Origin: Escherichia coli
Lineage (GTDB): Bacteria; Pseudomonadota; Gammaproteobacteria; Enterobacterales; Enterobacteriaceae
Length of the DNA stretch: 64,000 nucleotides
Reading direction: 5' to 3' (one strand)
Assembly: GCF_041248615.1 (NCBI RefSeq)
Contig: NZ_CP158426.1
In this document: piece by piece, positions 1-64,000 of the stretch
How the letters are laid out: the number at the start of each line of letters is the position of its first letter
Position numbering within the stretch: the first letter of the stretch is position 1
Notes under the pieces: model-generated
Databases searched by the model: none
Told to the model about the DNA's origin: nothing
Seen by the model: the letters and a program-made list of their open reading frames with translations, nothing else
Program-made: the position numbers and the translations under genes

Positions 1-17442: not shown

Positions 17443-18189
17443 ATGGCTGATTGGGTAACAGGCAAAGTCACTAAAGTGCAGAACTGGACCGACGCCCTGT
17501 TTAGTCTCACCGTTCACGCCCCCGTGCTTCCGTTTACCGCCGGGCAATTCACCAAGCTTGGCCTTGAAATTGACGGCGAACGCGTCCAGCGCGCCTACTC
17601 CTATGTTAACTCGCCCGATAATCCCGATCTGGAGTTTTACCTGGTCACCGTCCCCGATGGCAAATTAAGCCCACGACTGGCGGCACTGAAACCGGGCGAT
17701 GAAGTGCAGGTGGTTAGCGAAGCAGCTGGCTTCTTTGTTCTGGATGAAGTACCAGATTGCGAAACGCTATGGATGCTGGCAACCGGTACAGCGATTGGCC
17801 CTTATTTATCGATTCTACAACTAGGCAAAGATTTAGATCGCTTCAAAAATCTGGTCCTGGTGCACGCAGCACGTTATGCCGCCGACTTAAGCTATTTGCC
17901 ACTGATGCAAGAACTGGAAAAACGCTACGAAGGAAAACTGCGCATTCAGACGGTGGTCAGTCGGGAAACGGCAGCGGGTTCGCTCACCGGACGGATACCG
18001 GCGTTAATTGAAAGTGGTGAACTGGAAAGCGCGGTTGGCCTGCCGATAAATAAAGAAACCAGCCATGTGATGCTGTGCGGCAATCCACAGATGGTGCGCG
18101 ATACGCAACAGTTGCTGAAAGAGACCCGGCAGATGACGAAACATTTACGTCGCCGACCGGGTCACATGACAGCGGAGCATTACTGGTAA
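17443..18189 (+). CDS. fpr: Ferredoxin/flavodoxin-NADP+ reductase
   Basis: 248 aa, MADWVTGKVTKVQNWTDALFSLTVHAPVLPFTAGQF... Confidence 0.95.
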   Translation: MADWVTGKVTKVQNWTDALFSLTVHAPVLPFTAGQFTKLGLEIDGERVQRAYSYVNSPDNPDLEFYLVTVPDGKLSPRLAALKPGDEVQVVSEAAGFFVLDEVPDCETLWMLATGTAIGPYLSILQLGKDLDRFKNLVLVHAARYAADLSYLPLMQELEKRYEGKLRIQTVVSRETAAGSLTGRIPALIESGELESAVGLPINKETSHVMLCGNPQMVRDTQQLLKETRQMTKHLRRRPGHMTAEHYW

Positions 18190-18193
18190 GCGG

Positions 18194-18622
18194 TTACTTA
18201 TCGATAAACGGCACGATGAGCAAATCCGCACTCAACTTATTGATCATCCCGCGATATGCCGGCATCAAACGGTTGATAAATGAGTGGTGATGACCACAGA
18301 CAAGGAGGTCGCACTGCTCTTTTTGCATAATTTCCAGCAGTGTTTCCGGCATTTCTCCGCGTTCAATACGCAGTTTTGTCTTCGGCCATTGAATATTTTT
18401 CGTCAGTTTATACAGCTTGTTATCCGACTTATTCTTCAACAATTGAAGAATATCTTCTGTTGCAGGGAAGTAGATACCCGGATACAACTCGCTTAAGCCA
18501 TCATCAATATGAATTAACGTCAGGTGAGCGTCATTATGTCTGGCGAGCTCCAGGGCTTTATTCACCAGTAAGGCATCTTCTTCATTCCCGGAAATTGCCA
18601 CGCCAATGTGTTTATAAGCCAT
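18194..18622 (-). CDS. uspD: Universal stress protein D
   Basis: 142 aa, [41 protein letters not shown]... (UspA fold). Confidence 0.93.
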
Positions 18623-18648
18623 GTTTAACTCCTTCTAAAGCAACTCCA

Positions 18649-18948
18649 TCAAGCTAACGAACGCAGTGATAACTCAAAAATAATCATCTCGGCCTGGCAT
18701 GAGAAGGTGAAGGCCGCATCAAGCTCAACTTGCCCCTCCAGATCCTTAATCTTATAGGCCACGCTGGCCCCTTCATCTGCAGAGGATGCAGCGGCGGCAA
18801 GCTCTTTCAGTTTGGTCATAAAGGACTCTGCTTCTTCGCGGGTGGCAAAAAAGCGCGAAAACTTACTGGTACAGTTGTCGTTATCAATCACCGTACCGAT
18901 ATCAATCGCACATCCTTTAGTACTGCATTTATCTACGACATCTTTCAT
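18649..18948 (-). CDS. yiiS: Conserved protein YiiS (UPF0381/DUF406)
   Basis: 99 aa, [30 protein letters not shown]...; position between uspD and yiiR matches K-12. Confidence 0.88.
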
Positions 18949-19159
18949 AGGGCACCTCTGTATATTCGCCTCTCTGTCGATTACGACTTAAGAATAATGC
19001 GCCGTTAAGGGAAGAACAAACAAGTAATGATCTTATGGATTACCATTTTTTTTGATATTGCTTAAGGTGAAGAGTTCAGAAGGATTTTCCGGGCATTGTC
19101 ATTTGCATCGAGGAAATAACAATCCCGGAAAAAAATAGCAGTAAGAGATATATTAAAGG

Positions 19160-19600
19160 TTAATTACTTGATTTATTGTCGGCTTTATACTTCACATCCT
19201 GGGTATCTTTACCATATTTATTTTCGCCTTGTGTGCCAACAAACGCACCAAGATCGATAAGCATCATCACCAGAATCAACGTCGGGACAAAACGCCCCAC
19301 CGCCCATTGCCAGACACCCGGTAAAATCGCCCAGTTACCCGCCAGCAGCATCCACGCCACAATCATCAGAAATGCCCATGCGCCGGAACGCCCGCGATCA
19401 TGCAAGCGCTTAACGGTTACTGCCGCTGTTGGCCAGAGCAAGCACACAAGGCAAAACGCCGCGGTCTGAATATCGAGTAAATTTTTACCCGCCAGTGAGA
19501 AAAGCACCAGCATGCCTGCGAACCACAGGCCTATCCAAATCCAGAAATCACGGCGTCCAATACGCCCTTTAAATGAGAATAACCATTGCTGTATGGTCAT
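19160..19600 (-). CDS. yiiR: Inner-membrane protein YiiR (DUF805)
   Basis: 146 aa, hydrophobic, MTIQQWLFSFKGRIGRRDFWIWIGLWFAGMLVLF... Confidence 0.88.
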   Translation of the reverse strand: MTIQQWLFSFKGRIGRRDFWIWIGLWFAGMLVLFSLAGKNLLDIQTAAFCLVCLLWPTAAVTVKRLHDRGRSGAWAFLMIVAWMLLAGNWAILPGVWQWAVGRFVPTLILVMMLIDLGAFVGTQGENKYGKDTQDVKYKADNKSSN

Positions 19601-19700
19601 GTAAGTTCCTTGATGGTTGTCTTTTCCAGGATTCTACCCTTTTGACAAGGGCGACAGATATCGTTTTAATCGGAGCCAGTCATAACAAAAGGTACTGTCA

Positions 19701-20300
19701 ATGAAGCCAGGGTGTACGCTGTTTTTTCTCTTATGTTCTGCATTAACCGTTACAACAACGGCGCATGCACAAACACCAGATACGGCAACGACCGCGCCTT
19801 ATCTGCTGGCTGGAGCCCCTACTTTCGATCTCTCCATCAGCCAGTTTCGAGAAGACTTTAACAGCCAGAATCCCAGCCTGCCACTGAACGAATTTCGTGC
19901 CATCGACAGCAGTCCCGACAAAGCCAATCTCACTCGTGCTGCCAGTAAAATTAATGAGAACTTGTATGCTTCTACAGCGCTGGAGCGCGGTACCTTAAAA
20001 ATCAAAAGCATTCAAATGACCTGGCTACCCATCCAGGGGCCAGAGCAAAAAGCCGCGAAAGCGAAAGCTCAGGAATACATGGCAGCGGTGATCCGCACAC
20101 TCACCCCATTAATGACCAAAACACAAAGCCAGAAAAAACTGCAGTCGCTACTAACGGCGGGGAAAAACAAACGTTATTACACCGAGACAGAAGGTGCACT
20201 GCGTTATGTTGTCGCGGACAACGGCGAAAAGGGGCTGACCTTCGCTGTTGAACCGATTAAGCTGGCGCTATCTGAATCGCTTGAAGGTTTGAATAAATGA
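19701..20300 (+). CDS. yiiQ: Periplasmic protein YiiQ (DUF1454) with signal peptide
   Basis: 199 aa; N-terminal signal peptide MKPGCTLFFLLCSALTVTTTAHA. Confidence 0.88.
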   Translation: MKPGCTLFFLLCSALTVTTTAHAQTPDTATTAPYLLAGAPTFDLSISQFREDFNSQNPSLPLNEFRAIDSSPDKANLTRAASKINENLYASTALERGTLKIKSIQMTWLPIQGPEQKAAKAKAQEYMAAVIRTLTPLMTKTQSQKKLQSLLTAGKNKRYYTETEGALRYVVADNGEKGLTFAVEPIKLALSESLEGLNK

Positions 20301-20407
20301 CAAAAAGCAAAGCCTTTGTGCCGATGAATCTCTATACTGTTTCACAGACCTGCTGCCCTGCGGGGCGGCCATCTTCCTTTATTCGCTTATAAGCGTGGAG
20401 AATTAAA

Positions 20408-21175
20408 ATGCGACATCCTTTAGTGATGGGTAACTGGAAACTGAACGGCAGCCGCCACATGGTTCACGAGCTGGTTTCTAACCTGCGTAAAGAGCTGGCA
20501 GGTGTTGCTGGCTGTGCGGTTGCAATCGCACCACCGGAAATGTACATCGATATGGCGAAGCGTGAAGCTGAAGGCAGCCACATCATGCTGGGTGCGCAAA
20601 ACGTGGACCTGAACCTGTCCGGCGCATTCACCGGTGAAACCTCTGCTGCTATGCTGAAAGACATCGGCGCACAGTACATCATCATCGGCCACTCTGAACG
20701 TCGTACTTACCACAAAGAGTCTGACGAACTGATCGCGAAAAAATTCGCGGTGCTGAAAGAGCAGGGTCTGACTCCGGTTCTGTGCATCGGTGAAACCGAA
20801 GCTGAAAACGAAGCGGGCAAAACTGAAGAAGTTTGCGCACGTCAGATCGACGCGGTACTGAAAACTCAGGGTGCTGCAGCATTCGAAGGTGCGGTAATCG
20901 CTTACGAACCCGTATGGGCAATCGGTACTGGCAAATCTGCAACTCCGGCGCAGGCACAGGCTGTTCACAAATTCATCCGTGACCACATCGCTAAAGTTGA
21001 CGCTAACATCGCTGAACAAGTGATCATCCAGTACGGCGGCTCTGTAAACGCGTCTAACGCTGCAGAACTGTTTGCTCAGCCAGACATCGACGGCGCGCTG
21101 GTTGGCGGTGCTTCTCTGAAAGCTGACGCTTTCGCAGTGATCGTTAAAGCTGCAGAAGCGGCTAAACAGGCTTAA
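20408..21175 (+). CDS. tpiA: Triosephosphate isomerase
   Basis: 255 aa, [27 protein letters not shown]..., active-site IGHSERR and [11 protein letters not shown]. Confidence 0.97.
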
Positions 21176-21184
21176 GTCTGACAG

Positions 21185-21215
21185 GTGCCGGATTTCATAT
21201 CCGGCACTTACTTTC
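21185..21215 (+). terminator. Terminator hairpin after tpiA
   Basis: GTGCCGGATTTCATATCCGGCAC perfect hairpin followed by a T-rich stretch (ttactttcc). Confidence 0.6.
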
Positions 21216-21229
21216 CTTAACTCCTCGCC

Positions 21230-21985
21230 TTAACGCAAAATCTCACACTGATGATCCTGGATTTCCTCGGCTGAAGCACGGTTCAGCGTCAGTAAATTTC
21301 GTTGTGTCGCCAGCAATACAAATGAGTTATCACTCTGCCGTACCATTGCCAGCCCGTAGCTTCCCATATGTTCCCGCGCCTCAGGCACTTCTTCTGCAAG
21401 CATCATAAATGGGCTGCGTTGTACCAGTTCGCTTTCCGTTACCCGACGCGCCAGGTATTCATGCCCGCGCAAACCACCTGGCAGTGGCAACCAGCGGCTG
21501 CTGATGTTCGCCAGATTTTTATCCAGTTGTTCGCGCACATCAGGACGAATACAAGAGATATGAATATGAAAATGGTTTTGCGTACGCCCGGTGCGGGAGT
21601 TGATCGCCAAAGAAACCGCGCGATCGGGAACCGACTGACCGTATTTTTTGCTCATAAAATCACGCGCCTGCCAGGCCAACCAAAAGAAGTTCGGCGTTGA
21701 AGGATCGGTCAACAAAGGACTTTCAGTACCGTTAATACGATACGTTGGCATCAACAGATATTGCAGTGGGCCATTAAGATCTTTTAAAACCACGTATCCG
21801 GCATTGGGTTTGACTTCCGCACATGGCGAAGGATTTTGATTTTGCTGCTGATTGGGCAAACATTCCTCAAGGACAATCTTACGTAATGTATCCGACTCTT
21901 CACCGGTTAATTTCCAGTAACCAATACCGGCAGCCACAACGGCGATAACTATCATCACCAAAAAAAGAAGACCCGCTTTTTTCAT
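21230..21985 (-). CDS. cdh: CDP-diacylglycerol pyrophosphatase
   Basis: ORF 21230..22177 overlaps sbp; start set at the ATG (21985) giving [26 protein letters not shown]... (251 aa). Confidence 0.9.
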
Positions 21986-22040
21986 CTTTTTTTCCCTGTA
22001 CCTCAAAGAGATGCAAGGGTAACGCAAAATCGTGACAAAT

Positions 22041-22069
22041 AAAAAACCCGGTCGCGAGAAACCACCGGG
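22041..22069 (-). terminator. Rho-independent terminator downstream of sbp
   Basis: Minus strand reads CCCGGTGGTTTCTCGCGACCGGG hairpin then TTTTTT. Confidence 0.75.
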
Positions 22070-22091
22070 TTTGATAATTATCCTGGAGAAA

Positions 22092-23081
22092 TCAGCGTTT
22101 GCTGATCTGATCGAACGTACCGCCGTTAGCAAAATGCTCTTTTTGCGCTTTCGTCCAGCCGCCGAACTCTTCATCAATGGTGAATAACTTCAGCTTTGGA
22201 AACGCATTTTCGTACTTTTTCGCCACCTCAGCATCGCGCGGACGGTAGTAGTTTTTCTCGGCAATTTCCTGACCTTCTGGCGAGTAGAGATATTTCAGAT
22301 AGGCTTCCGCCACCTCTTTGGTGCCTTTTTTCTCGACCACTTTATCGACCACCGACACGGTTGGCTCTGCGAGGATAGACTCACTCGGCGTAACGATTTC
22401 GAATTTATCTTTCCCCAGTTCATTCGCTGCCAGCAGAGCTTCGTTTTCCCAGGCGATCAGTACATCGCCAATTCCGCGCTCGACAAAAGTGTTAGTGGAG
22501 CCGCGCGCGCCAGAATCCAGAACTTCGACGTTTTTATACAGTGCCCGAACAAAATCCTGTGCTTTTGCCTGATCGTTGTTGTTGTGATGCAGCGCGTAGC
22601 CCCAGGCTGCCAGGTAGTTCCAGCGCGCGCCACCAGAGCTTTTCGGATTAGGCGTGATCACCGAAACACCCGGTTTAATCAGATCGTTCCAGTCATGGAT
22701 CTGCTTCGGATTGCCCTTACGCACCAGGAAAACAATGGTGGAAGTGTACGGTGCGGAGTTATCCGGCAGACGTTTGATCCACTCTTTATCAATCCGCCCG
22801 CGTTCCGCAATCGCGTCCACGTCATAGGCCAGAGCCAGCGTGACAACATCAGCTTCAATACCGTTGATTACCGACGTCGCTTGTTTGCCTGAACCACCGT
22901 GGGACTGACGGATCACCACGTTATCGCCAGTTTGCTGTTTCCAGTGGGCGCTGAATGCCTTGTTGTACTGTTCGTACAATTCGCGCGTTGGATCATATGA
23001 AACGTTAAGAAGCTGAATATCCTTTGCCATAACGCTGGTTGCCGCCAGCAAAAATGTTAACCCTACGCCCCACTTGTTCAT
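22092..23081 (-). CDS. sbp: Periplasmic sulfate-binding protein
   Basis: 329 aa with signal peptide [19 protein letters not shown]. Confidence 0.95.
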
Positions 23082-23193
23082 CGCCAGACTCTCTTATGTT
23101 GTGTTGTGATGAGCAAAGCGTGCCAGAAGGTTAACCAAACATTAAAGAATAAAAAAAGATTGGCTATAACTTGCGGGTATATGTTGGGGGATT

Positions 23194-23215
23194 AAAAAGG
23201 CGGAAGAAATCCGCC
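23194..23215 (-). terminator. Rho-independent terminator (pfkA transcript end)
   Basis: Minus strand: GGCGGATTTCTTCCGCC hairpin followed by TTTTT. Confidence 0.65.
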
Positions 23216-23246
23216 TCATATTGCTGACAAAGTGCGCTTTGTCCAT

Positions 23247-23345
23247 GCCGGATGCGGCGCGAACGCCTTATCCGGCCTACAAAAGTTTGCAAATTCAATA
23301 AATTGCAGAATTCATGTAGGCCTGATAAGCGAAGCGCATCCGGCA
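23247..23345. repeat. BIME: two inverted REP (palindromic unit) elements
   Basis: GCCGGATGCGGCGCGAACGCCTTATCCGGCCTAC and inverted copy GTAGGCCTGATAAGCGAAGCGCATCCGGCA, canonical E. coli REP sequences. Confidence 0.9.
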
Positions 23346-23400
23346 TTTTTGCTTCTGTCATCGGTTTCAGGCTAAAGGAATCTGCCTTTTTCCGAAATCA

Positions 23401-24363
23401 TTAATACAGTTTTTTCGCGCAGTCCAGCCAGTCGCCTTTGAACGGACGCTTCATGTTTTCGATAGCGTCGATGATGTCGTGGTGAACCAGCTGTTCGTTC
23501 TGGATACCTACGCAACGACCGCCGTAACCTGCCAGCAGCAGATCGATAGCGTAAGCGCCCATACGGGAAGCCAGAATACGGTCGTAAGGCACCGGAGAAC
23601 CACCGCGCTGGATGTGGCCCAGCACAGTTGCGCGGGTTTCACGACCGGTTTCTTTCTCGATGAAATGCGCCAGTTCGTCAACATCACACATATGTTCGGT
23701 AATCGCCACGATCGCGTGTTTTTTACCTTTCGCGATACCCGCTTTGATTTCGTTTACCAGGTCTTCACGGCTGAATTCAACTTCCGGAACTACAACGAAT
23801 TCACAGCCACCGGCAATGGCCGCAGCCAGGGTCAGATCGCCACAATAACGACCCATCACTTCCACCACGGAAATACGCTGGTGAGAAGAAGAGGTGTCAC
23901 GCAGACGGTCGATCGCTTCTACAACGGTGCTCAGCGCAGTGAAGAAACCGATAGTGTAGTCAGTGCCTTTGATGTCGTTGTCGATAGTGCCAGGCAGACC
24001 GATGCACGGGAAGCCCATTTCGGTCAGACGCATTGCACCCATGTAGGAACCGTCACCGCCGATAACCACCAGCGCGTCGATACCACGTTTTTTCAGGTTT
24101 TCGATAGCCACGGCGCGGATGTTCTCGTCGCGGAATTCCGGGAAACGCGCAGAACCGAGGAACGTACCGCCACGGTTGATCATGTCAGAAACGCTGTAAC
24201 GGTCTAGCTGTACCATACGGTCTTCATACAGACCCAGATAGCCGTCATAAATGCCCATTACTTCCAGACCTTCTGTCAGCGCAGAACGAACAACCCCGCG
24301 AATTGCGGCGTTCATGCCTGGCGCATCACCGCCGCTTGTCAACACACCGATTTTCTTAATCAT
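23401..24363 (-). CDS. pfkA: ATP-dependent 6-phosphofructokinase I
   Basis: ORF 23401..24459; ATG at 24363 gives [29 protein letters not shown]... (320 aa). Confidence 0.96.
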
Positions 24364-24543
24364 GACTACCTCTGAACTTTGGAATGCAAAATGAAATCTG
24401 TTGCCGGAAGTCTTCTTGCACATCGAAGTGATCCAACGAATGTGCAAATAGTATAACAATCACTTCCTGCTGAATTGATTCAGGTCAGGCCAAATGGCGG
24501 TATTTTATACACAAAATGCGGGTCTGGCTCTCTTTTATACTGA

Positions 24544-25446
24544 TTATGAAAGCATAGACCGTTTACCCTCCCTGGGTACGACGGAACAGGGGTCCTGATG
24601 GATAATCACATCCGATCCCGGAAAACGCCGTAAAATAGCCTGCTCTACCTGATCCGCCACCATATGTGCCTGAACCAAAGGCAGAGAGTCTTCCATTTCC
24701 AAATGAATCTGAATAAAGCGGGTCGGCCCTGACTGCCGCGTGCGAAGATCGTGAGCGCCGCTAACACCCGGCCAGGAAGTCACGATATCAATAATTTCTT
24801 GCCGTTCTTCATCAGGCAATGCGCGATCCAGTAATGACTGTACCGCCTCATATCCCATGCGTAACGCGCTATATAAAATATAGATGCCGATTCCCAATGC
24901 AAACAGAGCATCGGCGCGATGCCAGCCGTACCAGGACAACCCCAGCGCCAGCAGAATTGCGCCGTTCATCATAACATCAGACTGGTAATGTAGCATATCA
25001 GCCCGCACCGCCTGGCTTTGCGTCCGGCGCACCACCCACCGCTGAAACGAGACAAGGATAATCGTACAAATTAGCGCCACAATTGTCACGATTACCCCGA
25101 CGCCTGGATCTGTCATCGGTGTTGGAGATATCAGATGTTGAATACCCGTCAAAAAGAGGAATAGTGCCGAACCGGAGATAAACATACTTTGCGCCAGCGC
25201 CGCGAGGGACTCAGCTTTACCGTGACCAAACGAGTGATTATCGTCGGCAGGTTGCAGGGAATATCGCACCACCAGTAAATTCGTCAACGACGCGCCGATA
25301 TCCACCAGCGAATCCACCAGCGCGGCGAGAATACTCACCGACCCGGTATACCACCATGCAAAAATTTTAATCAGCAATAGCAGTGAAGCCATCGCCGTTG
25401 CAGCAATCGCCGCCCGACTGACCAGCCGTCCATAAGATTGATTCAT
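24544..25446 (-). CDS. fieF: Cation-diffusion-facilitator metal efflux pump FieF (YiiP)
   Basis: Start at the ATG giving [49 protein letters not shown]... (300 aa). Confidence 0.94.
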
Positions 25447-25526
25447 AAATACTCCCGCTATCAACTGACGCTAGTATAACGGAAGCAAATCATCTGCAAT
25501 GCATTAAGCAGCAGGCAAATTGAGGA

Positions 25527-25590
25527 TAAAAAAACCCCCACATCATGTGGGGGAAGACAGGGATGGTGTCTATGGCAAGGAAAACAGGGT
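25527..25590 (-). ncRNA. cpxQ: CpxQ-like sRNA from the cpxP 3' UTR, including terminator hairpin
   Basis: ~65-nt 3' UTR between the cpxP stop (25594-25596) and the hairpin CCCCCACATCATGTGGGGG + T-run (25527-25552). Assigned from the K-12 precedent that CpxQ is processed from this 3' UTR; boundaries approximate. Confidence 0.5.
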
Positions 25591-25593
25591 TTA

Positions 25594-26094
25594 CTACTGG
25601 GAACGTGAGTTGCTACTACTCAATAGCTTCAACGATGAACTTTTTTGCCATTGCGTCACGTCACGCAACTGCTCCATTCGTTGTTGATGTTTCTCATTTA
25701 AAACCGCTTGCTGCTCCGGCGTTAACAGGCGATACATTTGGTTGCGGACTTTTGCCATCTCAACCTGACGAGCAATTTGCTCATTCGCCATTTTTTCTGC
25801 CTGTGCGCGCACAGCGTTTTCATCAAAATTTTCTGCGGTGACAAGGCGATGCATTGTCTCCAGTTCGCTAACATTAACAGGAGGCTGTTCGTGCCGGGCC
25901 TGTTGCATAAGATCTCGCATCTGCTGACGCTGATGTTCGGTTAAACTTATGCCGTCGAACATATGGCTCTGCGTACTGCGCTGCGTAAGTTCTTCACCCG
26001 GATGCCAGTTATCGCCTGAACCGACTTCAGCAGCGTGGCTTAATGAACTGACTGCCAGCGTTGAGGCCATGACGGCAGCGGTAACTATGCGCAT
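25594..26094 (-). CDS. cpxP: Periplasmic Cpx stress adaptor CpxP
   Basis: 166 aa, [39 protein letters not shown]... with LTxxQ motifs. Confidence 0.94.
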
Positions 26095-26173
26095 CATTTG
26101 CTCCCAAAATCTTTCTGTCGCGATTCAACGATAGAGAGTTTACGATTCAGGCTGCAAACATGCGTCAGGGGGT

Positions 26174-26188
26174 GTAAAACAACGTAAA
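26174..26188. promoter_or_regulatory. CpxR-P binding box in the divergent cpxP/cpxRA control region
   Basis: GTAAA-acaac-GTAAA, an exact match to the CpxR consensus GTAAA-N5-GTAAA, between cpxP (26094) and cpxR (26244). Confidence 0.8.
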
Positions 26189-26243
26189 GTCATGGATTAG
26201 CGACGTCTGATGACGTAATTTCTGCCTCGGAGGTATTTAAACA

Positions 26244-26942
26244 ATGAATAAAATCCTGTTAGTTGATGATGACCGAGAGCTGACTTCCCTATTAAAGGAG
26301 CTGCTCGAGATGGAAGGCTTCAACGTGATTGTTGCCCACGATGGGGAACAGGCGCTTGATCTTCTGGACGACAGCATTGATTTACTTTTGCTTGATGTAA
26401 TGATGCCGAAGAAAAATGGTATCGACACATTAAAAGCACTTCGCCAGACACACCAGACGCCTGTCATTATGTTGACGGCGCGCGGCAGTGAACTTGATCG
26501 CGTTCTCGGCCTTGAGCTGGGCGCAGATGACTATCTCCCGAAACCGTTTAATGATCGTGAGCTGGTGGCACGTATTCGCGCGATCCTGCGCCGTTCGCAC
26601 TGGAGTGAGCAACAGCAAAATAACGACAACGGTTCACCGACACTGGAAGTTGATGCCTTAGTGCTGAATCCAGGCCGTCAGGAAGCCAGCTTCGACGGGC
26701 AAACGCTGGAGTTAACCGGCACTGAGTTTACCCTGCTCTATTTGCTGGCACAGCATCTGGGTCAGGTGGTTTCCCGTGAGCATTTAAGCCAGGAAGTGCT
26801 GGGCAAACGCCTGACGCCTTTCGACCGCGCTATCGATATGCACATTTCCAACCTGCGTCGTAAACTGCCGGATCGTAAAGATGGTCACCCGTGGTTTAAA
26901 ACCTTGCGTGGTCGCGGCTATCTGATGGTTTCTGCTTCATGA
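26244..26942 (+). CDS. cpxR: Two-component response regulator CpxR (OmpR family)
   Basis: 232 aa, MNKILLVDDDRELTSLLKELLEMEGFNVIVAHDGEQALDLL... Confidence 0.96.
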   Translation: MNKILLVDDDRELTSLLKELLEMEGFNVIVAHDGEQALDLLDDSIDLLLLDVMMPKKNGIDTLKALRQTHQTPVIMLTARGSELDRVLGLELGADDYLPKPFNDRELVARIRAILRRSHWSEQQQNNDNGSPTLEVDALVLNPGRQEASFDGQTLELTGTEFTLLYLLAQHLGQVVSREHLSQEVLGKRLTPFDRAIDMHISNLRRKLPDRKDGHPWFKTLRGRGYLMVSAS

Positions 26943-28312
26943 TAGGCAGCTTAACCGCGCGCATCTTCGCCATCTTCTGGCTGACGCTGGCGCTGGTGTT
27001 GATGTTAGTTTTGATGTTACCCAAGCTCGATTCACGCCAGATGACCGAGCTTCTGGATAGCGAACAGCGTCAGGGGCTGATGATTGAGCAGCATGTTGAA
27101 GCGGAGCTGGCGAACGATCCGCCCAACGATTTAATGTGGTGGCGGCGTCTGTTCCGGGCGATTGATAAGTGGGCACCGCCAGGACAGCGTTTGTTATTGG
27201 TGACCACCGAAGGCCGCGTGATCGGCGCTGAACGCAGCGAAATGCAGATCATTCGTAACTTTATTGGTCAGGCCGATAACGCCGATCATCCGCAGAAGAA
27301 AAAGTATGGCCGCGTGGAACTGGTCGGTCCGTTCTCAGTGCGTGATGGCGAAGATAATTACCAACTTTATCTGATTCGTCCGGCCAGCAGTTCTCAATCC
27401 GATTTCATTAACTTACTGTTTGACCGCCCGCTATTACTGCTGATTGTCACCATGCTGGTCAGTACGCCGCTGCTGTTGTGGTTGGCCTGGAGTCTGGCAA
27501 AACCGGCGCGTAAGCTGAAAAACGCGGCCGATGAAGTTGCCCAGGGAAACTTACGCCAGCACCCGGAACTGGAAGCGGGGCCACAGGAATTCCTTGCCGC
27601 AGGTGCCAGTTTTAACCAGATGGTCACCGCGCTGGAGCGTATGATGACCTCTCAGCAGCGTCTGCTTTCTGATATCTCTCACGAGCTGCGCACGCCGCTG
27701 ACGCGTCTGCAACTGGGTACGGCGTTACTGCGCCGTCGTAGCGGTGAAAGCAAGGAACTGGAGCGTATTGAAACCGAAGCGCAACGTCTGGACAGCATGA
27801 TTAACGACCTGTTGGTGATGTCACGTAATCAGCAAAAAAACGCGCTGGTTAGCGAGACCATCAAAGCCAATCAGTTGTGGAGTGAAGTGCTGGATAACGC
27901 GGCGTTCGAAGCCGAGCAAATGGGCAAGTCGTTGACAGTTAACTTCCCGCCTGGGCCGTGGCCGCTGTACGGCAACCCGAACGCCCTGGAGAGTGCGCTG
28001 GAAAACATTGTTCGTAATGCCCTGCGTTATTCCCATACGAAGATTGAAGTGGGCTTTGCGGTAGATAAAGACGGTATCACCATTACGGTGGACGACGATG
28101 GTCCTGGCGTTAGCCCGGAAGATCGCGAACAGATTTTCCGTCCGTTCTATCGTACCGATGAAGCACGCGATCGTGAATCTGGCGGTACAGGTTTGGGGCT
28201 GGCAATTGTTGAAACCGCCATTCAGCAGCATCGTGGCTGGGTTAAAGCGGAAGACAGCCCGCTGGGCGGTTTACGGCTGGTGATTTGGTTGCCGCTGTAT
28301 AAGCGGAGTTAA
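26939..28312 (+). CDS. cpxA: Envelope-stress sensor histidine kinase CpxA
   Basis: 457 aa; H-box LSDISHELRTPLTRL, HAMP and ATPase motifs; ATGA overlap with cpxR. Confidence 0.96.
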   Translation: MIGSLTARIFAIFWLTLALVLMLVLMLPKLDSRQMTELLDSEQRQGLMIEQHVEAELANDPPNDLMWWRRLFRAIDKWAPPGQRLLLVTTEGRVIGAERSEMQIIRNFIGQADNADHPQKKKYGRVELVGPFSVRDGEDNYQLYLIRPASSSQSDFINLLFDRPLLLLIVTMLVSTPLLLWLAWSLAKPARKLKNAADEVAQGNLRQHPELEAGPQEFLAAGASFNQMVTALERMMTSQQRLLSDISHELRTPLTRLQLGTALLRRRSGESKELERIETEAQRLDSMINDLLVMSRNQQKNALVSETIKANQLWSEVLDNAAFEAEQMGKSLTVNFPPGPWPLYGNPNALESALENIVRNALRYSHTKIEVGFAVDKDGITITVDDDGPGVSPEDREQIFRPFYRTDEARDRESGGTGLGLAIVETAIQQHRGWVKAEDSPLGGLRLVIWLPLYKRS

Positions 28313-28319
28313 ACTCGGC

Positions 28320-28520
28320 GCAGTGCCGTCCCCTTCGGGGTGAAGGCAACAGGTCAGCACTGTGCGAACTGATACCCTCACCACGGCCCTCTCCCTGAAA
28401 GGGCGAGGGGAAAAACGTAGCCCTGTTCAGCAACGGAGCTGAGCACCGCTCCGGACAGTCCCCTCGCCCCTCTGGGGAGAGGGTTAGGGTGAGGGGAAAA
28501 ATTCAGCACAATGCAAACGG
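28320..28520. repeat. Structured GC-rich extragenic repeat region (inverted pair of ~36-bp units)
   Basis: CCCTCACCACGGCCCTCTCCCTGAAAGGGCGAGGGG (28375-28410) and its inverted partner CCCCTCGCCCCTCTGGGGAGAGGGTTAGGGTGAGGG (28461-28496), plus a CCCCTTCGGGG hairpin at 28330. Resembles E. coli extragenic repeat families; family not confirmed. Confidence 0.6.
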
Positions 28521-28566
28521 CACTGCTCTCACCGGAAACCATGCCAGATTTCGTATTAAGGCAGAC

Positions 28567-29241
28567 TTATTTTCCCCACAACCGGCGGGAAAAATCTTCG
28601 ATCTTGCCGCTCAGTCGGCGCTTTTGCATCGTCCGCGTCCAGCTTTTCGATAACCCGGCGGCGGAGAGTAAACGGTGATACTGCTCGTCATCAAACGGCA
28701 TATGCCATGCGATGGCGGCAGCCTCCTGCACGGTCACATCGCTGACACGGGAAACCAACTCCAGCGGCGCATCAGCAGATACCAACCCTGGCGCTATCAC
28801 GCTATACAACCACCCCACTTTACCTGTGTTTTGCATCAACTGCGCTATATCGCTGATATCAAAATGGTAATTGAGTTTATAGCAAGGTGAGCGTGGCTGG
28901 CTGACCTGAATTAATGCCTCTCCCCAGCGGAAAATATCGCCAATATAAACATTACTTTCCGTCAGACCGTCGGTTGAGAGATTTTCGCCAAACGCAGGCG
29001 CAACAAACAACTCCGCCTGTTCCGGAAATTCCCGCGCCCAGTAGAGATAGTGCTCACGAGGATAATGACACAGCGCTCTGTCTGGCCCGCCGTGAACCTT
29101 TTTCTCCGCCTGCTCGTCACCTTCCAGCCCCAGCTCCGTCAGCATCAACTCACCATCAACCTGGATTTTGGCAATTGCGCTGGGTTTGCCTTCGGGATAA
29201 GCCTGAATCTTGCCTGTGTATACATCAACCGGATATCGCAT
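28567..29241 (-). CDS. yiiM: MOSC-domain protein YiiM
   Basis: Start at the ATG giving MRYPVDVYTGKIQAYPEGKPSAIAKIQVDGEL... (224 aa). Confidence 0.9.
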   Translation of the reverse strand: MRYPVDVYTGKIQAYPEGKPSAIAKIQVDGELMLTELGLEGDEQAEKKVHGGPDRALCHYPREHYLYWAREFPEQAELFVAPAFGENLSTDGLTESNVYIGDIFRWGEALIQVSQPRSPCYKLNYHFDISDIAQLMQNTGKVGWLYSVIAPGLVSADAPLELVSRVSDVTVQEAAAIAWHMPFDDEQYHRLLSAAGLSKSWTRTMQKRRLSGKIEDFSRRLWGK

Positions 29242-29390
29242 CTGTTCCCTCTCCACGAGAAATTTCCCCATTAGACCATATTTATTTTATGTCAGGCGTG
29301 CTGTTTTCGCGGTATGTATCCAGGCAGTAGCTCAAATAGAAAACCGGACGAACGTTAGTTCATCCGGCTGTGGGGATTAAGGAAGCAGGT

Positions 29391-30374
29391 TTATTTTACC
29401 GTGCTTAAAATTTCGATTTTCGCCACTCTGGCTTTGACTTTACGTGACCAGATAGAGGTAAGAATTGGCACCAGAATCGAAGTCACAATGACCGCCGTCG
29501 CAACCAGCGAAGTTGCTGCCGGAGCCATCGGTTTAAACGCAGGCACCATTTCAGCAATCAGCACAGGTGTCGCTACCGCGGCCCCTGCGGAACTGGAAGC
29601 GGCAATTCCGGCAGTGCCATCGCCACCGCCAATCAATTTATCAGCGATAATCAACGGAATACCGGTCACGATAATTACTGCCACACCCAACAGGATCCCC
29701 AGCAAACCTGTCTGGGCAATTACAGTCAAATCAATGGTATTGCCCAGTGCGAAGGCAAAGAACGGAATCAGCGTTTGCACCGCTTTGCTGAAAAATTCTC
29801 GCAATTCAGGATCAAGATTCCCCAGGGCAAAGCCCACCAGGAACGGTAATACTGCGCCGACGAAAACATGCGGTTCAAACGAGGCAATCCCGGCAGTGCC
29901 CAGAATAATCATCGTCATGAGCGGCCCGGACTCCAATGACATCAACACAAATGCCCCAGCTTCTTCTTTTGTGCCGTACTGCTGCATGATGGAAGCGTAA
30001 AGTCCGCCGTTGGTCATATCCATCGCCGCCACCAGCGCCAGCGTTGAAAGTCCGGCAAAGAATCCAACTTCAACACCATGTTCCGGAATAATGCGCGAGG
30101 CAATTGCCGCAACCACCCACGCGACGGCAATTTTTGTTACCACCAGCGTACCGGATTTACGCAATACCGTTCCCGTCGCGCTTAATTTTATTGACGCCCC
30201 CATGCAAAAAAACCACACCGCCAGAATGGGCACCGTACCGGTAATCATCCCGTTGGTGAATGATCCAAAATATTTCCCCGCCCCCGGCGAGAAGGTGTGG
30301 CACAGTGCGCCAAGGAATAGCGGGACGAGCATCATCCCCCCCGGGATTTTCTCAATCGAGCGTTTTATCTGCAT
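29391..30374 (-). CDS. kdgT: 2-keto-3-deoxygluconate permease
   Basis: Start at the ATG giving [31 protein letters not shown]... (327 aa), polytopic membrane protein. Confidence 0.93.
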
Positions 30375-30550
30375 TTCCATCACCTGTCGGCATATTTTTA
30401 AGGGCTGATGCGTAATTCCTCAATGGAGCATCAGTGTTGATGGAAACGAAGATAGACATTCATTTAATCAATAAAAGTGATCAAAACCACATCAATTGAA
30501 ACACTGTTTTATTTTTATCGGATCATTGTTTTTATTTTGAAATTGATCAC

Positions 30551-30586
30551 AAAAAAACCACCGCCGTTGGCGATGGTTCATTTTTT
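30551..30586 (-). terminator. Rho-independent terminator downstream of sodA
   Basis: CCACCGCCGTTGGCGATGG hairpin flanked by an A-run and a T-run. Confidence 0.7.
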
Positions 30587-30633
30587 AAGCTGATATGCGG
30601 CGTAAACGCCTCATTGCAGCAGGCGGCAAATGA

Positions 30634-31254
30634 TTATTTTTTCGCCGCGAAACGTGCCGCTGCTTCGTCCCAGTTCACCACGTTCCAGAACTCTTTGATG
30701 TAGTCCGGACGGCGGTTCTGGAATTTCAGGTAGTAAGCATGTTCCCACACATCCAGGCCCAGAATCGGGAAGCCGGAAGCGCCAGAAATAGCTTCACCCA
30801 TCAGCGGGGAGTCCTGGTTAGCAGTAGAAACCACCGCCAGTTTATCGCCTTTCAGCACCAGCCATGCCCAGCCGGAACCAAAGCGGGAAGCTGCCGCTTT
30901 CTCAAATTCTGCTTTGAAGTTATCAACGGAGCCGAAGTCACGTTCGATAGCCGCTTTCAGGTCACCCTGTAAGGTGGTGCCTTTTTTCAGACCTTTCCAG
31001 AACAGGCTGTGGTTAGCGTGACCGCCAGCGTTGTTGCGCAGTACGGTTTTCTTGTCTGCTGGCAGCTGGTCCAGTTTGGTGATCAGCTCTTCAACCGGCA
31101 GGTTGGCAAATTCTGGCAGGCTTTCCAGCGCCGCGTTGGCGTTGTTGACGTAGGTCTGATGGTGTTTGGTGTGGTGGATTTCCATGGTCTGCTTATCGAA
31201 GTGCGGTTCCAGGGCATCGTAAGCATACGGCAGGGATGGCAGGGTATAGCTCAT
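30634..31254 (-). CDS. sodA: Manganese superoxide dismutase
   Basis: Start at the ATG giving [36 protein letters not shown]... (206 aa). Confidence 0.97.
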
Positions 31255-31538
31255 ATTCATCTCCAGTATTGTCGGGCGGCCGATTGTTAATGCCGCGTAA
31301 GCAGTTGGTTCATTATAGTTAATTAAATGATATTGAAAATGATTATCAATGCCGTACTTTTCGTAAGGGTATGGTTTTGCAGGAAAATGCCCGAGATGTG
31401 AAGCAAATCACCCACTTAATGCCGTGATTGCCAGTAAATCGACAACGGCGGCAACAGGCGAAAGGTTAATCGACAGCACGATTTTTACACTCATCTCGTC
31501 GGAGATGTGACGCGACGAAAAATGATGAGGATAAGAAG

Positions 31539-32573
31539 ATGAGTAACGCGATTACGATGGGGATATTTTGGCATTTGATCGGCGCGGCCAGTGCAGCCTG
31601 TTTTTACGCTCCGTTCAAAAAAGTAAAAAAATGGTCATGGGAAACCATGTGGTCAGTTGGTGGGATTGTTTCGTGGATTATTCTGCCGTGGGCCATCAGC
31701 GCCCTGTTACTACCGAATTTCTGGGCGTATTACAGCTCGTTTAGTCTCTCTACGCTGCTGCCTGTTTTTCTGTTCGGCGCAATGTGGGGGATTGGTAATA
31801 TCAACTACGGCCTGACCATGCGTTATCTCGGCATGTCGATGGGGATTGGTATCGCCATTGGTATCACGTTGATTGTTGGTACGCTGATGACGCCAATTAT
31901 CAACGGCAATTTCGATGTGTTGATCAATACCGAAGGTGGACGCATGACATTGCTCGGCGTTCTGGTGGCGCTGATTGGTGTAGGGATTGTGACTCGCGCC
32001 GGGCAGTTGAAAGAGCGCAAGATGGGCATTAAAGCCGAAGAGTTCAACCTGAAAAAAGGGCTGGTGCTGGCGGTGATGTGCGGCATTTTCTCTGCCGGGA
32101 TGTCCTTTGCGATGAACGCCGCAAAACCGATGCATGAAGCCGCTGCCGCACTGGGCGTCGATCCACTGTATGTCGCTCTGCCAAGCTATGTTGTCATCAT
32201 GGGAGGCGGCGCGATCATCAACCTCGGTTTCTGCTTCATTCGTCTGGCAAAAGTGAAGGATTTGTCGCTAAAAGCCGACTTCTCGCTGGCAAAACCGCTG
32301 ATCATTCACAATGTGTTACTCTCAGCACTGGGCGGGTTGATGTGGTATCTGCAATTCTTTTTCTATGCCTGGGGCCACGCCCGCATTCCGGCGCAGTATG
32401 ACTACATCAGTTGGATGCTGCATATGAGCTTCTATGTATTGTGCGGCGGTATCGTCGGGTTGGTGCTGAAAGAGTGGAACAATGCAGGTCGCCGTCCGGT
32501 AACGGTGTTGAGCCTCGGTTGTGTAGTGATTATTGTCGCCGCTAACATCGTCGGCATCGGCATGGCGAATTAA
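31539..32573 (+). CDS. rhaT: L-rhamnose-proton symporter
   Basis: 344 aa, [29 protein letters not shown]... Confidence 0.95.
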
Positions 32574-33418
32574 TCTTTCTGCGAATTGAGATGACGCCAC
32601 TGGCTGGGCGTCATCCCGGTTTCCCGGGTAAACACCACCGAAAAATAGTTACTATCTTCAAAGCCACATTCGGTTGAAATATCACTGATTAACAGGCGGC
32701 TATGCTGGAGAAGATATTGCGCATGACATACTCTGACCTGCCGCAGATATTGATTGATGGTCATGCCAGTCTGCTGGCGAAATTGCTGACGCAAAACGCG
32801 CTCACTGCACGATGCCTCATCACAAAATTCATCCAGCGCAAAGGGACTTTTCAGGCTGGCCGCCAGCCGGGTAATCAGCTTATCCAGCAACGTTTCGCTG
32901 TATGTTGGCGGCAACGAATCACTGGTGTAACGATGGCGATTCAGCAACATCACCAACTGCCCGAACAGCAACTCAGCCATTTCGTTAGCAAACGGCACAT
33001 GCTGACTACTTTCATGCTCAAGCTGACCGATAATCTGCCGCGCCTGTGCCATCCCCACGCTACCTAAGCGCCAGTGTGGTTGCCCTGCGCTGGCACTAAA
33101 TCCCGGAATCGCCCCCTGCCAGTCAAGATTCAGCTTCAGCCGCTCCGGGCAATAAATAATATTCTGCAAAACCAGATCGTTAACGGAAGCGTAGGAGTGT
33201 TTATCGTCAGCATGAATGTAAAAGAGATCGCCACGGGTAATGCGATAAGGGCGATCGTTGAGTACATGCAGACCATTACCGCGCCAGACAATTACCAGCT
33301 CACAAAAATCATGTGTATGTTCGGCAAAGACATCTTGCGGATAACGATCAGCCACAGCGACTGCCTGCTGGTCGCTGGCAAAAAAATCATCTTTGAGAAG
33401 TTTTAACTGATGCGCCAC
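32570..33418 (-). CDS. rhaR: AraC-family activator RhaR
   Basis: ORF 32570..33529; start set at the GTG giving (M)[30 protein letters not shown]... (282 aa). An upstream ATG at 33508 would give a longer form. C-terminal AraC HTH. Confidence 0.85.
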
Positions 33419-33491
33419 CGTGGCTACCTCGGCCAGAGAACGAAGTTGATTATTCGCAATATGGCGTACAAATACGTTGAGTAGATTCGCG

Positions 33492-34328
33492 TTATTGCAG
33501 AAAGCCATCCCGTCCCTGACGAATATCACGCGGTGACCAGTTAAACTCTCGGCGAAAAAGCGTCGAAAAGTGGTTACTGTCGCTAAATCCGCAGCGATAG
33601 GCGATGTCAGTAACGCTGGCTTCGCTGTGGCGTAGTAGATGTCGGGCTTTCATCAGTCGCAGGCGGTTCAGGTAACGCTGAGGCGTCAGTCCCGTTTGCT
33701 GCTTAAGCTGCCGATGTAGCGTACGCAGCGAAAGAGAAAATAGATCCGCCACGGCATCCCAATTCACCTCATCGGCAAAATGGTCCTCCAGCCAGGCCAG
33801 AAGCAAGTTGAGACGTGATGCGCTGTTTTCCAGGTTCTCCTGCAAACTGCTTTTACGCAGCAAGAGCAATAATTGCATAAACAAGATCTCGCGACTGGCG
33901 GTCGAGGGTAAATCATTTTCCCCTTCCTGCTGTTCCATCTGTGCAACCAGCTGTCGCACCTGCTGCAACACGCTGTGGTTAACGCGCCAGTGAGACGGAT
34001 ACTGCCCATCCTGCTCTTGTGGCAGCAACTGATTCAGCCCGGCGAGAAACTGAAATCGATCCGGCGAGCGATACAGCACATTGGTCAGACACAGATTATC
34101 GGTATGTTCATACAGATGCCGATCATGATCGCGGACGAAACAGACCGTCCCACCGGCGATGGTATAGGGCTGCCCATTAAACACATGAATACCCGTGCCA
34201 TGTTCGACAATCACAATTTCATGAAAATCATGATGATGTTCAGGAAAATCCGCCTGCGGGAGCCGGGGTTCTATCGCCACGGACGCGTTACCAGACGGAA
34301 AAAAATCCACACTATGTAATACGGTCAT
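33492..34328 (-). CDS. rhaS: AraC-family activator RhaS
   Basis: 278 aa, [44 protein letters not shown]... Confidence 0.95.
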
Positions 34329-37341
<3,013 letters not shown>

Positions 37342-37347
37342 ACACTG

Positions 37348-37380
37348 CCGGATGCGGCGCGAGCGCCTTATTCGGCCTAC
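37348..37380. repeat. REP (palindromic unit) element between rhaA and rhaD
   Basis: GCCGGATGCGGCGCGAGCGCCTTATTCGGCCTAC. Confidence 0.85.
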
Positions 37381-37423
37381 GGGTCGTGCATCCGACAACA
37401 CCGAATTTACAGGAACACAGAAC

Positions 37424-38254
37424 ATGCAAAACATTACCCAGTCCTGGTTTGTCCAGGGAATGATCAAAGCCACCACCGATGCCTGGCTGAAAGGCTGGGA
37501 CGAGCGCAACGGCGGCAACCTGACGCTGCGCCTGGATGACGCCGATATCGCGCTTTATCACGACAACTTCCACCCACAACCGCGCTATATTCCGCTCAGC
37601 CAACCCATGCCTTTACTGGCAAATACGCCGTTTATTGTCACCGGCTCCGGCAAATTCTTCCGTAACGTCCAGCTCGATCCTGCAGCTAACTTAGGCGTCG
37701 TAAAAGTCGACAGCGATGGCGCGGGCTACCATATTCTCTGGGGGTTAACCAACGAAGCCGTCCCCACTTCCGAACTTCCGGCTCACTTCCTTTCCCACTG
37801 CGAGCGCATTAAAGCCACCAACGGTAAAGATCGCGTGATCATGCACTGCCATGCCACCAACCTGATCGCCCTTACCTACGTACTGGAAAACGACACCGCG
37901 GTCTTCACTCGCCAGCTTTGGGAAGGCAGCACCGAGTGTCTGGTAGTGTTCCCGGATGGCGTCGGCATTTTGCCGTGGATGGTGCCCGGCACGGACGAAA
38001 TCGGCCAGGCGACCGCACAGGAAATGCAAAAACATTCGCTGGTGTTGTGGCCCTTCCACGGCGTCTTCGGCAGCGGTCCGACACTGGATGAAACATTCGG
38101 TTTAATCGACACCGCAGAAAAATCAGCACAAGTATTAGTGAAGGTTTATTCGATGGGCGGCATGAAACAGACCATCAGTCGTGAAGAGCTGATAGCGCTC
38201 GGCCAGCGTTTCGGCGTTACACCACTCGCCAGTGCGCTGGCGCTGGCGCTGTAA
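37424..38254 (+). CDS. rhaD: Rhamnulose-1-phosphate aldolase
   Basis: ORF 37334..38254 runs through the REP; ATG at 37424 gives [32 protein letters not shown]... (~274-276 aa). Confidence 0.95.
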
Positions 38255-38263
38255 GGAGCAAAC

Positions 38264-38578
38264 ATGATCCGCAAAGCCTTTGTCATGCAGGTTAACCCCG
38301 ACGCCCACGAAGAGTATCAGCGTCGGCATAATCCAATCTGGCCGGAACTGGAAGCAGTGTTGAAATCTCACGGTGCGCATAACTACACCATTTACCTCGA
38401 CAAAGCGCGTAATCTGCTGTTTGCCACGGTAGAGATTGAATCTGAAGAACGGTGGAATGCGGTAGCCAGTACTGATGTTTGCCAACGTTGGTGGAAATAT
38501 ATGACCGACGTTATGCCAGCTAACCCGGATAACAGCCCAGTCAGTAGCGAGCTGCAAGAAGTGTTTTACCTGCCTTAA
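38264..38578 (+). CDS. rhaM: L-rhamnose mutarotase
   Basis: 104 aa, [41 protein letters not shown]... Confidence 0.95.
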
Positions 38579-38618
38579 TGAGTTGCGGTGCCGGAAAATA
38601 TCCAGCACCGCGACTTCA

Positions 38619-40013
38619 TCAGAAGAAGTATTTAAAGCGAACGCGTGCGCCGTAACGGTCATCAGTATCATCACCGTGTTTTTTATCACCGTCGCTATCC
38701 AGAATGGAGTAATACGTCCCGAGGTAAATATTAAAGTTCTCCATATCCATCACATTAGCGAACTGATAAGACGCATGAATGGTGTGAATGGTGTACGTCC
38801 CTTCATCATCAATCCAGCAGTCGTTATCACAAACTACACCGCTGAATTCATCAATCTTATTGTGCGCGTAGATATAACCCAGCTCGAAACGTTTCCACAG
38901 CGCGTTAATCCCGGCAGTGAAATCTTTCTCATTATTAGCATCTAAATAGGCGGTATTAAGATTAACCACGACACCATTTTCCGGATCCGTTTTCAGGCCA
39001 TTCCAGGTCATGCTCATACCATAGCCGGTACGATCGGACTGATCGACAAAATTACCCTTGCTATCGGTATAACCATAAGCATTATTTACCACGTTCGCTT
39101 CCATCGCTGCGGAAACGGTGAATTCTTCCGTCGGCGACCAGGCAATTACCGGACGCAGATAAGCAACATTTTTCTGCTGCTCCATATCGCGTCCATGATA
39201 ATTACCGTCATTATATAAAGATGTTCCGTCTTCAAGTAACGTGTTTAATTCAAAATACCAGTTATCAAGTTGTTTGCTGACGAGGAAATTACCGCCAGCG
39301 TTAGAGCGCCCGCGGCCCTCTTTCATCATATAGATATAACCGCTGCCATCGTCATAAAGATCGTTCGCAGTATTACCGGAATGTTCAACAAAGGTATCCT
39401 GATTCAGCGGGAACATATCATAGGCTTCGAAACGACCGACTTTGACCTTCCAGTCATTCTCTTTGCCAAAGAAGAATACCGCATCATCGATATTTACTGA
39501 ACCGTGCATGTCCCCCAGCGGTTGTGCGGAGAACCCGGCGAAATAACCATTATCCAGTTTTCGCATACCATCAAAACCTAACAGAATACGACCATTGAGA
39601 TTCCACTGTTCATTAGTGGGATCGCTATTCACATCAGCGTTGGTCATTGCCAGCAAGCCATGATTACTTTCCGCATCCATATTAAATTCTACGTCGCCGT
39701 AGATTTTTAAATCGCCATAACCTGAGAGCAAAAGATTAGGTGAGGTGGCATTTTTCTTTGCAGATTCCGCCGTTGCCTGTCCATTTACCGGCGTATTGCC
39801 CTGAGCGGCCTTAATTTCGCGGATCTCAGCGGCTTGTTGTGTCTGCAACTGTTTAACCTGGCTCTCTGCTTTTGCCGCCCGCATTTCTGCCGCTTCCAGG
39901 CGTTCTTCCAGCAATGCCATGCGTTGTTCCAGCGTTAAATGCTGTGTTTTTGCCATACCGGTACTACATGCCAATAATAAACCGATGGCTAAAGATAATG
40001 TCGATTTTTTCAT
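38619..40013 (-). CDS. Putative outer-membrane beta-barrel porin with N-terminal coiled coil (carbohydrate-porin-like); occupies the position of frvABXR in K-12
   Basis: 464 aa; signal peptide MKKSTLSLAIGLLLACSTGMA, then a heptad coiled coil (LEQRMALLEERLEAAEMRAAKAESQVKQLQTQQ), an aromatic-rich region with alternating hydrophobic pattern, and a C-terminal ...RVRFKYFF ending in Phe, the OMP beta-barrel signature. Preceded by a 350-bp AT-rich region. Confidence 0.7.
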   Translation of the reverse strand: MKKSTLSLAIGLLLACSTGMAKTQHLTLEQRMALLEERLEAAEMRAAKAESQVKQLQTQQAAEIREIKAAQGNTPVNGQATAESAKKNATSPNLLLSGYGDLKIYGDVEFNMDAESNHGLLAMTNADVNSDPTNEQWNLNGRILLGFDGMRKLDNGYFAGFSAQPLGDMHGSVNIDDAVFFFGKENDWKVKVGRFEAYDMFPLNQDTFVEHSGNTANDLYDDGSGYIYMMKEGRGRSNAGGNFLVSKQLDNWYFELNTLLEDGTSLYNDGNYHGRDMEQQKNVAYLRPVIAWSPTEEFTVSAAMEANVVNNAYGYTDSKGNFVDQSDRTGYGMSMTWNGLKTDPENGVVVNLNTAYLDANNEKDFTAGINALWKRFELGYIYAHNKIDEFSGVVCDNDCWIDDEGTYTIHTIHASYQFANVMDMENFNIYLGTYYSILDSDGDKKHGDDTDDRYGARVRFKYFF

Positions 40014-40366
40014 TATTTACGTTCCCTGAAATAAAGGAGGCCCTACGCTTTCCAAAAGGAATACGTATATAGAGAAATATAAAGTGTGCACTTTCGAATT
40101 TTTAATCCAACTTCAGCAGGCCGATGGATAGTATCCCGCCGCATAATATGAGTAAATCCGCTGATTTCCTGGAACGTGAGGAATATAACAATAGTGCCGT
40201 TTTTAACCAAATATCGTAAAAAATATTAGATATAATTCACGCTGACTCATAAGCCACAAATATAAATAACGCTTAAACAAATTATCTGAGACATTTAAAC
40301 ATTCACAACATCATTAAATAATGATACTTTATTCACAAAATTTATCCTTCACTCTGCTTTATATTG

Positions 40367-41095
40367 TCACGACTTCGTGACATATCCGCGCTCATCACAA
40401 ACCCGCCCCGCGATTACAATTGACTGAAATATTTCATCGACCATTTCGTTGTACTCGCGTAACGCTCGCGGAAATGAGTCGTCGACCATCCAGCTTGTGT
40501 TTGCATCCTGAAGTTGCTCTTTATCCCAGTCAGAGTACGGAACTTTATCTCTGACGCGGCGAACATATTTTTTAGCCTCGAGTTGATACTGGTCTGCCGA
40601 ATTAATGAACGAGAAATTCATACCGCCTTTATCCGCTTCTTTGGCCTGCGCCACCAGCGTTTCCAGTTCAGAGACTTTCTTCATTGCCGCATCAACATCA
40701 AACTTCTCTTGCGATATCAGGTTATTAATTTGTTTCGCTGAAATCATGACTGCCAGAGAATAGTAGTGGAATGTTTTCCCTTCTCTTTCTTCAATATTTT
40801 TCAGTTCCGCAAGCTGACGCTTATCATTAATTTCCTGGATCGCCGCATGATAAGATTCGGCTACAGGTTCAAAGGCGTCCAGATTTTTTAAGAATGTCTG
40901 GTGCAGCGTTTTCCCTTTCGCAAACGCATCGTCTTTATAATTTTCCTGGGTGTAATATTTATCCATTTCGTTAATGGTATTACCCAACGCCACGGCAGCA
41001 TCAATATAACTCACCGCCACGCCATCAATAGGTTGCAGCGCAGGCGTTAACGCTACTACACGCGTTTTGTTTATAAATAAAATAATAAAATTCAC
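40367..41095 (-). CDS. yiiG: YiiG-like protein (assigned by synteny downstream of fdhD); possibly shortened relative to K-12
   Basis: 242-aa ORF starting 49 bp after the fdhD stop with no signal peptide or lipobox at this N-terminus. Identity rests on position only; the K-12 protein is remembered as longer. Confidence 0.5.
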   Translation of the reverse strand: MNFIILFINKTRVVALTPALQPIDGVAVSYIDAAVALGNTINEMDKYYTQENYKDDAFAKGKTLHQTFLKNLDAFEPVAESYHAAIQEINDKRQLAELKNIEEREGKTFHYYSLAVMISAKQINNLISQEKFDVDAAMKKVSELETLVAQAKEADKGGMNFSFINSADQYQLEAKKYVRRVRDKVPYSDWDKEQLQDANTSWMVDDSFPRALREYNEMVDEIFQSIVIAGRVCDERGYVTKS

Positions 41096-41101
41096 GAAAT
41101 G

Positions 41102-41140
41102 AATAAGTCCTGCAATTTAATATATATCGCAGGACTTATT
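41102..41140 (-). terminator. Hairpin/terminator immediately downstream of fdhD
   Basis: AATAAGTCCTGC-(15 nt)-GCAGGACTTATT inverted repeat followed on the minus strand by a T-rich tract. Confidence 0.55.
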
Positions 41141-41144
41141 TTAA

Positions 41145-41978
41145 TTAATTGCTCAAACGCTGTGGATGAGTATAAACCGTTGCCCGACCCGGTTTACAAA
41201 AGCCCACCAGCGTCAAATTACAGCGTTCAGCCACTTCTACAGCAAGTGTGGTCGCGGCAGACACCGCAAACAAAATCTCTACGCCACACATCGCCGACTT
41301 TTGCACCATTTCATAGCTGGCACGGCTGGAAACCAGCACCGCACCTTGCTGCCAGCTTTCCCCTTCTTGTGACCGGCGGCCTAACAGTTTGTCCAGCGCC
41401 ACATGGCGACCCACGTCTTCATGCCCGCCGACCAGTTCGCCAGATGGCAACATCCATGCAGCGGCGTGAGTACAACCGGTCAGTTGCCCCACTGGCTGGA
41501 AATCATTAAGATGACGTAATGCATCATCCAGTTTGTTGAGATCAAACGTCTGGGTGAACGGCAGCGGCTGCACCGGTTTTCCGATATCATTAAGTTGCTC
41601 CACGCCGCACACGCCGCAGCCTGTACGCCCGGCCAGCGCCCGGCGACGTTCCTTCAACCCCATAAAGCGGCGGCTGGAAAGCTCAATTTGAACTTCAAGA
41701 CCATTACAGGAAGGAACGACATCCATGCCGAAGATATCGCGCGGACTTTCTATTATCCCCTCGGAAAGCGAAAAACCGAGCGCAAAGTACTCAAGGTCTT
41801 TGGGCGACGCCATCATCACCACATGCGAAATGCCGTTGTAGACCAGCGCAACGGGAACTTCTTCCGCGACCTCATCTAACCGTGGGTGTTGTAAATCATC
41901 ACGCCGCCATAACTCAATTTGACGAACACCTGTGATATTTGTCACATTTTCGATTTCTTTTTGCTGTGTTTTTTTCAC
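41145..41978 (-). CDS. fdhD: Formate dehydrogenase accessory sulfurtransferase FdhD
   Basis: 277 aa, (GTG start) [37 protein letters not shown]... with GCGVCG motif. Confidence 0.94.
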
Positions 41979-42171
41979 TTTCTCTTAACCAGATAAGAAC
42001 ACACACACCAACATTATGGTATTCTGTTACAAACCCTTCCTGGATGGAGGGAAATTGAGCCAATTCTGGACCTTTGCGGCCCCTTCCGCAAAGAAAAATA
42101 ACTCCCACTCCCTGCACACGCAGCAAGCGAATGTAAATGGGACGTGACAATGTCGAAACAAGGAGCAATCC

Positions 42172-45100
42172 ATGCAGGTCAGCAGAAGGCAGTTCTTTAA
42201 GATCTGCGCTGGCGGTATGGCAGGCACCACGGCAGCGGCACTGGGTTTTGCACCCAGCGTAGCACTCGCGGAAACCCGGCAGTATAAACTGCTGCGCACC
42301 CGCGAAACCCGTAATACCTGCACCTATTGTTCCGTAGGCTGTGGGCTGTTGATGTACAGCCTCGGTGACGGAGCAAAAAACGCCAAAGCATCTATCTTCC
42401 ATATCGAAGGCGATCCGGATCACCCGGTCAACCGCGGTGCACTTTGTCCGAAAGGCGCTGGCCTGGTGGATTTCATCCACTCCGAAAGCCGTCTGAAGTT
42501 TCCGGAATACCGTGCGCCAGGTTCTGATAAATGGCAGCAAATCAGTTGGGAAGAGGCGTTTGATCGCATCGCCAAACTGATGAAAGAAGACCGCGATGCT
42601 AACTACATTGCGCAAAACGCCGAAGGCGTGACTGTTAACCGCTGGCTCTCCACCGGGATGCTGTGTGCTTCCGCGTCGAGTAACGAAACCGGCTATTTAA
42701 CGCAAAAATTCTCCCGCGCGCTGGGTATGCTCGCGGTCGACAACCAGGCGCGTGTCTGACACGGACCAACGGTAGCAAGTCTTGCTCCAACATTTGGTCG
42801 CGGTGCGATGACCAACCACTGGGTCGACATCAAGAACGCCAACCTCGTCGTGGTGATGGGCGGTAACGCCGCTGAAGCTCACCCGGTCGGGTTCCGCTGG
42901 GCGATGGAAGCCAAAATTCACAACGGCGCGAAGCTGATTGTGATCGATCCTCGCTTTACGCGTACGGCGGCGGTGGCTGACTACTATGCCCCTATTCGTT
43001 CCGGTACTGACATTGCTTTCCTGTCAGGCGTATTGCTGTACCTGCTGAACAATGAAAAATTCAACCGCGAATACACCGAAGCCTATACCAACGCCAGCCT
43101 TATCGTGCGTGAGGATTACGGCTTTGAAGATGGCCTGTTCACCGGCTACGACGCGGAAAAACGCAAGTACGATAAATCCTCCTGGACTTACGAACTGGAC
43201 GAAAACGGCTTCGCCAAACGCGATACCACGCTGCAACATCCGCGCTGCGTGTGGAACTTGCTGAAACAGCACGTTTCCCGCTACACGCCAGATGTGGTTG
43301 AAAACATCTGTGGTACGCCAAAAGACGCGTTCCTGAAAGTCTGCGAATACATCGCCGAAACCAGTGCTCACGATAAAACTGCCTCGTTCCTGTATGCCCT
43401 CGGCTGGACGCAACACTCTGTTGGTGCGCAAAACATTCGTACGATGGCGATGATCCAGCTGCTGCTCGGCAATATGGGGATGGCAGGCGGCGGCGTTAAC
43501 GCCCTGCGCGGTCACTCCAATATTCAGGGGCTGACGGACCTGGGGCTGCTGTCGCAGAGCCTGCCGGGTTACATGACGTTGCCGAGCGAGAAGCAGACCG
43601 ATCTGCAAACCTACCTTACAGCCAACACGCCAAAACCGCTGCTGGAAGGTCAGGTAAACTACTGGGGCAACTACCCGAAATTCTTCGTCTCCATGATGAA
43701 GGCCTTCTTTGGTGATAAAGCGACGGCGGAAAATAGCTGGGGCTTTGACTGGTTGCCGAAGTGGGATAAAGGCTACGACGTCCTGCAATACTTCGAGATG
43801 ATGAAAGAAGGCAAGGTCAATGGCTATATCTGCCAGGGCTTTAACCCTGTTGCCTCATTCCCGAACAAAAACAAAGTGATCGGTTGTCTGTCGAAACTGA
43901 AGTTCCTCGTCACCATCGACCCGCTGAACACTGAAACCTCTAACTTCTGGCAGAACCACGGTGAGCTGAACGAAGTTGACTCGTCGAAGATCCAGACCGA
44001 AGTGTTCCGTCTGCCATCGACCTGCTTCGCGGAAGAGAACGGTTCTATCGTTAACTCCGGTCGCTGGTTGCAGTGGCACTGGAAAGGTGCGGACGCCCCG
44101 GGGATTGCGCTGACTGATGGCGAGATCCTCTCCGGTATCTTCCTGCGCTTGCGCAAGATGTATGCCGAACAGGGTGGCGCGAACCCGGACCAGGTGCTGA
44201 ACATGACCTGGAACTACGCCATCCCGCATGAGCCGAAGTCGGAAGAAGTGGCGATGGAGAGCAACGGTAAGGCGCTGGCCGATATTACCGATCCGGCAAC
44301 CGGGGCGGTTATCGTCAAGAAAGGCCAACAACTTAGCTCGTTCGCCCAACTGCGCGATGACGGTACCACCTCCTGTGGCTGCTGGATTTTCGCCGGTAGC
44401 TGGACGCCAGAGGGCAACCAGATGGCACGCCGTGATAACGCCGATCCGTCTGGCCTCGGTAACACGCTGGGCTGGGCATGGGCATGGCCGCTTAACCGCC
44501 GCATTCTGTATAACCGCGCCTCCGCAGATCCGCAGGGTAACCCGTGGGATCCGAAGCGTCAGTTGCTGAAATGGGACGGCACCAAATGGACCGGCTGGGA
44601 TATTCCGGACTACAGCGCAGCACCTCCGGGCAGTGGCGTCGGGCCGTTTATCATGCAGCAGGAAGGCATGGGACGTCTGTTTGCCCTTGATAAGATGGCG
44701 GAAGGTCCGTTCCCGGAACACTACGAGCCGTTTGAAACGCCGCTGGGAACTAACCCGCTGCATCCAAACGTTATCTCGAACCCGGCTGCGCGTATCTTTA
44801 AAGACGACGCCGAAGCGTTGGGTAAAGCCGATAAGTTCCCGTATGTCGGAACCACCTATCGTCTGACCGAGCACTTCCACTACTGGACCAAACACGCGCT
44901 GTTGAACGCGATTTTGCAACCAGAGCAGTTTGTGGAAATCGGGGAGTCGCTGGCGAATAAACTTGGCATTGCCCAGGGCGATACCGTGAAAGTCTCCTCC
45001 AACCGTGGCTATATCAAAGCCAAAGCGGTGGTGACCAAACGTATTCGCACGCTGAAAGCGAACGGCAAAGATATCGATACCATCGGTATTCCGATTCACT

Positions 45101-45222
45101 GGGGCTATGAAGGCGTAGCTAAAAAAGGCTTTATTGCCAATACGTTAACGCCATTCGTTGGTGATGCGAACACGCAGACGCCGGAGTTTAAGTCCTTCCT
45201 TGTGAATGTGGAAAAGGTGTAA
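42172..45222 (+). CDS. fdoG: Formate dehydrogenase-O major subunit; selenocysteine encoded by in-frame TGA at 42757-42759
   Basis: Track ORFs 42172..42759 and 42808..45222 are in the same frame and joined by one TGA (..NQARV-U-HGPTVASLAPTFGRGAMTNHW..). Tat signal RRQFFK at the N-terminus; 1016 codons in total. Confidence 0.95.
42760..42800 (+). promoter_or_regulatory. SECIS stem-loop directing selenocysteine insertion at the fdoG UGA
   Basis: Immediately 3' of the TGA: cacGGACCAAcggtaGCAAGtCTTGCtccaacatTTGGTCgc with nested complementary arms. Boundaries approximate. Confidence 0.7.
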
Positions 45223-45234
45223 CGGAGACGACAT

Positions 45235-46137
45235 ATGGCTTATCAATCTCAAGATATCATTCGTCGTTCCGCGACTAACGGTCTGACCCCCGCGCCTCAG
45301 GCGCGGGACTTCCAGGAAGAAGTGGCGAAACTTATCGACGTCACCACCTGTATCGGCTGTAAAGCCTGTCAGGTGGCGTGTTCAGAGTGGAACGACATTC
45401 GCGATACCGTCGGCAATAACATTGGGGTGTACGACAACCCCAATGATTTAAGCGCCAAATCGTGGACGGTAATGCGCTTCTCGGAAGTGGAGCAGAACGA
45501 CAAACTGGAATGGCTGATCCGCAAAGACGGCTGTATGCACTGTTCCGATCCAGGCTGCCTGAAAGCGTGCCCGGCGGAAGGTGCAATTATTCAGTATGCC
45601 AACGGTATCGTCGACTTCCAGTCCGAGCAGTGCATTGGCTGCGGTTATTGCATTGCGGGCTGTCCGTTCGACATTCCGCGCCTCAACCCGGAAGACAACC
45701 GCGTCTACAAATGTACGCTGTGCGTTGACCGCGTGGTGGTTGGGCAAGAACCAGCCTGCGTGAAGACCTGCCCAACGGGCGCGATTCACTTCGGTACGAA
45801 AGAGTCGATGAAAACGCTGGCGAGCGAGCGCGTTGCTGAGCTGAAAACCCGCGGTTACGACAATGCGGGTCTGTACGATCCGGCAGGCGTTGGTGGTACA
45901 CACGTCATGTACGTGCTGCACCATGCTGACAAGCCAAATCTGTATCATGGCTTGCCGGAGAACCCGGAAATCAGCGAAACCGTGAAATTCTGGAAAGGCA
46001 TCTGGAAACCGCTCGCAGCCGTTGGCTTTGCGGCTACCTTCGCAGCCAGTATCTTCCACTACGTGGGTGTCGGTCCGAACCGTGCGGATGAGGAAGAGAA
46101 TAATCTGCACGAAGAGAAAGACGAGGAGCGCAAATGA
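45235..46137 (+). CDS. fdoH: Formate dehydrogenase-O iron-sulfur subunit
   Basis: 300 aa with four CxxCxxCxxxCP ferredoxin motifs and a C-terminal TM anchor. Confidence 0.95.
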
Positions 46138-46769
46138 AACGACGTGACACCATCGTGCGCTACACCGCGCCGGAACGTATCAACCACTGGATCACCGCCT
46201 TCTGCTTCATCCTGGCGGCGGTGAGCGGGCTTGGCTTTTTGTTCCCGTCCTTCAACTGGTTGATGCAAATCATGGGCACACCGCAGCTGGCGCGAATTCT
46301 GCACCCGTTTGTCGGCGTGGTTATGTTTGCCTCGTTCATCATCATGTTTTTCCGTTACTGGCATCACAACCTAATCAATCGGGATGATATCTTTTGGGCG
46401 AAGAATATTCGTAAGATCGTCGTCAACGAGGAAGTAGGTGACACCGGGCGTTATAACTTCGGTCAGAAATGCGTTTTCTGGGCGGCGATTATTTTCCTGG
46501 TTCTGCTGCTGGTGAGCGGCGTGATTATCTGGCGTCCTTATTTTGCGCCTGCTTTCTCAATCCCGGTGATCCGATTCGCGTTAATGCTGCATTCATTTGC
46601 CGCAGTGGCGTTAATTGTGGTTATCATGGTGCATATCTACGCCGCCCTTTGGGTGAAAGGCACGATTACCGCCATGGTGGAAGGATGGGTTACCAGCGCC
46701 TGGGCGAAGAAACATCACCCGCGCTGGTACCGTGAGGTCCGCAAGACAACGGAAAAGAAAGCTGAATGA
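46134..46769 (+). CDS. fdoI: Formate dehydrogenase-O cytochrome b556 subunit
   Basis: 211 aa, four TM helices, [33 protein letters not shown]... Confidence 0.95.
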
Positions 46770-47695
46770 GTATTCGCATAATCCCGCAAGATGAGCTGGG
46801 TTCGAGCGAGAAACGTACGGCGGATATGATTCCGCCGTTATTGTTCCCTCGGCTCAAGAATTTATACAACCGCCGCGCCGAGCGTCTGCGCGAGCTGGCA
46901 GAAAATAATCCGCTGGGTGATTACCTGCGCTTTGCTGCGCTTATCGCCCACGCCCAGGAAGTGGTGCTGTACGACCATCCGCTGGAGATGGATCTGACTG
47001 CACGCATTAAAGAAGCCAGCGCACAGGGCAAGCCCCCGCTGGATATTCACGTTCTGCCGCGTGATAAGCACTGGCAAAAGCTGCTGATGGCGCTAATTGC
47101 TGAGCTGAAACCTGAAATGAGCGGCCCGGCGCTGGCAGTGATTGAGAATCTGGAGAAGGCATCGACTCAGGAGCTGGAAGATATGGCCAGCGCACTGTTT
47201 GCCTCTGATTTCTCATCCGTCAGTAGCGATAAAGCGCCGTTTATCTGGGCTGCACTGTCGCTCTACTGGGCGCAGATGGCCAATCTGATCCCTGGCAAAG
47301 CCCGCGCTGAATACGGCGAACAACGTCAATATTGCCCGGTATGTGGCTCTATGCCTGTTTCCAGCATGGTGCAAATTGGCACCACTCAGGGTCTGCGTTA
47401 CCTGCACTGCAACCTGTGTGAAACCGAATGGCACGTAGTGCGCGTAAAATGCAGCAACTGCGAGCAGAGCGGCAAACTGCATTACTGGTCGCTGGATGAC
47501 GAACAGGCCGCGATTAAAGCCGAAAGCTGCGATGACTGCGGCACTTACCTGAAGATTCTTTATCAGGAAAAAGAACCGAAAGTTGAAGCCGTGGCAGATG
47601 ACCTCGCCTCTCTGGTACTGGACGCGCGAATGGAGCAAGAAGGCTATGCTCGTAGTTCCATCAACCCGTTCCTGTTTCCGGGTGAAGGGGAGTAA
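46766..47695 (+). CDS. fdhE: Formate dehydrogenase formation protein FdhE
   Basis: 309 aa with paired CxxC motifs ([27 protein letters not shown]). Confidence 0.95.
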
Positions 47696-47876
47696 TCTCT
47701 GACGTTTTCCGGGTGGCGCAGGTCGCCCGGATTACAGTTCATAGGGTGTGACGACACCATCTCTCTTATTCCGCGTTACCACCTCAAGCTATGCTGCCAG
47801 TGCCTGTTTTGCCTCAATTTTCACACTGAACAAATCGATAACAATATCGATATCAAATAGCCAAATCTTTTTGCCA

Positions 47877-48095
47877 TTACCATTCCTCGCGCAGCTTACG
47901 CTGGTATTCGACACCATCTTCCTCACTCCCTTGCCAGATGCCAAAAGCACTGGCTCTTGCTGTTTGCGATTGATTTACCAGGTATTGATCTACCGCTTCC
48001 CGTAATAGCTCCGCACGAGGAAGATTATGCTGCACCTCGAGATCATCAAGTTGCTTAAACAACTCATTCGATAAATTGAGTAAAATTCTGCCCAT
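47877..48095 (-). CDS. yiiF: Ribbon-helix-helix (CopG/antitoxin-like) small protein YiiF
   Basis: 72 aa from the ATG at 48095: [42 protein letters not shown]...; RHH pattern. Confidence 0.75.
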
Positions 48096-48337
48096 ATCTA
48101 TACCTGCCAGAGAGTTCATAAATATCTCGCCCATATCATTTTTGAATCTATGGAGAGAAAAGTACCCTTGTCGAATCTTTAAAGAAAGCGTATTTACGCA
48201 TCACTTTTTATTTTTGCGAGGCGTTTTCCAGATATGATGTAACAGTTGCAGTTATTATAAGTTCAAGTAAAACAGCCTTGTATTAATACCAGAATAAGGG
48301 CATCTGTTTTTTTATATTCAAGAATGAAAAATTTTTG

Positions 48338-48556
48338 TCATTCCTTATGCTCCTTACACTGATCATCAACACCAACTACCTCCCCCTTTTGCCTGCCTCC
48401 CTTTGCTTTACGCACCGGGAATTGCTGACGTTCCAGATATTGCTCTACCGCTTCGCGTAAAATTGCAGATCGTGAAACCTTACGCCAGCCCCTAAGCTTG
48501 TTCAGCCGTTTAATTGCCTCTTCTGATAAATGAAGAAAAACCGTATTCATCGCCAT
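48338..48556 (-). CDS. yiiE: Ribbon-helix-helix (CopG/antitoxin-like) small protein YiiE, paralog of YiiF
   Basis: 72 aa from the ATG at 48556: MAMNTVFLHLSEEAIKRLNKLRGWRKVSRSAILREAVEQYLERQ... Confidence 0.75.
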   Translation of the reverse strand: MAMNTVFLHLSEEAIKRLNKLRGWRKVSRSAILREAVEQYLERQQFPVRKAKGGRQKGEVVGVDDQCKEHKE

Positions 48557-48974
48557 TACCACCACCTTACATATATTACTCATTAATGTATGTGCGAAAA
48601 TTACGCCGAAAAATCATTTAAAAAAAGCGGATTTTTGCATGTCGTTTTGTTTTTGCGAGACGGCATCCAAAGATAATGTAACAGTTGCAGTTATTTCAAT
48701 TGTTACTCAAAAATGGTTTAGTAATAACCCAGGATGGTTTATTACTTTTAATTAAGCGGGGACACATCTACAGAAAAGAAACAACAAATAATAAGAATGA
48801 ATTATGGGTGCTATAAATATTTTATATTCAAGAATATTTTTTTGATTGGGTGTTCATTTGCTTCATCAGGATGGTGTACCCGAAAAAGTCAGCAGCTTTA
48901 CCGCACCAGGGTTTAAGGTGAAATCTACCATTCATAACTGACCGGTCAGTGCCGCACCAACCGGTCTTTAATTG

Positions 48975-49253
48975 TTAGTAGTAGTAAATTTGTGGATAAC
49001 AGTCCGGGAACCAGACGATTCCTTCTGGATCATCCCCCTGCATTACCCGATGACATTGGCGTCGATCATCTGCGCGACGGCGAAGCGTAGTATAGAGCCG
49101 CTTCCATTCATGATCGCCCGGTGTACTGTAGTTTACCCAACAATCCATTGAAGGGTGACGCCATTTACCTGTAAGTGTTGGGATCCCTGAATGATTATGT
49201 GGCTTCGCTTTACCATTACGATCCCTATCTTTACGCGTATTAAGCGTGGACAT
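48975..49253 (-). CDS. Hypothetical small basic His/Cys-containing protein (92 aa)
   Basis: ATG at 49253 preceded by CAGGAGACTAAAA (SD 8 nt upstream). MSTLNTRKDRDRNGKAKPHNHSGIPTLTGKWRHPSMDCWVNY...; no family recognised. Confidence 0.45.
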   Translation of the reverse strand: MSTLNTRKDRDRNGKAKPHNHSGIPTLTGKWRHPSMDCWVNYSTPGDHEWKRLYTTLRRRADDRRQCHRVMQGDDPEGIVWFPDCYPQIYYY

Positions 49254-49314
49254 TTTTAGTCTCCTGTTAAGAGTTCTAAAAATGTGCTTCCTTAAAATAG
49301 TTCATCATTTTCCC

Positions 49315-49527
49315 TTAATTCGCATAGCGTGCTTTTGCACGAATTTCCGATACGCGGGGACCATCATGATAGCGTCGATGCCCACACATCCAACAAGAAC
49401 AAATACAGGGAGTACGAAAGCAAATACCTGATGCTTTTTTGCTTCCATCGCCTGCAGTGCGATAACGGCAGCGGATTTTTTTTAATCGCGCCATATGATG
49501 GCGACGTTCAGCACGATTACGGGTCAT
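49315..49527 (-). CDS. Hypothetical small basic Cys-rich protein (70 aa)
   Basis: ATG at 49527 preceded by TCAGGAGTTTTACT (SD supplied by the R1 repeat hairpin). MTRNRAERRHHMARLKKIRCRYRTAGDGSKKASGICFRTPCICSCWMCGH...; no family recognised. Confidence 0.45.
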   Translation of the reverse strand: MTRNRAERRHHMARLKKIRCRYRTAGDGSKKASGICFRTPCICSCWMCGHRRYHDGPRVSEIRAKARYAN

Positions 49528-49532
49528 AGTAA

Positions 49533-49636
49533 AACTCCTGAGCAGGCGGCACTATGCCGCTTTCATAGGAGTTCTGAATGCTGGTGCTTTCTGTATGGCA
49601 TAACCATGCCTCTAACGGTTAAGTGCCTGCAGCACA
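49533..49636. repeat. ~104-bp repeat R1 (nested hairpin), direct copy of R2
   Basis: AACTCCTGAGCAGGCGGCACTATGCCGCTTTCATAGGAGTT... with outer stem AACTCCT/AGGAGTT and inner GCGGCA/TGCCGC; overlaps the 3' end of the antitoxin gene; ~85% identical to 51350..51453. Confidence 0.8.
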
Positions 49637-49902
49637 TGTTGCGGATCATTGGCAATCGCTCGCAGCAAAGCCTTTGCAGGCCCAGTCGGTGAACGTCGCC
49701 CCTGCTCCCAGTTACGCAACGTGTCTACGCTTACGGAAATAAGTTCGGCAAATTTAGATTGTGACAACCCTGAAGCGCGGCGTATTTCTTTGATTTTCAT
49801 AGCATCAACTTCAAAAGTCCGTGAAGGGTGTCGCGTTCCTTCAATAATTTCATTCATCTGGGCCATGCTGTGAGTCAACCGCTCAAAAAGTGCCTTATCC
49901 AT
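49612..49902 (-). CDS. HTH-XRE antitoxin (HigA-like), second gene of a toxin-first TA operon
   Basis: 96 aa; SD GAGGTGG upstream; start abuts the toxin stop. HTH segment IKEIRRASGLSQSKFAELISVSVDTLRNWEQGRRSPTGPAKALL. Confidence 0.8.
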   Translation of the reverse strand: MDKALFERLTHSMAQMNEIIEGTRHPSRTFEVDAMKIKEIRRASGLSQSKFAELISVSVDTLRNWEQGRRSPTGPAKALLRAIANDPQHVLQALNR

Positions 49903-50214
49903 TTACCACCTCGTATTTAACAACCGGAGCATTGCTTTTTCCTGGGGAGACAGATCATCTTTAATACCCTTACGATAAATAAGCAGTAATCTGATCTCAT
50001 AATGTTTAACCTGATGAAAGTAAATAACCCTGACACCAGCACGTTTCCCCTTTCCTCCTGACACCCATCGAACCTTTCTTAACCCACCAGTTTCAGGTAT
50101 TACCTCACCATAGTCAGGATTCAAGGCCAGGAAAAACTGAAAACGACTGAATTCATCGTCGGTCAGCAGTTTTTGAACATCTTCAGTAAAAATTTCCGTT
50201 TCGATGAAGAGCAT
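49903..50214 (-). CDS. RelE/ParE-superfamily toxin (HigB-like)
   Basis: 103 aa, MLFIETEIFTEDVQKLLTDDEFSRFQFFLALNPDYGEVIPETGGLRKVRWVSGGKGKRAGVRVIYFH...; resembles HigB-type toxins as recalled from memory. TATAAT sits immediately upstream of the ATG. Confidence 0.75.
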   Translation of the reverse strand: MLFIETEIFTEDVQKLLTDDEFSRFQFFLALNPDYGEVIPETGGLRKVRWVSGGKGKRAGVRVIYFHQVKHYEIRLLLIYRKGIKDDLSPQEKAMLRLLNTRW

Positions 50215-50430
50215 AATTATACGCCATTGGCTTAGAGTAACAATCCTTTTTGTACGTCATTGACGTACCCTTGAAACCACTAGCTTACTGATAGTGCTCC
50301 AGCAAAACCACGTCTCTGCCGGGTTTGTCTTTACATTTGCGAGGCGCTTTCCAGATTTTTCACGCCCGTGAATTTCCCTGTATCCATCCAGCAAAAACGG
50401 GTGTATAAAACTGTACATTCATACAGCAAA

Positions 50431-51351
50431 ATGAGTTCTACTATGGCACTGGAAAAAGGAATTGCAGAGTTAGTCGAAGAGTTTATCGCTGCGGGTCGCC
50501 CCTCATCGCGTCAACAAAGTATTGCGCAGCGCAGGGAGGGCTATATCGCCAGCGCTGTCCTTGCGGGTGAGACAGAAACGCGGGTAGATATTCAGACTAT
50601 CGAACTTGAAGGGATGATCTTACGAATAGTGTCACCGCTGAATGCCCCGACATTACTCCCGACGATAATTTATTACTACGGTGGCTGTTTTGTTAGCGGC
50701 GGGTTCGCAACTCACGACAACCAGCTGCGCCAGTTAGCCTATTACGGGCAATGTCGGGTTATTGCCGTCCAGTATCGGCTGGCACCGGAACAGACTTTCC
50801 CCGCCGCCCATGATGATGCGCAACGAGGTGCAGAATTAGTCTGGCAACACGCCGAACGACTCGGCGTTGATAAACAACGGATAACTCTTGCCGGTGACAG
50901 TGCGGGCGGACATCTGGCGCTGGTAACTGCTTTGCGATTAAAGCGTGCTGGCGAGTGGCAACCGGCACAACTCATCTTAATTTATCCCATGCTTGATGCG
51001 ACTGCGCATTTCGAAAGCTACATACGCAATGGTCACGATTACATCATCACACGCGACACTTTACTGAGCGGCTTTGAGATGTATCTGCCAGGCATTGAAC
51101 GCAGGCATCCTGAAGCCAGCCCTCTTTGGCGCGATGATTTCAATGGCTTGCCACCTGTACATATCATTACCGCTGAATACGACCCACTTTGCGATGAAGG
51201 TGAAGCGTTGTATCACCGCATGACAGGGCAAGGAGTGCAATGCACCTGCCAACGCTACCTTGGCGTTATCCACGGATTTTTTCAGTTAGGTGGTATCAGT
51301 GAGGCTGCGCGATCGGCGCTGCGGGATGTGGCCTGGAGAGCGGGAAGGTAA
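50431..51351 (+). CDS. Alpha/beta-hydrolase-fold esterase/lipase (HSL/Aes-like)
   Basis: Oxyanion-hole region YYYGGCFVSGG, nucleophile elbow GDSAGG, downstream catalytic Asp/His candidates. Start ambiguous: GTG 50368, ATG 50431 or ATG 50443, none with a clear SD. Confidence 0.7.
   Translation: MSSTMALEKGIAELVEEFIAAGRPSSRQQSIAQRREGYIASAVLAGETETRVDIQTIELEGMILRIVSPLNAPTLLPTIIYYYGGCFVSGGFATHDNQLRQLAYYGQCRVIAVQYRLAPEQTFPAAHDDAQRGAELVWQHAERLGVDKQRITLAGDSAGGHLALVTALRLKRAGEWQPAQLILIYPMLDATAHFESYIRNGHDYIITRDTLLSGFEMYLPGIERRHPEASPLWRDDFNGLPPVHIITAEYDPLCDEGEALYHRMTGQGVQCTCQRYLGVIHGFFQLGGISEAARSALRDVAWRAGR

Positions 51352-64000: not shown

Follow-up and report, generated by a model that had tools for sequence, protein, structure and literature searches.

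The question raised by this locus is whether an E. coli strain other than K-12 has kept the complete set of elements that leads from the response regulator CpxR via cpxP to the small RNA CpxQ, and what else this short segment of the chromosome is used for. The window, i.e., the whole stretch of 64,000 nucleotides that was analyzed, is E. coli chromosome in reversed orientation relative to K-12. From the ORF list and the K-12 RefSeq record the gene order is pfkA, fieF, and cpxP, all on the minus strand, followed by cpxR and cpxA on the plus strand. The cpxP coding sequence of the ORF list (25594–26094, minus strand) encodes 166 amino acids and ends with a TAG stop codon at 25596–25594, which is directly followed by an in-frame TAA; a cpxP annotation lies under the match in 5,425 E. 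coli genomes. One synonymous AAT/AAC codon is the sole coding difference from the K-12 cpxP gene and the CpxP protein is identical. The same holds true at the protein level for FieF, for the regulator CpxR, which acts on the CpxR box (ORF at 26244–26942, plus strand), and for the sensor CpxA (ORF at 26939–28312, plus strand). Alignment of 779 bp against MG1655, beginning with the start codon of cpxR and ending 63 nt past CpxQ, yielded three differences in total, namely the synonymous cpxP codon, one base in the terminator loop, and one T fewer in the T run. We are thus highly confident that the locus presents the cpxP-CpxQ unit in its usual E. coli form, controlled by CpxR, whereby CpxR binding, processing, and regulation would be as described for K-12 and Salmonella in the literature. 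The cpxP-CpxQ arrangement as such is already known and well characterized, and it is present in essentially all E. coli.

The divergent cpxP/cpxRA control region spans 149 bp (26095–26243) and is bounded by the cpxP and cpxR start codons. Direct reading confirmed the claim of the first-pass annotation that a perfect GTAAA-N5-GTAAA site is located here at 26174–26188: On the plus strand the box reads GTAAA-ACAAC-GTAAA (GTAAAACAACGTAAA) with zero mismatches to the motif, which corresponds to TTTAC-N5-TTTAC on the cpxP-sense strand. The site is unique, as no second GTAAA-N5-GTAAA occurs on either strand of the 64-kb window, where 0.08 matches are expected by chance and where 8 of 100 dinucleotide-preserving shuffles gave at least one match. 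The motif agrees with that published for CpxR, GTAAA-N5-6-GTAAA, and induction of cpxP has been reported to be Cpx-dependent (PMC9600279). The complete spacer including the box is 100% identical to that of MG1655. The CpxR and CpxA proteins are also the same, no difference at all was detected to the CpxR-activated cpxP/cpxRA divergent region of K-12, and the match to the K-12 arrangement that had been proposed earlier also extends to cpxQ (b4716), which lies at the homologous place. From this identity of spacer and regulatory proteins, phosphorylated CpxR would be expected to bind at 26174–26188 and to mediate Cpx-dependent induction. A weaker, degenerate pentamer, GTCAG, was observed at 26164 on the plus strand, 10 bp from the CpxR box and in phase with it, so that 26164–26188 comprises three pentamers with 10-bp spacing; the same arrangement is found in K-12. 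A sigma-70 consensus scan of positions 25300–26400 revealed no promoter-like site at its threshold, which is compatible with an activator-dependent promoter, yet is no evidence for one. By eye, TAAACT (26142–26137) and TATCGT (26133–26128) can be proposed as candidate cpxP promoter hexamers.

At the other end of the gene, the cpxP 3′ UTR comprises the 66 nt that follow the stop codon up to and including the last U of the U run (25528–25593, minus strand), in line with the length of about 65 nt that had been estimated. The range of 25527–25596 given for it in the first reading located the UTR correctly, but it reaches one base beyond the U run and includes the stop codon, both of which are trivial offsets. 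Within this UTR, a 57-nt CpxQ sequence (UUUUCCUUGCCAUAGACACCAUCCCUGUCUUCCCCCACAUGAUGUGGGGGUUUUUUU) was assigned to 25528–25584 (minus strand) by its position and its sequence match to the K-12 ncRNA cpxQ. It starts on the coding strand 9 nt past the cpxP TAG stop codon, just as in the RefSeq annotation of MG1655, where cpxQ is listed with 58 nt at 4106330–4106387, 9 nt after the cpxP stop. Both the minimum-energy and the centroid fold predict an internal stem-loop in CpxQ (25555–25571, minus strand) with a 5-bp stem, AGACA/UGUCU, and a 7-nt loop. It is followed by a rho-independent terminator hairpin (25535–25553, minus strand), which was found by a terminator scan as well as by folding and alignment. 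The hairpin CCCCCACA-UGA-UGUGGGGG has 8 pairs, of which 6 are G-C, and a 3-nt loop, and it is continued by 7 U, so that the strong terminator hairpin announced for the end of the UTR is indeed present. The U tail (25528–25534, minus strand; by alignment 7 U here and 8 U in K-12) is the expected Hfq-binding 3′ end. For Hfq-dependent sRNAs, a tail of about 6–7 U or more suffices for Hfq action.

The comparison with CpxQ of K-12 and Salmonella yielded agreement in the host gene, the strand, the distance to the stop codon, the two predicted hairpins, and the RNase E cleavage-site context CCCUG/UUUU, which is unchanged relative to K-12; 56 of the 57 aligned bases are identical. The alignment with K-12 CpxQ that had been proposed as a check of the first reading showed that the first 40 nt, i.e., the 5′ end including the seed, are exactly alike and that there is no substantial divergence of the UTR, and the reading was thereby upheld. 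The difference is confined to the 3′ part, where K-12 has a UGC loop and 8 U, whereas the window has a UGA loop (A instead of C at position 25543) and 7 U. In spite of this, the predicted fold of the 5-bp internal stem-loop and the 8-bp terminator is the same for both RNAs, as is the energy of −17.4 kcal/mol. Every sequence element that is needed for the published CpxR-cpxP-CpxQ pathway is present and unchanged in this strain, and judging from these elements the steps of the pathway should take place and CpxQ should actually be produced.

The expected course of events would be as follows. Under envelope stress CpxA would become active and CpxR would be phosphorylated. Phosphorylated CpxR would then occupy its GTAAA-N5-GTAAA box between the two divergent genes and activate cpxP and, according to published work, also cpxRA. 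The monocistronic cpxP mRNA would terminate at the hairpin and the U tract (25553–25528), and RNase E together with Hfq would cut about 9 nt past the stop codon, giving rise to the 57-nt CpxQ with a 5′ monophosphate. The 5′ region of CpxQ could pair with nhaB, skp, cfa, and other mRNAs, resulting in less synthesis of membrane-stressing proteins. This scheme follows the published data, in which cpxP is described as the most strongly Cpx-induced promoter, whose 3′ UTR gives CpxQ, a repressor of skp (PMC4817254). CpxQ is cut from the cpxP mRNA by RNase E with Hfq in Salmonella and E. coli, and nhaB, skp, agp, ydjN, and fimA are among its repressed targets (PMC9438474). The 5′ end of CpxQ has been given as the seed (PMC6755755), and natural CpxQ is a highly stable RNA with a 5′ monophosphate (PMC10250213).

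The conservation of CpxQ was analyzed with the pattern CCTTGCCA-N5-10-ATCCCTGTCT, using one genome per species, which yielded at least 120 loci. Among the matches listed, about 104 species belong to the Enterobacterales (105 loci analyzed), and the rest are evident chance matches with other spacings. The genera in this list include Escherichia, Citrobacter, Enterobacter, Klebsiella, Pantoea, Erwinia, Serratia, Yersinia, and Dickeya, as well as Pectobacterium, Hafnia, Edwardsiella, Proteus, Providencia, Morganella, Photorhabdus, and Xenorhabdus. The 5′ 30 nt of CpxQ (UUUUCCUUGCCAUAGACACCAUCCCUGUCU), which form the conserved seed region, are the same in K-12, in the window, and in 100 of the 105 Enterobacterales loci among the matches listed, whereby 18 of the 30 positions are fixed by the pattern and 12 are free, so that the invariance is partly forced and divergent orthologues would have been missed. 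The hairpins behave differently: Folded one by one, the 63 distinct orthologous RNAs among the listed matches have 31 different 5′ stem arms, and all of them form hairpins of 5–9 bp with loops of 3–6 nt. In an RNAalifold analysis of 19 orthologues of equal length the terminator was not captured and 0 compensatory pairs were found, with the hairpins being out of register. The sequence of the internal stem-loop does not vary in the compared species and covariation therefore gives no test of it. A seed that is invariant, next to a terminator that co-varies freely, fits the published finding that CpxQ is more conserved than the cpxP coding region (PMC9438474).

It might be argued that the 3′ UTR of this strain functions as a terminator only, since the changed loop and the short U tail could prevent the accumulation of a stable, functional CpxQ. 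In order to judge how unusual these two features are, queries of 96–97 nt covering CpxQ and its downstream flank were compared with 5,426 complete E. coli genomes. The resulting allele counts are approximate values, as the place that scores best in a lysogen may be its attR copy. Loop A together with 8 T was found in 3,737 E. coli records at ≥99%, the K-12 form with loop C and 8 T in 1,053 records, and the form of the window with loop A and 7 T in 60 records (83 with a query ending at the phage attachment core described below), i.e., in about 1% of the genomes. Thus, K-12 has the minority loop allele and its CpxQ sequence is not the typical one for E. coli, whereas the 7-T tail of the window is rare. 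The rarity of the tail is the point that would favor a mere terminator, and a tail of 7 U might in principle slightly weaken termination or Hfq binding. It could also mark a lineage or stem from a sequencing error in the homopolymer. The loop base, in turn, argues against the loss of CpxQ, as loop A is the majority state in E. coli and probably also the ancestral one; the loop-A, 8-T form is the commonest orthologue sequence as well (22 of the 105 loci among the matches listed). Regarding the tail, the listed orthologues from about 104 species have 6 U in one case, 7 U in 9, 8 U in 87, and 9 U in 8 cases, so that with 9 of 105 loci a 7-U tail is within the natural range. Together with the fold and energy, which equal those of K-12, and the unchanged seed and cleavage context, this makes a UTR that serves as terminator only highly improbable.

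A part of CpxQ has a second role. In some genomes, the E. coli matches stop precisely where the U tail of CpxQ ends. Strain AR_0150 has a P2-like prophage that abuts the CpxQ end at this point; it contains integrase, repressor-like, and Cox genes, and its integrase gene begins about 150 nt past the core that is common to phage and host. A circular 32-kb P2-like element contains CACCATCCCTGTCTTCCCCCACATGATGTGGGGGTTTTTTTTATC adjoining its integrase. The core was found with 46 nt in phage WPhi (AY135739, 22552–22597) between ogr and int, and it is also present in about 60 other phage records, most of them at 100%, including L-413C, fiAA91-ss, R18C, and several Salmonella and Yersinia phages. In the window, 44 nt (25568–25525, minus strand) match a 45-nt core of WPhi (Peduovirus Wphi) except for one T in the T run, and they comprise CpxQ nt 17–57, i.e., the 3′ 41 nt of the RNA, plus 3 nt downstream. 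In comparison with the WPhi attP, the site of the window is the empty bacterial attB site, as the fieF start follows CpxQ at 81 nt, exactly as in K-12. A WPhi attB that has a core of 47 nt and lies at 88.6 min on the K-12 map has reportedly been described by the Haggård-Ljungquist laboratory. It is well supported that, across Enterobacterales, the attachment core of WPhi-type P2-like phages overlaps the 3′ two-thirds of CpxQ.

The CpxQ junction is uninterrupted in 4,591 of the 5,425 complete E. coli genomes; in the remaining 834 it is interrupted, which means that about 15% of the complete E. coli genomes are occupied. Among the matches listed in the orthologue scan, a gene for a P2-type integrase (51–84% identity) lies 137–285 nt downstream of the CpxQ motif in 12 other Enterobacterales species. 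An O157:H7 strain has also been listed with a prophage of 31 kb that lies between cpxP and fieF (PMC7609406), although a literature search for CpxQ or cpxP in connection with prophage integration or a P2-like attB found no paper that makes this link. Since the core consists of CpxQ nt 17–57 and the 3 following nucleotides, integration rebuilds a complete CpxQ at attL. WPhi-type phages therefore each carry, directly downstream of ogr, a 45-nt CpxQ fragment that comprises the region of the internal stem-loop along with the terminator and the Hfq tail. Whether this fragment has a function is a matter of pure speculation: it would be surprising, but conceivable, if the phage-borne or attR copy were expressed and, as a CpxQ-like RNA, competed for Hfq or for the targets of CpxQ, or if lysogeny altered CpxQ termination or led to read-through into the prophage. 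A highly conserved sRNA on which P2-like phages land illustrates a known theme neatly. As the phage core has an A in the terminator loop, loop A was also considered as a scar of phage excision, but this was rejected, since A is the E. coli majority state and the commonest base in other species.

One could turn the argument around and assume that the segment is conserved as a phage attachment site and not as an sRNA. The core of 44–46 nt common to WPhi-type phages, its occupation in E. coli, and the P2-type integrases beside the site in the 12 other species mentioned above would be in accordance with such an assumption. Yet the first 16 nt of CpxQ, which are located upstream of the core and contain the 5′ seed, are equally invariant, and in most species the site is free of prophages. 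Moreover, the regulatory function of CpxQ has been shown experimentally (PMC4817254, PMC9438474, PMC6755755, PMC10250213). More plausibly, the phages exploit a sequence that was already conserved, and we regard conservation on account of the phages as extremely improbable.

E. coli CpxQ as an RNA of the cpxP strand is not captured by the family models of Rfam 15. Rfam 15 at gathering thresholds assigned no family to the CpxQ site of the window. With permissive thresholds, the site gave a reverse-strand match to Hrs1 (Erwinia amylovora Hfq-regulated sRNA 1, RF02628) and chance-level terminator look-alikes (such as RyhB and Esr41, E about 1) only. The RF02628 match covers 25528–25599 on the plus strand, antisense to cpxP, with 42.4 bits compared to a gathering score of 56.4. 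That the plus strand is the source of the real RNA, which would then be antisense to the 3′ UTR of cpxP, as this subthreshold match with its orientation would have it, is hardly conceivable, since an element in that direction opens with an A run that precedes the hairpin and thus has no terminator, since RF02628 also matches the strand opposite cpxP in Erwinia persicina (locus L041, 5697–5771, plus strand; 82.7 bits), and since Erwinia hrs1 has been described between cpxP and fieF, co-oriented with both, as Hfq-dependent and with a rho-independent terminator (PMC4070566). The RF02628 consensus itself starts with an A run and then a hairpin, which is the terminator in reverse. Plus-strand matches, a reversed terminator in the consensus, and the co-orientation of hrs1 with cpxP together indicate that RF02628 represents the reverse complement of the real RNA. 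Hrs1 shares the cpxP-fieF locus and the same conserved core with CpxQ and differs in that its model is built on the complementary strand and tuned to Erwinia. Hrs1 is the Erwinia orthologue of CpxQ, and its publication preceded the name CpxQ by two years. As the sole relevant model is on the wrong strand, CpxQ escapes detection by Rfam.

The gap in the family models is accompanied by one in the genome annotations. In the PGAP-annotated E. coli RefSeq genomes listed, the cpxP CDS alone lies under the match, without a cpxQ ncRNA, whereas the curated K-12 record has cpxQ. CpxQ is thus under-annotated in most RefSeq E. coli genomes. The locus itself is of small discovery value and its use lies in an annotation check.

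Some further observations were made elsewhere in the window. The spacer between cpxA and yiiM (28313–28566, 254 bp) is rich in palindromic repeats of high GC content, e.g., CCCTCTCCC...GGGCGAGGGG. Only 160 of 5,426 genomes have it in full length, in 60 of them at ≥99%, a number equal to the count of the 7-T CpxQ allele, and pieces of it occur with a median of 4 copies per genome. The spacer thus resembles a small palindromic repeat element whose insertion varies between strains. Just past the 3′ end of pfkA, Rfam detected the sRNA ES036 (CssrF) at 23282–23323 (plus strand) with 48.2 bits at a gathering score of 37.6. Also above threshold were a SECIS_3 selenocysteine insertion element (42754–42812, plus strand), a ClpQY (hslVU) promoter element (9573–9630, plus strand), and an L31 ribosomal-protein leader (4909–4961, minus strand); these three matches were taken as what is expected in such a chromosomal region.

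Follow-up and report, generated by a model that had tools for sequence, protein, structure and literature searches.

The closest described counterparts of the structure downstream of cpxA belong to a single repeat family that has been named three times, as BoxC (Bergler 1992), as the PIT elements (Hoyne and Maher 2000) and as the TMECO intrastrand triplex motif (Holder et al. 2015, PMC4666352). According to the latter study the name BoxC was introduced in the paper on envM (fabI), and the core of the motif follows the pattern CCCTCNCCC-N3-6-GGGNGAGGG-N3-GGGNGAGGG. Oligonucleotides with a TMECO sequence were found to form a triplex in vitro, on basis of CD and NMR, and to stop the polymerase in primer extension; DMS footprinting in vivo detected no triplex or protection at TMECO on the chromosome (PMC4666352). 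It was furthermore reported that the five closely spaced inverted pairs of K-12 all consist of one type A and one type B unit, that rearrangement between strains is more common at TMECO loci than at control spacers, and that published work had found no promoter or terminator activity of PIT elements; a link of TMECO to phages or plasmids was not reported (PMC4666352). In the part of the supplement of Holder et al. 2015 (PMC4666352) that was accessible, neither cpxA nor yiiM was found, and a literature search returned no functional literature on TMECO, PIT or the intrastrand triplex later than the 2015 paper.

Other classes of repeats invite comparison as well. Like BoxC, the REP/PU/BIME repeats are short, GC-rich, palindromic and intergenic, they alternate in orientation and they possess family-specific linkers. 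In addition, the two families occupy the same spacers, REP/BIME sequences being the alternative alleles to BoxC at cpxA-yiiM and rhaA-rhaD. However, there is no sequence similarity between them, and BoxC is composed of three 9-nt blocks (the triplex pattern) whereas REPs are single hairpins. REPs have a known Y1 transposase (RAYT). The REPIN, in the sense that Bertels and Rainey reportedly gave to it in 2011, is a doublet that forms a hairpin. The BoxC pairs resemble REPINs in that two inverted units with a short spacer yield one long hairpin and in that the doublet recurs at different loci, but the two units within a BoxC pair are always of different subtypes (A + B). Finally, ERIC/IRU and other enterobacterial MITEs share with the BoxC cluster a length of 100-200 bp, an intergenic position and a predicted single long RNA stem-loop; the cluster differs from these by the lack of a true terminal inverted repeat or target-site duplication, and by its modular units and ragged ends.

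Set beside these systems, the structure after cpxA is very probably a cluster of three BoxC/PIT/TMECO repeats, non-coding and dispersed, without a dedicated role for cpxA or yiiM. The kind of element is already known, as the family, its subtypes, the pairing, the instability and the lack of a known function have all been published. With the known BoxC copies the cluster has in common the core pattern, near-identical K-12 copies, the dispersed intergenic location, the A/B inverted pairing, flanks and linkers, strain polymorphism and the occurrence of decayed copies. It differs from these in three respects: K-12 lacks a copy at cpxA-yiiM, three units are combined here in overlapping tail-to-tail and head-to-head pairs, and the type B unit carries a G-to-T change in the third stem. 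The cluster is a textbook dispersed repeat and carries little weight for the window, i.e. the whole stretch of 64,000 nucleotides of E. coli DNA that was analyzed, and nothing suggests Cpx envelope-stress regulation.

The cluster is located between two convergent genes: cpxA on the plus strand (CDS 26939-28312, with the TAA stop at 28310-28312, as taken from the list of open reading frames and the RefSeq annotation of NZ_OW967178.1) and yiiM, coding for 6-hydroxyaminopurine reductase, on the minus strand (28567-29271 for the open reading frame as listed). The RefSeq annotated CDS of yiiM is shorter than the listed frame and measures 675 nt (225 codons including the stop). The spacer between the stop of cpxA (28312) and the stop of yiiM (28567) covers 254 nt (28313-28566). 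The record NZ_OW967178.1 is 100% identical across this spacer and annotates cpxP, cpxR, cpxA, yiiM, kdgT and sodA around it. Neither in NZ_OW967178.1 nor in the 20 matching records listed does the spacer contain a RefSeq feature. The identification is of value for annotation: RefSeq leaves BoxC repeats unmarked, and mechanically called open reading frames overlap them.

A search with the TMECO pattern yielded one exact match in the 64 kb, at 28461-28495 on the plus strand. When one mismatch was allowed, one further match was obtained at 28375-28409 on the minus strand, with the mismatch located in TGGTGAGGG. There were no other exact or one-mismatch TMECO matches in the window, and 100 shuffles produced 0 matches. 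The initial annotation had described two inverted units of ~36 bp, and these are indeed present, with lengths of 35-36 nt (28375-28409, minus strand, and 28461-28496, plus strand). The plus-strand unit, CCCTCGCCC CTCTG GGGAGAGGG TTA GGGTGAGGG G (28461-28496), contains the exact match and includes GGGAGAGGGTTAGGGTGAGGG at 28475-28495, for which 0 occurrences were expected in shuffles. In the form CCCTCGCCCCTCTGGGGAGAGGGTTAGGGTGAGGGG it shows 0 mismatches to the K-12 TMECO nos. 9, 16, 19 and 22 (Table 1 of PMC4666352), of which no. 9 adjoins fabI (envM). The minus-strand unit, CCCTCGCCC TTTCA GGGAGAGGG CCG TGGTGAGGG (28375-28409), has one mismatch to the pattern and is 1 nt removed from K-12 TMECO no. 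10, the gcvP copy, by a change of G to T in the third block. By its second loop, TTA, the plus-strand unit is a type A unit, and it carries the usual G·A mismatch ('A mm'); the second loop of the minus-strand unit is CCG, as in type B. The cpxA-yiiM pair obeys the rule that an inverted pair combines A with B. Application of the base-triad rules to the sequence indicated that in the type A unit 8 of the 9 Watson-Crick pairs and all 9 purine-motif third-strand pairs are possible, and in the type B unit 8 of 9 for both kinds of pairing, with one mismatch each. The type A unit also fits the G3N3G3N3G3N3G3 quadruplex pattern. As judged from the order of the bases, the pattern would allow an intrastrand triplex of the purine-motif type (class II).

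The anatomy of the cluster was compared with that of the K-12 pairs at lldD-trmL, alx-sstT, fepB-entC, hrpB-mrcB and gcvP-ygfF, with the fabI copy and with copies from other strains. It appeared that the BoxC repeat is larger than the 35-nt core and that types A and B each have their own conserved flanks. Basically two pair arrangements can be discerned, tail-to-tail, with a linker of ~27 nt (AACAGGCCNGCACTGGYGCGAA...) that is common to three K-12 A/B pairs, and head-to-head, with a linker of 40-60 nt. At cpxA-yiiM the order of the units is decayed type A (plus), type B (minus) and intact type A (plus), and the type B unit overlaps both arrangements, being tail-to-tail with the decayed A and head-to-head, via a 51-nt linker, with the intact A. 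More explicitly, the decayed type A unit GTCCCCTTCGGGGTGAAGGC (28328-28347, plus strand) was recognized by alignment with the intact K-12 tail-to-tail pairs (gcvP-ygfF, alx-sstT and fepB-entC) and is joined to the type B unit by the tail-to-tail linker AACAGGTCAGCACTGTGCGAACTGATA (28348-28374). The head-to-head linker (28410-28460) has a hairpin of its own, in which CGGAGC (28434-28439) pairs with GCTCCG (28448-28453); strain GmM066 has the same linker in its rhaA-rhaD pair, and strain EC1515 has a shorter version of it. The intact type A unit is followed by its 3' tail (28497-28533, plus strand), which terminates in GCACTGCTCTCACC (28520-28533). In the decayed unit ~20 nt are missing between the first and second blocks (stem 1 to stem 2), a deletion that leaves a CCCC-TTCG-GGGG mini-hairpin, and the repeat finder paired the unit, as direct repeat D1, with the tail of the intact type A. 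An additional CCCCTTCGGGG hairpin had been proposed before; the sequence is there, but it is not significant by itself (z = -0.44) and represents the remnant of this third BoxC unit.

The spacer was predicted to fold into one long hairpin of ~207 nt, with a free energy of -130.9 kcal/mol (z = -8.35) for RNA of the plus strand, and RNA of the minus strand likewise gave a single long hairpin (-135.9 kcal/mol, z = -7.56). For 28320-28526 as single-stranded DNA -61.4 kcal/mol was obtained (z = -8.42), and for the core of the pair (28372-28498) -86.9 kcal/mol (z = -10.2). A sum of around -53 kcal/mol was obtained for the three local hairpins, and -11.1 kcal/mol (z = -2.2) for the 6-bp hairpin in the head-to-head linker. 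The repeat finder returned inverted arms of 46 nt (28366-28411 versus 28459-28504) and outer inverted arms at 28320-28344 versus 28502-28526. The long stem-loop that the initial annotation envisaged is thus supported, with a stable structure predicted on both strands and fold z-scores of -8 to -10.

The extent that was originally assigned to the element, 28320-28520, is correct in as far as the element is located there, but both limits had to be shifted: the repeat DNA reaches ~28533, and 28320-28329 is ancestral flank. On the left side, the stretch of ~15 nt that adjoins the cpxA stop (ACTCGGCGCAGTGCCG) has its homologue in ACACYGCGCAGGGCAKC, located at the corresponding place in the REP-type alleles of strain RM9872-C1 and 'E. 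coli SCPM-O-B-8794'. The retained ancestral flank ACTCGGCGCAGTGCCGT (28313-28329) includes the left arm, GCAGTGCCGT (28320-28329), of an apparent 10-nt outer inverted repeat, the right arm of which, ACGGCACTGC (28517-28526), lies inside the 3' tail of the type A unit. Given that the left arm is ancestral flank, this apparent terminal inverted repeat is not the element's own. On the right side, the GCACTGCTCTCACC words also close the BoxC block of K-12 lldD-trmL, at the point where the empty-site allele resumes, and GCACTGCTCACC terminates that block exactly at the boundary of the empty-site allele. On this basis the end of the repeat block at cpxA-yiiM was put at ~28533 and the block as a whole was placed at about 28330-28533. 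The block is separated from the yiiM stop by 33 nt of allele-specific DNA, GGAAACCATGCCAGATTTCGTATTAAGGCAGAC (28534-28566), which among 5426 complete E. coli genomes was seen only in the 160 carriers of the BoxC allele, at one place per genome.

A blastn search with 28320-28526 recovered matches in 5407 of the 5426 complete E. coli genomes; the median number of places per genome was 14, and almost all of these places were chromosomal. No place that covered at least 80% of the element was encountered on plasmid or phage records. The initial annotation had suspected a dispersed family that differs from the REP units, to be checked by a genome-wide search for copies and comparison with catalogued families. 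Both parts of this suspicion proved right: the other copies correspond to K-12 BoxC/TMECO, a catalogued family, and alignment revealed no resemblance to the K-12 REP/BIME sequence that fills the same spacer. Membership of the REP/BIME family itself was rejected on account of this lack of similarity to the K-12 spacer with its REP (PU) units, which measure 35-40 nt, and of the outgroup REP alleles, which look entirely different.

The comparison of complete genomes made clear that the cpxA-yiiM spacer is polymorphic. The BoxC allele was present in 160 of the 5426 complete E. coli genomes (about 3%) and the K-12-type REP/BIME allele in about 5107. The K-12 spacer is made up of 105 nt of REP units and is unalignable with the BoxC spacer between the conserved gene ends. 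For the outgroup alleles, species-representative genomes were scanned for the C-terminus of cpxA. The genomes recovered were those of E. albertii, Escherichia sp. MOD1-EC7003, one divergent 'E. coli', two subspecies of Salmonella, Silvania and several Citrobacter. Wherever yiiM follows cpxA in these outgroups the spacer is filled with REPs, and TMECO was absent from the cpxA-yiiM position of the scanned genomes. Considering that E. albertii, Escherichia sp. MOD1-EC7003, Salmonella and Citrobacter carry REPs and no TMECO at this position, REP/BIME is the ancestral state and the BoxC allele arose later, within E. coli. In other words, one repeat family has been exchanged in full for an unrelated one in this spacer, in a minority lineage of E. 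coli, and it is clear that the exchange went from REP/BIME to BoxC. An empty-site allele, having the right flank without repeats, was not found at cpxA-yiiM in the 5426 genomes; the right flank occurred only in the 160 carriers.

A third allele of the spacer was observed in strain FCI29, E. albertii and Escherichia sp. MOD1-EC7003. It contains an extra REP, and the end of cpxA is changed from AGT TAA to TCA TAA, which still reads Ser-stop. Since this allele is common to E. albertii and a cryptic Escherichia lineage, it may represent the oldest form or may have been introgressed.

The head-to-head pair at cpxA-yiiM is 94% identical (118/125 nt) to the rhaA-rhaD pair of strain GmM066, and the allele with a BoxC pair at rhaA-rhaD was found in 788 other E. 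coli genomes. In other strains this spacer holds REP arrays of various lengths: nine REP units in K-12 and, in the window, a single REP at about 37347-37386, which is 9 kb away from the cpxA-yiiM element. At lldD-trmL the allele without BoxC consists of 10 nt of plain DNA and constitutes a clean empty site. Downstream of gcvP, ygfF and BoxC are missing together in some alleles. A general rule by which BoxC would target REP sites, as holds at cpxA-yiiM and rhaA-rhaD, was dropped because it fails at lldD-trmL, with its plain DNA, and at gcvP, where the loss is joint with that of ygfF. The K-12 copies of BoxC are found in co-directional, convergent and divergent spacers, including the divergent promoter region of fepB-entC.

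With respect to function, the BoxC cluster may best be viewed as passive, structure-prone repeat DNA that is carried at a tolerant site and that would not be devoted to the regulation of cpxA or yiiM. When exposed in single-stranded DNA, during replication or transcription, the units could adopt a hairpin, a cruciform or a purine-motif triplex, bearing in mind that DMS in vivo showed no chromosomal triplex, and such structures could give rise to slippage and rearrangement. Traces of structure-driven instability would then be visible in the swap of alleles and in the decay of the third unit. Transcribed at the 3' ends of cpxRA and yiiM, the cluster would amount to no more than an unspecific structural barrier, like the REPs it replaced.

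It has to be considered, though we regard it as unlikely, that the 200-nt hairpin is a selected RNA element, which at the 3' ends of cpxRA and yiiM would block 3' exonucleases or convergent transcription and would have replaced REP/BIME in that capacity. Both strands give a very stable fold, BoxC fills the REP/BIME niche at two loci (cpxA-yiiM and rhaA-rhaD), REPs have been reported as mRNA stabilisers and attenuators, and a position that is normally held by REP is compatible with a selected 3'-end function. The local scan of the spacer returned no plus-strand intrinsic terminator, and this cuts both ways: cpxA has no other terminator in the spacer, but the hairpin itself is not followed by a U-tract on the cpxA strand either. 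The only terminator-like sites were two weak ones on the minus (yiiM) strand, at 28526-28508 and 28534-28518. This reading is weakened by the presence of K-12 copies in every gene arrangement, the divergent fepB-entC promoter region included, and by the copies of the core on viral contigs, where the 146 copies listed showed no strand bias relative to the neighbouring open reading frames (20 same/same versus 18 opposite/opposite, with crude calling of the frames). It is also weakened by the way in which the repeat is conserved (Table 1 of PMC4666352), as the sequence is maintained rather than covarying and most units retain the G·A mismatch. Also the published absence of terminator or promoter activity of PIT elements (PMC4666352) speaks against it. 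A search of Rfam with a permissive E-value gave chance matches only, the best of these being an unrelated eukaryotic frameshift element, with 21 bits versus a gathering score of 40, and the local scan of the spacer found no promoter-like site. The reading as passive repeat DNA is based on the combination of these data, viz. no promoter or plus-strand terminator, no Rfam family, the published null results, the occurrence in all gene arrangements and the lack of strand bias.

Whether the cluster has moved as a unit is a separate matter. The MITE reading was rejected for want of element-owned terminal inverted repeats and of a target-site duplication, the left arm having been traced to the flank by means of the alleles of the outgroups and of divergent E. 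coli. In a broader form, the inverted pair would be a mobile unit, MITE-like or REPIN-like, that is moved in trans by a transposase and was inserted recently at cpxA-yiiM. We hold this to be quite unlikely. A unit of this kind would account for the 94% identity (118/125 nt) that the head-to-head pair and linker share with the pair in the 788 rhaA-rhaD genomes, for the presence/absence polymorphism at several loci and for the clean empty site at lldD-trmL, and a hairpin-forming doublet is the architecture of a REPIN. The junctions point in another direction, as those at cpxA-yiiM, rhaA-rhaD and lldD-trmL all lack a target-site duplication, one arm of what seemed to be a 10-nt terminal inverted repeat belongs to the ancestral flank, and the events resemble segment replacements and not simple insertions. 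Moreover, an insertion at cpxA-yiiM has no counterpart in an empty-site allele among the 5426 genomes, and full-length copies were not found on plasmids or phages. BoxC is not known to have an associated transposase or other enzyme, which we also counted against a mobile unit, and it is not known to be associated with RAYT.

A related thought, which we consider improbable, is that BoxC doublets resemble REPINs in being copied into spacers in the vicinity, where they would oust the resident REP/BIME arrays. It derives from the 94%-identical pair being located at cpxA-yiiM (160 genomes) and at rhaA-rhaD 9 kb away (788 genomes), with REP/BIME as the alternative allele at both. If true, it would imply an unrecognised mechanism of mobilisation or gene conversion for BoxC. 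A gene for a small protein or small RNA in the region can practically be dismissed, as the mechanically called frames at 28242-28433 (minus strand, 63 aa, TTG start) and 28378-28542 (minus strand, 54 aa) cross repeat units whose other copies, at about 14 places per genome, are non-coding, and there is no promoter-like site, no Rfam family and no RefSeq feature under the match in the 20 records listed.

Passive repeat DNA is the reading that we retain for the cluster in E. coli. The distribution of the 35-nt triplex core is far wider than that of the E. coli repeat around it, reaching viral contigs and alphaproteobacterial plasmids, and these viral and plasmid occurrences extend the known distribution of the core. 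Among plasmids 130 records matched, with the core only, and these were mostly from Sinorhizobium (44), Azospirillum (38) and Rhizobium (10); several of the 'E. coli plasmid' matches were megabase-sized records that resemble pieces of chromosome. In IMG/VR the exact TMECO core was present on at least 120 viral contigs, with 146 copies among the matches listed. The G+C content of the contigs among the matches listed ranged from 32% to 74%, the flanks were unrelated to the BoxC flanks of E. coli, and the second loops read TTG, CCG, TCA, TTA, CTG or TCG. The core is conserved at the level of its sequence, the G·A mismatch of the 'A mm' units included (Table 1 of PMC4666352), and its presence in such very diverse contigs with unrelated flanks could reflect recognition by a protein or another function. 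The Campylobacter phages A18a and A11a (MG065686.1 and MG065691.1) each showed two places that match the type A unit, with 94% identity over 54 nt, which is odd for phages that are this AT-rich; both records are unannotated.

Two further observations concern the organization of BoxC units in other strains. Strain EC1515 contains, at 1519-1697 of the retrieved piece, a type B unit together with two tandem type A units that have a period of 73 nt; this array is located between lysine-N-methylase and glycosyltransferase genes in the flagellar region, and indicates that BoxC units can form direct arrays too. In the lldD-trmL spacer of strains D1, GF75 and NCTC9082 a perfect palindrome, GCTGTCTCTTGATCAGATCTCCTGATCAAGAGACAG (at about 218-255 in D1), has taken the place of the central part of the BoxC pair; we take this palindrome to resemble two inverted inside ends of IS50.

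Follow-up and report, generated by a model that had tools for sequence, protein, structure and literature searches.

A RafY-family porin gene and the deletion scars of frvABXR and yiiG between rhaM and fdhD in Escherichia coli

The region between rhaM and fdhD is very probably a variable spot of the E. coli chromosome, and the window analysed here, a stretch of 64,000 nucleotides, carries one of its three common haplotypes, combining an old RafY-family porin gene with a deletion-derived loss of frvABXR and of parts of yiiG. The arrangement is an ordinary strain polymorphism and is already known, with annotation in over a thousand RefSeq genomes, CFT073 included; the porin family has likewise been described. 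As the original prediction held, frvABXR is absent from the window, and the order rhaM-frvABXR-yiiG-fdhD was confirmed for K-12-type genomes. What has to be corrected is the K-12-centred reading of the locus: K-12 lacks the porin, and the loss of frv in the window appears to be a separate microhomology deletion. Annotation was drawn from the RefSeq record of E. coli NRZ14408, which is 100% identical to the window, and deletion junctions were mapped to the base by alignment to L002, a locus with the porin + frv haplotype. The features are as follows.

38264–38578, plus strand: rhaM (L-rhamnose mutarotase), last gene of rhaBADM and conserved left anchor (ORF list and RefSeq annotation)
38579–38618, unstranded: 40-bp spacer on which rhaM and the porin gene converge, with an imperfect G+C-rich hairpin GCGGTGCCGGA...TCCAGCACCGC (read from the sequence)
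38619–40013, minus strand: intact RafY-family glycoporin gene, 464 aa, directly after rhaM
40014–40433, unstranded: remnant of the divergent porin-frvA intergenic region (alignment to L002; base composition)
40366–40381, unstranded: inverted repeat (7+2+7, GTCACGA-CT-TCGTGAC) within what was once the frvA upstream region
40367–41095, minus strand: yiiG pseudogene remnant, a mechanical 242-aa ORF (partial DUF3829; RefSeq pseudogene flag)
40431–40434, unstranded: junction J1, TCAT, scar of a 4,791-bp deletion (alignment to L002)
41049–41053, unstranded: junction J2, scar of a 473-bp deletion (alignment to L002)
41102–41140, minus strand: hairpin with 18-nt arms just downstream of fdhD (inverted-repeat listing)
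41145–41978, minus strand: fdhD, conserved right anchor (ORF list and RefSeq annotation)

From their sequence and position, the hairpin between rhaM and the porin gene is probably a terminator shared by both, and that at 41102–41140 probably the terminator of fdhD; the former is absent from the list returned by the consensus terminator scan. The intergenic remnant comprises the AT-rich upstream region of the porin gene and the former frvA promoter and leader, and stops 13 bp short of the original frvA start codon. An Rfam scan of 38000–42300 gave no match to the porin and yiiG spacers. Its only match, a sub-threshold FdoG1 thermometer, lies outside the porin/yiiG region.

The porin: family, predicted structure and conservation

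The 464-aa ORF was confirmed as originally described, with a signal-peptide-like N-terminus MKKSTLSLAIGLLLACSTGMA and an FKYFF end, and profile comparison identifies its product as a RafY-family glycoporin (Porin_8; TCDB 1.B.15). The Pfam Porin_8 model (PF16966) matches it with E = 3.7e-154 and a score of 513.7, model positions 1–372 of 372 being aligned on residues 104–464; it is also named “carbohydrate porin”, and the gene is called rafY2 in O157:H7. Neither the porin nor the yiiG remnant matched an NCBIfam family at E up to 0.01. Sequence searches of solved structures, with the porin alone or with a 35-sequence profile, returned no porin, only chance matches or coiled-coil matches to the N-terminal helix (with the profile, weak ones to tropomyosin/GCN4 coiled coils at E about 0.03–0.04), and the fold was therefore assessed by a structure model. 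A signal peptide (residues 1–21) is followed by a predicted periplasmic helix (28–70) and, beyond a linker, by a predicted barrel of 16 strands (about residues 101–463) with a C-terminal Phe; a long, highly conserved loop (195–240) lies between predicted strands 5 and 6. The signal peptide, the predicted barrel of about 16 strands and the C-terminal aromatic residue are features of the RafY family. The model is of moderate confidence (mean pLDDT 65.6, and below 50 in the putative constriction loop 200–237), which makes both the number of strands and the identification of the loop provisional. Profile match and model together support the earlier proposal of a porin of the outer membrane whose N-terminal part forms a coiled-coil-like helix, although the helix is predicted to span about 43 residues rather than about 60.

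RafY of the raffinose plasmid pRSD2 shares with the window porin the Pfam family over the whole barrel, a length of 464 codons and the ...FKYFF end, and amino-acid identity to plasmid RafY-type porins reaches 78–79% over 97–100% of the length. The porin at this level of identity is the last gene of rafR-rafA-rafB-rafD operons, on IncF plasmids as well as on one chromosomal island, whereas the window porin is chromosomal, convergent with rhaM and, at a dS of about 0.9 to plasmid rafY, a distinct allele. No raf genes were found at the window locus or beside the E. coli chromosomal copies at the same site, where the neighbour is frvABXR or, as in the window, nothing, rather than rafRABD. ScrY and LamB (PF02264, 18 strands) are likewise outer-membrane sugar channels, and ScrY has an N-terminal periplasmic coiled coil that the predicted helix of the window porin may resemble; Pfam gave a weak Sugarporin_N match at residues 27–54 (E = 0.06) and no match of the sugar-porin barrel profile to the window porin, and neither the single sequence nor the 35-sequence profile matched ScrY or LamB chains at E up to 10. 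In a published analysis the RafY and sugar-porin families are nearest neighbours (PMC4827864). DcaP of Acinetobacter baumannii (PDB 6eus), VhChiP, OprP, PorB and Omp32 are 16-strand trimeric porins with other substrates, and their identity to the window porin is 7–13%, with no detectable sequence kinship.

Judging from its sequence and from published work on plasmid RafY, the porin would be exported through Sec and inserted into the outer membrane by BAM via the C-terminal ...FKYFF signal, its N-terminal helix reaching into the periplasm. The predicted 16-strand barrel would most likely be trimeric, with a channel narrowed by the conserved internal loop, and by analogy may let di- to tetrasaccharides diffuse through a wide channel. 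The single-channel conductance of RafY is reported to be roughly 2.9 nS in 1 M KCl. Trimer and pore properties are transferred from the published plasmid RafY work, cited through PMC4827864; by the title of one paper cited there (Andersen et al. 1998), plasmid RafY was reported as a general diffusion pore lacking any sugar-binding site. A literature search yielded no experimental characterisation of the rhaM-linked porin, the only mention being “rafY2” in O157:H7, and a search on the frv operon together with a porin yielded nothing relevant. A 2026 preprint describes an upregulated RafY-family porin in Klebsiella pneumoniae that confers a fitness advantage in a microbiota community. Since RafY-type pores are wide, studies of how oligosaccharides are taken up or antibiotics enter the cell could reasonably take this strongly conserved and apparently uncharacterised chromosomal homologue as a candidate.

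All seven E. coli porin alleles examined keep 464 intact codons, with dN/dS of 0.01–0.06 at dS up to 0.4, the frv-less lineage included; for the two window-type sub-haplotypes dN/dS is 0.04–0.05 at dS of 0.22–0.25. The gene is intact and, by these substitution ratios, under strong purifying selection, and because this holds without frv, the porin would seem to have a use independent of that operon. It could be argued instead that the porin is a cryptic evolutionary leftover with no current function, silenced through its AT-rich upstream region or needing the lost FrvR or the absent RafR, and indeed a requirement for FrvR would leave it silent in the window strain. E. coli offers no partner raf genes, half of its genomes do without the porin, and porin-less K-12 is not known to show a recognised phenotype. 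The upstream spacer, originally proposed as an AT-rich promoter region of about 350 bp, is of that length and composition (353 bp, 34–37% G+C), but the promoter itself found no backing, as a promoter/terminator consensus scan of 38500–41250 gave seven promoter-like sites against 6.1 expected by chance. Against silence stand the seven intact alleles and their low dN/dS, maintained even at the highest dS, whereas a functionless gene would be expected to decay, as the adjacent yiiG remnant did. The leftover reading is accordingly considered unlikely, and a selected porin with a use of its own is preferred.

Haplotypes of the region and their derivation

Among 5,426 complete E. coli genomes, 2,789 are of K-12 type (frv, no porin), 1,379 carry the porin between rhaM and intact frvABXR-yiiG, the latter with full yiiG, and 1,166 (21%), CFT073 among them, are of window type, with the porin and no frv; a chromosomal RafY homologue is thereby present in about 47% of complete genomes. 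Porin and frv coexist in one haplotype, and the presence of the one and the absence of the other are therefore independent events. The same rhaM-porin-frvABXR order recurs in Citrobacter, Kluyvera, Trabulsiella and Enterobacter. In the outgroup search, whose 80 listed loci do not include representatives of E. albertii, E. fergusonii or E. marmotae, the porin is convergent with rhaM at 29 loci from nine named enterobacterial genera, and frvRXBA lies on its other side at 12. Because of this synteny the porin is most likely the older resident next to rhaM and the K-12 state a loss of it. A comparison for porin relics in the K-12-type rhaM-frvA spacer (roughly 180 bp, unrelated) gave only chance matches of 9–17 bp. 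The original prediction had asked whether porin plus 242-aa yiiG might be the common, ancestral configuration; it is neither the majority state nor ancestral as a whole, while the porin itself most likely is ancestral.

Junction J1 corresponds to a 4,791-bp deletion (L002 11268–16058) at a 4-bp microhomology, TCAT, by which all four frv genes (frvA, frvB, frvX and frvR) and the final 19 bp of yiiG were lost; the exact junction occurs in 1,161 complete genomes, again with CFT073. Junction J2 corresponds to a 473-bp deletion (L002 16679–17151) that removed yiiG codons 1–139 and 56 bp upstream and lies between 8-bp direct repeats, AACGCCAC. It is also present in loci L007 and L008 and in CFT073, as checked locus by locus, since matches to a 101-bp J2 query can bridge gaps of up to about 550 bp and cover undeleted genomes too. 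A 28-bp segment of the porin + frv haplotype is further missing at about 40336–40345, between CAAAATTTAT-like repeats. These scars suggest that the window haplotype derived from porin + frvABXR + yiiG by illegitimate recombination between short repeats, with 4,791 bp lost at TCAT, 473 bp between the AACGCCAC copies and the 28-bp segment in addition; K-12 would then represent the opposite outcome, with frv retained and the porin absent.

J1 and J2 are common to CFT073, AR_0089 and GN05064. CFT073 (NC_004431.1, 4,609,528–4,613,085) has the same order, fdhD / DUF3829 pseudogene / carbohydrate porin / rhaM, with the same two junctions, but differs from the window by the further loss of 125 bp from within the yiiG remnant and by a divergent porin allele (93% nucleotide identity, counting a 21-bp gap). 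The porin alleles of AR_0089 and GN05064, related to that of CFT073, are about 95% identical to the window's.

The earlier view that the porin had replaced frvABXR fails on position, as the porin does not occupy the frv site. Insertion of a foreign porin that displaced frvABXR in a single event would fit a comparison with K-12 alone, where the porin is present in the one and frv in the other, as well as the G+C content of the porin/yiiG region (34–47%, below the flanks), but it is refuted by the haplotype that holds both, found in the 1,379 genomes and in other genera, and is further contradicted by the clean junction that frv loss has of its own, lying within the leader of frvA and the 3′ end of yiiG, and by the lack of mobile-element genes beside the porin in the ORF list or RefSeq annotation, which together leave it next to no probability.

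Returning to derivation by deletion from a porin-bearing ancestor, it is tempting to go further and regard the rhaM-linked RafY-type porin as the fixed anchor of an Enterobacteriaceae carbohydrate-uptake hot spot, beside which cassettes (frvABXR, rafRAB, others or none) are swapped, although this wider proposal is tentative and rather less likely true than not. In Klebsiella, Raoultella and Enterobacter the rhaM-linked porin adjoins rafR-rafA-rafB, in distinction to the frvABXR or empty flank of E. coli. Were the proposal true, the orphan porin kept in lineages without any partner cassette would be a cassette-independent large-pore channel for gut oligosaccharides, and might in addition affect how antibiotics get into carbapenem-resistant strains, NRZ14408 for example. 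Separately, a two-gene insert in strain MRY15-117 gave only weak N-terminal matches to TmtA in a PADLOC scan.

The yiiG remnant and the adjacent inverted repeat

The 242-aa ORF is a pseudogene remnant that is open only by chance, and it should not be treated as a gene. It had been described as a possibly 5′-truncated yiiG that starts 49 bp after fdhD and lacks a signal peptide; all of this stands, except that the truncation affects both ends. Compared with the full 351-aa YiiG, true yiiG sequence extends only over 40435–41048, about codons 140–345 of 351. The lipoprotein signal peptide MKRNLLSSAIIVAIMALGLTGC, the lipobox LTGC and the N-terminal 139 residues are lost, and 22 unrelated residues stand in place of the final 6. 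The GTG start and the first 13–14 or so codons derive from the fdhD-yiiG spacer, while the last 22 codons and the stop are the former frvA leader read backwards. Pfam DUF3829 aligns on ORF residues 12–221 over model positions 64–282 of 285, so that the ORF shows neither the full-length domain nor the N-terminal lipoprotein signal that characterise YiiG, and RefSeq flags it as a pseudogene, “missing N-terminus”.

It is extremely improbable that the ORF encodes a shorter but working protein, with DUF3829 in a new cytoplasmic form: the frame is open over 242 codons in the window strain and its 206 retained codons carry only 4 amino-acid changes relative to the full-length protein, but the lipoprotein signal, residues 1–139 and the native 5′ region are missing from it, its mechanical GTG start directly follows the terminator-like hairpin of fdhD (41102–41140), its 22 C-terminal residues are translated leader DNA, RefSeq calls it a pseudogene, and sister genomes show further decay, by a frameshift in GN05064 and by the extra 125-bp internal deletion in AR_0089 as in CFT073.

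The repeat that overlaps the end of this remnant had been presented as a 16-bp perfect palindrome, GTCACGACTTCGTGAC (40366–40381). Its reverse complement, GTCACGAAGTCGTGAC, differs from it, the actual structure being 7-nt arms around a non-symmetric CT centre. Repeats of this kind are at chance frequency, since the window holds seven comparable ones with a 2-nt spacer and 30 with spacers of 0–4 nt. A role as operator or terminator was rejected on that frequency and on lack of conservation: the site reads GTTACGACTTCGTGAC in other window-type genomes, GTCACGACTTCACGAC in the porin + frv type and GTCATTGTTTACCGAC in the K-12 type.

Arrangement of the rhaM-fdhD interval

The locus is a common, already annotated haplotype, in which an old RafY-family porin is combined with two microhomology deletions; through these, frvABXR was lost and yiiG crippled. 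The E. coli NRZ14408 chromosome is 100% identical to window 38200-41300, and the ORF list of the window agrees with its RefSeq annotation, in which rhaD, rhaM, a "carbohydrate porin" (WP_001590962.1), a YiiG pseudogene and fdhD are called:

38264-38578, + strand, rhaM
38619-40013, - strand, 464-aa ORF (porin)
40367-41095, - strand, 242-aa ORF (yiiG-like)
41145-41978, - strand, fdhD

The porin start codon is separated from the 242-aa ORF by 353 bp with a G+C content of 34-37%. Promoter-like matches near the porin were at chance level in a consensus scan, and an Rfam scan revealed no element in the porin or yiiG spacers. On the far side of fdhD, the formate dehydrogenase-O alpha-subunit gene (42172-45222, +) is divided between two ORFs (42172-42759, 42808-45222) but annotated as a single 3,051-bp CDS in RefSeq, the split presumably reflecting the known in-frame TGA selenocysteine codon rather than a disruption. 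Upstream of this gene, 42003-42201 (+) matches the FdoG-1 5' UTR thermometer of Rfam (RF02778) below threshold, at 32 bits where the gathering score is 50 (E = 2.8e-5).

Sequence searches across 5,426 complete E. coli genomes revealed three main haplotypes, together accounting for 5,334 genomes.

Haplotypes of the locus among complete E. coli genomes
K-12 type (includes K-12), rhaM directly adjoining frvA, no porin: 2,789/5,426
Porin-plus-frv type, porin adjoining frvA, then frvB, frvX, frvR and a 351-aa yiiG: 1,379/5,426
Window type (carried by CFT073), porin directly adjoining a short yiiG: 1,166/5,426

The original prediction was thus largely accurate as an observation, its coordinates and most descriptive statements agreeing with the ORF list, base composition and RefSeq, but partly wrong as an interpretation: the porin did not replace frvABXR, since both coexist in the 1,379 genomes of the second type.

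Further variation was also observed. MRY15-117 (NZ_AP017617.1; L003 17301-20140, L090 9879-14022), a porin-plus-frv genome, shows yet another version of the rhaM-fdhD hot spot: a two-gene insert lies between fdhD and yiiG, one gene encoding a 611-aa "ATP-binding protein" and the other a hypothetical protein of 768 aa. PADLOC gave only weak N-terminal TmtA matches for the former and none for the latter. E. coli E69 (CP089930.1; L010 1-7666) represents another configuration, with a divergent porin-rhaM segment at 90% nucleotide identity to the window; the 7.6 kb flanking the porin towards frv/fdhD show no similarity to the window and contain neither frv nor yiiG nor fdhD genes.

Two deletions and the yiiG remnant

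Alignment to the O157-like porin-plus-frv genome NCCP 13892 (locus L002) resolves the window into four collinear blocks:

38000-40345 = L002 8801-11140
40336-40434 = L002 11169-11267
40434-41053 = L002 16059-16678
41049-41400 = L002 17152-17503

Besides 28 bp flanked by CAAAATTTAT-like repeats, the window lacks 4,791 bp (L002 11268-16058) and 473 bp (L002 16679-17151). The larger deletion breaks on the left 13 bp upstream of the frvA start codon (TTTTCAT, break, GGAG) and on the right 19 bp inside the yiiG 3' end (AGTCAT, break, CAACC), so that these 19 bp of yiiG are lost as well; the sole homology between its ends is TCAT. The smaller, between two copies of AACGCCAC, takes out yiiG codons 1-139 and 56 bp upstream. 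GN05064, AR_0089 and CFT073 are continuous across both junctions, and a 101-bp probe spanning the first is fully matched in 1,161 complete E. coli genomes. The window type is accordingly a deletion derivative of the porin-plus-frv arrangement. In NCCP 13892 itself, rhaT (L002 2248-3282) is a RefSeq pseudogene with an internal stop.

The suspicion that yiiG is shortened at its 5' end was borne out. Compared with full YiiG, a 351-aa lipoprotein with the N-terminus MKRNLLSSAIIVAIMALGLTGC, the 242-aa ORF keeps residues ~140-345; its first ~13-14 codons are translated spacer directly after the probable fdhD terminator hairpin (41102-41140), and its last 22 are translated frvA leader. Pfam DUF3829 covers it only at model positions 64-282 of 285, and RefSeq flags the NRZ14408 copy of this "YiiG family protein" as a pseudogene ("incomplete; missing N-terminus"). 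The ORF is a pseudogene remnant, further damaged in relatives by a frameshift (GN05064) or a 125-bp internal deletion (AR_0089 and CFT073). The supposed 16-bp perfect palindrome at its stop codon, GTCACGACTTCGTGAC, is a 7+2+7 inverted repeat, one of seven with a 2-nt spacer in the window. Located in what used to be the upstream region of frvA, it differs in each haplotype, and it overlaps the stop codon only as a consequence of the deletion.

The RafY-family porin

Residues 104-464 of the 464-aa protein match the full Pfam model Porin_8, "porin-like glycoporin RafY" (E = 3.7e-154), whereas Sugarporin_N, the ScrY-type N-terminal extension, is matched only marginally (E = 0.06, residues 27-54); NCBIfam has no model for this porin. 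The proposed likeness to ScrY, an N-terminal coiled coil on a barrel, is a fair description of architecture, but the porin does not belong to the ScrY/LamB family. AlphaFold2 on a 35-sequence alignment (moderate quality, mean pLDDT 65.6, pTM 0.61) predicts a signal helix followed by a single long helix (28-70), a disordered linker and 16 beta strands. Between strands 5 and 6 it places a long loop (195-240), modelled with low confidence, although no part of the family alignment is more conserved. Among solved structures none was matched by sequence as a porin, even with the 35-sequence profile, which picked up only coiled-coil proteins against the N-terminal segment. A published survey describes the RafY family as 16-stranded and the nearest neighbour of the sugar-porin family (PMC4827864), and a finding cited there has RafY as a general diffusion pore.

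On plasmids, relatives sharing 78-79% identity occupy the final position in operons encoding a LacI-type regulator, alpha-galactosidase, MFS permease and GH32 hydrolase, i.e., the raf operon, and are therefore RafY itself; the same cassette, porin included, also occurs on a chromosomal island. The chromosomal homologue has been termed "rafY2" in O157:H7, where rafRABD is absent (PMC4809568). Although widespread and well conserved, it has apparently never been characterised.

The seven E. coli alleles compared all retain 464 intact codons, with dN/dS of 0.01-0.06 overall and 0.04-0.05 (dS 0.22-0.25) between the window allele and those of AR_0089 and GN05064, which share the frv deletion. This purifying selection, set against the decay seen in the neighbouring yiiG remnant, argues for a function independent of frv. 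A dS of 0.22-0.25 between alleles with identical frv and yiiG junctions (38619-40013 vs window-type loci L007, L008 and, from CFT073, L089) seems unusually deep within E. coli, and the window allele is closer to those of porin-plus-frv genomes (dS 0.07-0.10), a pattern suggestive of recombination across the locus at a time when the deletions already existed.

Ancestry of the locus

Scanning one genome per species revealed porin relatives in many Enterobacteriaceae. In 29 loci, from Kluyvera, Citrobacter, Klebsiella, Raoultella, Enterobacter, Pseudocitrobacter, Superficieibacter, Trabulsiella and Escherichia, rhaM adjoins the porin or lies within a few kb downstream; in 12, frvRXBA lies on the other side, often followed by fdhD. 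Kluyvera georgiana has ~950 bp between fdhD and the porin, with no frv, raf or yiiG gene, and in Citrobacter braakii frvA and the porin are separated by three unrelated ORFs, two of them for membrane proteins and one for an XRE-type regulator. Mapping of E. coli neighbour genes onto these loci thus identifies the porin-rhaM pair as the stable element and the porin-to-fdhD space as variable.

Judged by this synteny, the porin-plus-frv arrangement is the strongest candidate for the state ancestral in E. coli, and the K-12 type was most likely derived by porin loss. The K-12-type rhaM-frvA spacer (L004 2852-3031, vs L002 9374-11152) contains a terminator-like hairpin of its own (GTGCCGGAG-ACGC-CTCCGGCAC) and roughly 180 bp of AT-rich DNA without similarity to the porin haplotype. 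Homology is regained ~133 bp upstream of frvA, at no more than 81% identity, and frvA with its leader is 81-89% identical between the two haplotypes, so that these are alleles of long-standing divergence and not the outcome of a clean deletion in recent times; the porin loss would be old or imported, and has left no visible mark of its mechanism.

Chromosomal rafR-rafA-rafB is immediately upstream of the rhaM-linked porin in Klebsiella, Raoultella and Enterobacter sp. JUb54; two other Enterobacter genomes have it immediately downstream (loci L018, L019, L024 and L025 from Klebsiella, Enterobacter and Raoultella; L020 and L030 from Enterobacter). Because of this adjacency, the plasmid raf operon with rafY may have originated at the rhaM-linked chromosomal locus.

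Follow-up and report, generated by a model that had tools for sequence, protein, structure and literature searches.

The question raised by this locus is whether a TGA triplet, lying within a long reading frame, ends a gene or is read through. The window, i.e. the whole 64-kb stretch of DNA that was analyzed, contains, on the + strand, a frame that opens with an ATG at 42172, meets the TGA at 42757–42759, corresponding to codon 196, and continues in phase into an ORF at 42808..45222 (42808 − 42172 = 636 = 212 × 3). Translation of 42172–45222 gives 1016 sense positions, with the triplet at codon 196 as the single internal stop. The first-pass annotation had taken the two ORFs found here as one 1016-codon fdoG gene, interrupted solely by this TGA, and had warned that gene calling, when TGA is treated as a stop, would split it. 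Coordinates and codon count are both correct, and a plain ORF listing does split the gene exactly in this way, into ORFs of 195 and 804 codons. The 48 nt running from the TGA to the ATG at 42808, which the listing leaves out, correspond, in frame, to the conserved motif HGPTVASLAPTFGRGA. In RefSeq, one 3051-nt CDS is already annotated across the TGA.

The window derives from the chromosome of E. coli: with the gene and its surroundings (3.2 kb) as query, E. coli chromosomes are retrieved, the best match showing 100% nucleotide identity. Of 5426 complete genomes of the species, 5425 carry the gene. The frame read through the TGA (42172..45222, + strand, 1016 codons plus stop) encodes the catalytic alpha subunit of formate dehydrogenase-O. 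Its product is identical to K-12 FdoG (b3894) at 1015 of 1016 amino acids, and to K-12 FdnG at 782 of 1016. With the model of the FdnG/FdoG family, TIGR01553, a single unbroken match covers residues 2–1015, at 1572 bits (cutoff 814). Pfam domains are found at residues 44–103 (Molybdop_Fe4S4), 107–589 (Molybdopterin, which spans codon 196) and 894–1009 (Molydop_binding). The sequence at the N-terminus, MQVSRRQFFK, resembles a signal for twin-arginine export.

Four genes related to formate dehydrogenase flank fdoG, each annotated under the same name as indicated by the model matches. On the − strand, divergent from fdoG, lies fdhD (41145..41978; TIGR00129, 340 bits), coding for an accessory sulfurtransferase for formate dehydrogenase. 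Downstream, on the + strand, fdoH (45235..46137; TIGR01582, 478.7 bits) encodes the iron-sulfur beta subunit, fdoI (46134..46769; NF007924, 453 bits) the cytochrome b556 gamma subunit, and fdhE (46766..47695; NF002925, 604 bits) a formate dehydrogenase accessory protein. The same layout, fdhD / fdoG-fdoH-fdoI-fdhE, is present in K-12. The gamma subunit distinguishes the two respiratory enzymes, since FdoI scores 453 bits with the Fdh-O model NF007924, as compared to 244 bits with the Fdh-N model NF007558. Because of the identity to K-12 FdoG, of the flanking genes and of this preference for the Fdh-O model, the gene is identified, from sequence comparison, as fdoG and not fdnG. The symbol "fdnG", assigned by PGAP in these records, is a misnomer.

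In the 5' untranslated region, the Rfam family "FdoG-1 5' UTR thermometer" produces a match of 30.7 bits at 42024–42201, below its gathering score of 50; the well-aligned part merely consists of the ribosome-binding site and the first codons. The region 42120–42205 folds no better than its shuffled versions (z +0.68). The thermometer was rejected as a candidate.

The identity of residue 196 was evaluated by protein alignment, with an X set at this position of FdoG. FdoG and FdnG (PDB 1KQF, chain A) align over their entire lengths; the non-standard residue 196 of the latter falls exactly opposite the TGA (42757..42759, + strand), and the surrounding motif, VDNQARV-x-HGPTVASL, is identical in the two proteins. 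The alignment to FdoG/FdnG selenoproteins, proposed by the first-pass annotation as a check, thus supports its reading of the codon. Residue 196 of 1KQF is, we assume, a molybdenum ligand. The next-best structure chains, after 1KQF, were deposited as "selenocysteine-containing" formate dehydrogenases. In K-12, fdnG carries a TGA at codon 196 and fdhF a TGA at codon 140, the latter within a shared ARV-x-HGP motif.

According to the literature, FdnG, FdoG and FdhF are exactly the three selenopolypeptides of E. coli (PMC4009273; the inclusion of FdoG is also reported in PMC3160892), and Fdh-N/Fdh-O activity is lost in a selC mutant (PMC3160892). A cysteine codon at this position in homologous genes had been named as the observation which would speak against selenocysteine. 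Homologues were collected from one genome per species, by a pattern fixing codon positions 1 and 2 of HGPTVA-x-LAP and accepting TGA, TGC or TGT as first codon. All of the 121 homologous sites (120 loci) carry TGA and none a cysteine codon, in a sample where, the surrounding peptide being fixed by the pattern, cysteine-type homologues with a different motif are not included. The TGA-bearing homologues span Gamma-, Beta- and Alphaproteobacteria. Within the species, 5321 of 5433 E. coli records match an 80-nt block containing the TGA at 99% identity or more.

Taken with the properties of the downstream RNA, described below, these data make it nearly certain (probability about 98%) that UGA codon 196 of fdoG is recoded to selenocysteine, and that the mRNA just downstream folds as a bacterial SECIS hairpin.

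The minimum-free-energy (MFE) fold of 42757–42805 is a two-part hairpin of −14.6 kcal/mol, in which a lower helix, pairing GGACCAA (42763–42769) with UUGGUC (42794–42799), is topped by an apical stem-loop. In the MFE fold, the 5' arm of the lower helix spans 42759..42769, taking in the last base of the UGA, and the 3' arm spans 42794..42804 (both + strand); pairing of the two arms is also seen across species. The apical hairpin (42771..42788, + strand), defined by the fold and by cross-species pairing, and likely to be the part bound by SelB, reads GG-U-AGCAA-[GUC]-UUGCU-CC. It is composed of GG (42771–72), a bulged U (42773), AGCAA (42774–78), the loop GUC (42779–81), UUGCU (42782–86) and CC (42787–88), and therefore has a stem of 7 bp with one bulged U. 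A spacer of 11 nt (42760–42770) separates it from the UGA, and the loop G (42779), invariant in 59 distinct sequences from different species, is located 20 nt past the A of the UGA.

The stem-loop had been described from inspection of the sequence as GGACCAA...GCAAG/CTTGC...TTGGTC, at 42757–42800. The lower helix, GGACCAA/TTGGTC, does fold. The pairing of GCAAG with CTTGC (42775–42779/42781–42785) cannot form as written, because a one-base loop would remain; in reality the pairing is offset by one position. A hairpin does follow the TGA, but the element reaches beyond the indicated end of 42800, its lower helix ending near 42804 and the Rfam match at 42812.

A SECIS in the expected position had also been claimed, and this is borne out both by a family match and by the covariation reported below. 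The Rfam family SECIS_3 (RF01989) matches 42754..42812 (+ strand), at model positions 1–59 of 59, with 84.3 bits (gathering score 63, E 2.7e-20), and the match recurs when the whole window is scanned. In bacteria, the SECIS is described as lying just 3' of the UGA, its stem being 6–8 bp long and its loop bearing a conserved G some 20 nt past the UGA, and as being bound by the WHD3-4 domains of SelB (PMC4605307). The element agrees with this description and is classified as a bacterial SelB-dependent SECIS of the SECIS_3 type, the expectation that SelB binds it and that selenocysteine is inserted being derived from the E. coli literature on FdoG and FdnG (PMC3160892, PMC4009273, PMC4605307).

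Three known E. coli elements may be compared with the one described here. K-12 fdoG (b3894) shares, besides protein identity and operon context, 63 nt around the UGA base for base; 40 nucleotide changes are found over the 3051-nt gene, none of them in 42700–42860, and the strain surroundings differ. The fdnG gene (1KQF; SECIS_3, RF01989) shares Sec196, the motif VDNQARV-U-HGPTVASL and a SECIS identical over 71 nt, but is a paralogue, with 77% amino acid and 75% nucleotide identity, at a separate locus adjoining fdnHI. More distant is fdhF (Fdh-H, Sec140; SECIS_2, RF01988), the experimentally dissected prototype. Here, too, the UGA is followed by CACGG and, in K-12, by the same 11-nt spacer, and the hairpin is likewise made of GGU, a stem, a G-U-C-containing loop and CC, with a bulged U after GG. 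The stem, in contrast, is UGCA/UGCA in fdhF and AGCAA/UUGCU in fdoG, and lower helix and downstream peptide differ; on the SECIS_2 model the fdoG element scores only 28.1 bits (gathering score 70). In the dissection of fdhF, the 11-nt spacing and the bulged U of the upper stem were reportedly found to matter.

The folding check suggested for 42757–42805 confirms that a hairpin forms, although not an unusually stable one. When compared to dinucleotide shuffles, its stability has a z of −1.45, and 19 of 200 shuffles fold as well. A second comparison was made with synonymous recodings of the 16-residue peptide, obtained by resampling codons according to fdoG's own codon usage: 92% of them are at least as stable as the native sequence. 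Stability alone, for this reason, proves nothing and, since nearly any encoding of the peptide yields a hairpin, the absence of a stable hairpin, proposed as a refutation of the SECIS, is a weak test. All seven apical pairs, on the other hand, are kept in only 1.9% of the recodings. The thermodynamic stability of the hairpin is thus unremarkable, while its specific shape is beyond chance. Stability was consequently dropped as evidence, and shape, covariance-model score and covariation were used in its place.

Covariation was analyzed in an alignment of the 59 distinct 54-mers obtained from the 121 sites, where the columns that the scan pattern fixes are bound to be invariant. In the apical helix, 100% of cells are paired. 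Pair 42774/42786 occurs as GC in 35 sequences, AU in 17, GU in 6 and CG in one; pair 42777/42783 as AU in 31, CG in 22 and GC in 6; no sequence leaves either unpaired. All four columns are synonymous third-codon positions, left free by the scan pattern. The covariation score, 0.19–0.20, compares with 0.10 in shuffled alignments and is reached in none of 500 shuffles; sliding the 3' partners by 1–3 columns lowers the paired cells to 53% or less. Two codons do not vary at all: threonine is always encoded by ACG and serine by AGT, at positions which the pattern did not constrain.

The lower helix is less conserved, with 83–85% of cells paired, and adopts two alternative registers, according to lineage. 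In enterics A(42765) pairs with U(42798), i.e. A9–U42 in alignment numbering; in pseudomonad-type sequences a C is paired with the neighboring G (C9–G41). The consensus register of Rfam has two mismatches in the present sequence, and the MFE register is shifted by one base with respect to it. Across species, the two are paired at similar frequencies, 90.6% of cells for the Rfam consensus and 91.1% for the MFE-shifted register, each suiting a different lineage.

Conservation of the RNA is also evident from the comparison of the two paralogues. The fdoG gene of the window and K-12 fdnG share 75.1% of nucleotides, and only 58% of the codons for identical residues are the same. The longest stretch without a difference, 71 nt at 42754–42824, includes both UGA and SECIS, and no other exceeds 37 nt. 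The same 71-mer is present in 36 fetched loci, belonging, where the organism is listed, to Enterobacterales of other genera, including Yersinia, Providencia, Photorhabdus, Citrobacter, Klebsiella, Serratia, Morganella and Xenorhabdus. Given its occurrence in other enteric genera, the identity is more readily ascribed to purifying selection acting on the RNA than to gene conversion between fdoG and fdnG.

Two other explanations of the locus may be considered. The TGA could be a genuine stop, in which case the locus would be a split or decaying pseudogene, or would comprise two distinct genes, with 195 and 804 codons; a mechanical ORF list does report two ORFs. A search of 41900–42900 for promoter-like and terminator-like sites gave none bearing on the question either way. 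A decaying gene, however, would hardly keep the TGA in a nearly invariant block in the E. coli records, nor at every homologous site from Gamma- to Beta- and Alphaproteobacteria. Moreover, both the Molybdopterin domain and the NCBIfam equivalog run straight across the triplet, and the conserved HGPTVASLAPTFGRGA continues in frame past it. Conservation of the TGA within and between species, and the protein domains spanning it, exclude, for practical purposes, both a true stop and a pseudogene.

Alternatively, the UGA could be read through by virtue of something else, and the hairpin be a by-product of the conserved peptide HGPTVASLAPTFGRG, with no function at the RNA level. This peptide is indeed strongly conserved, and the behavior of the synonymous recodings indicates that some stable hairpin is nearly guaranteed by the amino acids. 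The amino acids, however, do not account for the shape, given the rarity of recodings which keep the seven apical pairs; nor do they account for free third positions which covary so as to maintain pairing, with no unpaired cell in 59 sequences, for a threonine third position that is always G, for an AGT serine codon that never varies, or for a 71-nt block in which every synonymous site is frozen, in enteric genera as well as between two paralogues that are 75% identical. It is the covariation at synonymous sites, together with the frozen third positions, that excludes this explanation, to which we assign hardly any weight. The reading retained is that of a selenocysteine codon followed by a SECIS.

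In the mechanism that may be proposed for fdoG, SelB would bring Sec-tRNA(Sec) and GTP, and would use its C-terminal winged-helix domains to bind the apical hairpin at 42771–42788, where the bulged U and the loop G/U are presumably the contacts with the protein. The 11-nt spacer would place the SelB complex at the ribosomal A site upon arrival of the UGA and, the spacing being fixed, Sec-tRNA(Sec) would thereby be able to outcompete release factor 2. The ribosome would next melt the hairpin, translating it as HGPTVASLAPTF. In the active site of the formate dehydrogenase-O catalytic subunit, which is periplasmic and putatively exported by the Tat system, Sec196 would then act as ligand to the molybdenum. 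These steps are modeled on the established selenocysteine pathway of E. coli (PMC4605307, PMC8124441), and it is from the literature that SelB binding, actual selenocysteine insertion and competition with RF2 are expected to apply to fdoG.

The genes for the required machinery are located elsewhere, as no tRNA gene and no sel gene is found within the 64-kb window. Of 5426 complete E. coli genomes, all but one carry selAB (5425) and all but two selC (5424), and, on the basis of this species-wide prevalence, selA, selB and selC are presumably present in this exact strain as well.

The Sec196 codon and the SECIS of E. coli fdoG are already known, textbook biology, and their identification here adds nothing new, FdoG being a long-established E. 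coli selenoprotein, one of three. For annotation, recognition of the SECIS rescues the correct 1016-codon gene from the split produced when TGA is read as a stop, as RefSeq already does; Rfam, too, treats the element correctly. The main use of the locus is as a positive control, showing that recoding signals are recognizable from raw sequence.

Finally, the 71-nt block is written in A/U-rich, otherwise disfavored codons, which leaves the hairpin weaker than 92% of its synonymous recodings. A rather speculative suggestion, which we regard as possible but on balance doubtful, is that constraint in Enterobacterales spans the whole block, and not just the 18-nt apical hairpin, with lower helix and 3' flank having a tuned role. 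Such a role would exceed the requirements of a "minimal SECIS" model. Stability might, in that case, be held down to ease unwinding of the element by the ribosome once selenocysteine has been inserted; alternatively, lower helix and flank might act in pausing or in the competition with RF2.

The 71 nt at 42754-42824, which include the in-frame UGA codon of fdoG (42757-42759) and the SECIS hairpin that follows it, do not differ at any position between fdoG and its paralogue fdnG, the nucleotide identity of the whole genes being 75%. The identical 71-mer is present in 36 of the fetched loci (the 120 loci carrying homologous TGA sites, from a collection with one genome per species); where an organism is listed, it belongs to another enteric genus. 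The block reaches about 20 nt past the hairpin, and its codons are A/U-rich and rare (GGA, GTA, AGT, CTT, ACA): because of this codon choice, the SECIS element is less stable than 92% of its synonymous recodings.

The lower helix of the element (42759-42769 with 42794-42804) can be paired in two mutually exclusive registers, which are split by lineage in the alignment of 59 distinct 54-mers from the homologous sites. In sequences of the GGA...GGU type, found in enterics and Pasteurellaceae, the A pairs with the U; in those of the GGC...GGC type, found in pseudomonads and others, the helix is shifted by one base. The consensus structure of the Rfam family (SECIS_3, RF01989) has the second of these registers, in which the E. 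coli sequence shows two mismatches. Among the fetched loci, a contig of an uncultured Enterobacterales MAG (L023) contains two TGA+SECIS sites, at 2250-2281 and 8164-8195, located on the same strand about 5.9 kb apart and slightly different in their SECIS sequences; they may belong to tandem fdnG-like operons.

In all of the 20 RefSeq/PGAP records listed, the gene at 42172-45222 is indicated by the symbol "fdnG" and the product "formate dehydrogenase-N subunit alpha". Its sequence, which matches K-12 FdoG at 1015 of 1016 residues, and the neighbouring genes show it to be fdoG. The label looks like a systematic naming slip, arising because a single equivalog model, TIGR01553, spans both paralogues.

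Around the start of the gene, the Rfam model RF02778 ("FdoG-1 5' UTR thermometer") gives a sub-threshold match at 42024-42201 (+), scoring 30.7 bits against a gathering score of 50, with confident alignment confined to the ribosome-binding site and the initial codons; the 42120-42205 segment folds no better than its shuffles (z +0.68). Further upstream, the 38619-41095 (-) stretch between rhaM and fdhD contains a gene for a carbohydrate porin (38619-40013) and a yiiG that is truncated and carries a pseudogene annotation, its N-terminus being missing; at the corresponding place in K-12, yiiG is intact and is followed by frvR.

Elsewhere, colinearity with the otherwise near-identical NZ_OW967178.1 is lost at the left end of the window (1-3500), occupied by an Rhs element core-protein gene and an adjoining sel1-repeat gene: the offset shifts and one part is unmatched, as would be expected if the C-terminal tip of Rhs is variable. 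At about 25500-25750, near cpxP/fieF, the offset to NZ_OW967178.1 changes by a single base, through an indel of 1 nt between the two strains or through a difference in assembly. Rfam matches above the gathering score were also obtained for the leader of ribosomal protein L31, which precedes rpmE (4909-4961, -), the ClpQY (hslVU) heat-shock promoter element (9573-9630, +) and, between sbp and pfkA, the ES036 (CssrF) sRNA (23282-23323, +).

Follow-up and report, generated by a model that had tools for sequence, protein, structure and literature searches.

The window analysed here, 64,000 nucleotides of Escherichia coli (contig NZ_CP158426.1), contains yiiE and yiiF, two tandem genes on the minus strand. 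The sequence-only reading had described their products as ribbon-helix-helix (RHH) paralogs, and a BLASTP comparison bears out their relationship (38% identity, E 9e-11); the peptide that it quoted, VFLHLSEEAIKRLNKL...SRSAILREAVEQYLERQ, is found in YiiE. The locus and its surroundings comprise the following features.

47732-47787, minus strand: vapC pseudogene, 3' stub (vapC nt 305-375 minus 15 nt; alignment EVVTRNKRD-----GVVTPYEL*)
47788-47877, minus strand: vapC pseudogene, 5' stub (vapC nt 1-91; blastn 81% over 91 nt against E. coli SX4 VapC)
47877-48119, minus strand: yiiF, orphan vapB antitoxin gene (open reading frame, RefSeq WP_001306649.1, PDB matches, synteny)
48145-48174, minus strand: sigma-70-like promoter candidate for yiiF, TCGACA-18-TAGATT (from a consensus scan and alignment only, which is not evidence of function)
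48178-48256, minus strand: yiiF copy of a duplicated upstream block (27-nt motif at 48207-48233, 20-mer at 48237-48256)
48310-48325, minus strand: exact 16-mer, plus-strand sequence TTTTATATTCAAGAAT, shortly after the yiiE stop
48338-48556, minus strand: yiiE, Escherichia-specific tandem paralog of vapB, 72 aa (Pfam RHH_1 E 1e-11, AF2/Foldseek, homolog range)
48617-48695, minus strand: yiiE copy of the duplicated upstream block (motif at 48646-48672, identical 20-mer at 48676-48695)
49612-50214, minus strand: complete toxin-antitoxin (TA) pair with genes for a HigB-2-family toxin (49903-50214) and a HigA-2/NadS HTH antitoxin (49612-49902), from PDB and NCBIfam matches
50330-50356, minus strand: third motif copy, hydrolase-proximal, 73 nt from a LexA-like box (50411-50426), as in Citrobacter

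Comparison with profiles of the RHH families places YiiE well above threshold, with 44.6 bits for PF01402 (RHH_1) against a cut-off of 20.5. The domain spans residues ~3-46. The AF2 model of YiiE is RHH-like, with an extended N-terminus and helices at residues 12-25 and 29-45 (core pLDDT >=90), and ends in a degenerate tail, residues 48-72, which is predicted to be disordered (pLDDT <50). Foldseek searches with YiiE returned mostly RHH proteins, including CopG, ParG, PutA and Mtb VapB, at an rmsd of ~1.8 Å over ~42 residues.

YiiF falls below the Pfam thresholds (RHH_3 19.0 against 21.6; RHH_1 14.9 against 20.5), yet it is a homolog of YiiE and matches Klebsiella pneumoniae VapB (7by2_A) over its full length (E 3e-25). 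Its VapB orthologs carry a precomputed PF01402 call. The AF2 monomer of YiiF shows long helices and deviates from the NMR structure 2k5j by an rmsd of 10 Å, and we dropped it as evidence. A solved structure of an ortholog does exist in 2K5J, with which YiiF shares 86% identity over 72 residues (E 6e-37); it contains two chains of identical sequence, consistent with a dimer. Two forms of the gene can be read. The 72-aa form (47877-48092) uses the K-12 start at 48092, and the 80-aa form starts at 48119, the RefSeq and ancestral start and also that of the NMR construct.

The earlier statement that neither gene has an adjacent toxin holds for intact genes only, as a vapC pseudogene remnant directly follows yiiF. 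A total of 146 nt of vapC survives in the window (47732-47877). The ATG of the 5' stub overlaps the yiiF stop, and the stub matches E. coli SX4 VapC with 18/27 identities by tblastn (LFDIDIVIDLFSVKIEAKQALAA). It carries two lesions, a 1-nt deletion that shifts the frame and a change of codon 30 from TGG to TAG. At the 47787/47788 junction vapC nt 92-304 are missing, a 213-nt internal deletion, and the 3' stub ends in the original stop codon. At the orthologous site, E. coli SX4, E. albertii, Citrobacter, Salmonella and Klebsiella all have an antitoxin gene directly upstream of and overlapping an intact PIN toxin gene, whereas the window holds stubs only. Intact vapB-vapC genes with overlapping stop and start occupy this same position in E. 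coli SX4, E. albertii, C. freundii, Salmonella, a Citrobacter-like genome and K. pneumoniae. The gene order is likewise conserved, with a hydrolase gene divergent from vapB-vapC and fdhE on the other side, in Citrobacter, Salmonella, Klebsiella, E. albertii and 57/5426 complete E. coli genomes. E. coli SX4 VapC itself (WP_001129490.1) matches 7by2_B, annotated 'Ribonuclease VapC' (E 9e-63). We consider it highly probable that yiiF and yiiE are the remains of an old VapBC toxin-antitoxin operon of enterobacteria. The ancestor would have been a chromosomal type II vapBC operon between the divergent alpha/beta-hydrolase gene and fdhE in Enterobacteriaceae.

YiiF is VapB by descent. Its C-terminal toxin-binding segment falls in alignment columns that are nearly invariant among VapC-linked VapBs, and shows a single difference from its counterpart in the vapC-linked E. 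coli SX4 VapB. With this VapC-binding C-terminus kept, YiiF may have a residual ability to bind a VapC. Since vapC is destroyed, YiiF is an antitoxin with nothing to neutralise. The proposal that both genes are orphan antitoxins is thus supported: yiiF is the vapB ortholog, vapC is deleted in ~99% of E. coli genomes, and yiiE is a tandem duplicate. Of the assignment to the CopG/RelB/ParD antitoxins, the antitoxin nature stands, and the family is VapB with a PIN-domain VapC, not RelB or ParD. The PADLOC defence-system libraries gave nothing for YiiE, YiiF or VapC.

The duplicated upstream regions that the sequence-only reading had reported are confirmed. The two blocks at 48178-48256 and 48617-48695, each of 79 nt, share 81% identity and include an exact 20-mer, AATAACTGCAACTGTTACAT, at 48237-48256 and 48676-48695, for which 0 occurrences are expected by chance. 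The exact 16-mer downstream of yiiE has its twin at 48820-48835, upstream of yiiE, and the pair marks the approximate left edge of a tandem duplication unit of 440-510 bp. The -10 element of the yiiF promoter candidate aligns with TACATT upstream of yiiE. A head-to-tail duplication of a promoter-plus-vapB unit in the Escherichia lineage gave rise to yiiE. Homologs of YiiE are limited to Escherichia and Shigella, and its closest outside relative is this VapB family (HMMER, exhaustive over 1.84 billion representatives). A scan of genome contigs with YiiE yielded four loci; two stem from E. coli DNA contaminating other assemblies, and that of E. whittamii is informative.

YiiE matches 7by2_A with its RHH domain only (residues 3-46, E 1e-7). 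It lacks the conserved toxin-binding C-terminus, and its tail varies by allele (GGRQKGEVVGVDDQCKEHKE, SDRQRGEVVGVEEQGKWHEE and others). No vapC remnant was found 3' of yiiE by tblastn, and a separate toxin of its own was not detected. In E. albertii, a YiiE-type RHH domain forms the N-terminus of a VapB paired with an intact VapC. Chimeric yiiE::yiiF alleles exist as well, and this ongoing recombination can bias the substitution counts as well as the apparent history of the duplication. The three residues that probably face DNA in YiiE all differ from those of VapB (T/F/H against R/L/D). We hypothesise that YiiE lost its antitoxin role with the decay of the old toxin-binding tail and may act as a stand-alone, dimeric and autoregulating RHH repressor, possibly on the operator-like DNA that is duplicated ahead of yiiE and yiiF.

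Among 5426 complete E. coli genomes, yiiE is present in 5387 (99.3%) and yiiF in 4658, and is thus missing from ~14%; a near-full-length vapC occurs in 57. At this one orthologous site and within one genus, vapC alleles are intact, internally deleted, REP-replaced or fully deleted, and fused alleles also occur. Several independent deletions and fusions have affected the yiiE/yiiF locus.

The RHH domain of yiiE is under strong purifying selection while the tail drifts. Against E. fergusonii, codons 1-46 show 8 synonymous and 1 non-synonymous changes (p 6e-5 against neutrality), and across the genus the domain counts 5-9 synonymous and 0-1 non-synonymous changes (p down to 2e-5). The tail counts 3.5 synonymous and 10.5 non-synonymous changes, with a dN/dS of ~0.3-1.3, the dN/dS estimates being drawn from 70-72 codons and a handful of alleles. 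Between the window allele of yiiF and the K-12 type there are 2 synonymous and 11 non-synonymous changes, against 20.5 and 7.5 for vapB in vapC-bearing genera. Where vapC is gone, yiiF drifts at close to the neutral rate. yiiE, by comparison, appears to be kept as a DNA-binding regulator.

The neighbouring TA pair is unrelated to YiiE or YiiF. Its toxin matches PDB entries of HigB-2 (5ja8/9tv9, E 1.5e-19) and its antitoxin matches 9tv9_A (E 8e-9) and the NCBIfam family NadS (60.4 bits against a cut-off of 60). Judged from sequence, the pair would have the features of its family, a RelE-fold HigB-2 toxin gene followed by that of an HTH HigA-2 antitoxin. It lies within an inserted cassette of ~1.7 kb together with phage-family genes, and has been described as the relE-1/yiaG-1 islet between yiiD and fdhE (PMC7232551). 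The suggestion that the genes are remnants of a TA hot-spot is well supported, as the fabY-fdhE interval hosts <=3 TA modules across strains, namely vapBC, the HigBA-2-like pair and a PF09907 HigB/HigA pair.

A motif upstream of this pair had been noted as common to yiiE and yiiF, and it is: a 21-mer at 48213-48233 upstream of yiiF recurs at 50336-50356 with one difference, where 0.01 matches are expected by chance. Whether YiiE or YiiF neutralises the HigB-2-like toxin or represses its promoter had been suggested as a test, and regulation or neutralisation through the motif would fit the common orientation of yiiE, yiiF and the HigB-2-like unit. We found no support for it and regard it as highly improbable. 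The motif is older than the cassette, since it precedes vapB in conserved form in Citrobacter, Salmonella and Klebsiella, genera with neither the cassette nor yiiE, and the third copy, now upstream of the inserted cassette, sits at the ancestral hydrolase-proximal position. Most E. coli, K-12 included, have yiiE and yiiF without the cassette, which in turn encodes an HTH antitoxin of its own and has a perfect palindrome close to where it begins. No RHH VapB tail is known to bind RelE/HigB-fold toxins, which counts against neutralisation. The 27-nt motif is an ancestral vapB upstream element that was duplicated upon cassette insertion and is not evidence of co-regulation. Reading it (TGGAAAGCGCCTCGCA) as a sigma-54 promoter (-24 GG / -12 GC), with all three units as enhancer-dependent genes, would explain the GG and GC that are invariant at the exact sigma-54 spacing (GG-N10-GC) in every motif copy across genera. 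Moreover, we saw by eye no convincing sigma-70 hexamers inside the motif, and a consensus scan puts the candidates nearer the genes. The sigma-54 consensus has C at -23 and T at -14, and the motif lacks both. Neither the K-12 sigma-54 ChIP-seq map (PMC4591121) nor RpoN genomic SELEX (PMC8743547) has a site at yiiE or yiiF, although the nearby intragenic fdoI sigma-54 site, which exists in the window, was detected. A peak from RpoS-holoenzyme SELEX lies between yiiD and yiiE (PMC5493296). Despite the fitting spacing we therefore rejected the sigma-54 promoter, which is extremely unlikely. An RNA element in the leader of ~130-150 nt from motif to start was rejected as well (RNAalifold -0.4 kcal/mol, single-sequence z-scores -1.5 to +1.6, a chance-level Rfam match only). 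More speculatively, the invariant 27-nt element (TCTGGAAAGCGCCTCGCAAAAATAAAA) upstream of all vapB, yiiE and yiiF copies may, beyond any role as promoter or operator, be a recombination or insertion site at which small TA cassettes are captured and units duplicated. This would make the fabY-fdhE interval a miniature cassette array and YiiE a transcription factor of new DNA specificity, domesticated from an antitoxin. In one enterobacterium, a perfect 27-nt direct repeat of the motif lies on either side of the HigBA-2-like cassette, and E. whittamii lacks the cassette, the junction there falling within the motif. The insertions that separate yiiE from yiiF in E. fergusonii and strain THO-003, however, end 25-45 nt upstream of the motif and not within it, which does not support a precise att-like site. 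On balance, this idea seems to us unlikely.

As to present function, both genes could be inert relics of a TA locus that has died, kept silent by H-NS and persisting only until they are deleted. The locus has been reported as H-NS bound and weakly expressed, and both genes could therefore be largely silent; for yiiE, overexpression of SlyA gave only a 2.5-fold rise. The destroyed vapC, the neutral drift of yiiF in this lineage, its absence from a part of the genomes and the recurrent deletions and fusions all point the same way. That both genes are inert is nevertheless rather unlikely, as the yiiE RHH domain is conserved across the genus while its own tail drifts, the gene is kept almost throughout the species, and E. 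albertii uses the same type of domain in a VapB with an intact toxin. Alternatively, YiiF and perhaps YiiE could serve as free antitoxins against a VapC arriving on a plasmid or phage or against a paralogous VapC, in anti-addiction or cross-neutralisation. The nearly unchanged C-terminal segment of YiiF would allow this, and such a role is widely proposed for orphan antitoxins (PMC7354431). No plasmid-borne VapC of this family was detected in Enterobacteriaceae by tblastn over 72,556 plasmids. The enterobacterial 'plasmid' matches to VapC or YiiE are either chromosome-sized or otherwise very large records, of 5.4 Mb (K. pneumoniae), 1-4.9 Mb (E. coli) and 425 kb (C. freundii), and the nearest true plasmid VapCs, from Burkholderia and Rhizobium, are ~50% identical. 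Nor is there a second vapC paralog in E. coli, vapC-like DNA being confined to one place per genome even at blastn sensitivity ('distant' mode). With yiiF neutral and lost from ~14% of genomes, and the YiiE tail degenerate, we judge an anti-addiction role quite unlikely. A decayed vapBC locus, in which yiiF is vapB and yiiE a duplicate turned RHH regulator, is in our view very likely the best explanation of the whole. Shown here are homology and synteny, the remnant of the toxin gene, the tandem duplication, the pattern of selection and population frequencies; DNA binding and repression by YiiE and residual VapC binding by YiiF would be the functional consequences.

YiiE and YiiF are still listed among the uncharacterised E. 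coli transcription factors, and we found no functional experiments on either in the literature. The vapB assignment gives both of these K-12 proteins testable hypotheses, namely that YiiF binds VapC and that YiiE binds DNA while its tail does not bind VapC. TA decay also explains the high polymorphism of the locus, which provides, in compact form, a natural series in which the death of type II TA loci can be followed, and an example of an antitoxin DNA-binding domain retained under selection after toxin loss. Orphan antitoxins and TA islets are already well known, and the gain lies in annotation and a clean example rather than in a new principle. As an instance of TA decay and of the domestication of an antitoxin, the locus is clear, though ordinary.

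The closest known system is the K. pneumoniae VapBC, with structures in PDB 7BY2/7BY3 (Kang et al., J Med Chem 2020, cited in PMC11117207). It occupies the same chromosomal position, between fabY with the divergent hydrolase gene on one side and fdhE on the other, and its VapB shares with YiiF the C-terminal segment ...G(I/L)WQ..EEDG.EYQR.LR.EW. Whereas Klebsiella has a toxin gene and lacks yiiE, the toxin here is reduced to 146 nt of stubs, leaving no functioning TA pair, and a second, diverged antitoxin copy is present. Shigella flexneri YiiF (PDB 2K5J, NESG NMR), whose molecule name is 'uncharacterized protein yiiF', is an ortholog with the same 80-aa construct. Compared with K-12/Shigella YiiF, the window allele has ~10 substitutions, including N for D in the predicted β-strand.

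The HigBA-2-like pair resembles Vibrio cholerae HigBA-2 (PDB 5JA8/5JAA) in its toxin-first gene order and in both sequences, but lies in a ~1.7-kb cassette and not in a superintegron. Orphan antitoxins of degraded type II TA systems in the K. pneumoniae complex and M. tuberculosis likewise sit beside toxin-gene debris, and their proposed fates are relic, regulator or anti-addiction factor (PMC7354431). Compared with these reviewed cases, the decay series here can be read at one orthologous site in one genus, and the antitoxin has also been duplicated, with the copy under domain-specific purifying selection. YiiE shares the β-α-α module of ~45 residues with the stand-alone RHH repressors CopG, Arc, MetJ, ParG and omega; Foldseek TM scores, normalised to the target, are 0.7-0.8 against CopG, ParG and StnY. 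Unlike these repressors, YiiE is derived from an antitoxin and carries a vestigial tail of 25 residues.

yiiF is an orphaned VapB antitoxin gene with the wreckage of its toxin still attached. Its product is 86% identical to the solved Shigella YiiF (2K5J, an entry with no assigned function) and matches over its full length chain A of 7BY2/7BY3 (E 3e-25), the K. pneumoniae VapBC structures of Kang et al. 2020 (cited in PMC11117207); chain B of both entries is 'Ribonuclease VapC'. E. coli SX4 has an intact gene for a 124-aa VapC behind its yiiF ortholog, and the vapC start overlaps the yiiF stop. E. albertii, Citrobacter freundii, Salmonella enterica, a Citrobacter-like genome and K. pneumoniae have the same vapB-vapC pair too, with a divergent alpha/beta-hydrolase gene on one side and fdhE on the other, so the arrangement is ancestral. 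In the window, where the stretch is 100% identical to the E. coli chromosome of isolate 362 (NZ_OW967178), the 181-nt gap between yiiF and fdhE retains vapC remains. The features are as follows:

fdhE ending at 47695, plus strand, fdoH-fdoI-fdhE (ORF calls and RefSeq annotation)
47732-47787, vapC nt 305-375, with a 15-nt deletion
47788-47877, vapC nt 1-91, 81% identity, with a 1-nt deletion and a TGG-to-TAG change at codon 30
47877-48119, minus strand, yiiF (RefSeq 80-aa form; K-12 72-aa form from 48092)
48338-48556, minus strand, yiiE
48975-49253 and 49315-49527, minus strand, two small hypothetical ORFs
49612-49902, minus strand, HTH antitoxin gene
49903-50214, minus strand, 103-aa toxin gene
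50443-51351, plus strand, alpha/beta-hydrolase gene

Nucleotides 92-304 of vapC are absent from the window. The sequence-only reading that neither small gene has an adjacent toxin therefore stands in part: there is no intact toxin gene, but vapC stubs remain attached to yiiF. K-12-type genomes carry a vapC lesion unlike that of the window, with what we take to be a REP/BIME-type palindromic element in the middle of the remnant (locus L003, 3001-3330; GCCGGATGCGGCGTGAACGCCTTATCCGGCCTACAA); this element is missing from the window strain. In E. whittamii, yiiF and the greater part of vapC are gone. Of 5426 complete E. coli genomes, 57 carry near-full-length vapC, 4658 carry yiiF and 5387 carry yiiE. 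In another enterobacterium (loci L021/L022, 2501-2806; protein P0239), an in-frame deletion joins VapB to the last ~23 VapC residues in a 101-aa product, an independent loss of vapC. All vapC-bearing loci (L001 3654-3680; L011-L016 ~3480-3500) have an intact ATATAC-N5-GTATAT inverted repeat across the Shine-Dalgarno sequence of vapB (GATATACTGGAGGTATAT), which is broken in vapC-less yiiF alleles (GATATGGGCGAGATAT; window 48120-48145); the repeat may be a VapBC operator or a translational element decaying after toxin loss.

YiiE and YiiF are paralogs, as had been proposed (38% identity, E 9e-11), and the ribbon-helix-helix (RHH) assignment of YiiE is borne out by HMM comparison, with a Pfam RHH_1 match well over threshold. 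The AF2 model gives YiiE an extended N-terminus, high-confidence helices at 12-25 and 29-45 and a disordered tail, and its Foldseek matches are mostly RHH proteins, including CopG, ParG, PutA, StnY, Arc and M. tuberculosis VapB. In RHH proteins, three alternate β-strand residues generally face the DNA. Aligning the predicted β-strands places R/L/D at these positions in VapB and YiiF versus T/F/H in YiiE, which, given this general RHH pattern, suggests a changed operator specificity of YiiE.

The claimed duplication of the upstream regions is likewise evident: a 79-nt block is repeated at 81% identity, and a 16-mer and a 20-mer recur exactly, none of which would be expected by chance. The 16-mer marks the approximate left edge of each duplication unit, and the units lie head-to-tail. 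YiiE homologs turned up only in Escherichia and Shigella (E. coli, E. fergusonii, E. albertii, E. whittamii), and when 1.84 billion representative proteins were searched exhaustively with HMMER, nothing was closer to YiiE than the enterobacterial VapB of the same locus (43-52% identity). Together, the homolog range, the proximity to VapB, the duplication of the DNA upstream and the head-to-tail order of the units point to local tandem duplication of a promoter-plus-vapB unit, rather than a foreign gene or a second toxin-antitoxin (TA) module; no vapC trace was found downstream of yiiE. An E. albertii hybrid with a YiiE-type RHH domain and a VapB tail precedes an intact vapC, so a working antitoxin can have a YiiE-type DNA-binding domain.

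E. coli, E. fergusonii and E. albertii have chimeric yiiE::yiiF genes that join the YiiE RHH domain to a YiiF/VapB tail at two different junctions, and one reciprocal form was found (proteins P0089, P0090, P0100, P0102, P0032 and P0068; loci L008 4001-4593 and L019 2501-2725). Such chimeras point to gene conversion or unequal crossing-over between the two genes. E. fergusonii and E. coli THO-003 carry extra opposite-strand genes between yiiE and yiiF (loci L009 4406-5388, L010 4406-6019 and L017 709-2322), encoding a DUF6708 protein and a 246-aa hypothetical protein, or a 149-aa fragment. E. coli yiiE-yiiF DNA also appears as a contaminant contig in the Bacillus coahuilensis m4-4 assembly (807 nt) and in an 'uncultured Robinsoniella' MAG (loci L004 and L007), and five PLSDB 'plasmids' (matches H61, H76-H79) are chromosomes or chromosome-sized: three E. 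coli and one K. pneumoniae of 4.8-5.4 Mb, and a 1.0-Mb E. coli entry.

Could both genes be pure relics? Nei-Gojobori counts, which cover ~70 codons and few alleles with recombination between the copies evident from the chimeras, give 8 synonymous and 1 non-synonymous change for RHH codons 1-46 of yiiE between the window and E. fergusonii (p 6e-5 against neutrality), and 5-7 synonymous and 0 non-synonymous in other yiiE pairs. Tail codons 47-70 of the former pair are about neutral (3.5 synonymous, 10.5 non-synonymous). The whole yiiF gene, window versus K-12-type, is indistinguishable from neutral (2 synonymous, 11 non-synonymous), and vapB of Citrobacter versus Salmonella, where vapC is present, has 20.5 synonymous and 7.5 non-synonymous changes (p 5e-8). 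On these counts the DNA-binding domain of YiiE is maintained and its ex-toxin-binding tail is not, and YiiF is decaying without its toxin; the VapC-binding C-terminal segment of YiiF is still nearly unchanged. Relic status suits yiiF; for yiiE, the constraint on the RHH domain speaks against it. An anti-addiction role of either protein against VapC is weakened, since enterobacteria have no VapC of this family on plasmids and vapC has no second copy in the genome. yiiE is a vapB duplicate specific to the genus and has probably been domesticated as an RHH regulator.

The yiiF upstream region does share a motif, a 21-mer, with the neighbouring TA pair, as had been noted; control of the HigB-like toxin by YiiE or YiiF through it is unsupported. 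In all loci examined, including genera with a single vapBC and no cassette, every vapB, yiiE and yiiF copy has the invariant motif core (TCTGGAAAGCGCCTCGCAAAAATAAAA) ~100 nt upstream. The copy upstream of the HigB-like toxin is in the ancestral position, 73 nt from a LexA-like box by the hydrolase gene, as in Citrobacter. Motif copies bracket the ~1.7-kb HigBA-2-like cassette (48673-50329), and in E. whittamii, which lacks the cassette, the junction falls within the motif. Since the motif is ancestral and the cassette was inserted between two copies, the sharing reflects descent by insertion and duplication, and co-regulation is not demonstrated. The motif resembles a sigma-54 -24/-12 element; a sigma-54 promoter was rejected, with no entry in published ChIP-seq or SELEX data. 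Downstream of the motif there is no conserved RNA structure, and an Rfam search gave nothing meaningful. The intragenic sigma-54 site IS47 in fdoI (CTGGCGCGAATTCTGCA; Bonocora et al. 2015) is unchanged in the window (46287-46303).

Besides the toxin and the antitoxin, the cassette contains genes for a 70-aa phrog_4499 protein and a 92-aa hypothetical protein, and no integrase gene; matches to the cassette genes are V. cholerae HigB-2/HigA-2 and phage families. In the GCA_902158555.1 enterobacterium (L021 913-2402), a perfect 27-nt repeat of the motif (TATGGAAAGCGGCTCGCAAAAGTGAAA) brackets the cassette. The HigA-2/NadS antitoxin has a candidate operator in a perfect palindrome, TACGTCA-A-TGACGTA (50253-50267), ~40 nt ahead of the HigB-2-like start codon. 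Right against the HigB-2-like ATG lies a near-consensus TTGTTA-16-TATAAT (50243-50216), which would leave almost no leader. The intergenic region common to this operon and the hydrolase gene holds a LexA-like SOS box (CTGTACATTCATACAG, 50411-50426), 5-17 nt upstream of the hydrolase start and one base off the sulA box. Citrobacter and Salmonella, in which vapBC is the divergent partner, keep it in the same place as CTGTATGGATATACAG or CTGTATGAATATACAG. The hydrolase may be under SOS control, and perhaps so is the TA operon next to it. A 604-aa ORF between the hydrolase gene and fabY (51520-53334; in RefSeq, a transposase and a truncated hypothetical gene) is a further insertion in the fabY-fdhE interval that K-12 lacks.

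The view of yiiE and yiiF as remnants or regulators of a TA locus was right in substance, yiiF being an orphaned VapB and yiiE its duplicate. The literature searched yielded no paper identifying them as such, and the HigBA-2-like cassette has already been described as a TA islet between yiiD and fdhE (PMC7232551). Orphan antitoxins are a familiar phenomenon, to which yiiE and yiiF add a further case.

Follow-up and report, generated by a model that had tools for sequence, protein, structure and literature searches.

A repeated motif upstream of yiiF, yiiE and a HigB-like toxin operon in Escherichia coli as a probable CRP-S site

The motif repeated upstream of yiiF, yiiE and a HigB-like toxin gene in this strain of E. 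coli is very probably a CRP-S site, a 22-bp asymmetric element that would be bound by cAMP-CRP only jointly with the co-activator Sxy (TfoX). The motif matches the CRP-S consensus and known sites, is specific, is conserved across genera and is associated with toxin-antitoxin (TA) modules. The explanation as a whole, in which these sites allow Sxy and CRP to co-induce all three units, is considered likely. Because the motif is predicted to be CRP-S, the three units beside fdhE would respond jointly, as part of the competence-type regulon of E. coli. The motif is a further example of a known form of control, not a new kind of element.

Match of the motif to CRP-S sites

Three copies of the motif were located in the window, the stretch of 64,000 nucleotides that was analysed. 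These are TTTGCGAGGCGTTTTCCAGAT on the yiiF side (48213-48233), TTTGCGAGACGGCATCCAAAGAT on the yiiE side (48652-48674) and TTTGCGAGGCGCTTTCCAGAT on the toxin side (50336-50356). The original prediction had recognised all three, and the copies are real, but its position for the third (50337-50357) is one base off. A search of the window allowing up to 3 mismatches returned 2 matches against 0.01 expected, and two or more were reached in 0 of 100 shuffles. The yiiE copy is more diverged than the other two. A 2-nt gap had been placed in it, but an ungapped register fits better, keeping TGCGA-N6-ATCCA and confining the changes mainly to the 6-nt spacer. Measured to the RefSeq start codons, the copies lie 94 nt (yiiF, start 48119), 96 nt (yiiE, 48556) and 122 nt (toxin, 50214) upstream, with 118 nt to an alternative yiiF start at 48095.

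Read on the plus strand, the yiiF and HigB-like copies are TGCGA-GGCG(C/T)T-TTCCA. The published E. coli CRP-S consensus, T4G5C6G7A8-N6-T15T16C17C18A19, is asymmetric and orientation-independent (PMC6728893). Its core is matched at 10 of 10 positions by each of these two copies and at 9 of 10 by the yiiE copy (TGCGA-GACGGC-ATCCA). The yiiF site has the same sequence in K-12, and the K-12 yiiE site, TTCTGGAAAACGCCTCGCAAAA, is consensus-grade, in contrast to the degenerate copy in this strain. Known K-12 sites in the same register are CGGAAagagccTCGCA (sxy), TTCGTaacgccTCGCA (ppdD), TGGAAgctgccTCGCA (ycaI), CTGAAgccgccTCGCA (ybaV) and TGGAAtgatgcTCGCA (yifB), to be compared with TGGAAagcgccTCGCA for the motif here. 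The likeness extends to the GCC preceding TCGCA and to the A-run following it.

A weight matrix was trained on six K-12 competence-gene sites only, and is independent of the three copies; one wrong base in the ybaV training sequence (T for A, flank position 1) has a negligible effect. Among ~128,000 window positions, the HigB-like, yiiF and yiiE sites rank first, second and third, with 27.5, 26.2 and 18.6 bits. The score of the HigB-like site is higher than that of every training site. Shuffled sequences gave maxima with a mean of 14.6 and a top of 19.2 bits, a range that includes the yiiE site as well as the fourth and fifth window hits (29785 and 57514), both of which are intragenic. Only the six known competence-gene sites reach 18 bits in a further 171 kb of K-12 DNA. 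The distance to the ATG is 94-122 nt for the sites described here and 119-137 nt for the competence genes. Candidate sites also precede the TA operons chpSB, higBA and hicAB by 103-155 nt, and these operons are described as Sxy-induced or CRP-S-controlled in two papers (PMC11951105, PMC6957337). The window contains neither sxy nor crp; sxy is annotated in K-12, and both factors are taken to be present in this strain because it is E. coli. In the papers searched, no link was found between Sxy and yiiE, yiiF or yhcG.

Organisation of the three units

The features of the region are collected in Table 1. The first gene of the HigB-like operon encodes a toxin with a weak match to the Pfam RelE family (E 0.006), and the assignment of the following gene to NadS is a narrow one (60.4 bits; cut-off 60), with the MqsA family matched less strongly. 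The homologous module in Siccibacter has the same layout. The two hypothetical ORFs downstream of nadS belong to no NCBIfam family and may be part of the same transcription unit. Upstream of the toxin gene, the perfect palindrome GTACGTCA-T-TGACGTAC probably serves as operator for the NadS/HigA-like protein. E. coli and Siccibacter share the block GGGTACGTCAATGACGTAC around it without change, and conservation is poor in the ~65 nt that separate this block from the CRP-S site. The -10 element of the candidate proximal promoter P2 ends 2 nt ahead of the toxin ATG, and the layout of this promoter is kept in Siccibacter (TTGCAA-16-TATAGG). For the predicted distal promoter P1, the Siccibacter position aligned to the CACTAT hexamer is GATCAT. 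The start predicted for P1, near 50284, and the CRP-S site centre would be 61.5 bp apart.

Table 1. Genes and candidate control elements of the yiiF, yiiE and HigB-like/NadS units
Feature	Position	Strand	Remarks
Truncated N-terminal vapC remnant, directly after yiiF	47789..47876	-	ORF ends in KKIWLFDIDIVIDLFSVKIEAKQALAA and stop
yiiF, 80-aa ribbon-helix-helix (RHH) protein, orphaned VapB-type antitoxin	47877..48119	-	RefSeq annotation
Candidate proximal yiiF promoter, TCGACA-18-TAGATT	48145..48174	-	9/12 consensus match, consensus scan only
Predicted CRP-S site, yiiF unit	48212..48233	-	Minus strand ATCTGGAAAACGCCTCGCAAAA; plus-strand core TGCGA-GGCGTT-TTCCA
ATGTAACAGTTGCAGTTATT extension	48237..48256		Recurs at 48676-48695 before yiiE; part of 79-nt repeat
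yiiE, 72-aa CopG/RHH protein, YiiF paralogue	48338..48556	-	RefSeq annotation
Predicted CRP-S site, yiiE unit, degenerate in this strain	48651..48672	-	Minus strand CTTTGGATGCCGTCTCGCAAAA
Two small hypothetical ORFs	48975..49527	-	70 aa, 49315-49527; 92 aa, 48975-49253; RefSeq
NadS-family HTH antitoxin-like gene, 96 aa	49612..49902	-	NCBIfam NF041265
HigB-2/RelE-like toxin gene, 103 aa, first gene of operon	49903..50214	-	Named 'toxin HigB-2' in one RefSeq genome
Candidate proximal sigma-70-type promoter P2, TTGTTA-16-TATAAT	50216..50243	-	10/12 consensus match
Perfect palindrome	50253..50269		Read from sequence
-10-like hexamer CACTAT of predicted distal promoter P1	50291..50296	-	Read from sequence
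Predicted CRP-S site, HigB-like/NadS unit	50335..50356	-	Minus strand ATCTGGAAAGCGCCTCGCAAAT; core TGCGA-GGCGCT-TTCCA

In the proposed mechanism, accumulation of Sxy together with high cAMP would be the trigger. CRP-Sxy positioned ~95-120 nt upstream of the start codons would bring about class-I activation of an intrinsically weak distal promoter, P1, so that yiiF, yiiE and the HigB-like/NadS operon would be induced together. Besides CRP-S and P1, each unit would possess its own proximal, antitoxin-controlled region, which for the HigB-like operon would comprise the palindromic operator and P2. The P2 transcript would begin ~7 nt past the -10 element, and because this start would fall within the toxin ORF, it would give the antitoxin only. 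We infer the binding of CRP-Sxy, the induction by Sxy and the P1 and P2 starts from these sequence features. The co-regulation of the three units that had originally been suggested as possible is made probable by the predicted CRP-S site common to them.

In strain CE-O153H30 and in Trabulsiella, the yiiF homologue precedes an intact vapC. The vapC remnant that follows yiiF here is 67% identical to the intact VapC of one compared locus (L003) over residues 3-29. YiiE and YiiF share 38% amino-acid identity (E 1e-10) and, judged by their sequences, the two genes are tandem paralogues. Their upstream region is more conserved than the coding sequence, and includes a direct repeat of 79 nt (48178-48256 and 48617-48695; 81% identical). 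The ATGTAACAGTTGCAGTTATT extension adjoins the yiiF CRP-S site on its upstream side in the sense of the gene, and is more weakly conserved at K-12 yiiE. The box TTTTATATTCAAGAAT is identical at 48310-48325 and 48820-48835. Both the shared extension, which belongs to the 79-nt repeat, and the downstream box had been noted in the original prediction. Duplication, which had been proposed for the entire array, accounts for this pair; it does not extend to the whole array, since the similarity of the HigB-like copy to the other copies is limited to the site itself, ~22-27 nt.

Distribution of the motif and alternative explanations

The same 18-mer is present at no fewer than 46 enterobacterial loci with unrelated flanks. 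At most of these, unrelated TA modules (VapBC, HigB-like, CcdAB, SymE and others) follow it at a distance of 77-135 nt, and the identical motif precedes at least 8 unrelated module types in addition to yhcG. Close variants precede the competence genes sxy, ppdD, ybaV and ycaI. Mismatches per copy are distributed bimodally, with 0 in 41 copies, 1 in 12, 2 in 1 and 3 in 1, followed by 9 noise-level matches at 4. At the orthologous HigB-like module in Siccibacter all 18 of 18 positions are kept, while the flanks have diverged. Next to some modules (RelBE at cybC and the C4-RNA module) the motif is present in either orientation, which would fit the orientation independence of CRP-S sites. In a comparison across loci covering -70 to +130 nt around the motif, no conserved positions were seen beyond it. 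The possibility of a generic dispersed repeat had been raised earlier; the motif is indeed dispersed, yet as a predicted transcription-factor site (CRP-S) and not as a selfish repeat. Across unrelated loci all 18-22 positions, including the 6-nt spacer, are near-invariant, to a degree exceeding that of the competence-gene sites, and this near-invariance is more than CRP contacts alone explain.

At K-12 yhcG the motif copy is degenerate. The transcription starts mapped there are upstream of this copy, which is also crossed by an antisense RNA; it is therefore not the active promoter element at yhcG under standard conditions. The idea of an antisense RNA, which came from G0-10703 at yhcG, fails to generalise to other loci.

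More tentatively, a near-invariant, consensus-grade CRP-S site may serve as a portable front end of TA and defence cassettes in Enterobacteriaceae, placing them under Sxy and providing short homology for the gain, loss and stacking of cassettes. The families under such a front end would be VapBC, HigB-like, Gp49/HTH, CcdAB, SymE, RelBE, the C4-RNA module and yhcG. Since the copies are nearly identical, the module would double as homology for such rearrangements, as in the fdhE array.

A recombination or junction site, resembling an attachment site and used for insertion, exchange and deletion of small TA cassettes, would also build arrays such as yiiF/yiiE/HigB-like. Homology between genomes does stop at the motif. 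At a clpA-side locus, four species have the same 5' flank and motif, but what follows on the 3' side differs in each of the four and is a TA module in one; two variants upstream of yhcG lose similarity at the motif; and 5' and 3' flank classes occur in several recombined combinations. One Citrobacter locus (L013) differs from another (L016) in lacking exactly the 1,610 bp that separate two copies of the motif, with the two alignments overlapping on the 21-nt motif. However, the motif as read from the sequence lacks inverted-repeat arms and does not resemble Xer/dif sites, and no recombinase gene was noticed in a non-systematic look at the ORFs listed beside the copies. Viral contigs contain hardly any copies (4 matches), and enteric matches in a plasmid collection are mostly in chromosome-sized or megaplasmid records; a phage or plasmid origin was rejected on the same data. 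The same type of sequence is found at core competence promoters, which are not cassettes, the breakpoint in K. grimontii is 19 nt off the motif, and 21-bp direct repeats can delete without a dedicated site. A dedicated recombination site is therefore unlikely, and recombination at the motif could be a secondary consequence of many near-identical sites and not its function. A further view takes the copies to be remnants without function, left by duplication or by DNA that spread horizontally. It draws on the tandem duplication of yiiE/yiiF and on the decay of some copies (yiiE in this strain, K-12 yhcG). It is very improbable given the cross-genus conservation at 18 of 18 positions amid diverged flanks, the bimodal mismatch distribution and the exact match to an independently defined functional consensus.

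The common cis-regulatory module first proposed for the three units is upheld, but not its role as an operator for the proteins that they encode. The motif does precede three genes or operons encoding RHH or HTH proteins, as expected if YiiE, YiiF or the HigA-like NadS protein bound it. As a cognate antitoxin operator it nonetheless fails, being asymmetric, devoid of the repeats typical of RHH/HTH operators and not specific to one TA family. The identical sequence stands before CcdAB, SymE, Gp49-like/HTH, RelBE and yhcG, where the regulators are unrelated or absent, and better operator candidates lie near the start codons, namely the palindrome upstream of the toxin gene and inverted repeats over the RBS in yiiF homologues. 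Because the same sequence precedes unrelated TA families with unrelated antitoxins, such an operator is highly unlikely. A sigma-54 (-24/-12) promoter, CTGGAAAGCGCCTCGCA (GG-N10-GC), has the right spacing, with GG and GC correctly placed in every copy, even the degenerate ones, and weak sites such as CTGGAACGCTTTTCGCA are among those bound. With a matrix based on 135 ChIP-seq sites of sigma-54, however, the motif scores 4.9-5.4 bits against a minimum of 6.7 and a median of 14.4, and 186-228 window positions score equally well. Neither stringency list of ChIP-seq peaks, high or low, includes yiiE or yiiF, and yhcG is missing from the main-text (high-stringency) tables, and no start is mapped directly downstream of the motif at yhcG. 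The matrix and the absence of peaks rule out this promoter type for practical purposes, and it is given almost no credence.

Other candidates were also set aside. For a known RNA, Rfam covariance models returned no match at E ≤ 1 in window positions 47000-51500, and a search by eye for an RNA pairing partner gave sporadic complements only. A sigma-70 -35 element inside the motif was rejected, as no -10 element occurs at a constant distance across loci. The consensus sequences of Xer/dif, integron attC, LexA, PurR, Cra, marbox and IHF do not fit the motif, and a string search of the literature for the motif gave no match.

Relation to known systems and implications

The closest known counterparts of the motif are the CRP-S sites of the competence regulon (sxy, ppdD, ybaV/comEA, ycaI/comEC, yifB/comM and gntX/comF), which have the same asymmetric TGCGA-N6-TTCCA core. 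The GCC-TCGCA-AAA context, a similar distance to the start codon and the occurrence of both orientations are likewise common to the two sets. However, the competence sites precede DNA-uptake genes, whereas the copies described here precede antitoxin/toxin units. The TA-associated copies are also nearer to the consensus and to each other (18/18 across loci and genera) than are the competence-gene sites.

Both hicAB and toxTA combine a CRP-S-dependent P1 with an antitoxin-repressed P2 (PMC6957337). Like the HigB-like operon, E. coli hicAB and H. influenzae toxTA are toxin-first with a distal CRP-S site, and the proximal promoter and operator are so placed that a transcript from P2 would leave out the start codon of the toxin. 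The HigB-2/RelE-like toxin and NadS/MqsA-like HTH antitoxin are, however, unrelated to HicAB, and P1 and P2 of the HigB-like operon are predicted only. The K-12 hicA site is TGGAA-N6-TTCCT, not TGGAA-N6-TCGCA. Induction by Sxy is also described for chpSB, higBA and hokD (Sinha 2009, as cited in PMC11951105). These K-12 genes are TA modules under the competence regulator, as is proposed here, with TGCGAgacgacTCGCA 155 nt upstream of chpS and TGGAAtcgcgcTTCCA 147 nt upstream of higB. They differ in being other loci with other half-site combinations, and yiiE and yiiF, unlike chpSB, higBA and hokD, are not usually classed as TA genes.

Putative mobile promoters are identical upstream sequences found before non-homologous genes. 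The motif resembles them as a near-identical upstream module of ~20 bp before many unrelated genes in many genomes. For the motif, in contrast, the factor-binding site alone is common, not a whole promoter.

If the sites function in the predicted way, the Sxy/CRP competence regulon would take in three adjacent antitoxin/toxin units and, in other enteric bacteria, many unrelated TA modules. This would widen the link between TA systems and competence beyond hicAB, chpSB, higBA, hokD and the Haemophilus toxTA, and would provide a regulatory context for the poorly characterised K-12 genes yiiE, yiiF and yhcG.

A predicted CRP-S site in three copies

All three copies of the motif are present 5' of yiiF, yiiE and the HigB-like toxin gene, the third one base away from its position in the original prediction (table). 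A search of the window allowing up to three mismatches returned two copies against 0.01 expected. The motif's + strand sequence, TT-TGCGA-GGCG(C/T)T-TTCCA-GAT, agrees with 10/10 core positions of the E. coli consensus for CRP-S sites, which CRP uses only together with the competence co-activator Sxy. Such a site is asymmetric, functions in either orientation and, together with Sxy, acts in class-I fashion (PMC6728893). In the register of the K-12 sites of sxy (validated; CGGAAagagccTCGCAaat), ppdD (TTCGTaacgccTCGCAaat), ycaI (TGGAAgctgccTCGCA), ybaV (CTGAAgccgccTCGCAaaa), yifB (TGGAAtgatgcTCGCAaaa) and gntX (AGGAActtagcTCGCA), the motif is TGGAAa(g/a)cgccTCGCAaaa. A weight matrix built from these six sites alone ranks the window copies 1, 2 and 3 among about 128,000 positions (27.5, 26.2 and 18.6 bits). 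The two best outscore every training site and every shuffle, and the degenerate yiiE copy (18.6 bits) lies inside the range of shuffle maxima. Across 171 kb of other K-12 DNA, no site of at least 18 bits was found beyond the six known competence-gene sites. The distance from site to ATG is 94-122 nt, versus 119-137 nt at competence genes.

Candidate sites (TGCGAgacgacTCGCA, TGGAAtcgcgcTTCCA, TGGAAtcttccTTCCT) also lie 103-155 nt from the ATG of chpSB, higBA and hicAB, K-12 TA operons described in PMC11951105 and PMC6957337 as Sxy-induced or CRP-S-controlled. The chpSB site is a perfectly palindromic Haemophilus-type core, 155 nt 5' of chpS (compared stretch L091, about 4680-4701). Upstream of K-12 higB (L090) and hicA (L085) the arrangement is TTCTGGAA-N6-TTCC(A/T), two 'weak' half-sites.

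Gene content and duplication at the locus

The region is matched in 5,424 of 5,426 complete E. coli genomes, in one at 100% over 2.8 kb. The minus-strand genes all sit downstream of fdoHI-fdhE; K-12 has yiiF and yiiE only at this place.

Features of the yiiF-to-hydrolase region (window coordinates)
Feature	Position	Strand	Remark
Truncated VapC N-terminus (...IWLFDIDIVIDLFSVKIEAKQALAA*)	47789-47876	-	directly 3' of yiiF
yiiF	47877-48119	-	
Motif, yiiF copy	48213-48233		
ATGTAACAGTTGCAGTTATT	48237-48256, 48676-48695		just upstream of the yiiF and yiiE CRP-S sites
TTTTATATTCAAGAAT boxes	48310-48325, 48820-48835		
yiiE	48338-48556	-	
Motif, yiiE copy	48652-48674		degenerate
Hairpin GACCGGTCAGTGCCGCACCAACCGGTC then TTTAATTG	48942-48968	+	between yiiE and 92-aa ORF
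Two small hypothetical ORFs		-	between yiiE and NadS-family gene
NadS-family HTH gene	49612-49902	-	
HigB-2/RelE-like toxin gene	49903-50214	-	
P2 candidate, TTGTTA-16-TATAAT			ends 2 nt before toxin ATG
Perfect palindrome GTACGTCAtTGACGTAC	50253-50269		
-10-like CACTAT			predicted start near 50284, 61.5 bp from site centre
Motif, HigB-like copy	50336-50356		predicted CRP-S site, centre 50345.5
alpha/beta-hydrolase gene		divergent	next after toxin gene

The proposed array built by duplication holds for two of its units. YiiE and YiiF are paralogues (38% identity), so the yiiF and yiiE units are tandem duplicates. Their upstream likeness is also borne out, as a 79-nt repeat of 81% identity plus an identical 16-nt box further upstream, but the HigB-like copy has only about 27 nt in common with them. 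The ATGTAACAGTTGCAGTTATT sequence, which includes the direct repeat ACAGTT-GCAGTT, and the TTTTATATTCAAGAAT boxes are common to the yiiF and yiiE units only, and have diverged at K-12 yiiE.

In E. coli CE-O153H30 (L003 3033-3407) and Trabulsiella (L075) the yiiF homologue is followed by an intact vapC, and here yiiF is followed by a VapC remnant, which makes YiiF an orphaned VapB-type antitoxin. The hairpin between yiiE and the 92-aa ORF looks like a + strand terminator. K-12 retains it (L002, about 4311-4340), and L003 has lost part of it. No match in Rfam was found, nor an obvious gene on the + strand. ISEc53, IS621 and IS1 insertions in this region of several other E. coli strains fit a variable hot spot. 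In Siccibacter turicensis (L042 1496-3300) a HigB-like/NadS module with a CRP-S site adjoins fdhE, in the place of the E. coli yiiF/yiiE genes. Small TA units thus seem to have settled repeatedly, in different genera, in the fdhE-distal intergenic region.

Distribution and alternative readings of the motif

A scan of 100,044 species, each represented by a single genome, with the motif in gene sense (TCTGGAAARCGCCTCGCA) identified 70 loci. From the listed records, 46 were classified as Enterobacteriaceae or enteric-like contigs (Escherichia, Citrobacter, Enterobacter, Lelliottia, Kosakonia, Klebsiella, Trabulsiella, Buttiauxella, Siccibacter and others); the other 24 are scattered over unrelated phyla, roughly the 17 estimated by chance. 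Mismatch counts are bimodal, with 41 copies at 0, 12 at 1, and one each at 2 and 3, followed by 9 noise-level matches at 4. Both flanks of the enteric loci vary among locus classes, with no further conserved position within -70/+130 nt, which makes the element a discrete unit of about 20-22 bp. The genome-wide look for further copies suggested with the original prediction yielded a fourth E. coli copy, about 110 nt 5' of yhcG and degenerate in K-12-type genomes. In K-12 (L006 2528-2720; U00096.3 about 3367613-3367827) the published yhcG starts, 3367641 and 3367673, lie upstream of this site, and antisense RNA G0-10703 (start 3367770) crosses it (PMC7967276 supplement).

Enteric copies are mostly followed, 77-135 nt past the motif, by TA modules of unrelated families: YiiF-like RHH with VapC, HigB-like or Gp49-like toxins with HTH antitoxins, CcdA/CcdB, and SymE. 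Among other contexts, RelB/RelE adjoining cybC has the motif inverted. C4 antisense RNA (RF01695) matches occur at L010 863-949, L025 6127-6214, L046 7359-7444 and L070 1783-1867, each followed by a ~150-aa protein with no Pfam domain; a CRP-S copy, of either orientation, is about 150-170 nt away. RNA and protein may together form an uncharacterised module of enteric chromosomes. At Enterobacter/Kosakonia loci (L027, L030, L035, L037, L055, L072, L056, L058, L061, L064, and L011 next to yfhM) a ~22-bp near-perfect palindrome (e.g. GTAACGTAACATGTTACGTTAC) lies about 60 nt past the CRP-S copy, then TTTGTTTTTAAAACAA; no convincing ORF or Rfam match was found there.

An operator for the cognate antitoxin, as originally proposed, is excluded, since the motif fronts unrelated TA families. 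The motif has a GG-N10-GC register in gene sense, as would a sigma-54 promoter, but this reading was rejected: scored with a matrix of the 135 ChIP-seq sites from Bonocora et al., the motif reaches 4.9-5.4 bits, lower than every bound site and equalled at about 200 window positions. Neither stringency list of that study has a peak at yiiE or yiiF, nor do its main-text tables at yhcG.

Copies next to TA modules vary far less than the competence-gene sites do, spacer included, and genome comparisons often break exactly at the motif. Near clpA, four species have a common 5' flank and motif and differ directly downstream, and flank classes occur recombined in several combinations. Citrobacter youngae (L016 1921-3548) carries two copies 1,610 bp apart, with a HigB-like/HTH module, then ccdAB; in Citrobacter sp. 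Cu233 (L013 7379-7399) exactly this 1,610 bp is absent and the junction is the 21-nt motif. Such breakpoints may reflect nothing more than deletion and exchange between short repeats of identical sequence; the motif could also travel with cassettes or help to stack them.

Both the CRP-S type of site and the control of some TA operons by Sxy were already known, and Sinha 2009 reportedly listed 34 Sxy-regulated units, which may include yiiE, yiiF or yhcG. In the papers searched, no description was found of the CRP-S site at the HigB-like/NadS unit, or of the cross-genus breadth of the CRP-S/TA association.

A possible two-promoter arrangement

In hicAB and H. influenzae toxTA, a distal CRP-S promoter is Sxy-induced, and a proximal, antitoxin-repressed promoter yields a transcript giving antitoxin and not toxin (PMC6957337). 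The HigB-like operon matches this anatomy, with a distal predicted CRP-S site and a proximal palindrome and promoter candidate. Compared with the orthologous Siccibacter turicensis module, 18/18 positions of the CRP-S site and 19/19 of the palindrome block GGGTACGTCAATGACGTAC are conserved, as is the -10 region; the ~65 nt separating site and block are poorly conserved. CRP and Sxy at the distal site would drive the predicted promoter P1; given where the P2 candidate ends, its transcript would begin within the toxin ORF. Proximal promoters of yiiF and yiiE are candidates from a sequence scan. By analogy with hicAB and toxTA, we infer that these units would be governed by a two-promoter CRP-S mechanism.

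What the first reader, a model, noticed from the sequence alone, without database searches (positions are those of the whole stretch)
48975..49527. Two small SD-preceded basic Cys/His-rich ORFs of unknown function between yiiE and the TA pair
ORFs of 70 aa (49315-49527) and 92 aa (48975-49253) each have a canonical AGGAG Shine-Dalgarno 8 nt upstream of ATG, which argues against chance ORFs. Both are very basic and Cys/His-rich (e.g. CICSCWMCGH), suggestive of small zinc-binding or nucleic-acid-binding proteins. They lie in different frames about 60 bp apart and could also be halves of one frameshifted gene.
Basis: seen in the sequence. Interest (0 to 1): 0.45.

Follow-up and report, generated by a model that had tools for sequence, protein, structure and literature searches.

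The report
Conserved small two-gene phage-type cassette
The two small ORFs are real, separately conserved genes of unknown function that travel together on mobile DNA in enterobacteria (one has relatives in T5-like phages), so this is an ordinary accessory cassette rather than a broken gene.

Summary
Two minus-strand ORFs, orfA (70 aa, 49527-49315) and orfB (92 aa, 49253-48975), each have AGGAG 7 nt before the ATG. RefSeq calls both 'hypothetical protein'. They are genuine genes. The same ordered pair recurs in a diverged E. coli allele (76%/64% identity, dN/dS 0.10/0.16), in 8 other Enterobacterales species, on Salmonella plasmids and in an unassigned metagenomic contig. They are not halves of one gene, because each family also occurs alone. 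orfA belongs to PHROG 4499 (unknown function) and has homologues in 432 phage records, including T5 gene T5.055. Its hallmarks are an arginine-rich N-terminal helix and an invariant CSCxMCG[H/N]xR motif. orfB defines an unnamed family (57 representatives) with a conserved C-terminal nPgWW..TRPRR..G.DPDG..W..P..YYW domain. Its cysteines are not conserved. Pfam, NCBIfam, PADLOC and PDB sequence searches gave no match. Structure models are poor, and fold searches found only uncharacterised or non-significant matches. Both ribosome-binding sites lie in predicted hairpins whose arms co-vary between lineages. Cassettes sit in mobile or defence-island contexts. About 23% of complete E. coli genomes carry the full segment; many others keep only a deletion stub. 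Function is inferred only: translationally gated small nucleic-acid-binding proteins of phage or satellite origin.

The parts
49315..49527 (-). orfA, 70 aa (RefSeq WP_001590960-type 'hypothetical protein'). Member of PHROG 4499 / phage T5 gene T5.055 family. Arg-rich N-terminal helix (MTRNRAERRHHMARLKKIR) and CSCWMCGHRR motif.
49535..49539 (-). Shine-Dalgarno AGGAG of orfA, 7-nt spacer to the ATG
   Evidence: read from sequence
49531..49575 (-). Predicted nested leader hairpin of orfA. The outer 9-bp stem pairs an upstream anti-SD (AGAACUCCU) with the SD region (AGGAGUUUU). The inner stem is GC-rich (GCGGCA/UGCCGC). dG is -22 kcal/mol, z = -3.3.
   Evidence: same architecture with different arm sequences in about 10 lineages
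49533..49599 (.). Copy 1 of a 67-bp direct repeat. It comprises the orfA leader, including the SD and the hairpin.
51350..51416 (.). Copy 2 of the 67-bp repeat (97% identical). It starts at the stop codon of the alpha/beta-hydrolase gene. The two copies bracket the hydrolase, the toxin and the NadS antitoxin.
48975..49253 (-). orfB, 92 aa (RefSeq WP_001306650-type 'hypothetical protein'). Member of an unnamed family with conserved N-terminus MSTFNTRKDR..GKAKPH and a C-terminal W..TT.RRR.DDR..G.DP[DE]G..W..P..YY[YW] domain.
49261..49265 (-). Shine-Dalgarno AGGAG of orfB, 7-nt spacer
49250..49285 (-). Predicted hairpin enclosing the SD and AUG of orfB (ACAUUUUUAG...CUAAAAAUGU). In lineages with shorter gaps the 5' arm reaches into the end of orfA, which suggests translational coupling.
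48882..48904 (-). Terminator-like stem-loop plus T-run about 70 nt downstream of orfB. Candidate end of the transcript.
   Evidence: consensus scan only
48940..48966 (.). Palindrome GACCGGT-N13-ACCGGTC, 9 nt after the orfB stop. It is also kept in the deletion-remnant allele.
49476..49483 (-). A8 run in orfA (codons about 15-17). One of the two homopolymer runs near which database frameshift variants of orfA diverge from the intact sequence.
49435..49440 (-). A6 run in orfA. Second candidate frameshift position.
49612..50243 (-). Upstream co-oriented operon: promoter-like site 50243-50216 (10/12 match), 103-aa RelE/ParE-type toxin 50214-49903, NadS-family antitoxin 49902-49612. This is the only promoter-like site found upstream of orfA, so read-through transcription is possible.

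Best explanation
orfA and orfB are two intact, separately translated genes that form a conserved bicistronic cassette (orfA then orfB) of phage or mobile-element origin. The cassette sits in the hypervariable fdhE-fabY interval of this E. coli.

Shown:
- Both frames are under purifying selection.
- The ordered pair recurs across Enterobacterales, and the two proteins diverge in step.
- orfA belongs to the phage family PHROG 4499 (T5.055 in phage T5).
- orfB belongs to a second, unnamed small-protein family.
- Either family can occur alone.
- The cassette is dispensable in E. coli, where many genomes keep only a deletion stub.

Inferred:
- orfA is a small, very basic nucleic-acid-binding protein. 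The binding surface would be an Arg-rich N-terminal helix buttressed by a three-cysteine CSCxMCG knuckle that probably holds a metal ion.
- orfB is its basic, aromatic-rich partner.
- Expression is gated at translation. The orfA SD is sequestered in a stable nested leader hairpin.
- The orfB SD and AUG sit in a second hairpin that, in most lineages, a ribosome finishing orfA would open.

Because of where the cassettes sit, the most likely role is an accessory regulator or modulator used in phage-satellite-host conflict. Contexts are the phage T5 early region, AlpA/primase-type islands, and positions next to Zorya, Wadjet, Lamassu and toxin-antitoxin genes. No specific target is established.

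The confidence of 0.55 is for the whole statement. The 'real, conserved, mobile-element-derived two-gene cassette' part alone is about 0.95. The nucleic-acid-binding and translational-gating part is about 0.4. The conflict-related role is about 0.3.
For: Real genes:
- ORFs and SDs are present as described.
- RefSeq annotates both.
- The pair is conserved at 76%/64% identity in another E. coli allele with different flanks. dN/dS is 0.10 and 0.16 with dS saturated.
- The pair is also found in Edwardsiella, in an unassigned metagenomic contig after a primase gene, and in IMG/VR contigs.
- orfA lies immediately upstream of orfB in 9 of 15 orfB loci from representative genomes of Klebsiella, Kosakonia, Atlantibacter, Mixta, Huaxiibacter, Citrobacter and others.
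- The pair is on Salmonella plasmids.
- Pairwise identities of A and B correlate across 14 pairs (Pearson r = 0.89).

Families:
- orfA hits PHROG 4499 at 1e-13.
- 432 phage records carry a homologue, including T5.055.
- CSCxMCG is invariant in 76 distinct homologues, including those retrieved by the other search pattern.
- The orfB profile finds 57 representatives with a conserved C-terminal domain.

Translational gating:
- The orfA leader hairpin has dG -22 and z -3.3.
- The MFE places at least part of the GGAG/GAGG core in the 3' arm of a nested hairpin in 16 of the 17 distinct enterobacterial leaders listed. The exception is L011, whose start was called 3 nt upstream there but shows the same helix. 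The arms differ and compensate: AGAACUCCU/AGGAGUUUU, UCCUCAUA/UAUGAGGA, ACUCCGGG/CCCGGAGU, CACUCCGA/UCGGAGUG, CCAUUCGG/CCGAAUGG.
- Long SD-overlapping helices occur in 42% of 38 distinct orfA leaders against 16% of 604 control leaders (Fisher p = 3e-4).
- The orfB hairpin forms a standard pair in 73.8% of cells against 54% or less when slid, and 3 pairs have double changes.

Context:
- Zorya, Wadjet, Lamassu.
- AlpA-like excisionase/regulator (PHROG 66 match) and primase.
- TA genes.
Against: - No experiment or annotation gives a function. Pfam, NCBIfam, PADLOC and PDB sequence searches are all negative.
- AlphaFold models are weak (pLDDT 56 and 68). The afdb50 search with the orfB model returned only uncharacterised enterobacterial proteins, and the BFVD search with the orfA model returned nothing significant.
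- Only three cysteines are invariant. The candidate fourth ligands (C41, H10, H11, H50) are each missing in some homologues, so a classical zinc site is not secured.
- CSCWMCG was itself one of the search patterns, which inflates its apparent invariance.
- With a coarse measure, SD pairing probability is only modestly above controls (0.62 vs 0.56).
- The sequences in the covariation counts are few and related.
- No promoter was found directly upstream of orfA.
- Many E. coli genomes have lost the pair, and database variants carry frameshifts. This fits a dispensable or decaying element.
- Defence-island adjacency rests on a handful of loci.
Confidence: 0.55

Rival explanations
1. A novel toxin-antitoxin-like or abortive-infection pair. 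orfA, upstream, would be the antitoxin-like neutraliser. orfB, downstream and translationally coupled, would be the toxin. T5-like phages would carry orfA alone as a counter-defence, as T4 Dmd does against RnlA (the Dmd comparison is from my own knowledge).
For: - Two small co-oriented genes with a short gap and fixed order.
- Both start sites are occluded by hairpins, as is common for toxic products.
- The cassettes sit in mobile DNA and defence islands, next to other TA genes.
- Where orfB lacks orfA, the upstream small ORF looks acidic by inspection of the translations (pI not computed; L096, L100, L116). This would fit swapped antitoxins.
Against: - Both proteins are basic (pI 10.9 and 9.3).
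- Neither matches any TA or defence profile.
- orfB occurs with no obvious upstream partner in several loci (L097-L099).
- Loss of the pair by a deletion that removes parts of both genes is common.
- No toxicity data exist.
Confidence: 0.15
2. A functionless relic. The pair would be the leftover end of an old phage or satellite insertion, still intact in this lineage only because too little time has passed. It would be silent because its ribosome-binding sites are buried and it has no promoter of its own.
For: - Only 1269 of 5426 complete E. coli genomes carry at least 80% of the segment. About 1500 carry only a roughly 125-bp stub. In the one remnant examined (L005), the first 17 codons of orfA are joined to a decayed orfB tail.
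- Frameshift variants exist in databases.
- No promoter-like site lies directly upstream.
- The interval is a mosaic hot spot.
Against: - dN/dS is 0.10-0.16 between deeply diverged alleles.
- Both ORFs are kept open with conserved N-termini across many genera.
- Compensatory changes preserve both hairpins.
- The same fabY-hydrolase-NadS-orfA-orfB-fdhE order is seen in Klebsiella spallanzanii.
All of these indicate continuing selection on the family, though not necessarily in this strain.
Confidence: 0.15
3. One frameshifted gene, or two chance ORFs.
For: The ORFs are close together, in different frames and very short. A deletion allele in other strains joins the start of orfA to the end of orfB.
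Against: - No fused ORF exists in any relative.
- Each ORF has its own SD and a conserved N-terminus.
- The families occur independently and do not cross-match.
- Both frames are under purifying selection.
Confidence: 0.02

Closest known systems
PHROG 4499 / phage T5 gene T5.055 (YP_006883.1, hypothetical protein in the T5 early region beside tRNA genes and homing endonucleases)
   Same: orfA matches the PHROG profile over almost its whole length (E 1e-13) and is about 49% identical to T5.055 over residues 4-63. It shares the RA.RRHH..R.K..R helix and the TPCxCSCWMCG[HN]xRK motif.
   Different: T5.055 is 103 aa with an acidic C-terminal tail that orfA lacks. T5-like phages have no orfB next to it. 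The family itself has no known function, so membership explains nothing about mechanism.
Ogr/Delta family (P2 Ogr, P4 Delta): small basic zinc-finger transcription activators of phages and satellites (comparison from my own knowledge)
   Same: About 70 aa, basic and Cys-bearing. Encoded by phages and by P4-like or island contexts. orfA cassettes follow an AlpA-like or a P4-alpha-like primase gene in L086 and L010.
   Different: There is no Pfam match at all, even at E <= 10. The cysteine pattern is CxCxCxxC with only three invariant Cys, not CX2C-X22-CX4C. Not a member; at most a functional analogy.
Arginine-rich-motif RNA-binding proteins such as lambda/P22 N, which act on GC-stem pentaloop hairpins (comparison from my own knowledge)
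   Same: The N-terminus MARTRAERRHHMRRMK resembles ARM peptides. The orfA leader contains a GC-rich stem, often with a 5-nt loop, nested inside the SD-sequestering stem.
   Different: No sequence homology was detected. Loop sequences are not conserved between lineages. No nut-like context is present. The resemblance is a lead only.
Type II toxin-antitoxin modules
   Same: Two small adjacent co-oriented genes on mobile DNA, next to a bona fide RelE/ParE-NadS pair.
   Different: No profile match. Both proteins are basic. Each gene is frequently found alone.

Membership tests
PHROG 4499 (T5.055-like phage proteins), for orfA | Significant full-length match to the family profile | tested here: met
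   E 1.2e-13, residues 3-67 of 70 against profile 6-73/88. Relatives P0020, P0048 and P0049 also match.
PHROG 4499 (T5.055-like phage proteins), for orfA | CSCxMCG[H/N]xR motif and N-terminal RA.RR(HH)..R.K..R helix | tested here: met
   Present in orfA. C43, S44, C45, M47, C48 and G49 are invariant in 76 distinct homologues. Caveat: CSCWMCG was one of the retrieval patterns.
Unnamed orfB family (57 representatives at 50% clustering) | C-terminal domain nPgWW.R...TRPRR..dR......G.DPDG..W....P..YYW | tested here: met
   orfB carries W50, T55-T56, R58-R60, D63-R64, G73, D75-P76, G78, W81, P87 and a YYY end. The profile search returns the family at E down to 1e-47.
Any Pfam-A, NCBIfam or PADLOC family, for both proteins | Profile match above threshold | tested here: not met
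   No match for either protein, even at E <= 10 in Pfam. No Pfam family among 33 orfB-family members.
Ogr/Delta zinc-finger activators | Pfam Ogr_Delta match and CX2C-X22-CX4C spacing | tested here: not met
   No Pfam hit. The spacing in orfA is C41-x-C43-x-C45-xx-C48.
Classical structural zinc site (four Cys/His ligands) | Four invariant ligands | tested here: inconclusive
   Three Cys are invariant. C41 is present in 67%, and H10 and H11 in 78% each. Position 50 is N in 75% and H in 25%. Metal binding cannot be measured with these tools.
Type II toxin-antitoxin pair | Adjacent co-oriented small genes with fixed order | tested here: met
   orfA then orfB, with gaps of 19-66 nt in 14 pairs.
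Type II toxin-antitoxin pair | Homology to known toxin or antitoxin folds; obligate co-occurrence | tested here: not met
   No TA or defence profile match. orfA occurs alone in T5-like phages, and orfB occurs alone in L096-L100, L103, L109, L111-L114.
Type II toxin-antitoxin pair | Toxicity of one partner, neutralised by the other | not testable with these tools
   Needs expression experiments.
Single frameshifted gene (pseudogene) | A continuous ORF spanning both parts in relatives | tested here: not met
   None found in any of about 120 loci. The two profiles do not cross-match.
Lambda N-type ARM antiterminators | Sequence homology, nut/boxB target | tested here: inconclusive
   No Pfam hit. 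The ARM-like N-terminus and the GC-stem/pentaloop in the leader are resemblances only. Binding was not tested.

The most novel reading that the evidence does not exclude
orfA/orfB would be the founding example of an uncharacterised two-protein module of phages and satellites. In it, an ARM-plus-Cys-knuckle RNA-binding protein (orfA, the T5.055 family) binds the conserved GC-stem hairpin in its own leader and so autoregulates a translationally coupled partner (orfB). The module would act in defence or counter-defence, for example with T5-like phages carrying orfA alone to neutralise host orfB-type effectors.
Probability: 0.1. Interest if true: 0.65.

Novelty: new member of a known kind. Interest (0 to 1): 0.35.

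Why it matters
The result is modest. It settles that these two annotated 'hypothetical proteins' are genuine, selected genes and not a broken gene.

It links a chromosomal E. coli ORF to an uncharacterised early gene conserved in T5-like phages (432 phage records match). It also defines a second unnamed small-protein family, orfB, that is in neither Pfam nor PHROGs.

The conserved SD-sequestering hairpins give a concrete, testable handle on regulation. The repeated placement beside Zorya, Wadjet, Lamassu and TA genes makes the pair a reasonable candidate for phage-host conflict screens.

If orfA turned out to be an RNA-binding autoregulator or an anti-defence factor, that would give a function to a widespread phage gene family.

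Tried and rejected
- Pfam on both proteins, on 33 orfB-family members and on the 211-aa neighbour: nothing.
- NCBIfam and PADLOC on both proteins: nothing.
- PHROGs on orfB and ten distant relatives: nothing.
- PDB sequence search with both profiles: nothing at E <= 10.
- AlphaFold2 models are of low confidence (pLDDT 68 for orfB, 56 for orfA). Foldseek against AFDB50 with the orfB model returned only uncharacterised enterobacterial proteins. Foldseek against BFVD with the orfA model returned nothing significant. No fold assignment is possible.
- Rfam on 47600-52000: no known RNA family.
- Literature searches by accession, PHROG number, T5 locus tags and yiiE/yiiF/fdhE: nothing relevant.
- Fusion or common origin of the two families: profiles do not cross-match.
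- A conserved third gene: the gene upstream of orfA differs between lineages. It is a 211-241-aa family, a 190-aa family, a PHROG 7522 protein, or the TA pair, all mutually unrelated.
- Plasmid leading-region location: not the case in the two plasmids inspected.
- One column-wise covariation test for the orfA leader failed. MAFFT cannot put the outer arms in register. I relied instead on per-sequence folds and a register-free helix statistic with control leaders.
- A coarse SD-pairing-probability measure showed only a small excess over controls.

Full report
**Observation**

The window is E. coli chromosome around fdoGHI-fdhE, yiiF, yiiE and fabY. It matches NZ_OW967178 at 100% over the 701-bp query, window 48900-49600.

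On the minus strand lie two ORFs, which I call orfA and orfB. orfA is 70 aa (49527-49315, ATG). orfB is 92 aa (49253-48975, ATG). AGGAG lies at 49539-49535 and at 49265-49261, each 7 nt before its ATG. The gap between the ORFs is 61 nt and the frames differ.

orfA has pI 10.9, 6 Cys and 4 His. orfB has pI 9.3, 3 Cys and 5 His. RefSeq annotates both as 'hypothetical protein' (WP_001590960 and WP_001306650). In some genomes only orfB is annotated although orfA is intact there.

**They are real genes**

A second E. coli allele (L006) carries the same ordered pair with different neighbours on both sides. Identity is 76% for orfA and 64% for orfB. Synonymous sites are saturated, and dN/dS is 0.10 and 0.16.

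More distant pairs occur in:
- Edwardsiella tarda.
- An unassigned metagenomic contig, directly after a P4-alpha-like primase gene.
- IMG/VR contigs.
- Salmonella plasmids.

In a scan of one genome per species, orfA lies immediately upstream of orfB in 9 of 15 orfB loci. These come from Escherichia, Klebsiella, Mixta, Kosakonia, Atlantibacter, Edwardsiella, Huaxiibacter and Citrobacter.

The N-termini are conserved (M[AT]R[NT]RAERRHH and MSTFNTRKDR), which fixes both start codons. Across 14 pairs the divergence of A tracks that of B (Pearson r = 0.89).

**They are not one broken gene**

No relative has a continuous ORF across both parts. orfA occurs without orfB in T5-like and many other phage contigs. 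orfB occurs without orfA in L096-L100 and in six of the 15 genome loci. The two profiles do not cross-match.

The nearest thing to a fusion is a decay product. In L005, a genome lacking the pair, the first 17 codons of orfA (MTRNRAERRHPMMRLKK) are joined to a diverged, stop-containing tail of orfB.

Of 5426 complete E. coli genomes, 1269 carry at least 80% of the 701-bp segment. About 1500 more match only its last 125 bp or so, at about 91% identity.

Database variants of orfA include frameshifts. The variant sequences diverge from the intact one near the A8 (49476-49483) and A6 (49435-49440) runs, and some shifts are compensating. Sequencing error cannot be excluded for these.

**What the proteins are**

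Neither protein matches Pfam, NCBIfam or PADLOC.

orfA:
- It matches PHROG 4499, a family of unknown function, at E 1e-13.
- 432 phage records encode a homologue. Most are T5-like Escherichia or Salmonella phages. One is T5 itself: gene T5.055, 103 aa, in the early region beside tRNA genes and homing endonucleases.
- 152 plasmid records match orfA at the protein level; one of them is a 4.9-Mb E. coli record that is evidently a chromosome.
- Over 76 distinct homologues the motif C-S-C-x-M-C-G is invariant. It is followed by H or N, then x-R. The N-terminal RA.RRHH..R.K..R segment is 78-95% conserved.
- Only three cysteines are invariant. C41, H10, H11 and H50 are each absent in some members, so a four-ligand zinc site is plausible but not secured.
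- One retrieval pattern was CSCWMCG itself. Members retrieved by the other pattern still keep the three cysteines.

orfB:
- An exhaustive profile search found 57 cluster representatives.
- They share a C-terminal domain of about 50 residues: nPgWW.Rl..TRPRRa.dR......G.DPDg..Wp...kP..YYW.
- The cysteines of orfB are not conserved.
- No PHROG contains the family.

Structure gave nothing. AlphaFold models are weak. Foldseek with the orfB model returned only uncharacterised enterobacterial proteins, and with the orfA model nothing significant. PDB sequence searches found nothing.

**Regulatory anatomy (predicted)**

The 45 nt before orfA fold into a nested hairpin (dG -22 kcal/mol; z = -3.3 against shuffles).
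- The outer stem pairs AGAACUCCU (49575-49567) with AGGAGUUUU (49539-49531), which buries the SD.
- The inner stem is GCGGCA/UGCCGC.

In 16 of the 17 distinct enterobacterial orfA leaders I extracted, the minimum-free-energy fold has the same architecture, with at least part of the GGAG/GAGG core in the 3' arm. The exception, L011, had its start called 3 nt upstream in that run and shows the same helix. The arm sequences differ and compensate:
- UCCUCAUA/UAUGAGGA (Edwardsiella, Kosakonia)
- UUUCUUCAUAU/AUAUGAGGAAG
- GAAACUC/GGAGUUUC
- ACUCCGGG/CCCGGAGU
- CACUCCGA/UCGGAGUG
- CCAUUCGG/CCGAAUGG

Across all phage and bacterial homologues, long helices overlapping the SD are enriched relative to other genes in the same loci (42% of 38 against 16% of 604; Fisher p = 3e-4). 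A cruder pairing-probability measure shows only a small excess. I could not obtain a column-wise covariation test, because the arms do not align in register.

orfB's SD and AUG also lie in a hairpin (49285-49250). On a 10-sequence alignment, 73.8% of cells pair, against 54% or less when the partner is slid. Three pairs show double changes. In lineages with gaps of 19-41 nt, the 5' arm overlaps the end of orfA. That is the geometry expected for translational coupling.

No sigma-70-like site lies directly upstream of orfA. The nearest is upstream of the co-oriented toxin gene (50243-50216). A terminator-like site follows orfB at 48904-48882. Rfam finds nothing here.

**Context**

The fdhE-fabY interval is a mosaic.

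In this window the orfA leader is present twice: 49533-49599 and 51350-51416, 97% identical. The second copy begins at the stop codon of the alpha/beta-hydrolase gene. The two copies therefore bracket the hydrolase, the RelE/ParE-type toxin and the NadS antitoxin. Klebsiella spallanzanii has the same order: fabY, hydrolase, NadS, orfA, orfB, fdhE.

Elsewhere the gene upstream of orfA differs between lineages and the versions are unrelated.

Neighbours of the cassettes include:
- ZorD of Zorya.
- Wadjet JetABCD.
- Lamassu LmuA/B, next to a solitary orfB.
- An AlpA-like excisionase/regulator gene (PHROG 66 match).
- A RelE/ParE toxin on a Klebsiella plasmid.

This places the cassette among accessory genes of mobile elements and defence islands. 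The sample is small and was not tested against expectation.

**Interpretation**

I am confident (about 0.95) that this is a conserved, selected two-gene cassette of phage or mobile-element origin, and not a frameshifted gene.

I consider it likely, but unproven, that orfA is a small nucleic-acid-binding protein (Arg-rich helix plus Cys knuckle). I also consider it likely that expression of both genes is gated by the hairpins, with orfB coupled to orfA.

The biological role is inferred from context only: a regulator or modulator in phage-satellite-host conflict. A toxin-antitoxin-like reading and a silent-relic reading remain open, at about 0.15 each.

The literature searches found no study of either family.

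**Verdict**

This is an ordinary but genuine accessory cassette. Novelty is limited to membership of uncharacterised families, plus a previously undescribed (predicted) translational-control architecture. Interest is moderate to low.

Noticed in passing
window 49533-49599 and 51350-51416: A 67-bp direct repeat (97% identical) that is the orfA leader, including the SD and the hairpin. The second copy starts at the stop codon of the alpha/beta-hydrolase gene (50368-51351). The repeats therefore bracket the hydrolase, the RelE/ParE-type toxin and the NadS antitoxin, as if that 1.8-kb block had been inserted or duplicated between the leader and orfA. There are at most two copies per E. coli genome.
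   Followed up: partly
L005 2889-3054 (E. coli 2018-10-2CC), representative of about 1500 genomes: Deletion remnant of the cassette. The orfA start (17 codons) is joined to a diverged orfB tail that has a CGA>TGA stop and an indel. The surrounding DNA is only about 91% identical to the window, which indicates old allelic divergence at this locus.
   Followed up: yes
L006 2281-3546: A 421-aa 'ORF' next to fabY made of tandem repeats of about 50 aa (DGDCLVGLISAAHQACW...). It is probably an array of REP/BIME-type intergenic repeats rather than a gene. The same allele replaces yiiE/yiiF with a 116-aa membrane protein.
   Followed up: no
window 49476-49483 (A8) and 49435-49440 (A6), minus strand, within orfA: Database variants of orfA diverge from the intact sequence near these homopolymer runs. 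Some have two compensating shifts that keep the N-terminus and the CSCWMCGH end in frame (P0012-P0014). This could be sequencing error, decay or phase variation.
   Followed up: no
L014 165-6871; L086 6654-9896; L107 6421-9663; L112 6387-11068: orfA/orfB (or orfB alone) lie directly beside known defence systems: Wadjet JetABCD, type I Zorya ZorD (apparently split in L107) and Lamassu LmuA/LmuB.
   Followed up: partly
L104 5929-6544 (Mixta sp.): Two tandem, partly overlapping orfB paralogues follow a single orfA.
   Followed up: no
L012 7245-7880, L014 7246-7914, L036 5189-5914, L105, L106 (broken in L108, L111): A 211-241-aa protein family with no Pfam, NCBIfam or PHROG match (MxRxYTLFTSLSRRKRRAKTLKIK...) precedes orfA-orfB in Edwardsiella, Kosakonia, Klebsiella oxytoca and several viral-collection contigs. 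Together they form three-gene islets without an integrase.
   Followed up: partly
window 48713-48733: A 21-bp segment flanked by the direct repeat ATGGTTTA is present in the window but absent from four other E. coli alleles, in the yiiE-orfB intergenic region.
   Followed up: no
window 48940-48966: Perfect 7-bp palindrome GACCGGT-N13-ACCGGTC, 9 nt after the orfB stop. It is followed by a T-rich tract on the plus strand and is conserved even in the remnant allele. Its role is unknown (bidirectional terminator or protein site).
   Followed up: no
window about 51500-53400 (from RefSeq annotation of the identical genome, L001 8621-10435): A transposase gene and a truncated hypothetical gene are inserted between the hydrolase and fabY in this strain. 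They are absent from L002-L005.
   Followed up: no

Follow-up and report, generated by a model that had tools for sequence, protein, structure and literature searches.

We consider it highly probable that two abutting genes located between fabY and fdhE on the chromosome of Escherichia coli form a type II toxin–antitoxin module of the HigBA2 type, which functions like its homologue from Vibrio cholerae. According to this model the 103-aa toxin would be a RelE-fold, ribosome-dependent mRNA endonuclease that enters the A site and cuts mRNA by means of R49, R62, Y80 and K82, and the 96-aa antitoxin would bind the toxin through its N-terminal segment and thereby block it. Its HTH-XRE domain would dimerise and bind two operator-like palindromes, O1 and O2, on either side of the promoter, leading to self-repression of the operon. 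What this model says on toxicity, neutralisation, cleavage of RNA and binding of DNA is extrapolated from the characterised V. cholerae homologue, and no experimental study of the E. coli pair was found in the literature searched. An entry ‘Toxin HigB-2 / Antitoxin HigA-2’ based on automatic annotation has been listed among strain-variable E. coli genes (PMC10304320) and might possibly be identical with the present locus. As a side observation that may bear on this entry, we found only one copy of the pair per genome.

The window, by which we mean the whole 64-kb stretch of DNA that was analysed, is E. coli chromosome, and 1.1 kb of it is 100% identical to many strains. The gene order is fdhE, yiiF, yiiE, a 92-aa ORF, a 70-aa ORF, antitoxin, toxin, an alpha/beta-hydrolase gene, a 614-aa ORF and fabY, with the hydrolase gene being transcribed divergently from the toxin–antitoxin pair. 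The pair itself shows the following features:

49903–50214, minus strand: toxin gene, HigB-2 type (RelE/ParE superfamily), 103 aa, PGAP WP_000897305.1.
49612–49902, minus strand: antitoxin gene, HigA-2/NadS type, 96 aa, PGAP WP_000356395.1.
49906–49912, minus strand: Shine-Dalgarno sequence GAGGTGG of the antitoxin, within the last toxin codons, as read from the sequence.
49531–49575, minus strand: stable hairpin followed by UUUU, 37–81 nt past the antitoxin stop (inverted repeat I1).

The original prediction had described two abutting minus-strand genes of 103 and 96 aa, and both ORFs were found at exactly these positions. Likewise, the toxin stop TAA (49905–49903) directly precedes the antitoxin ATG (49902–49900), giving an uninterrupted TAA-ATG in the sequence, and the ORF positions confirm that the toxin lies upstream of the antitoxin in the inverted, higBA-like order. 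Such a bicistronic, toxin-first arrangement with the antitoxin immediately downstream is that of HigBA2-type systems, and the junction AGGTGGTA(A/G)ATG is maintained in Salmonella. The toxin ATG has no Shine-Dalgarno sequence comparable to the GAGGTGG of the antitoxin, a difference that, together with the abutting start, would favour an excess of antitoxin. The hairpin past the antitoxin gene (RNA fold −30.5 kcal/mol, z = −3.5) contains the AGGAG Shine-Dalgarno sequence of the next ORF and was not called by a terminator scan; it may act as a weak terminator of the pair. An Rfam scan of positions 48500–51000 gave nothing meaningful.

Searching the PDB with the toxin, whose sequence contains GGLRKVRW...GKGKRAGVRVIYF, revealed V. 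cholerae HigB-2 (phmmer, E 1.5e-19, residues 2–99, ungapped), to which it is 43% identical over the full length. An AlphaFold (AF2) model built from 14 homologues (pLDDT 83) was compared with known structures using Foldseek, and the best matches were the HigB2 entries 8a0x, 5ja8 and 5ja9 (TM 0.79–0.85, rmsd 1.6–3.4 Å), followed by RelE chains (TM 0.5–0.56). The assignment to the RelE/ParE superfamily made in the original prediction is thus well founded. K-12 HigB matched poorly (TM ~0.3 for 5ifg/6kml), and for 5ifg, 6kml and 5ycl together TM values of 0.27–0.47 with E values of at least 0.4 were obtained. No match was found in Pfam to PF05015 (Rts1 HigB) or PF09907 (K-12 HigB/YgjN), and with these results membership in the classical HigBA group was rejected. 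The toxin therefore belongs with V. cholerae HigB-2, in the lineage of Pfam PF06296, and not with HigB of Rts1/P. vulgaris or with HigB (YgjN) of K-12. Of the label ‘HigBA-like’ that had been proposed, the kinship with HigBA stands, but the wording is too loose and ‘HigBA2-type’ fits.

On the level of profiles, the RelE/ParE side yielded a weak match to PF06296 (E 0.0062, 17.2 bits, residues 43–101) and none to any NCBIfam model. Some relatives that are 70% identical carry a precomputed PF06296 match, and the toxin also matches phrog_5869 (E 6e-27). The weak PF06296 score and the lack of an NCBIfam toxin model account for the name ‘hypothetical protein’ that the intact toxin WP_000897305.1 bears in most genomes in RefSeq.

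In the ungapped alignment R49, R62, Y80 and K82 of the toxin coincide with R51, R64, Y82 and K84 of VcHigB2, and all four are invariant in the 14 homologues, down to an identity of 42%. VcHigB2 cuts mRNA on the ribosome with an active site near-identical to that of E. coli RelE, and exchange of any of R51, R64, Y82 or K84 against alanine lowered its inhibition of translation 170- to 3000-fold (PMC5416850).

The XRE-type HTH that had been predicted for the antitoxin was recovered with Pfam HTH_3 (E 1.9e-9, residues 37–74) and with HigA-2 from the PDB (E 7.9e-9, residues 5–89). The antitoxin also matches phrog_2104 (E 1.6e-25) and, with 60.4 bits at a cut-off of 60 and hence barely, the NCBIfam NadS equivalog NF041265. 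Its predicted layout is that of HigBA2 antitoxins: the N-terminal segment would bind the toxin, and the HTH-XRE domain at the C-terminus would serve dimerisation and DNA binding. The N-terminal segment MDxxLFxxL is conserved in the alignment, and in V. cholerae the N-terminal peptide of the antitoxin neutralises the toxin by itself (PMC5416850). As both proteins match the cognate chains of one solved toxin–antitoxin complex, a chance pairing can be excluded.

On plasmids of Pseudomonas, Acinetobacter, Aeromonas and Pantoea, the gene directly downstream of the toxin relative likewise encodes a ‘NadS family protein’, showing that ‘NadS’ is a pipeline name for antitoxins of the HigA-2 type. Nothing relevant to the origin of this name was found in the literature searched. 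A PIRT-Seq paper mentions ‘nadS’ in BW25113 (RS26030), and this gene is absent both from the supplements of that paper and from the fabY–fdhE locus of K-12. In genomes without the locus no DNA-level similarity to the pair of at least roughly 65–70% was detected.

The region upstream of the toxin gene contains two palindromes and two promoter candidates:

50253–50267, minus strand: distal operator-like palindrome O1, TACGTCA-A-TGACGTA.
50220–50234, minus strand: proximal operator-like palindrome O2, TAAGCCA-A-TGGCGTA, motif TAMGYCANTGRCGTA.
50234–50260, minus strand: promoter candidate P1, −35 ATGACG (50260–50255, within O1), 15 nt, −10 TACTCT (50239–50234).
50216–50243, minus strand: promoter candidate P2, TTGTTA (50243–50238), 16 nt, TATAAT (50221–50216).

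As in V. cholerae HigBA2, palindromes are found at the promoter, with O1 being GGTACGTCAATGACGTACA and O2 being TCTAAGCCAATGGCGTATA. O1 forms the core of a perfect 8-1-8 inverted repeat (50252–50268; GTACGTCA-A-TGACGTAC). The second site O2 was found by comparing the upstream regions of relatives, and it shares two bases with the start of the TATAAT hexamer. The 15-bp motif TAMGYCA-N-TGRCGTA describing both sites occurs only at O1 and O2 in the window, with 0 sites expected, and it is present upstream of the toxin in five other cases, namely Enterobacter, Salmonella and plasmids of Pantoea, Pseudomonas and Acinetobacter, each representing another genus. An equivalent of O2 is located at the same place in Enterobacter, in one Salmonella lineage and in the Pantoea and Pseudomonas plasmids, and the equivalent of O1 is conserved in Enterobacter, Salmonella and the Pantoea plasmid. 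The Pseudomonas plasmid has the proximal site only, and the Acinetobacter plasmid carries a single copy in proximal position, ~30 nt before its ATG. The motif is absent from the K-12 loci, and relatives whose recognition helix has diverged (Aeromonas, Pantoea L015) show different palindromes.

For V. cholerae HigA2 the operator TGTACGC(N5)GCGTACA, lying between the −35 and over the −10 element, has been determined by footprint and crystal structure (PMC11006873). O1 has the same GTACG(N7)CGTAC frame, and the base-contacting residues R68, E71, N72 and R77 of VcHigA2 correspond to D60, R63, N64 and R69 here, with N64 and R69 being kept. From the conservation of the motif, the shared frame and the two retained residues we infer that O1 and O2 are bound by an antitoxin dimer, with repression of the operon as the outcome; judged from these sequence features, both palindromes are very probably autorepression sites.

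P2 matches the consensus at 10 of 12 positions and is the sole such site between 49200 and 50600. Its spacer holds O2, a layout that resembles V. cholerae. The TATAAT hexamer had been noticed before and had been taken as a sign of a short or leaderless transcript. The hexamer is real, but it is separated from the toxin ATG at 50214 by one base only (T, 50215). In the standard sigma-70 geometry, transcription normally begins ~7 nt past the end of the −10 hexamer. By this geometry the start from P2 would lie at ~50209, past the ATG and ~5 nt inside the toxin ORF, and a leaderless toxin mRNA from TATAAT was therefore rejected. In addition, P2 is conserved in Enterobacter but not in Salmonella, where the hexamer reads TAGGGA or TATGGA. 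What survives of the earlier claim is the short transcript leader, which is plausible via P1: a start at ~50227–50228 would give a ~13-nt leader without a Shine-Dalgarno sequence. According to the alignment and the upstream sequences P1 matches the consensus poorly in E. coli (4/6 and 3/6, spacer of 15 nt) and is better conserved across genera than P2, with the equivalents TTGACG-16-TACTCT in Enterobacter, TTGACG-16-TACTAT in Salmonella and TTGACG-16-TAAACT in Pantoea. The ATG at 50214 is the genuine toxin start, since this codon and those after it are conserved, and an indel separates the genera in the sequence immediately before it.

The pair had also been described as absent from this locus in K-12, which is confirmed by the annotation of MG1655 and BW25113 and by blastn. 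Both strains show the arrangement fabY-[853 bp]-yiiE-yiiF-fdhE without toxin–antitoxin genes, with breakpoints at window positions 53270 and ~48736–49000. The missing part is:

49000–53270, no strand: segment present here and deleted in K-12, ~4.3 kb, from blastn of K-12 against the window, the alignment and the K-12 annotation.

It comprises the 92-aa and 70-aa ORFs, the toxin–antitoxin pair, the alpha/beta-hydrolase gene and the 614-aa ORF except for its first ~31 codons. As precisely these ~31 codons are kept in K-12, where PGAP annotates them as a pseudogene, the absence in K-12 is the result of a deletion. Among 5426 complete E. coli genomes about half (2636) carry the pair as a single copy with at least 95% identity, and 1995 show the K-12-type junction.

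Beyond E. coli, homologues are found in Enterobacter and Salmonella in an identical setting, fabY-(hydrolase)-toxin-antitoxin-fdhE, with identities of 68–71% for the toxin and 83–87% for the antitoxin. Comparison of E. coli with either genus gave pN values of 0.17–0.19 for the toxin and 0.09–0.12 for the antitoxin at pS ~0.66–0.78, indicating from these sequence comparisons that both genes are under purifying selection. Synonymous differences of the pair are saturated (pS ~0.76) compared to 0.47–0.49 for the adjacent fdhE, and for this reason long residence looks the same as repeated exchange at the fabY–fdhE site. Plasmids often carry more distant relatives (893 PLSDB records); phages rarely do, with 9 records in the phage collection, at least 5 of them genuine phage or viral-metagenome sequences.

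The stronger conservation of the antitoxin raises the question of a partly domesticated module, in which the NadS-type antitoxin would be retained chiefly for transcriptional control, with a toxin that is weak or, under certain conditions, harmless. That three genera have both the site and the hydrolase neighbour in common would also be unusual if the element were purely selfish. Moreover, in Salmonella (L004) and Enterobacter (L008) the toxin is intact while the antitoxin next to it is split or has a damaged (frameshifted) N-terminus, and one E. coli genome (H65) keeps the toxin half without the antitoxin half, suggesting that the toxin may be tolerable in some backgrounds. Nevertheless, we regard this explanation as improbable. 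All four catalytic residues are invariant and the toxin ORF itself is under purifying selection, a split antitoxin could still neutralise as the N-terminal peptide suffices in V. cholerae (PMC5416850), and a few E. coli carriers have disrupted toxins, either by an IS1 insertion (H26) or as length-changing alleles (H30, H63, H64), as would be expected of a costly toxin.

We would give only a slim chance to a more elaborate scenario of a long-resident, partly domesticated HigBA2 module, in which P2 makes antitoxin-only transcripts, P1 makes a short-leader toxin mRNA without a Shine-Dalgarno sequence and the hydrolase gene is controlled together with the pair. If true, the P2 start inside the toxin ORF would give a toxin-first operon an inherent means of keeping its antitoxin in excess. 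The hydrolase gene carries a conserved LexA-like box at 50411–50426, located in the same 228-bp divergent region as the control sites of the pair. Should the hydrolase gene be co-controlled, this box would tie the module to DNA damage.

Family membership does not guarantee the mechanism either, because the HigB-like SehA of Salmonella, a predicted RNase, has been reported to inhibit RNase III and to be without RNase activity (PMC12817084). By this precedent the E. coli toxin could use its RelE fold to inhibit another protein instead of cutting mRNA on the ribosome. We think this very unlikely, as SehA is of a different family (SehB with 142 aa is 46% identical to K-12 HigA; PMC7160566) and was reported to lack the canonical active-site residues (PMC12817084), whereas the toxin studied here keeps the full VcHigB2/RelE-like active site and among its relatives of known structure the nearest is a proven ribosome-dependent mRNase. 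Equally hard to credit is a selected role in abortive-infection phage defence with the same biochemistry, as opposed to one in locus stabilisation or the stress response. In its favour, relatives of both proteins are encoded by phages (phrog_5869, phrog_2104 and the phage-collection records), plasmid relatives are common and RelE/ParE toxins have been discussed as defence toxins (PMC11980606). Against it, the toxin matched no PADLOC model, and the genes around the pair are of housekeeping or unknown function and do not form a defence island.

Returning to the HigBA2 assignment, V. cholerae HigB-2/HigA-2 (VcHigBA2; PDB 5JA8, 5JA9, 5JAA, 8A0W, 8A0X) shares with the E. coli pair the toxin-first order, the toxin fold, the four active-site residues, the operator frame and an antitoxin built from an N-terminal region for toxin binding and a C-terminal HTH-XRE domain. 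It differs in having one operator between −35 and −10 instead of two predicted operators flanking the promoter, in two of the four base-contacting residues (D60 and R63 here) and in an antitoxin N-terminus that is ~8 residues longer than that of E. coli. Furthermore, it resides in a superintegron cassette, whereas the E. coli pair occupies a conserved enterobacterial chromosomal site.

K-12 HigBA (YgjN/YgjM) and HigBA of Proteus vulgaris Rts1 also have the toxin first, a RelE-superfamily toxin and an HTH antitoxin. Their toxins, however, belong to the subfamilies PF09907 and PF05015 with a poor fold match (TM ~0.3), and their antitoxins, of 138 aa in K-12, are longer and differ in domain layout. 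E. coli RelBE resembles the pair in the RelE fold (Foldseek TM 0.5–0.56) and in the Arg/Lys/Tyr active site of RelE (PMC5416850). It was rejected as the matching system, since the gene order is reversed, with the antitoxin first, and the antitoxin found here is of the HTH-XRE type, whereas RelB is of the ribbon-helix-helix type and contacts the toxin with its C-terminus; the identity is only ~10–12%.

Salmonella SehAB (STM4031/STM4030.S) is likewise an enterobacterial chromosomal toxin-first module. It was rejected as an orthologue at the same site, because SehB, a member of the YgjNM family (PMC7160566), represents a different family from the 96-aa antitoxin. The HTH region of the antitoxin also matches models of the MqsA family, PRK10072 and Atu1735, and thus resembles MqsA and the NWEQGRR-type XRE antitoxins (YiaG, Atu1735/2PPX), but the scores stay below the curated cut-offs (40.2 vs 61.8 bits; 35.7 vs 110). 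An MqsRA system was rejected, as the match to TIGR03830 (40.2 bits) covers the HTH part only (profile positions 64–123), the zinc-binding N-terminal domain of MqsA is missing and the partner toxin is not MqsR. HigBA2Ab of A. baumannii was rejected as a relative despite its name, since its own paper describes a GP49-domain toxin with little similarity to V. cholerae HigB. The Acinetobacter plasmid matches mentioned above are RelE/ParE plus NadS pairs and separate from HigBA2Ab.

In summary, this E. coli pair is a so far uncharacterised representative of the known HigBA2 family and ordinary in kind, as this family is already well characterised in V. cholerae both structurally and biochemically. 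It adds one more RelE-superfamily module to the accessory set of E. coli and brings to light a small annotation gap, with the intact toxin being named ‘hypothetical protein’ and the antitoxin uninformatively ‘NadS’ in RefSeq. K-12, in which most of the toxin–antitoxin biology of E. coli has been worked out, is a natural null host for the pair. Modest new details are the predicted two-operator layout, the deletion origin of the absence in K-12 and the fabY–fdhE position common to three genera. Without challenging the current understanding, these details are of use to the study of HigBA2 regulation and of toxin–antitoxin evolution.

The antitoxin of the HigBA2-type pair varies among related fabY-fdhE loci, as seen in two Salmonella records (L004, L009) and one Enterobacter-type record (L008), each of which keeps an intact toxin:

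L004 4313-4345, Salmonella antitoxin, 4-bp deletion that frameshifts the N-terminus
L008 4313-4622, Enterobacter-type antitoxin, duplication of about 19 bp
L009 1813-1849, Salmonella antitoxin, full 96-aa ORF open

The deletion in L004 leaves an 84-aa product starting at M13, and with the duplication in L008 the antitoxin is broken into two ORFs, one for an N-terminal peptide and one for the HTH part. For L009 an internal start is annotated in the record, though the 96-aa ORF is open.

Next to the pair lies a divergent hydrolase gene, with a palindrome in front of it:

50443-51351 (+), alpha/beta-hydrolase of the hormone-sensitive-lipase/esterase family
50411-50426, LexA-box-like palindrome CTGTACATTCATACAG (CTGT-N8-ACAG), just upstream of the hydrolase start

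The best NCBIfam match of the hydrolase is LipP1, with 235 bits being below the cut-off of 350. Its position next to the pair is constant in E. coli and Enterobacter and is also found in one Salmonella record (L009); Salmonella L004 retains the gene only as a pseudogene remnant, and L008 has lost it by deletion. On the plus strand, TATAAA stands ahead of the palindrome, whose CTGT-N8-ACAG core is common to E. coli, Enterobacter and Salmonella, with diverging flanks. The box alone is not significant in the window, as two matches were observed versus 0.78 expected. It points to possible SOS regulation of the hydrolase, the gene divergent from the toxin.

Beyond the hydrolase an intact large ORF is present:

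51520-53364 (-), 614-aa ORF

Searches of its sequence against Pfam, NCBIfam, PHROG, PADLOC and PDB gave no match. It possesses a CX5R-type motif, GCKSAKDRT, which is similar to the signature of the SopB/IpgD phosphoinositide phosphatases. Between strains in which the toxin-antitoxin pair is 100% identical this ORF is 96.8% identical, and in K-12 only its first ~31 codons remain. In strain A10 PGAP annotates it as two pieces, a 'transposase' and a partial 'hypothetical protein', but no internal stop was found and the ORF is uninterrupted despite this split.

Downstream of the antitoxin two small, basic and Cys-rich ORFs were identified, neither being present at the Enterobacter and Salmonella loci:

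49315-49527 (-), 70-aa ORF
48975-49253 (-), 92-aa ORF

The 70-aa ORF has a PHROG match, phrog_4499 (E 1.2e-13; function unknown), and its AGGAG Shine-Dalgarno sequence is buried in a stable hairpin. No match was obtained for the 92-aa ORF. Further along on the same strand follow two paralogues:

48338-48583 (-), yiiE, CopG/ribbon-helix-helix gene
47877-48134 (-), yiiF, CopG/ribbon-helix-helix gene

In the alignment of the K-12 locus with the window (A1), a near-repeat of one upstream sequence (…TTTTTGCGAGGCGTTTTCCAGA…AACAGTTGCAGTTATT…) precedes both of them. According to blastn the window also lacks ~473 bp of K-12 sequence at ~41049-41053, which take in the spacer between fdhD and yiiG together with the first ~417 nt of the yiiG gene, and similarity to K-12 stops at 40434, slightly before the yiiG 3' end on the K-12 frvR side.

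The naming of the toxin in RefSeq/PGAP is inconsistent, as NCBIfam holds no model for it: the intact toxin is called 'hypothetical protein', and the name 'type II toxin-antitoxin system RelE/ParE family toxin' is given to copies that carry an IS1 insertion or a length-changing allele. For K-12 BW25113 (NZ_CP009273) a PGAP-annotated 'nadS' (RS26030), which is not in EcoCyc, has been described as expressed in the laboratory (PMC12350097). NadS is the NCBIfam family (NF041265) matched by the HigA-2-type antitoxin of the pair. This K-12 'nadS' was not found at the fabY-fdhE locus of K-12, and no DNA similarity to the pair of roughly 65-70% or more was detected elsewhere. Thus, K-12 probably holds a distant NadS-type paralogue.

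Follow-up and report, generated by a model that had tools for sequence, protein, structure and literature searches.

The closest described relative of the site discussed here is in Salmonella Typhimurium ATCC 14028. According to PMC8072944, the gene nlhH (STM14_4846) is 15.1-fold up with nalidixic acid and has one SOS box, 13 bp from its ATG, with a heterology index (HI) of 7.63; the nlhH ON subpopulation disappears when the strain is lexA(Ind-) or recA. The divergent gene higB-2 (STM14_4847) is 8.05-fold up under the same treatment, and the same box is given for it at 184 bp. The paper states that nlhH and higB-2 share the box, and cites uvrA/ssb as an analogous case; the genes that it reports as followed up in Salmonella are only those with a box within about 100 bp.

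Two other reports describe the same region under the STM numbering. In the first, which has been retracted (PMC3868539), STM4032 is a single gene between two Hig-like toxin-antitoxin modules, beside fdhE. The second (PMC2225428) lists STM4030-STM4031, an operon that flanks STM4032 on one side, as responding to the mutagen MX. Given how the genes are numbered and that an opposite-strand arrangement is stated, we infer that STM4030-STM4031 is downstream of STM4032 and co-directional with it.

In E. coli, a single box is found near the start codon of sulA (sfiA), which encodes an inhibitor of cell division whose role in the SOS response is known. In the SOS toxin systems of K-12, tisB/istR, symE, hokE, dinQ and dinJ-yafQ, a toxin gene is near a LexA box, and the box overlaps the toxin's own promoter.

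In the window, the whole 64-kb stretch of E. coli DNA that was analysed, the genes fdoGHI-fdhE, yiiF, yiiE, two small hypothetical genes, the gene of a 96-aa antitoxin and that of a 103-aa toxin follow one another, all leftward. Right of the toxin are a rightward alpha/beta hydrolase gene, which we refer to as the esterase, and then fabY-dtd. The island examined here lies between yiiE and fabY. Its features around the site are the following:

49612-49902, minus strand: antitoxin gene, 96 aa, NadS/HTH_3 family (NCBIfam NF041265 at cut-off, and Pfam HTH_3).
49903-50214, minus strand: divergent toxin gene, 103 aa, HigB-2 family (Vibrio cholerae HigB-2 structures, E about 1e-19).
50221-50235, no strand: imperfect palindrome TACGCCA-T-TGGCTTA (TACGCCAtTGGCTTA), probable proximal antitoxin operator (near-invariant in six loci).
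50252-50268, no strand: perfect palindrome GTACGTCA-T-TGACGTAC (GTACGTCAtTGACGTAC), probable distal antitoxin operator (conserved motif).
50336-50355, minus strand: sigma-54 -24/-12-like element TCTGGAAAGCGCCTCGCAAA, outside the LexA operator (conserved in 16 of 18 genera).
50381-50386, plus strand: predicted -35 hexamer TATCCA (first T in 28 of 28 sequences, fifth C in 25 of 28).
50404-50409, plus strand: predicted -10 hexamer TATAAA of the esterase promoter (TATAA in 24-28 of 28 distinct orthologous sequences).
50409-50428, no strand: LexA-type (SOS) box, full 20-mer AACTGTACATTCATACAGCA (HI 5.72, and conserved position).
50443-51351, plus strand: esterase gene, 302 aa, RefSeq WP_001306651.1, hormone-sensitive-lipase-type alpha/beta hydrolase (Pfam PF07859, Abhydrolase_3, E = 4e-68).

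The original prediction placed a palindrome of the form CTGT-N8-ACAG between the toxin and the esterase genes, and this is what the DNA contains: the window, checked directly, reads aACTGTacattcatACAGca there, and the core CTGTACATTCATACAG at 50411-50426 is an exact match with the fixed 16-bp geometry. The core is 16 nt from the esterase ATG at 50443, and the end of the 20-mer is 14 nt from it. The toxin start, which had been put at about 200 bp from the box, is the ATG at 50214, at a measured distance of 197 bp.

A matrix score of the 20-mer had been proposed as a check. We used the heterology index of Berg-von Hippel/Lewis and derived its matrix from the 18 E. coli LexA boxes published in PMC3009722. 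The HI of AACTGTACATTCATACAGCA is 5.72, which is mid-range for proven E. coli operators: the leave-one-out values of the latter run from 0.58 to 12.8 with a median of about 7 (n = 18), and the candidate would place about 7th of 19 alongside them. It is also the only low-HI site of the 64 kb, the second-best 20-mer on either strand having an HI of 13.4. Its sequence is nearly that of the sulA operator, TACTGTACATCCATACAGTA, to which it is identical at 17 of 20 positions, including an unusual C at core position 6; the outer flanks of the esterase-side box are however weaker (A at position 1 and C at position 19). Judged from its sequence, the 20-mer is a LexA operator of the usual gammaproteobacterial type, and its place over a predicted promoter is also the usual one. 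The window has one other CTGT-N8-ACAG, CTGTTGGCCTACACAG at 13109-13124, with a GC-rich spacer and an HI of 13.4, which is not LexA-like.

The predicted esterase promoter consists of the two hexamers listed above, separated by a spacer of 17 bp. Its -35 hexamer, TATCCA, matches TTGACA weakly (3 of 6 positions), and reads TTCCCA or TTTTCT in other genera, with TT[CT][CT]C[AT] as the conserved form; this promoter was missed by a scan for consensus promoters. The LexA 20-mer and the predicted -10 hexamer overlap by one base, the last of the hexamer being base 1 of the 20-mer, and the predicted transcription start, at about 50415-50417, falls within the left half of the box. The box would therefore span the predicted start from the last -10 base onward, and because it covers this start and abuts the -10 hexamer, a LexA dimer bound to it should block RNA polymerase at the esterase promoter. 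We consider it highly probable that this 20-mer (50409-50428) functions as a LexA operator on the promoter of the gene at 50443-51351. LexA binding and SOS induction in E. coli are what we infer here, together with the transcription start and the promoter hexamers. Two candidate start codons had been named for the esterase, at 50431 and 50443. The latter is the start in the RefSeq annotation, and it is the one that we retain, since the ATG at 50431 reads ATA in about 1200 genomes, which carry the second major E. coli allele (see below).

A scan with the esterase protein, limited to one genome per species, gave 24 orthologous loci (69-83% amino-acid identity) in Citrobacter, Pseudocitrobacter, Superficieibacter, Lelliottia, Klebsiella, Kosakonia, Franconibacter, Enterobacter and several MAGs. 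In 24 of these 24 loci, the best 20-mer of the 300 bp upstream of the gene is LexA-type, with an HI of 3.95-9.5, and ends 12-15 bp before the ATG; the next-best 20-mer of each locus of about 6.9 kb has an HI of at least 11.65. Adding three Salmonella variants and the second E. coli allele brought the set used for footprinting to 29 loci, with 28 distinct sequences. In all 29 loci, which come from at least 10 genera plus Salmonella and two E. coli alleles, there is a LexA-type box 14-17 bp 5' of the esterase ATG, right after a TATAA -10 element.

The 28 distinct sequences have in common the pattern CTG.A.A....A.ACAG, with CTG, an A at both position 5 and position 7 of the core, and A....ACAG in the right half. 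Core position 4 is only ever T or G, which is also the case in known boxes. The central spacer is free to vary (ACATTCAT, ATATCCAA, ATAAATAT, ATAGATAT and others). Invariant LexA bases with a drifting spacer are the pattern expected from selection for LexA binding beside the -10 element; since the LexA bases are fixed and the spacer is variable, we favor selection over simple recent common ancestry as the probable origin of this conservation.

The conservation of the box does not follow that of the toxin-antitoxin pair. When the window proteins were compared by tblastn to the orthologous loci, most genera proved to have no toxin-antitoxin pair, and the box is still there; in these genera, the esterase gene comes directly after fdhE or yiiF. 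The box is thus retained beside any left neighbor, be it the HigB-2/HTH pair, a PIN/RHH pair, yiiF or fdhE. Being kept whatever gene adjoins it on the left, the box belongs to the esterase.

The content of the slot between fdhE and the esterase gene is itself variable. It holds a PIN/RHH pair in some Salmonella and a HigB-2/HTH pair in other Salmonella and in E. coli, and is empty of toxin-antitoxin modules in most Klebsiella, Enterobacter and Kosakonia. In the Salmonella enterica loci, the variable toxin-antitoxin slot is at positions ~2170-2800. Judging by these contents, the slot looks like a hot spot of toxin-antitoxin gain and loss beside a fixed SOS promoter.

The Salmonella enterica contigs that we fetched contain fdhE, genes for an HTH antitoxin of 96 aa and a toxin of 103 aa, the esterase gene and fabY; the antitoxin, the toxin and the esterase are 84%, 65% and 76% identical to the proteins of the window, respectively. 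Their box, CACTGTATATTTACACAGAT, has an HI of 7.04; 14 nt separate it from the start codon of the esterase and 196 nt from that of the toxin, a slight mismatch with the published distances of 13 and 184 bp. The names, neighbors, geometry, HI and map position together make it a well-supported inference that Salmonella nlhH/STM4032 is the esterase described here. The two loci occupy the same fdhE-fabY slot and each have a single box, which precedes the esterase ATG by 13-14 bp and is about 190 bp away from that of the toxin. Their HI are similar (7.0-7.6 for the Salmonella nlhH box and 5.7-6.8 for that of E. coli), bearing in mind that our absolute values come from the 18-site matrix of PMC3009722 and not from the original Lewis matrix, and are not directly comparable with published ones. 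On the contrary, the sequence of the box differs (CACTGTATATTTACACAGAT versus AACTGTACATTCATACAGCA), and so does the downstream side of the esterase, where the published description of LT2 has a second pair, sehAB, and the window has a convergent 614-aa gene. Among three protein clusters, we found no Salmonella contig with the LT2/14028 arrangement, in which there are modules on both sides; other arrangements were found. Induction and its dependence on LexA and RecA have been measured in Salmonella only.

Our literature search on the E. coli site or on a LexA-regulated esterase returned only the Salmonella paper PMC8072944, and no paper on the E. coli site, on its loss from K-12 by deletion or on conservation across at least 10 genera. 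The box of Salmonella nlhH is therefore what was known; what is new is the site in E. coli, its loss from K-12 and its conservation in at least 10 genera independently of toxin-antitoxin neighbors.

Within E. coli, the 2-kb region around the site has a match in 3407 of 5426 complete genomes, over at least 80% of its length in 2599 of them. The 40 bp around the box are found by blastn in 2599 of the 5426 genomes, about half; 1350 of these matches are identical, 1221 have 95-99% identity and 28 have 90-95%. A search by megablast gave an impression of poor conservation (1452 genomes, versus 2574 for a control 40-mer), which is an artefact of the 28-bp word combined with a common allele that has two SNPs; both SNPs are outside the core, and blastn restored the 2599 genomes. 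This second major allele, present in about 1200 of about 2600 genomes, has two mismatches within the 40 bp in every example listed and in both that were fetched. One of them, A50409G, changes the -10 hexamer from TATAAA to TATAAG, as well as the outermost base of the 20-mer, and raises the HI from 5.72 to 6.82; the other turns the ATG at 50431 into ATA, and the core is untouched. O104:H21 ATCC BAA-178 is an example of a strain with A50409G. It may be that basal or induced expression differs between the two E. coli alleles.

The situation is different in K-12 MG1655, where only about 850 bp separate fabY and yiiE. Direct comparison shows that about 49010-53270 (4.26 kb) is deleted: this removes the small hypothetical genes (the first one in part), the toxin-antitoxin pair, the LexA box, the esterase gene and most of the 614-aa gene, whose first ~22 codons are kept beside fabY. 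Since the locus is deleted, neither the classical studies of the K-12 LexA regulon nor ChIP in K-12 could see the site.

As regards the other genes of the island, the 614-aa ORF (51520-53364, minus strand) is convergent with the esterase gene and has no match in Pfam, NCBIfam or the sequences of the PDB. It contains CKSAKDR, a C-x5-R motif, which we take to resemble the active site of phosphoinositide phosphatase effectors of the SopB/IpgD type. In strain NRZ14408 a transposase interrupts this gene, and O104:H21 lacks it, fabY coming directly after the esterase gene in the latter. The two small hypothetical ORFs between yiiE and the antitoxin gene (48975-49253 and 49315-49527, minus strand, 92 and 70 aa) have no family match; they are probably real genes, because they are conserved in K. 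spallanzanii and Pseudocitrobacter vendiensis with 59-70% identity.

The toxin has no match in Pfam and NCBIfam and was identified only via solved structures. The order of the genes, with the toxin first and the HTH antitoxin immediately downstream, is that of HigB-2/HigA-2-type modules. The two palindromes upstream of the toxin gene are related to one another, 32 bp apart and within about 55 bp of the toxin ATG. Their motif, TACGyCAwTGrCGTA, is kept in the loci that have this toxin-antitoxin pair and is unrelated to the LexA box, which lies at least 140 bp beyond; the palindromes are probably antitoxin operators. The only promoter called by the consensus scan, TTGTTA-16-TATAAT on the minus strand, was rejected as the toxin promoter: it ends 1 nt before the ATG, leaves no leader and is not conserved, being kept in neither Salmonella nor K. 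spallanzanii.

The sigma-54-like element between the box and the toxin gene belongs to a small series. The motif TGGnnnnCGnCTCGCA (for example, TGGAAAG-CGCC-TCGCA) has 3 matches in the window, all on the minus strand, when 0.1 is expected; they are at 50338-50353, 48654-48669 and 48215-48230, upstream of the toxin gene, yiiE and yiiF, respectively, and keep the GG-N10-GC spacing of sigma-54 -24/-12 promoters. These copies may be a set of sigma-54 promoters. Alternatively, the copy near the toxin gene may be a plus-strand site for an activator of the esterase promoter, at about -72, with a weakly CRP-like TGCGA-N6-TTCCA. A literature search on sigma-54 control of yiiE/yiiF gave nothing relevant, its single match being on RpoS promoters.

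That the palindrome is a LexA operator has to be weighed against other explanations. The original prediction warned that a core match is expected by chance about once in such a window. This is correct for the 8-base core, of which 0.78 is expected per window and 2 are found, and this chance-level frequency would fit with a chance match, or with mere AT-rich promoter sequence, to which LexA does not bind. The warning greatly understates, on the other hand, how rare the full 20-mer is: by exact enumeration with the base composition of the window, sites with an HI of 5.72 or less are expected 0.0036 times per 64-kb window and 0.28 times per 5-Mb genome (1.2 times if the background is 60% AT), and none of 200 first-order Markov windows reached 5.72, the best simulated value being 6.43. 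We discarded a chance match on the basis of the full-site score, expected only 0.004 times per window, and of the simulated windows. The position of the box and its LexA-specific bases are moreover kept in the 29 loci while the spacer drifts, and the induction of the Salmonella counterpart depends on LexA and RecA (PMC8072944), which makes a match without LexA binding very improbable. Less probable still is that the palindrome is the operator of another regulator, for example the NadS/HigA-type antitoxin or the RHH proteins YiiE and YiiF. An intergenic palindrome beside genes for DNA-binding proteins would invite this reading, but the palindromes associated with the antitoxin carry a different motif, the box persists without the antitoxin and, in some genomes, without yiiE/yiiF as neighbors, and its invariant positions are exactly those specific to LexA; we therefore discarded it too. 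The palindrome is, from its score and its conservation, very probably a real LexA binding site.

Whether LexA bound there also represses the HigB-2-type operon is a separate issue, since a shared divergent operator is compatible with an operator of the esterase promoter. The original prediction leaned this way: it pointed to precedents for SOS control of toxin-antitoxin loci and suggested that the island might be inducible by DNA damage. The LexA-type box has held up, but SOS control in this framing is not supported, since the box adjoins the predicted -10 element of the esterase and is kept without the toxin. SOS-controlled E. coli toxins are well precedented (a review table lists tisB, symE, hokE and dinQ), and a possible weak leftward promoter, TTGCTG-16-TATACA, can be read by eye over the box. 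In the K-12 systems the box is on the toxin's side, unlike here, where it overlaps the predicted esterase promoter and is retained in loci that have no toxin. It does not appear to lie over a toxin promoter: the toxin ATG is 197 bp away, the operator palindromes of the toxin are at a distance of 140 bp or more, and the sigma-54-like element offers a separate candidate promoter between the two. Its retention where the toxin-antitoxin pair is absent or different indicates that selection would come from the esterase. Besides, induction of type II toxin-antitoxin systems under stress can be indirect, via antitoxin turnover. The 8-fold induction of Salmonella higB-2, said to share the nlhH box, is the only published result in favor of a shared operator; higB-2 is nevertheless beyond the limit of about 100 bp that was set for follow-up, and was apparently not included in the lexA(Ind-) test (PMC8072944). 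The uvrA/ssb pair also consists of two divergent genes with one box between them, but there the box is 24 and 80 bp from the ATGs (Salmonella table of PMC8072944), within reach of both promoters, whereas here the distances are 14-16 and 197 bp and other operators intervene on the toxin side. Because the toxin has its own probable operators near its start and the box is at least 140 bp off, the layout of the locus lends no support to a toxin directly controlled by the SOS response, and we regard a dual role of the box as unlikely. If the toxin responds to DNA damage, as the Salmonella RNA-seq suggests, the route is probably indirect or via another promoter.

The operator of the esterase promoter would control an enzyme, which is unlike the case of sulA with its cell-division inhibitor. 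From its sequence, the product is probably a family IV (hormone-sensitive-lipase-type) esterase, the family to which its relatives of solved structure belong. Its scores against NCBIfam equivalogs are all under cut-off, and well under it for LipP1, chloramphenicol hydrolase and Aes. The nucleophile motif GDSAGG is present. The HGG of the oxyanion hole reads YGG (YYGGCF, residues ~76-81) in 19 of 19 E. coli-type sequences, versus HGG in the 114 other homologs in which the motif was found. This YGG appears to be a lineage-specific substitution, which might alter or weaken catalysis.

Almost all of the work that defined the E. coli SOS regulon was done in K-12, a strain that does not have this locus. 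It is conceivable, although we would only put it forward tentatively, that membership of the esterase in the enterobacterial LexA regulon is ancestral and family-wide and was overlooked owing to the deletion in K-12, that its SOS control has been kept in E. coli, Salmonella, Klebsiella, Enterobacter, Citrobacter, Kosakonia and others, and that it may play a real physiological part in the survival of genotoxic stress, of a chemical kind rather than in DNA repair. If this is true, the esterase may for example hydrolyze an ester-containing genotoxin, an antibiotic or a damaged metabolite. The analysis also corrects a tempting reading of the locus, since the neighboring HigB-2 pair is not visibly wired to LexA. 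The locus provides a candidate conserved SOS gene that has no obvious link with DNA repair and is simple to test.
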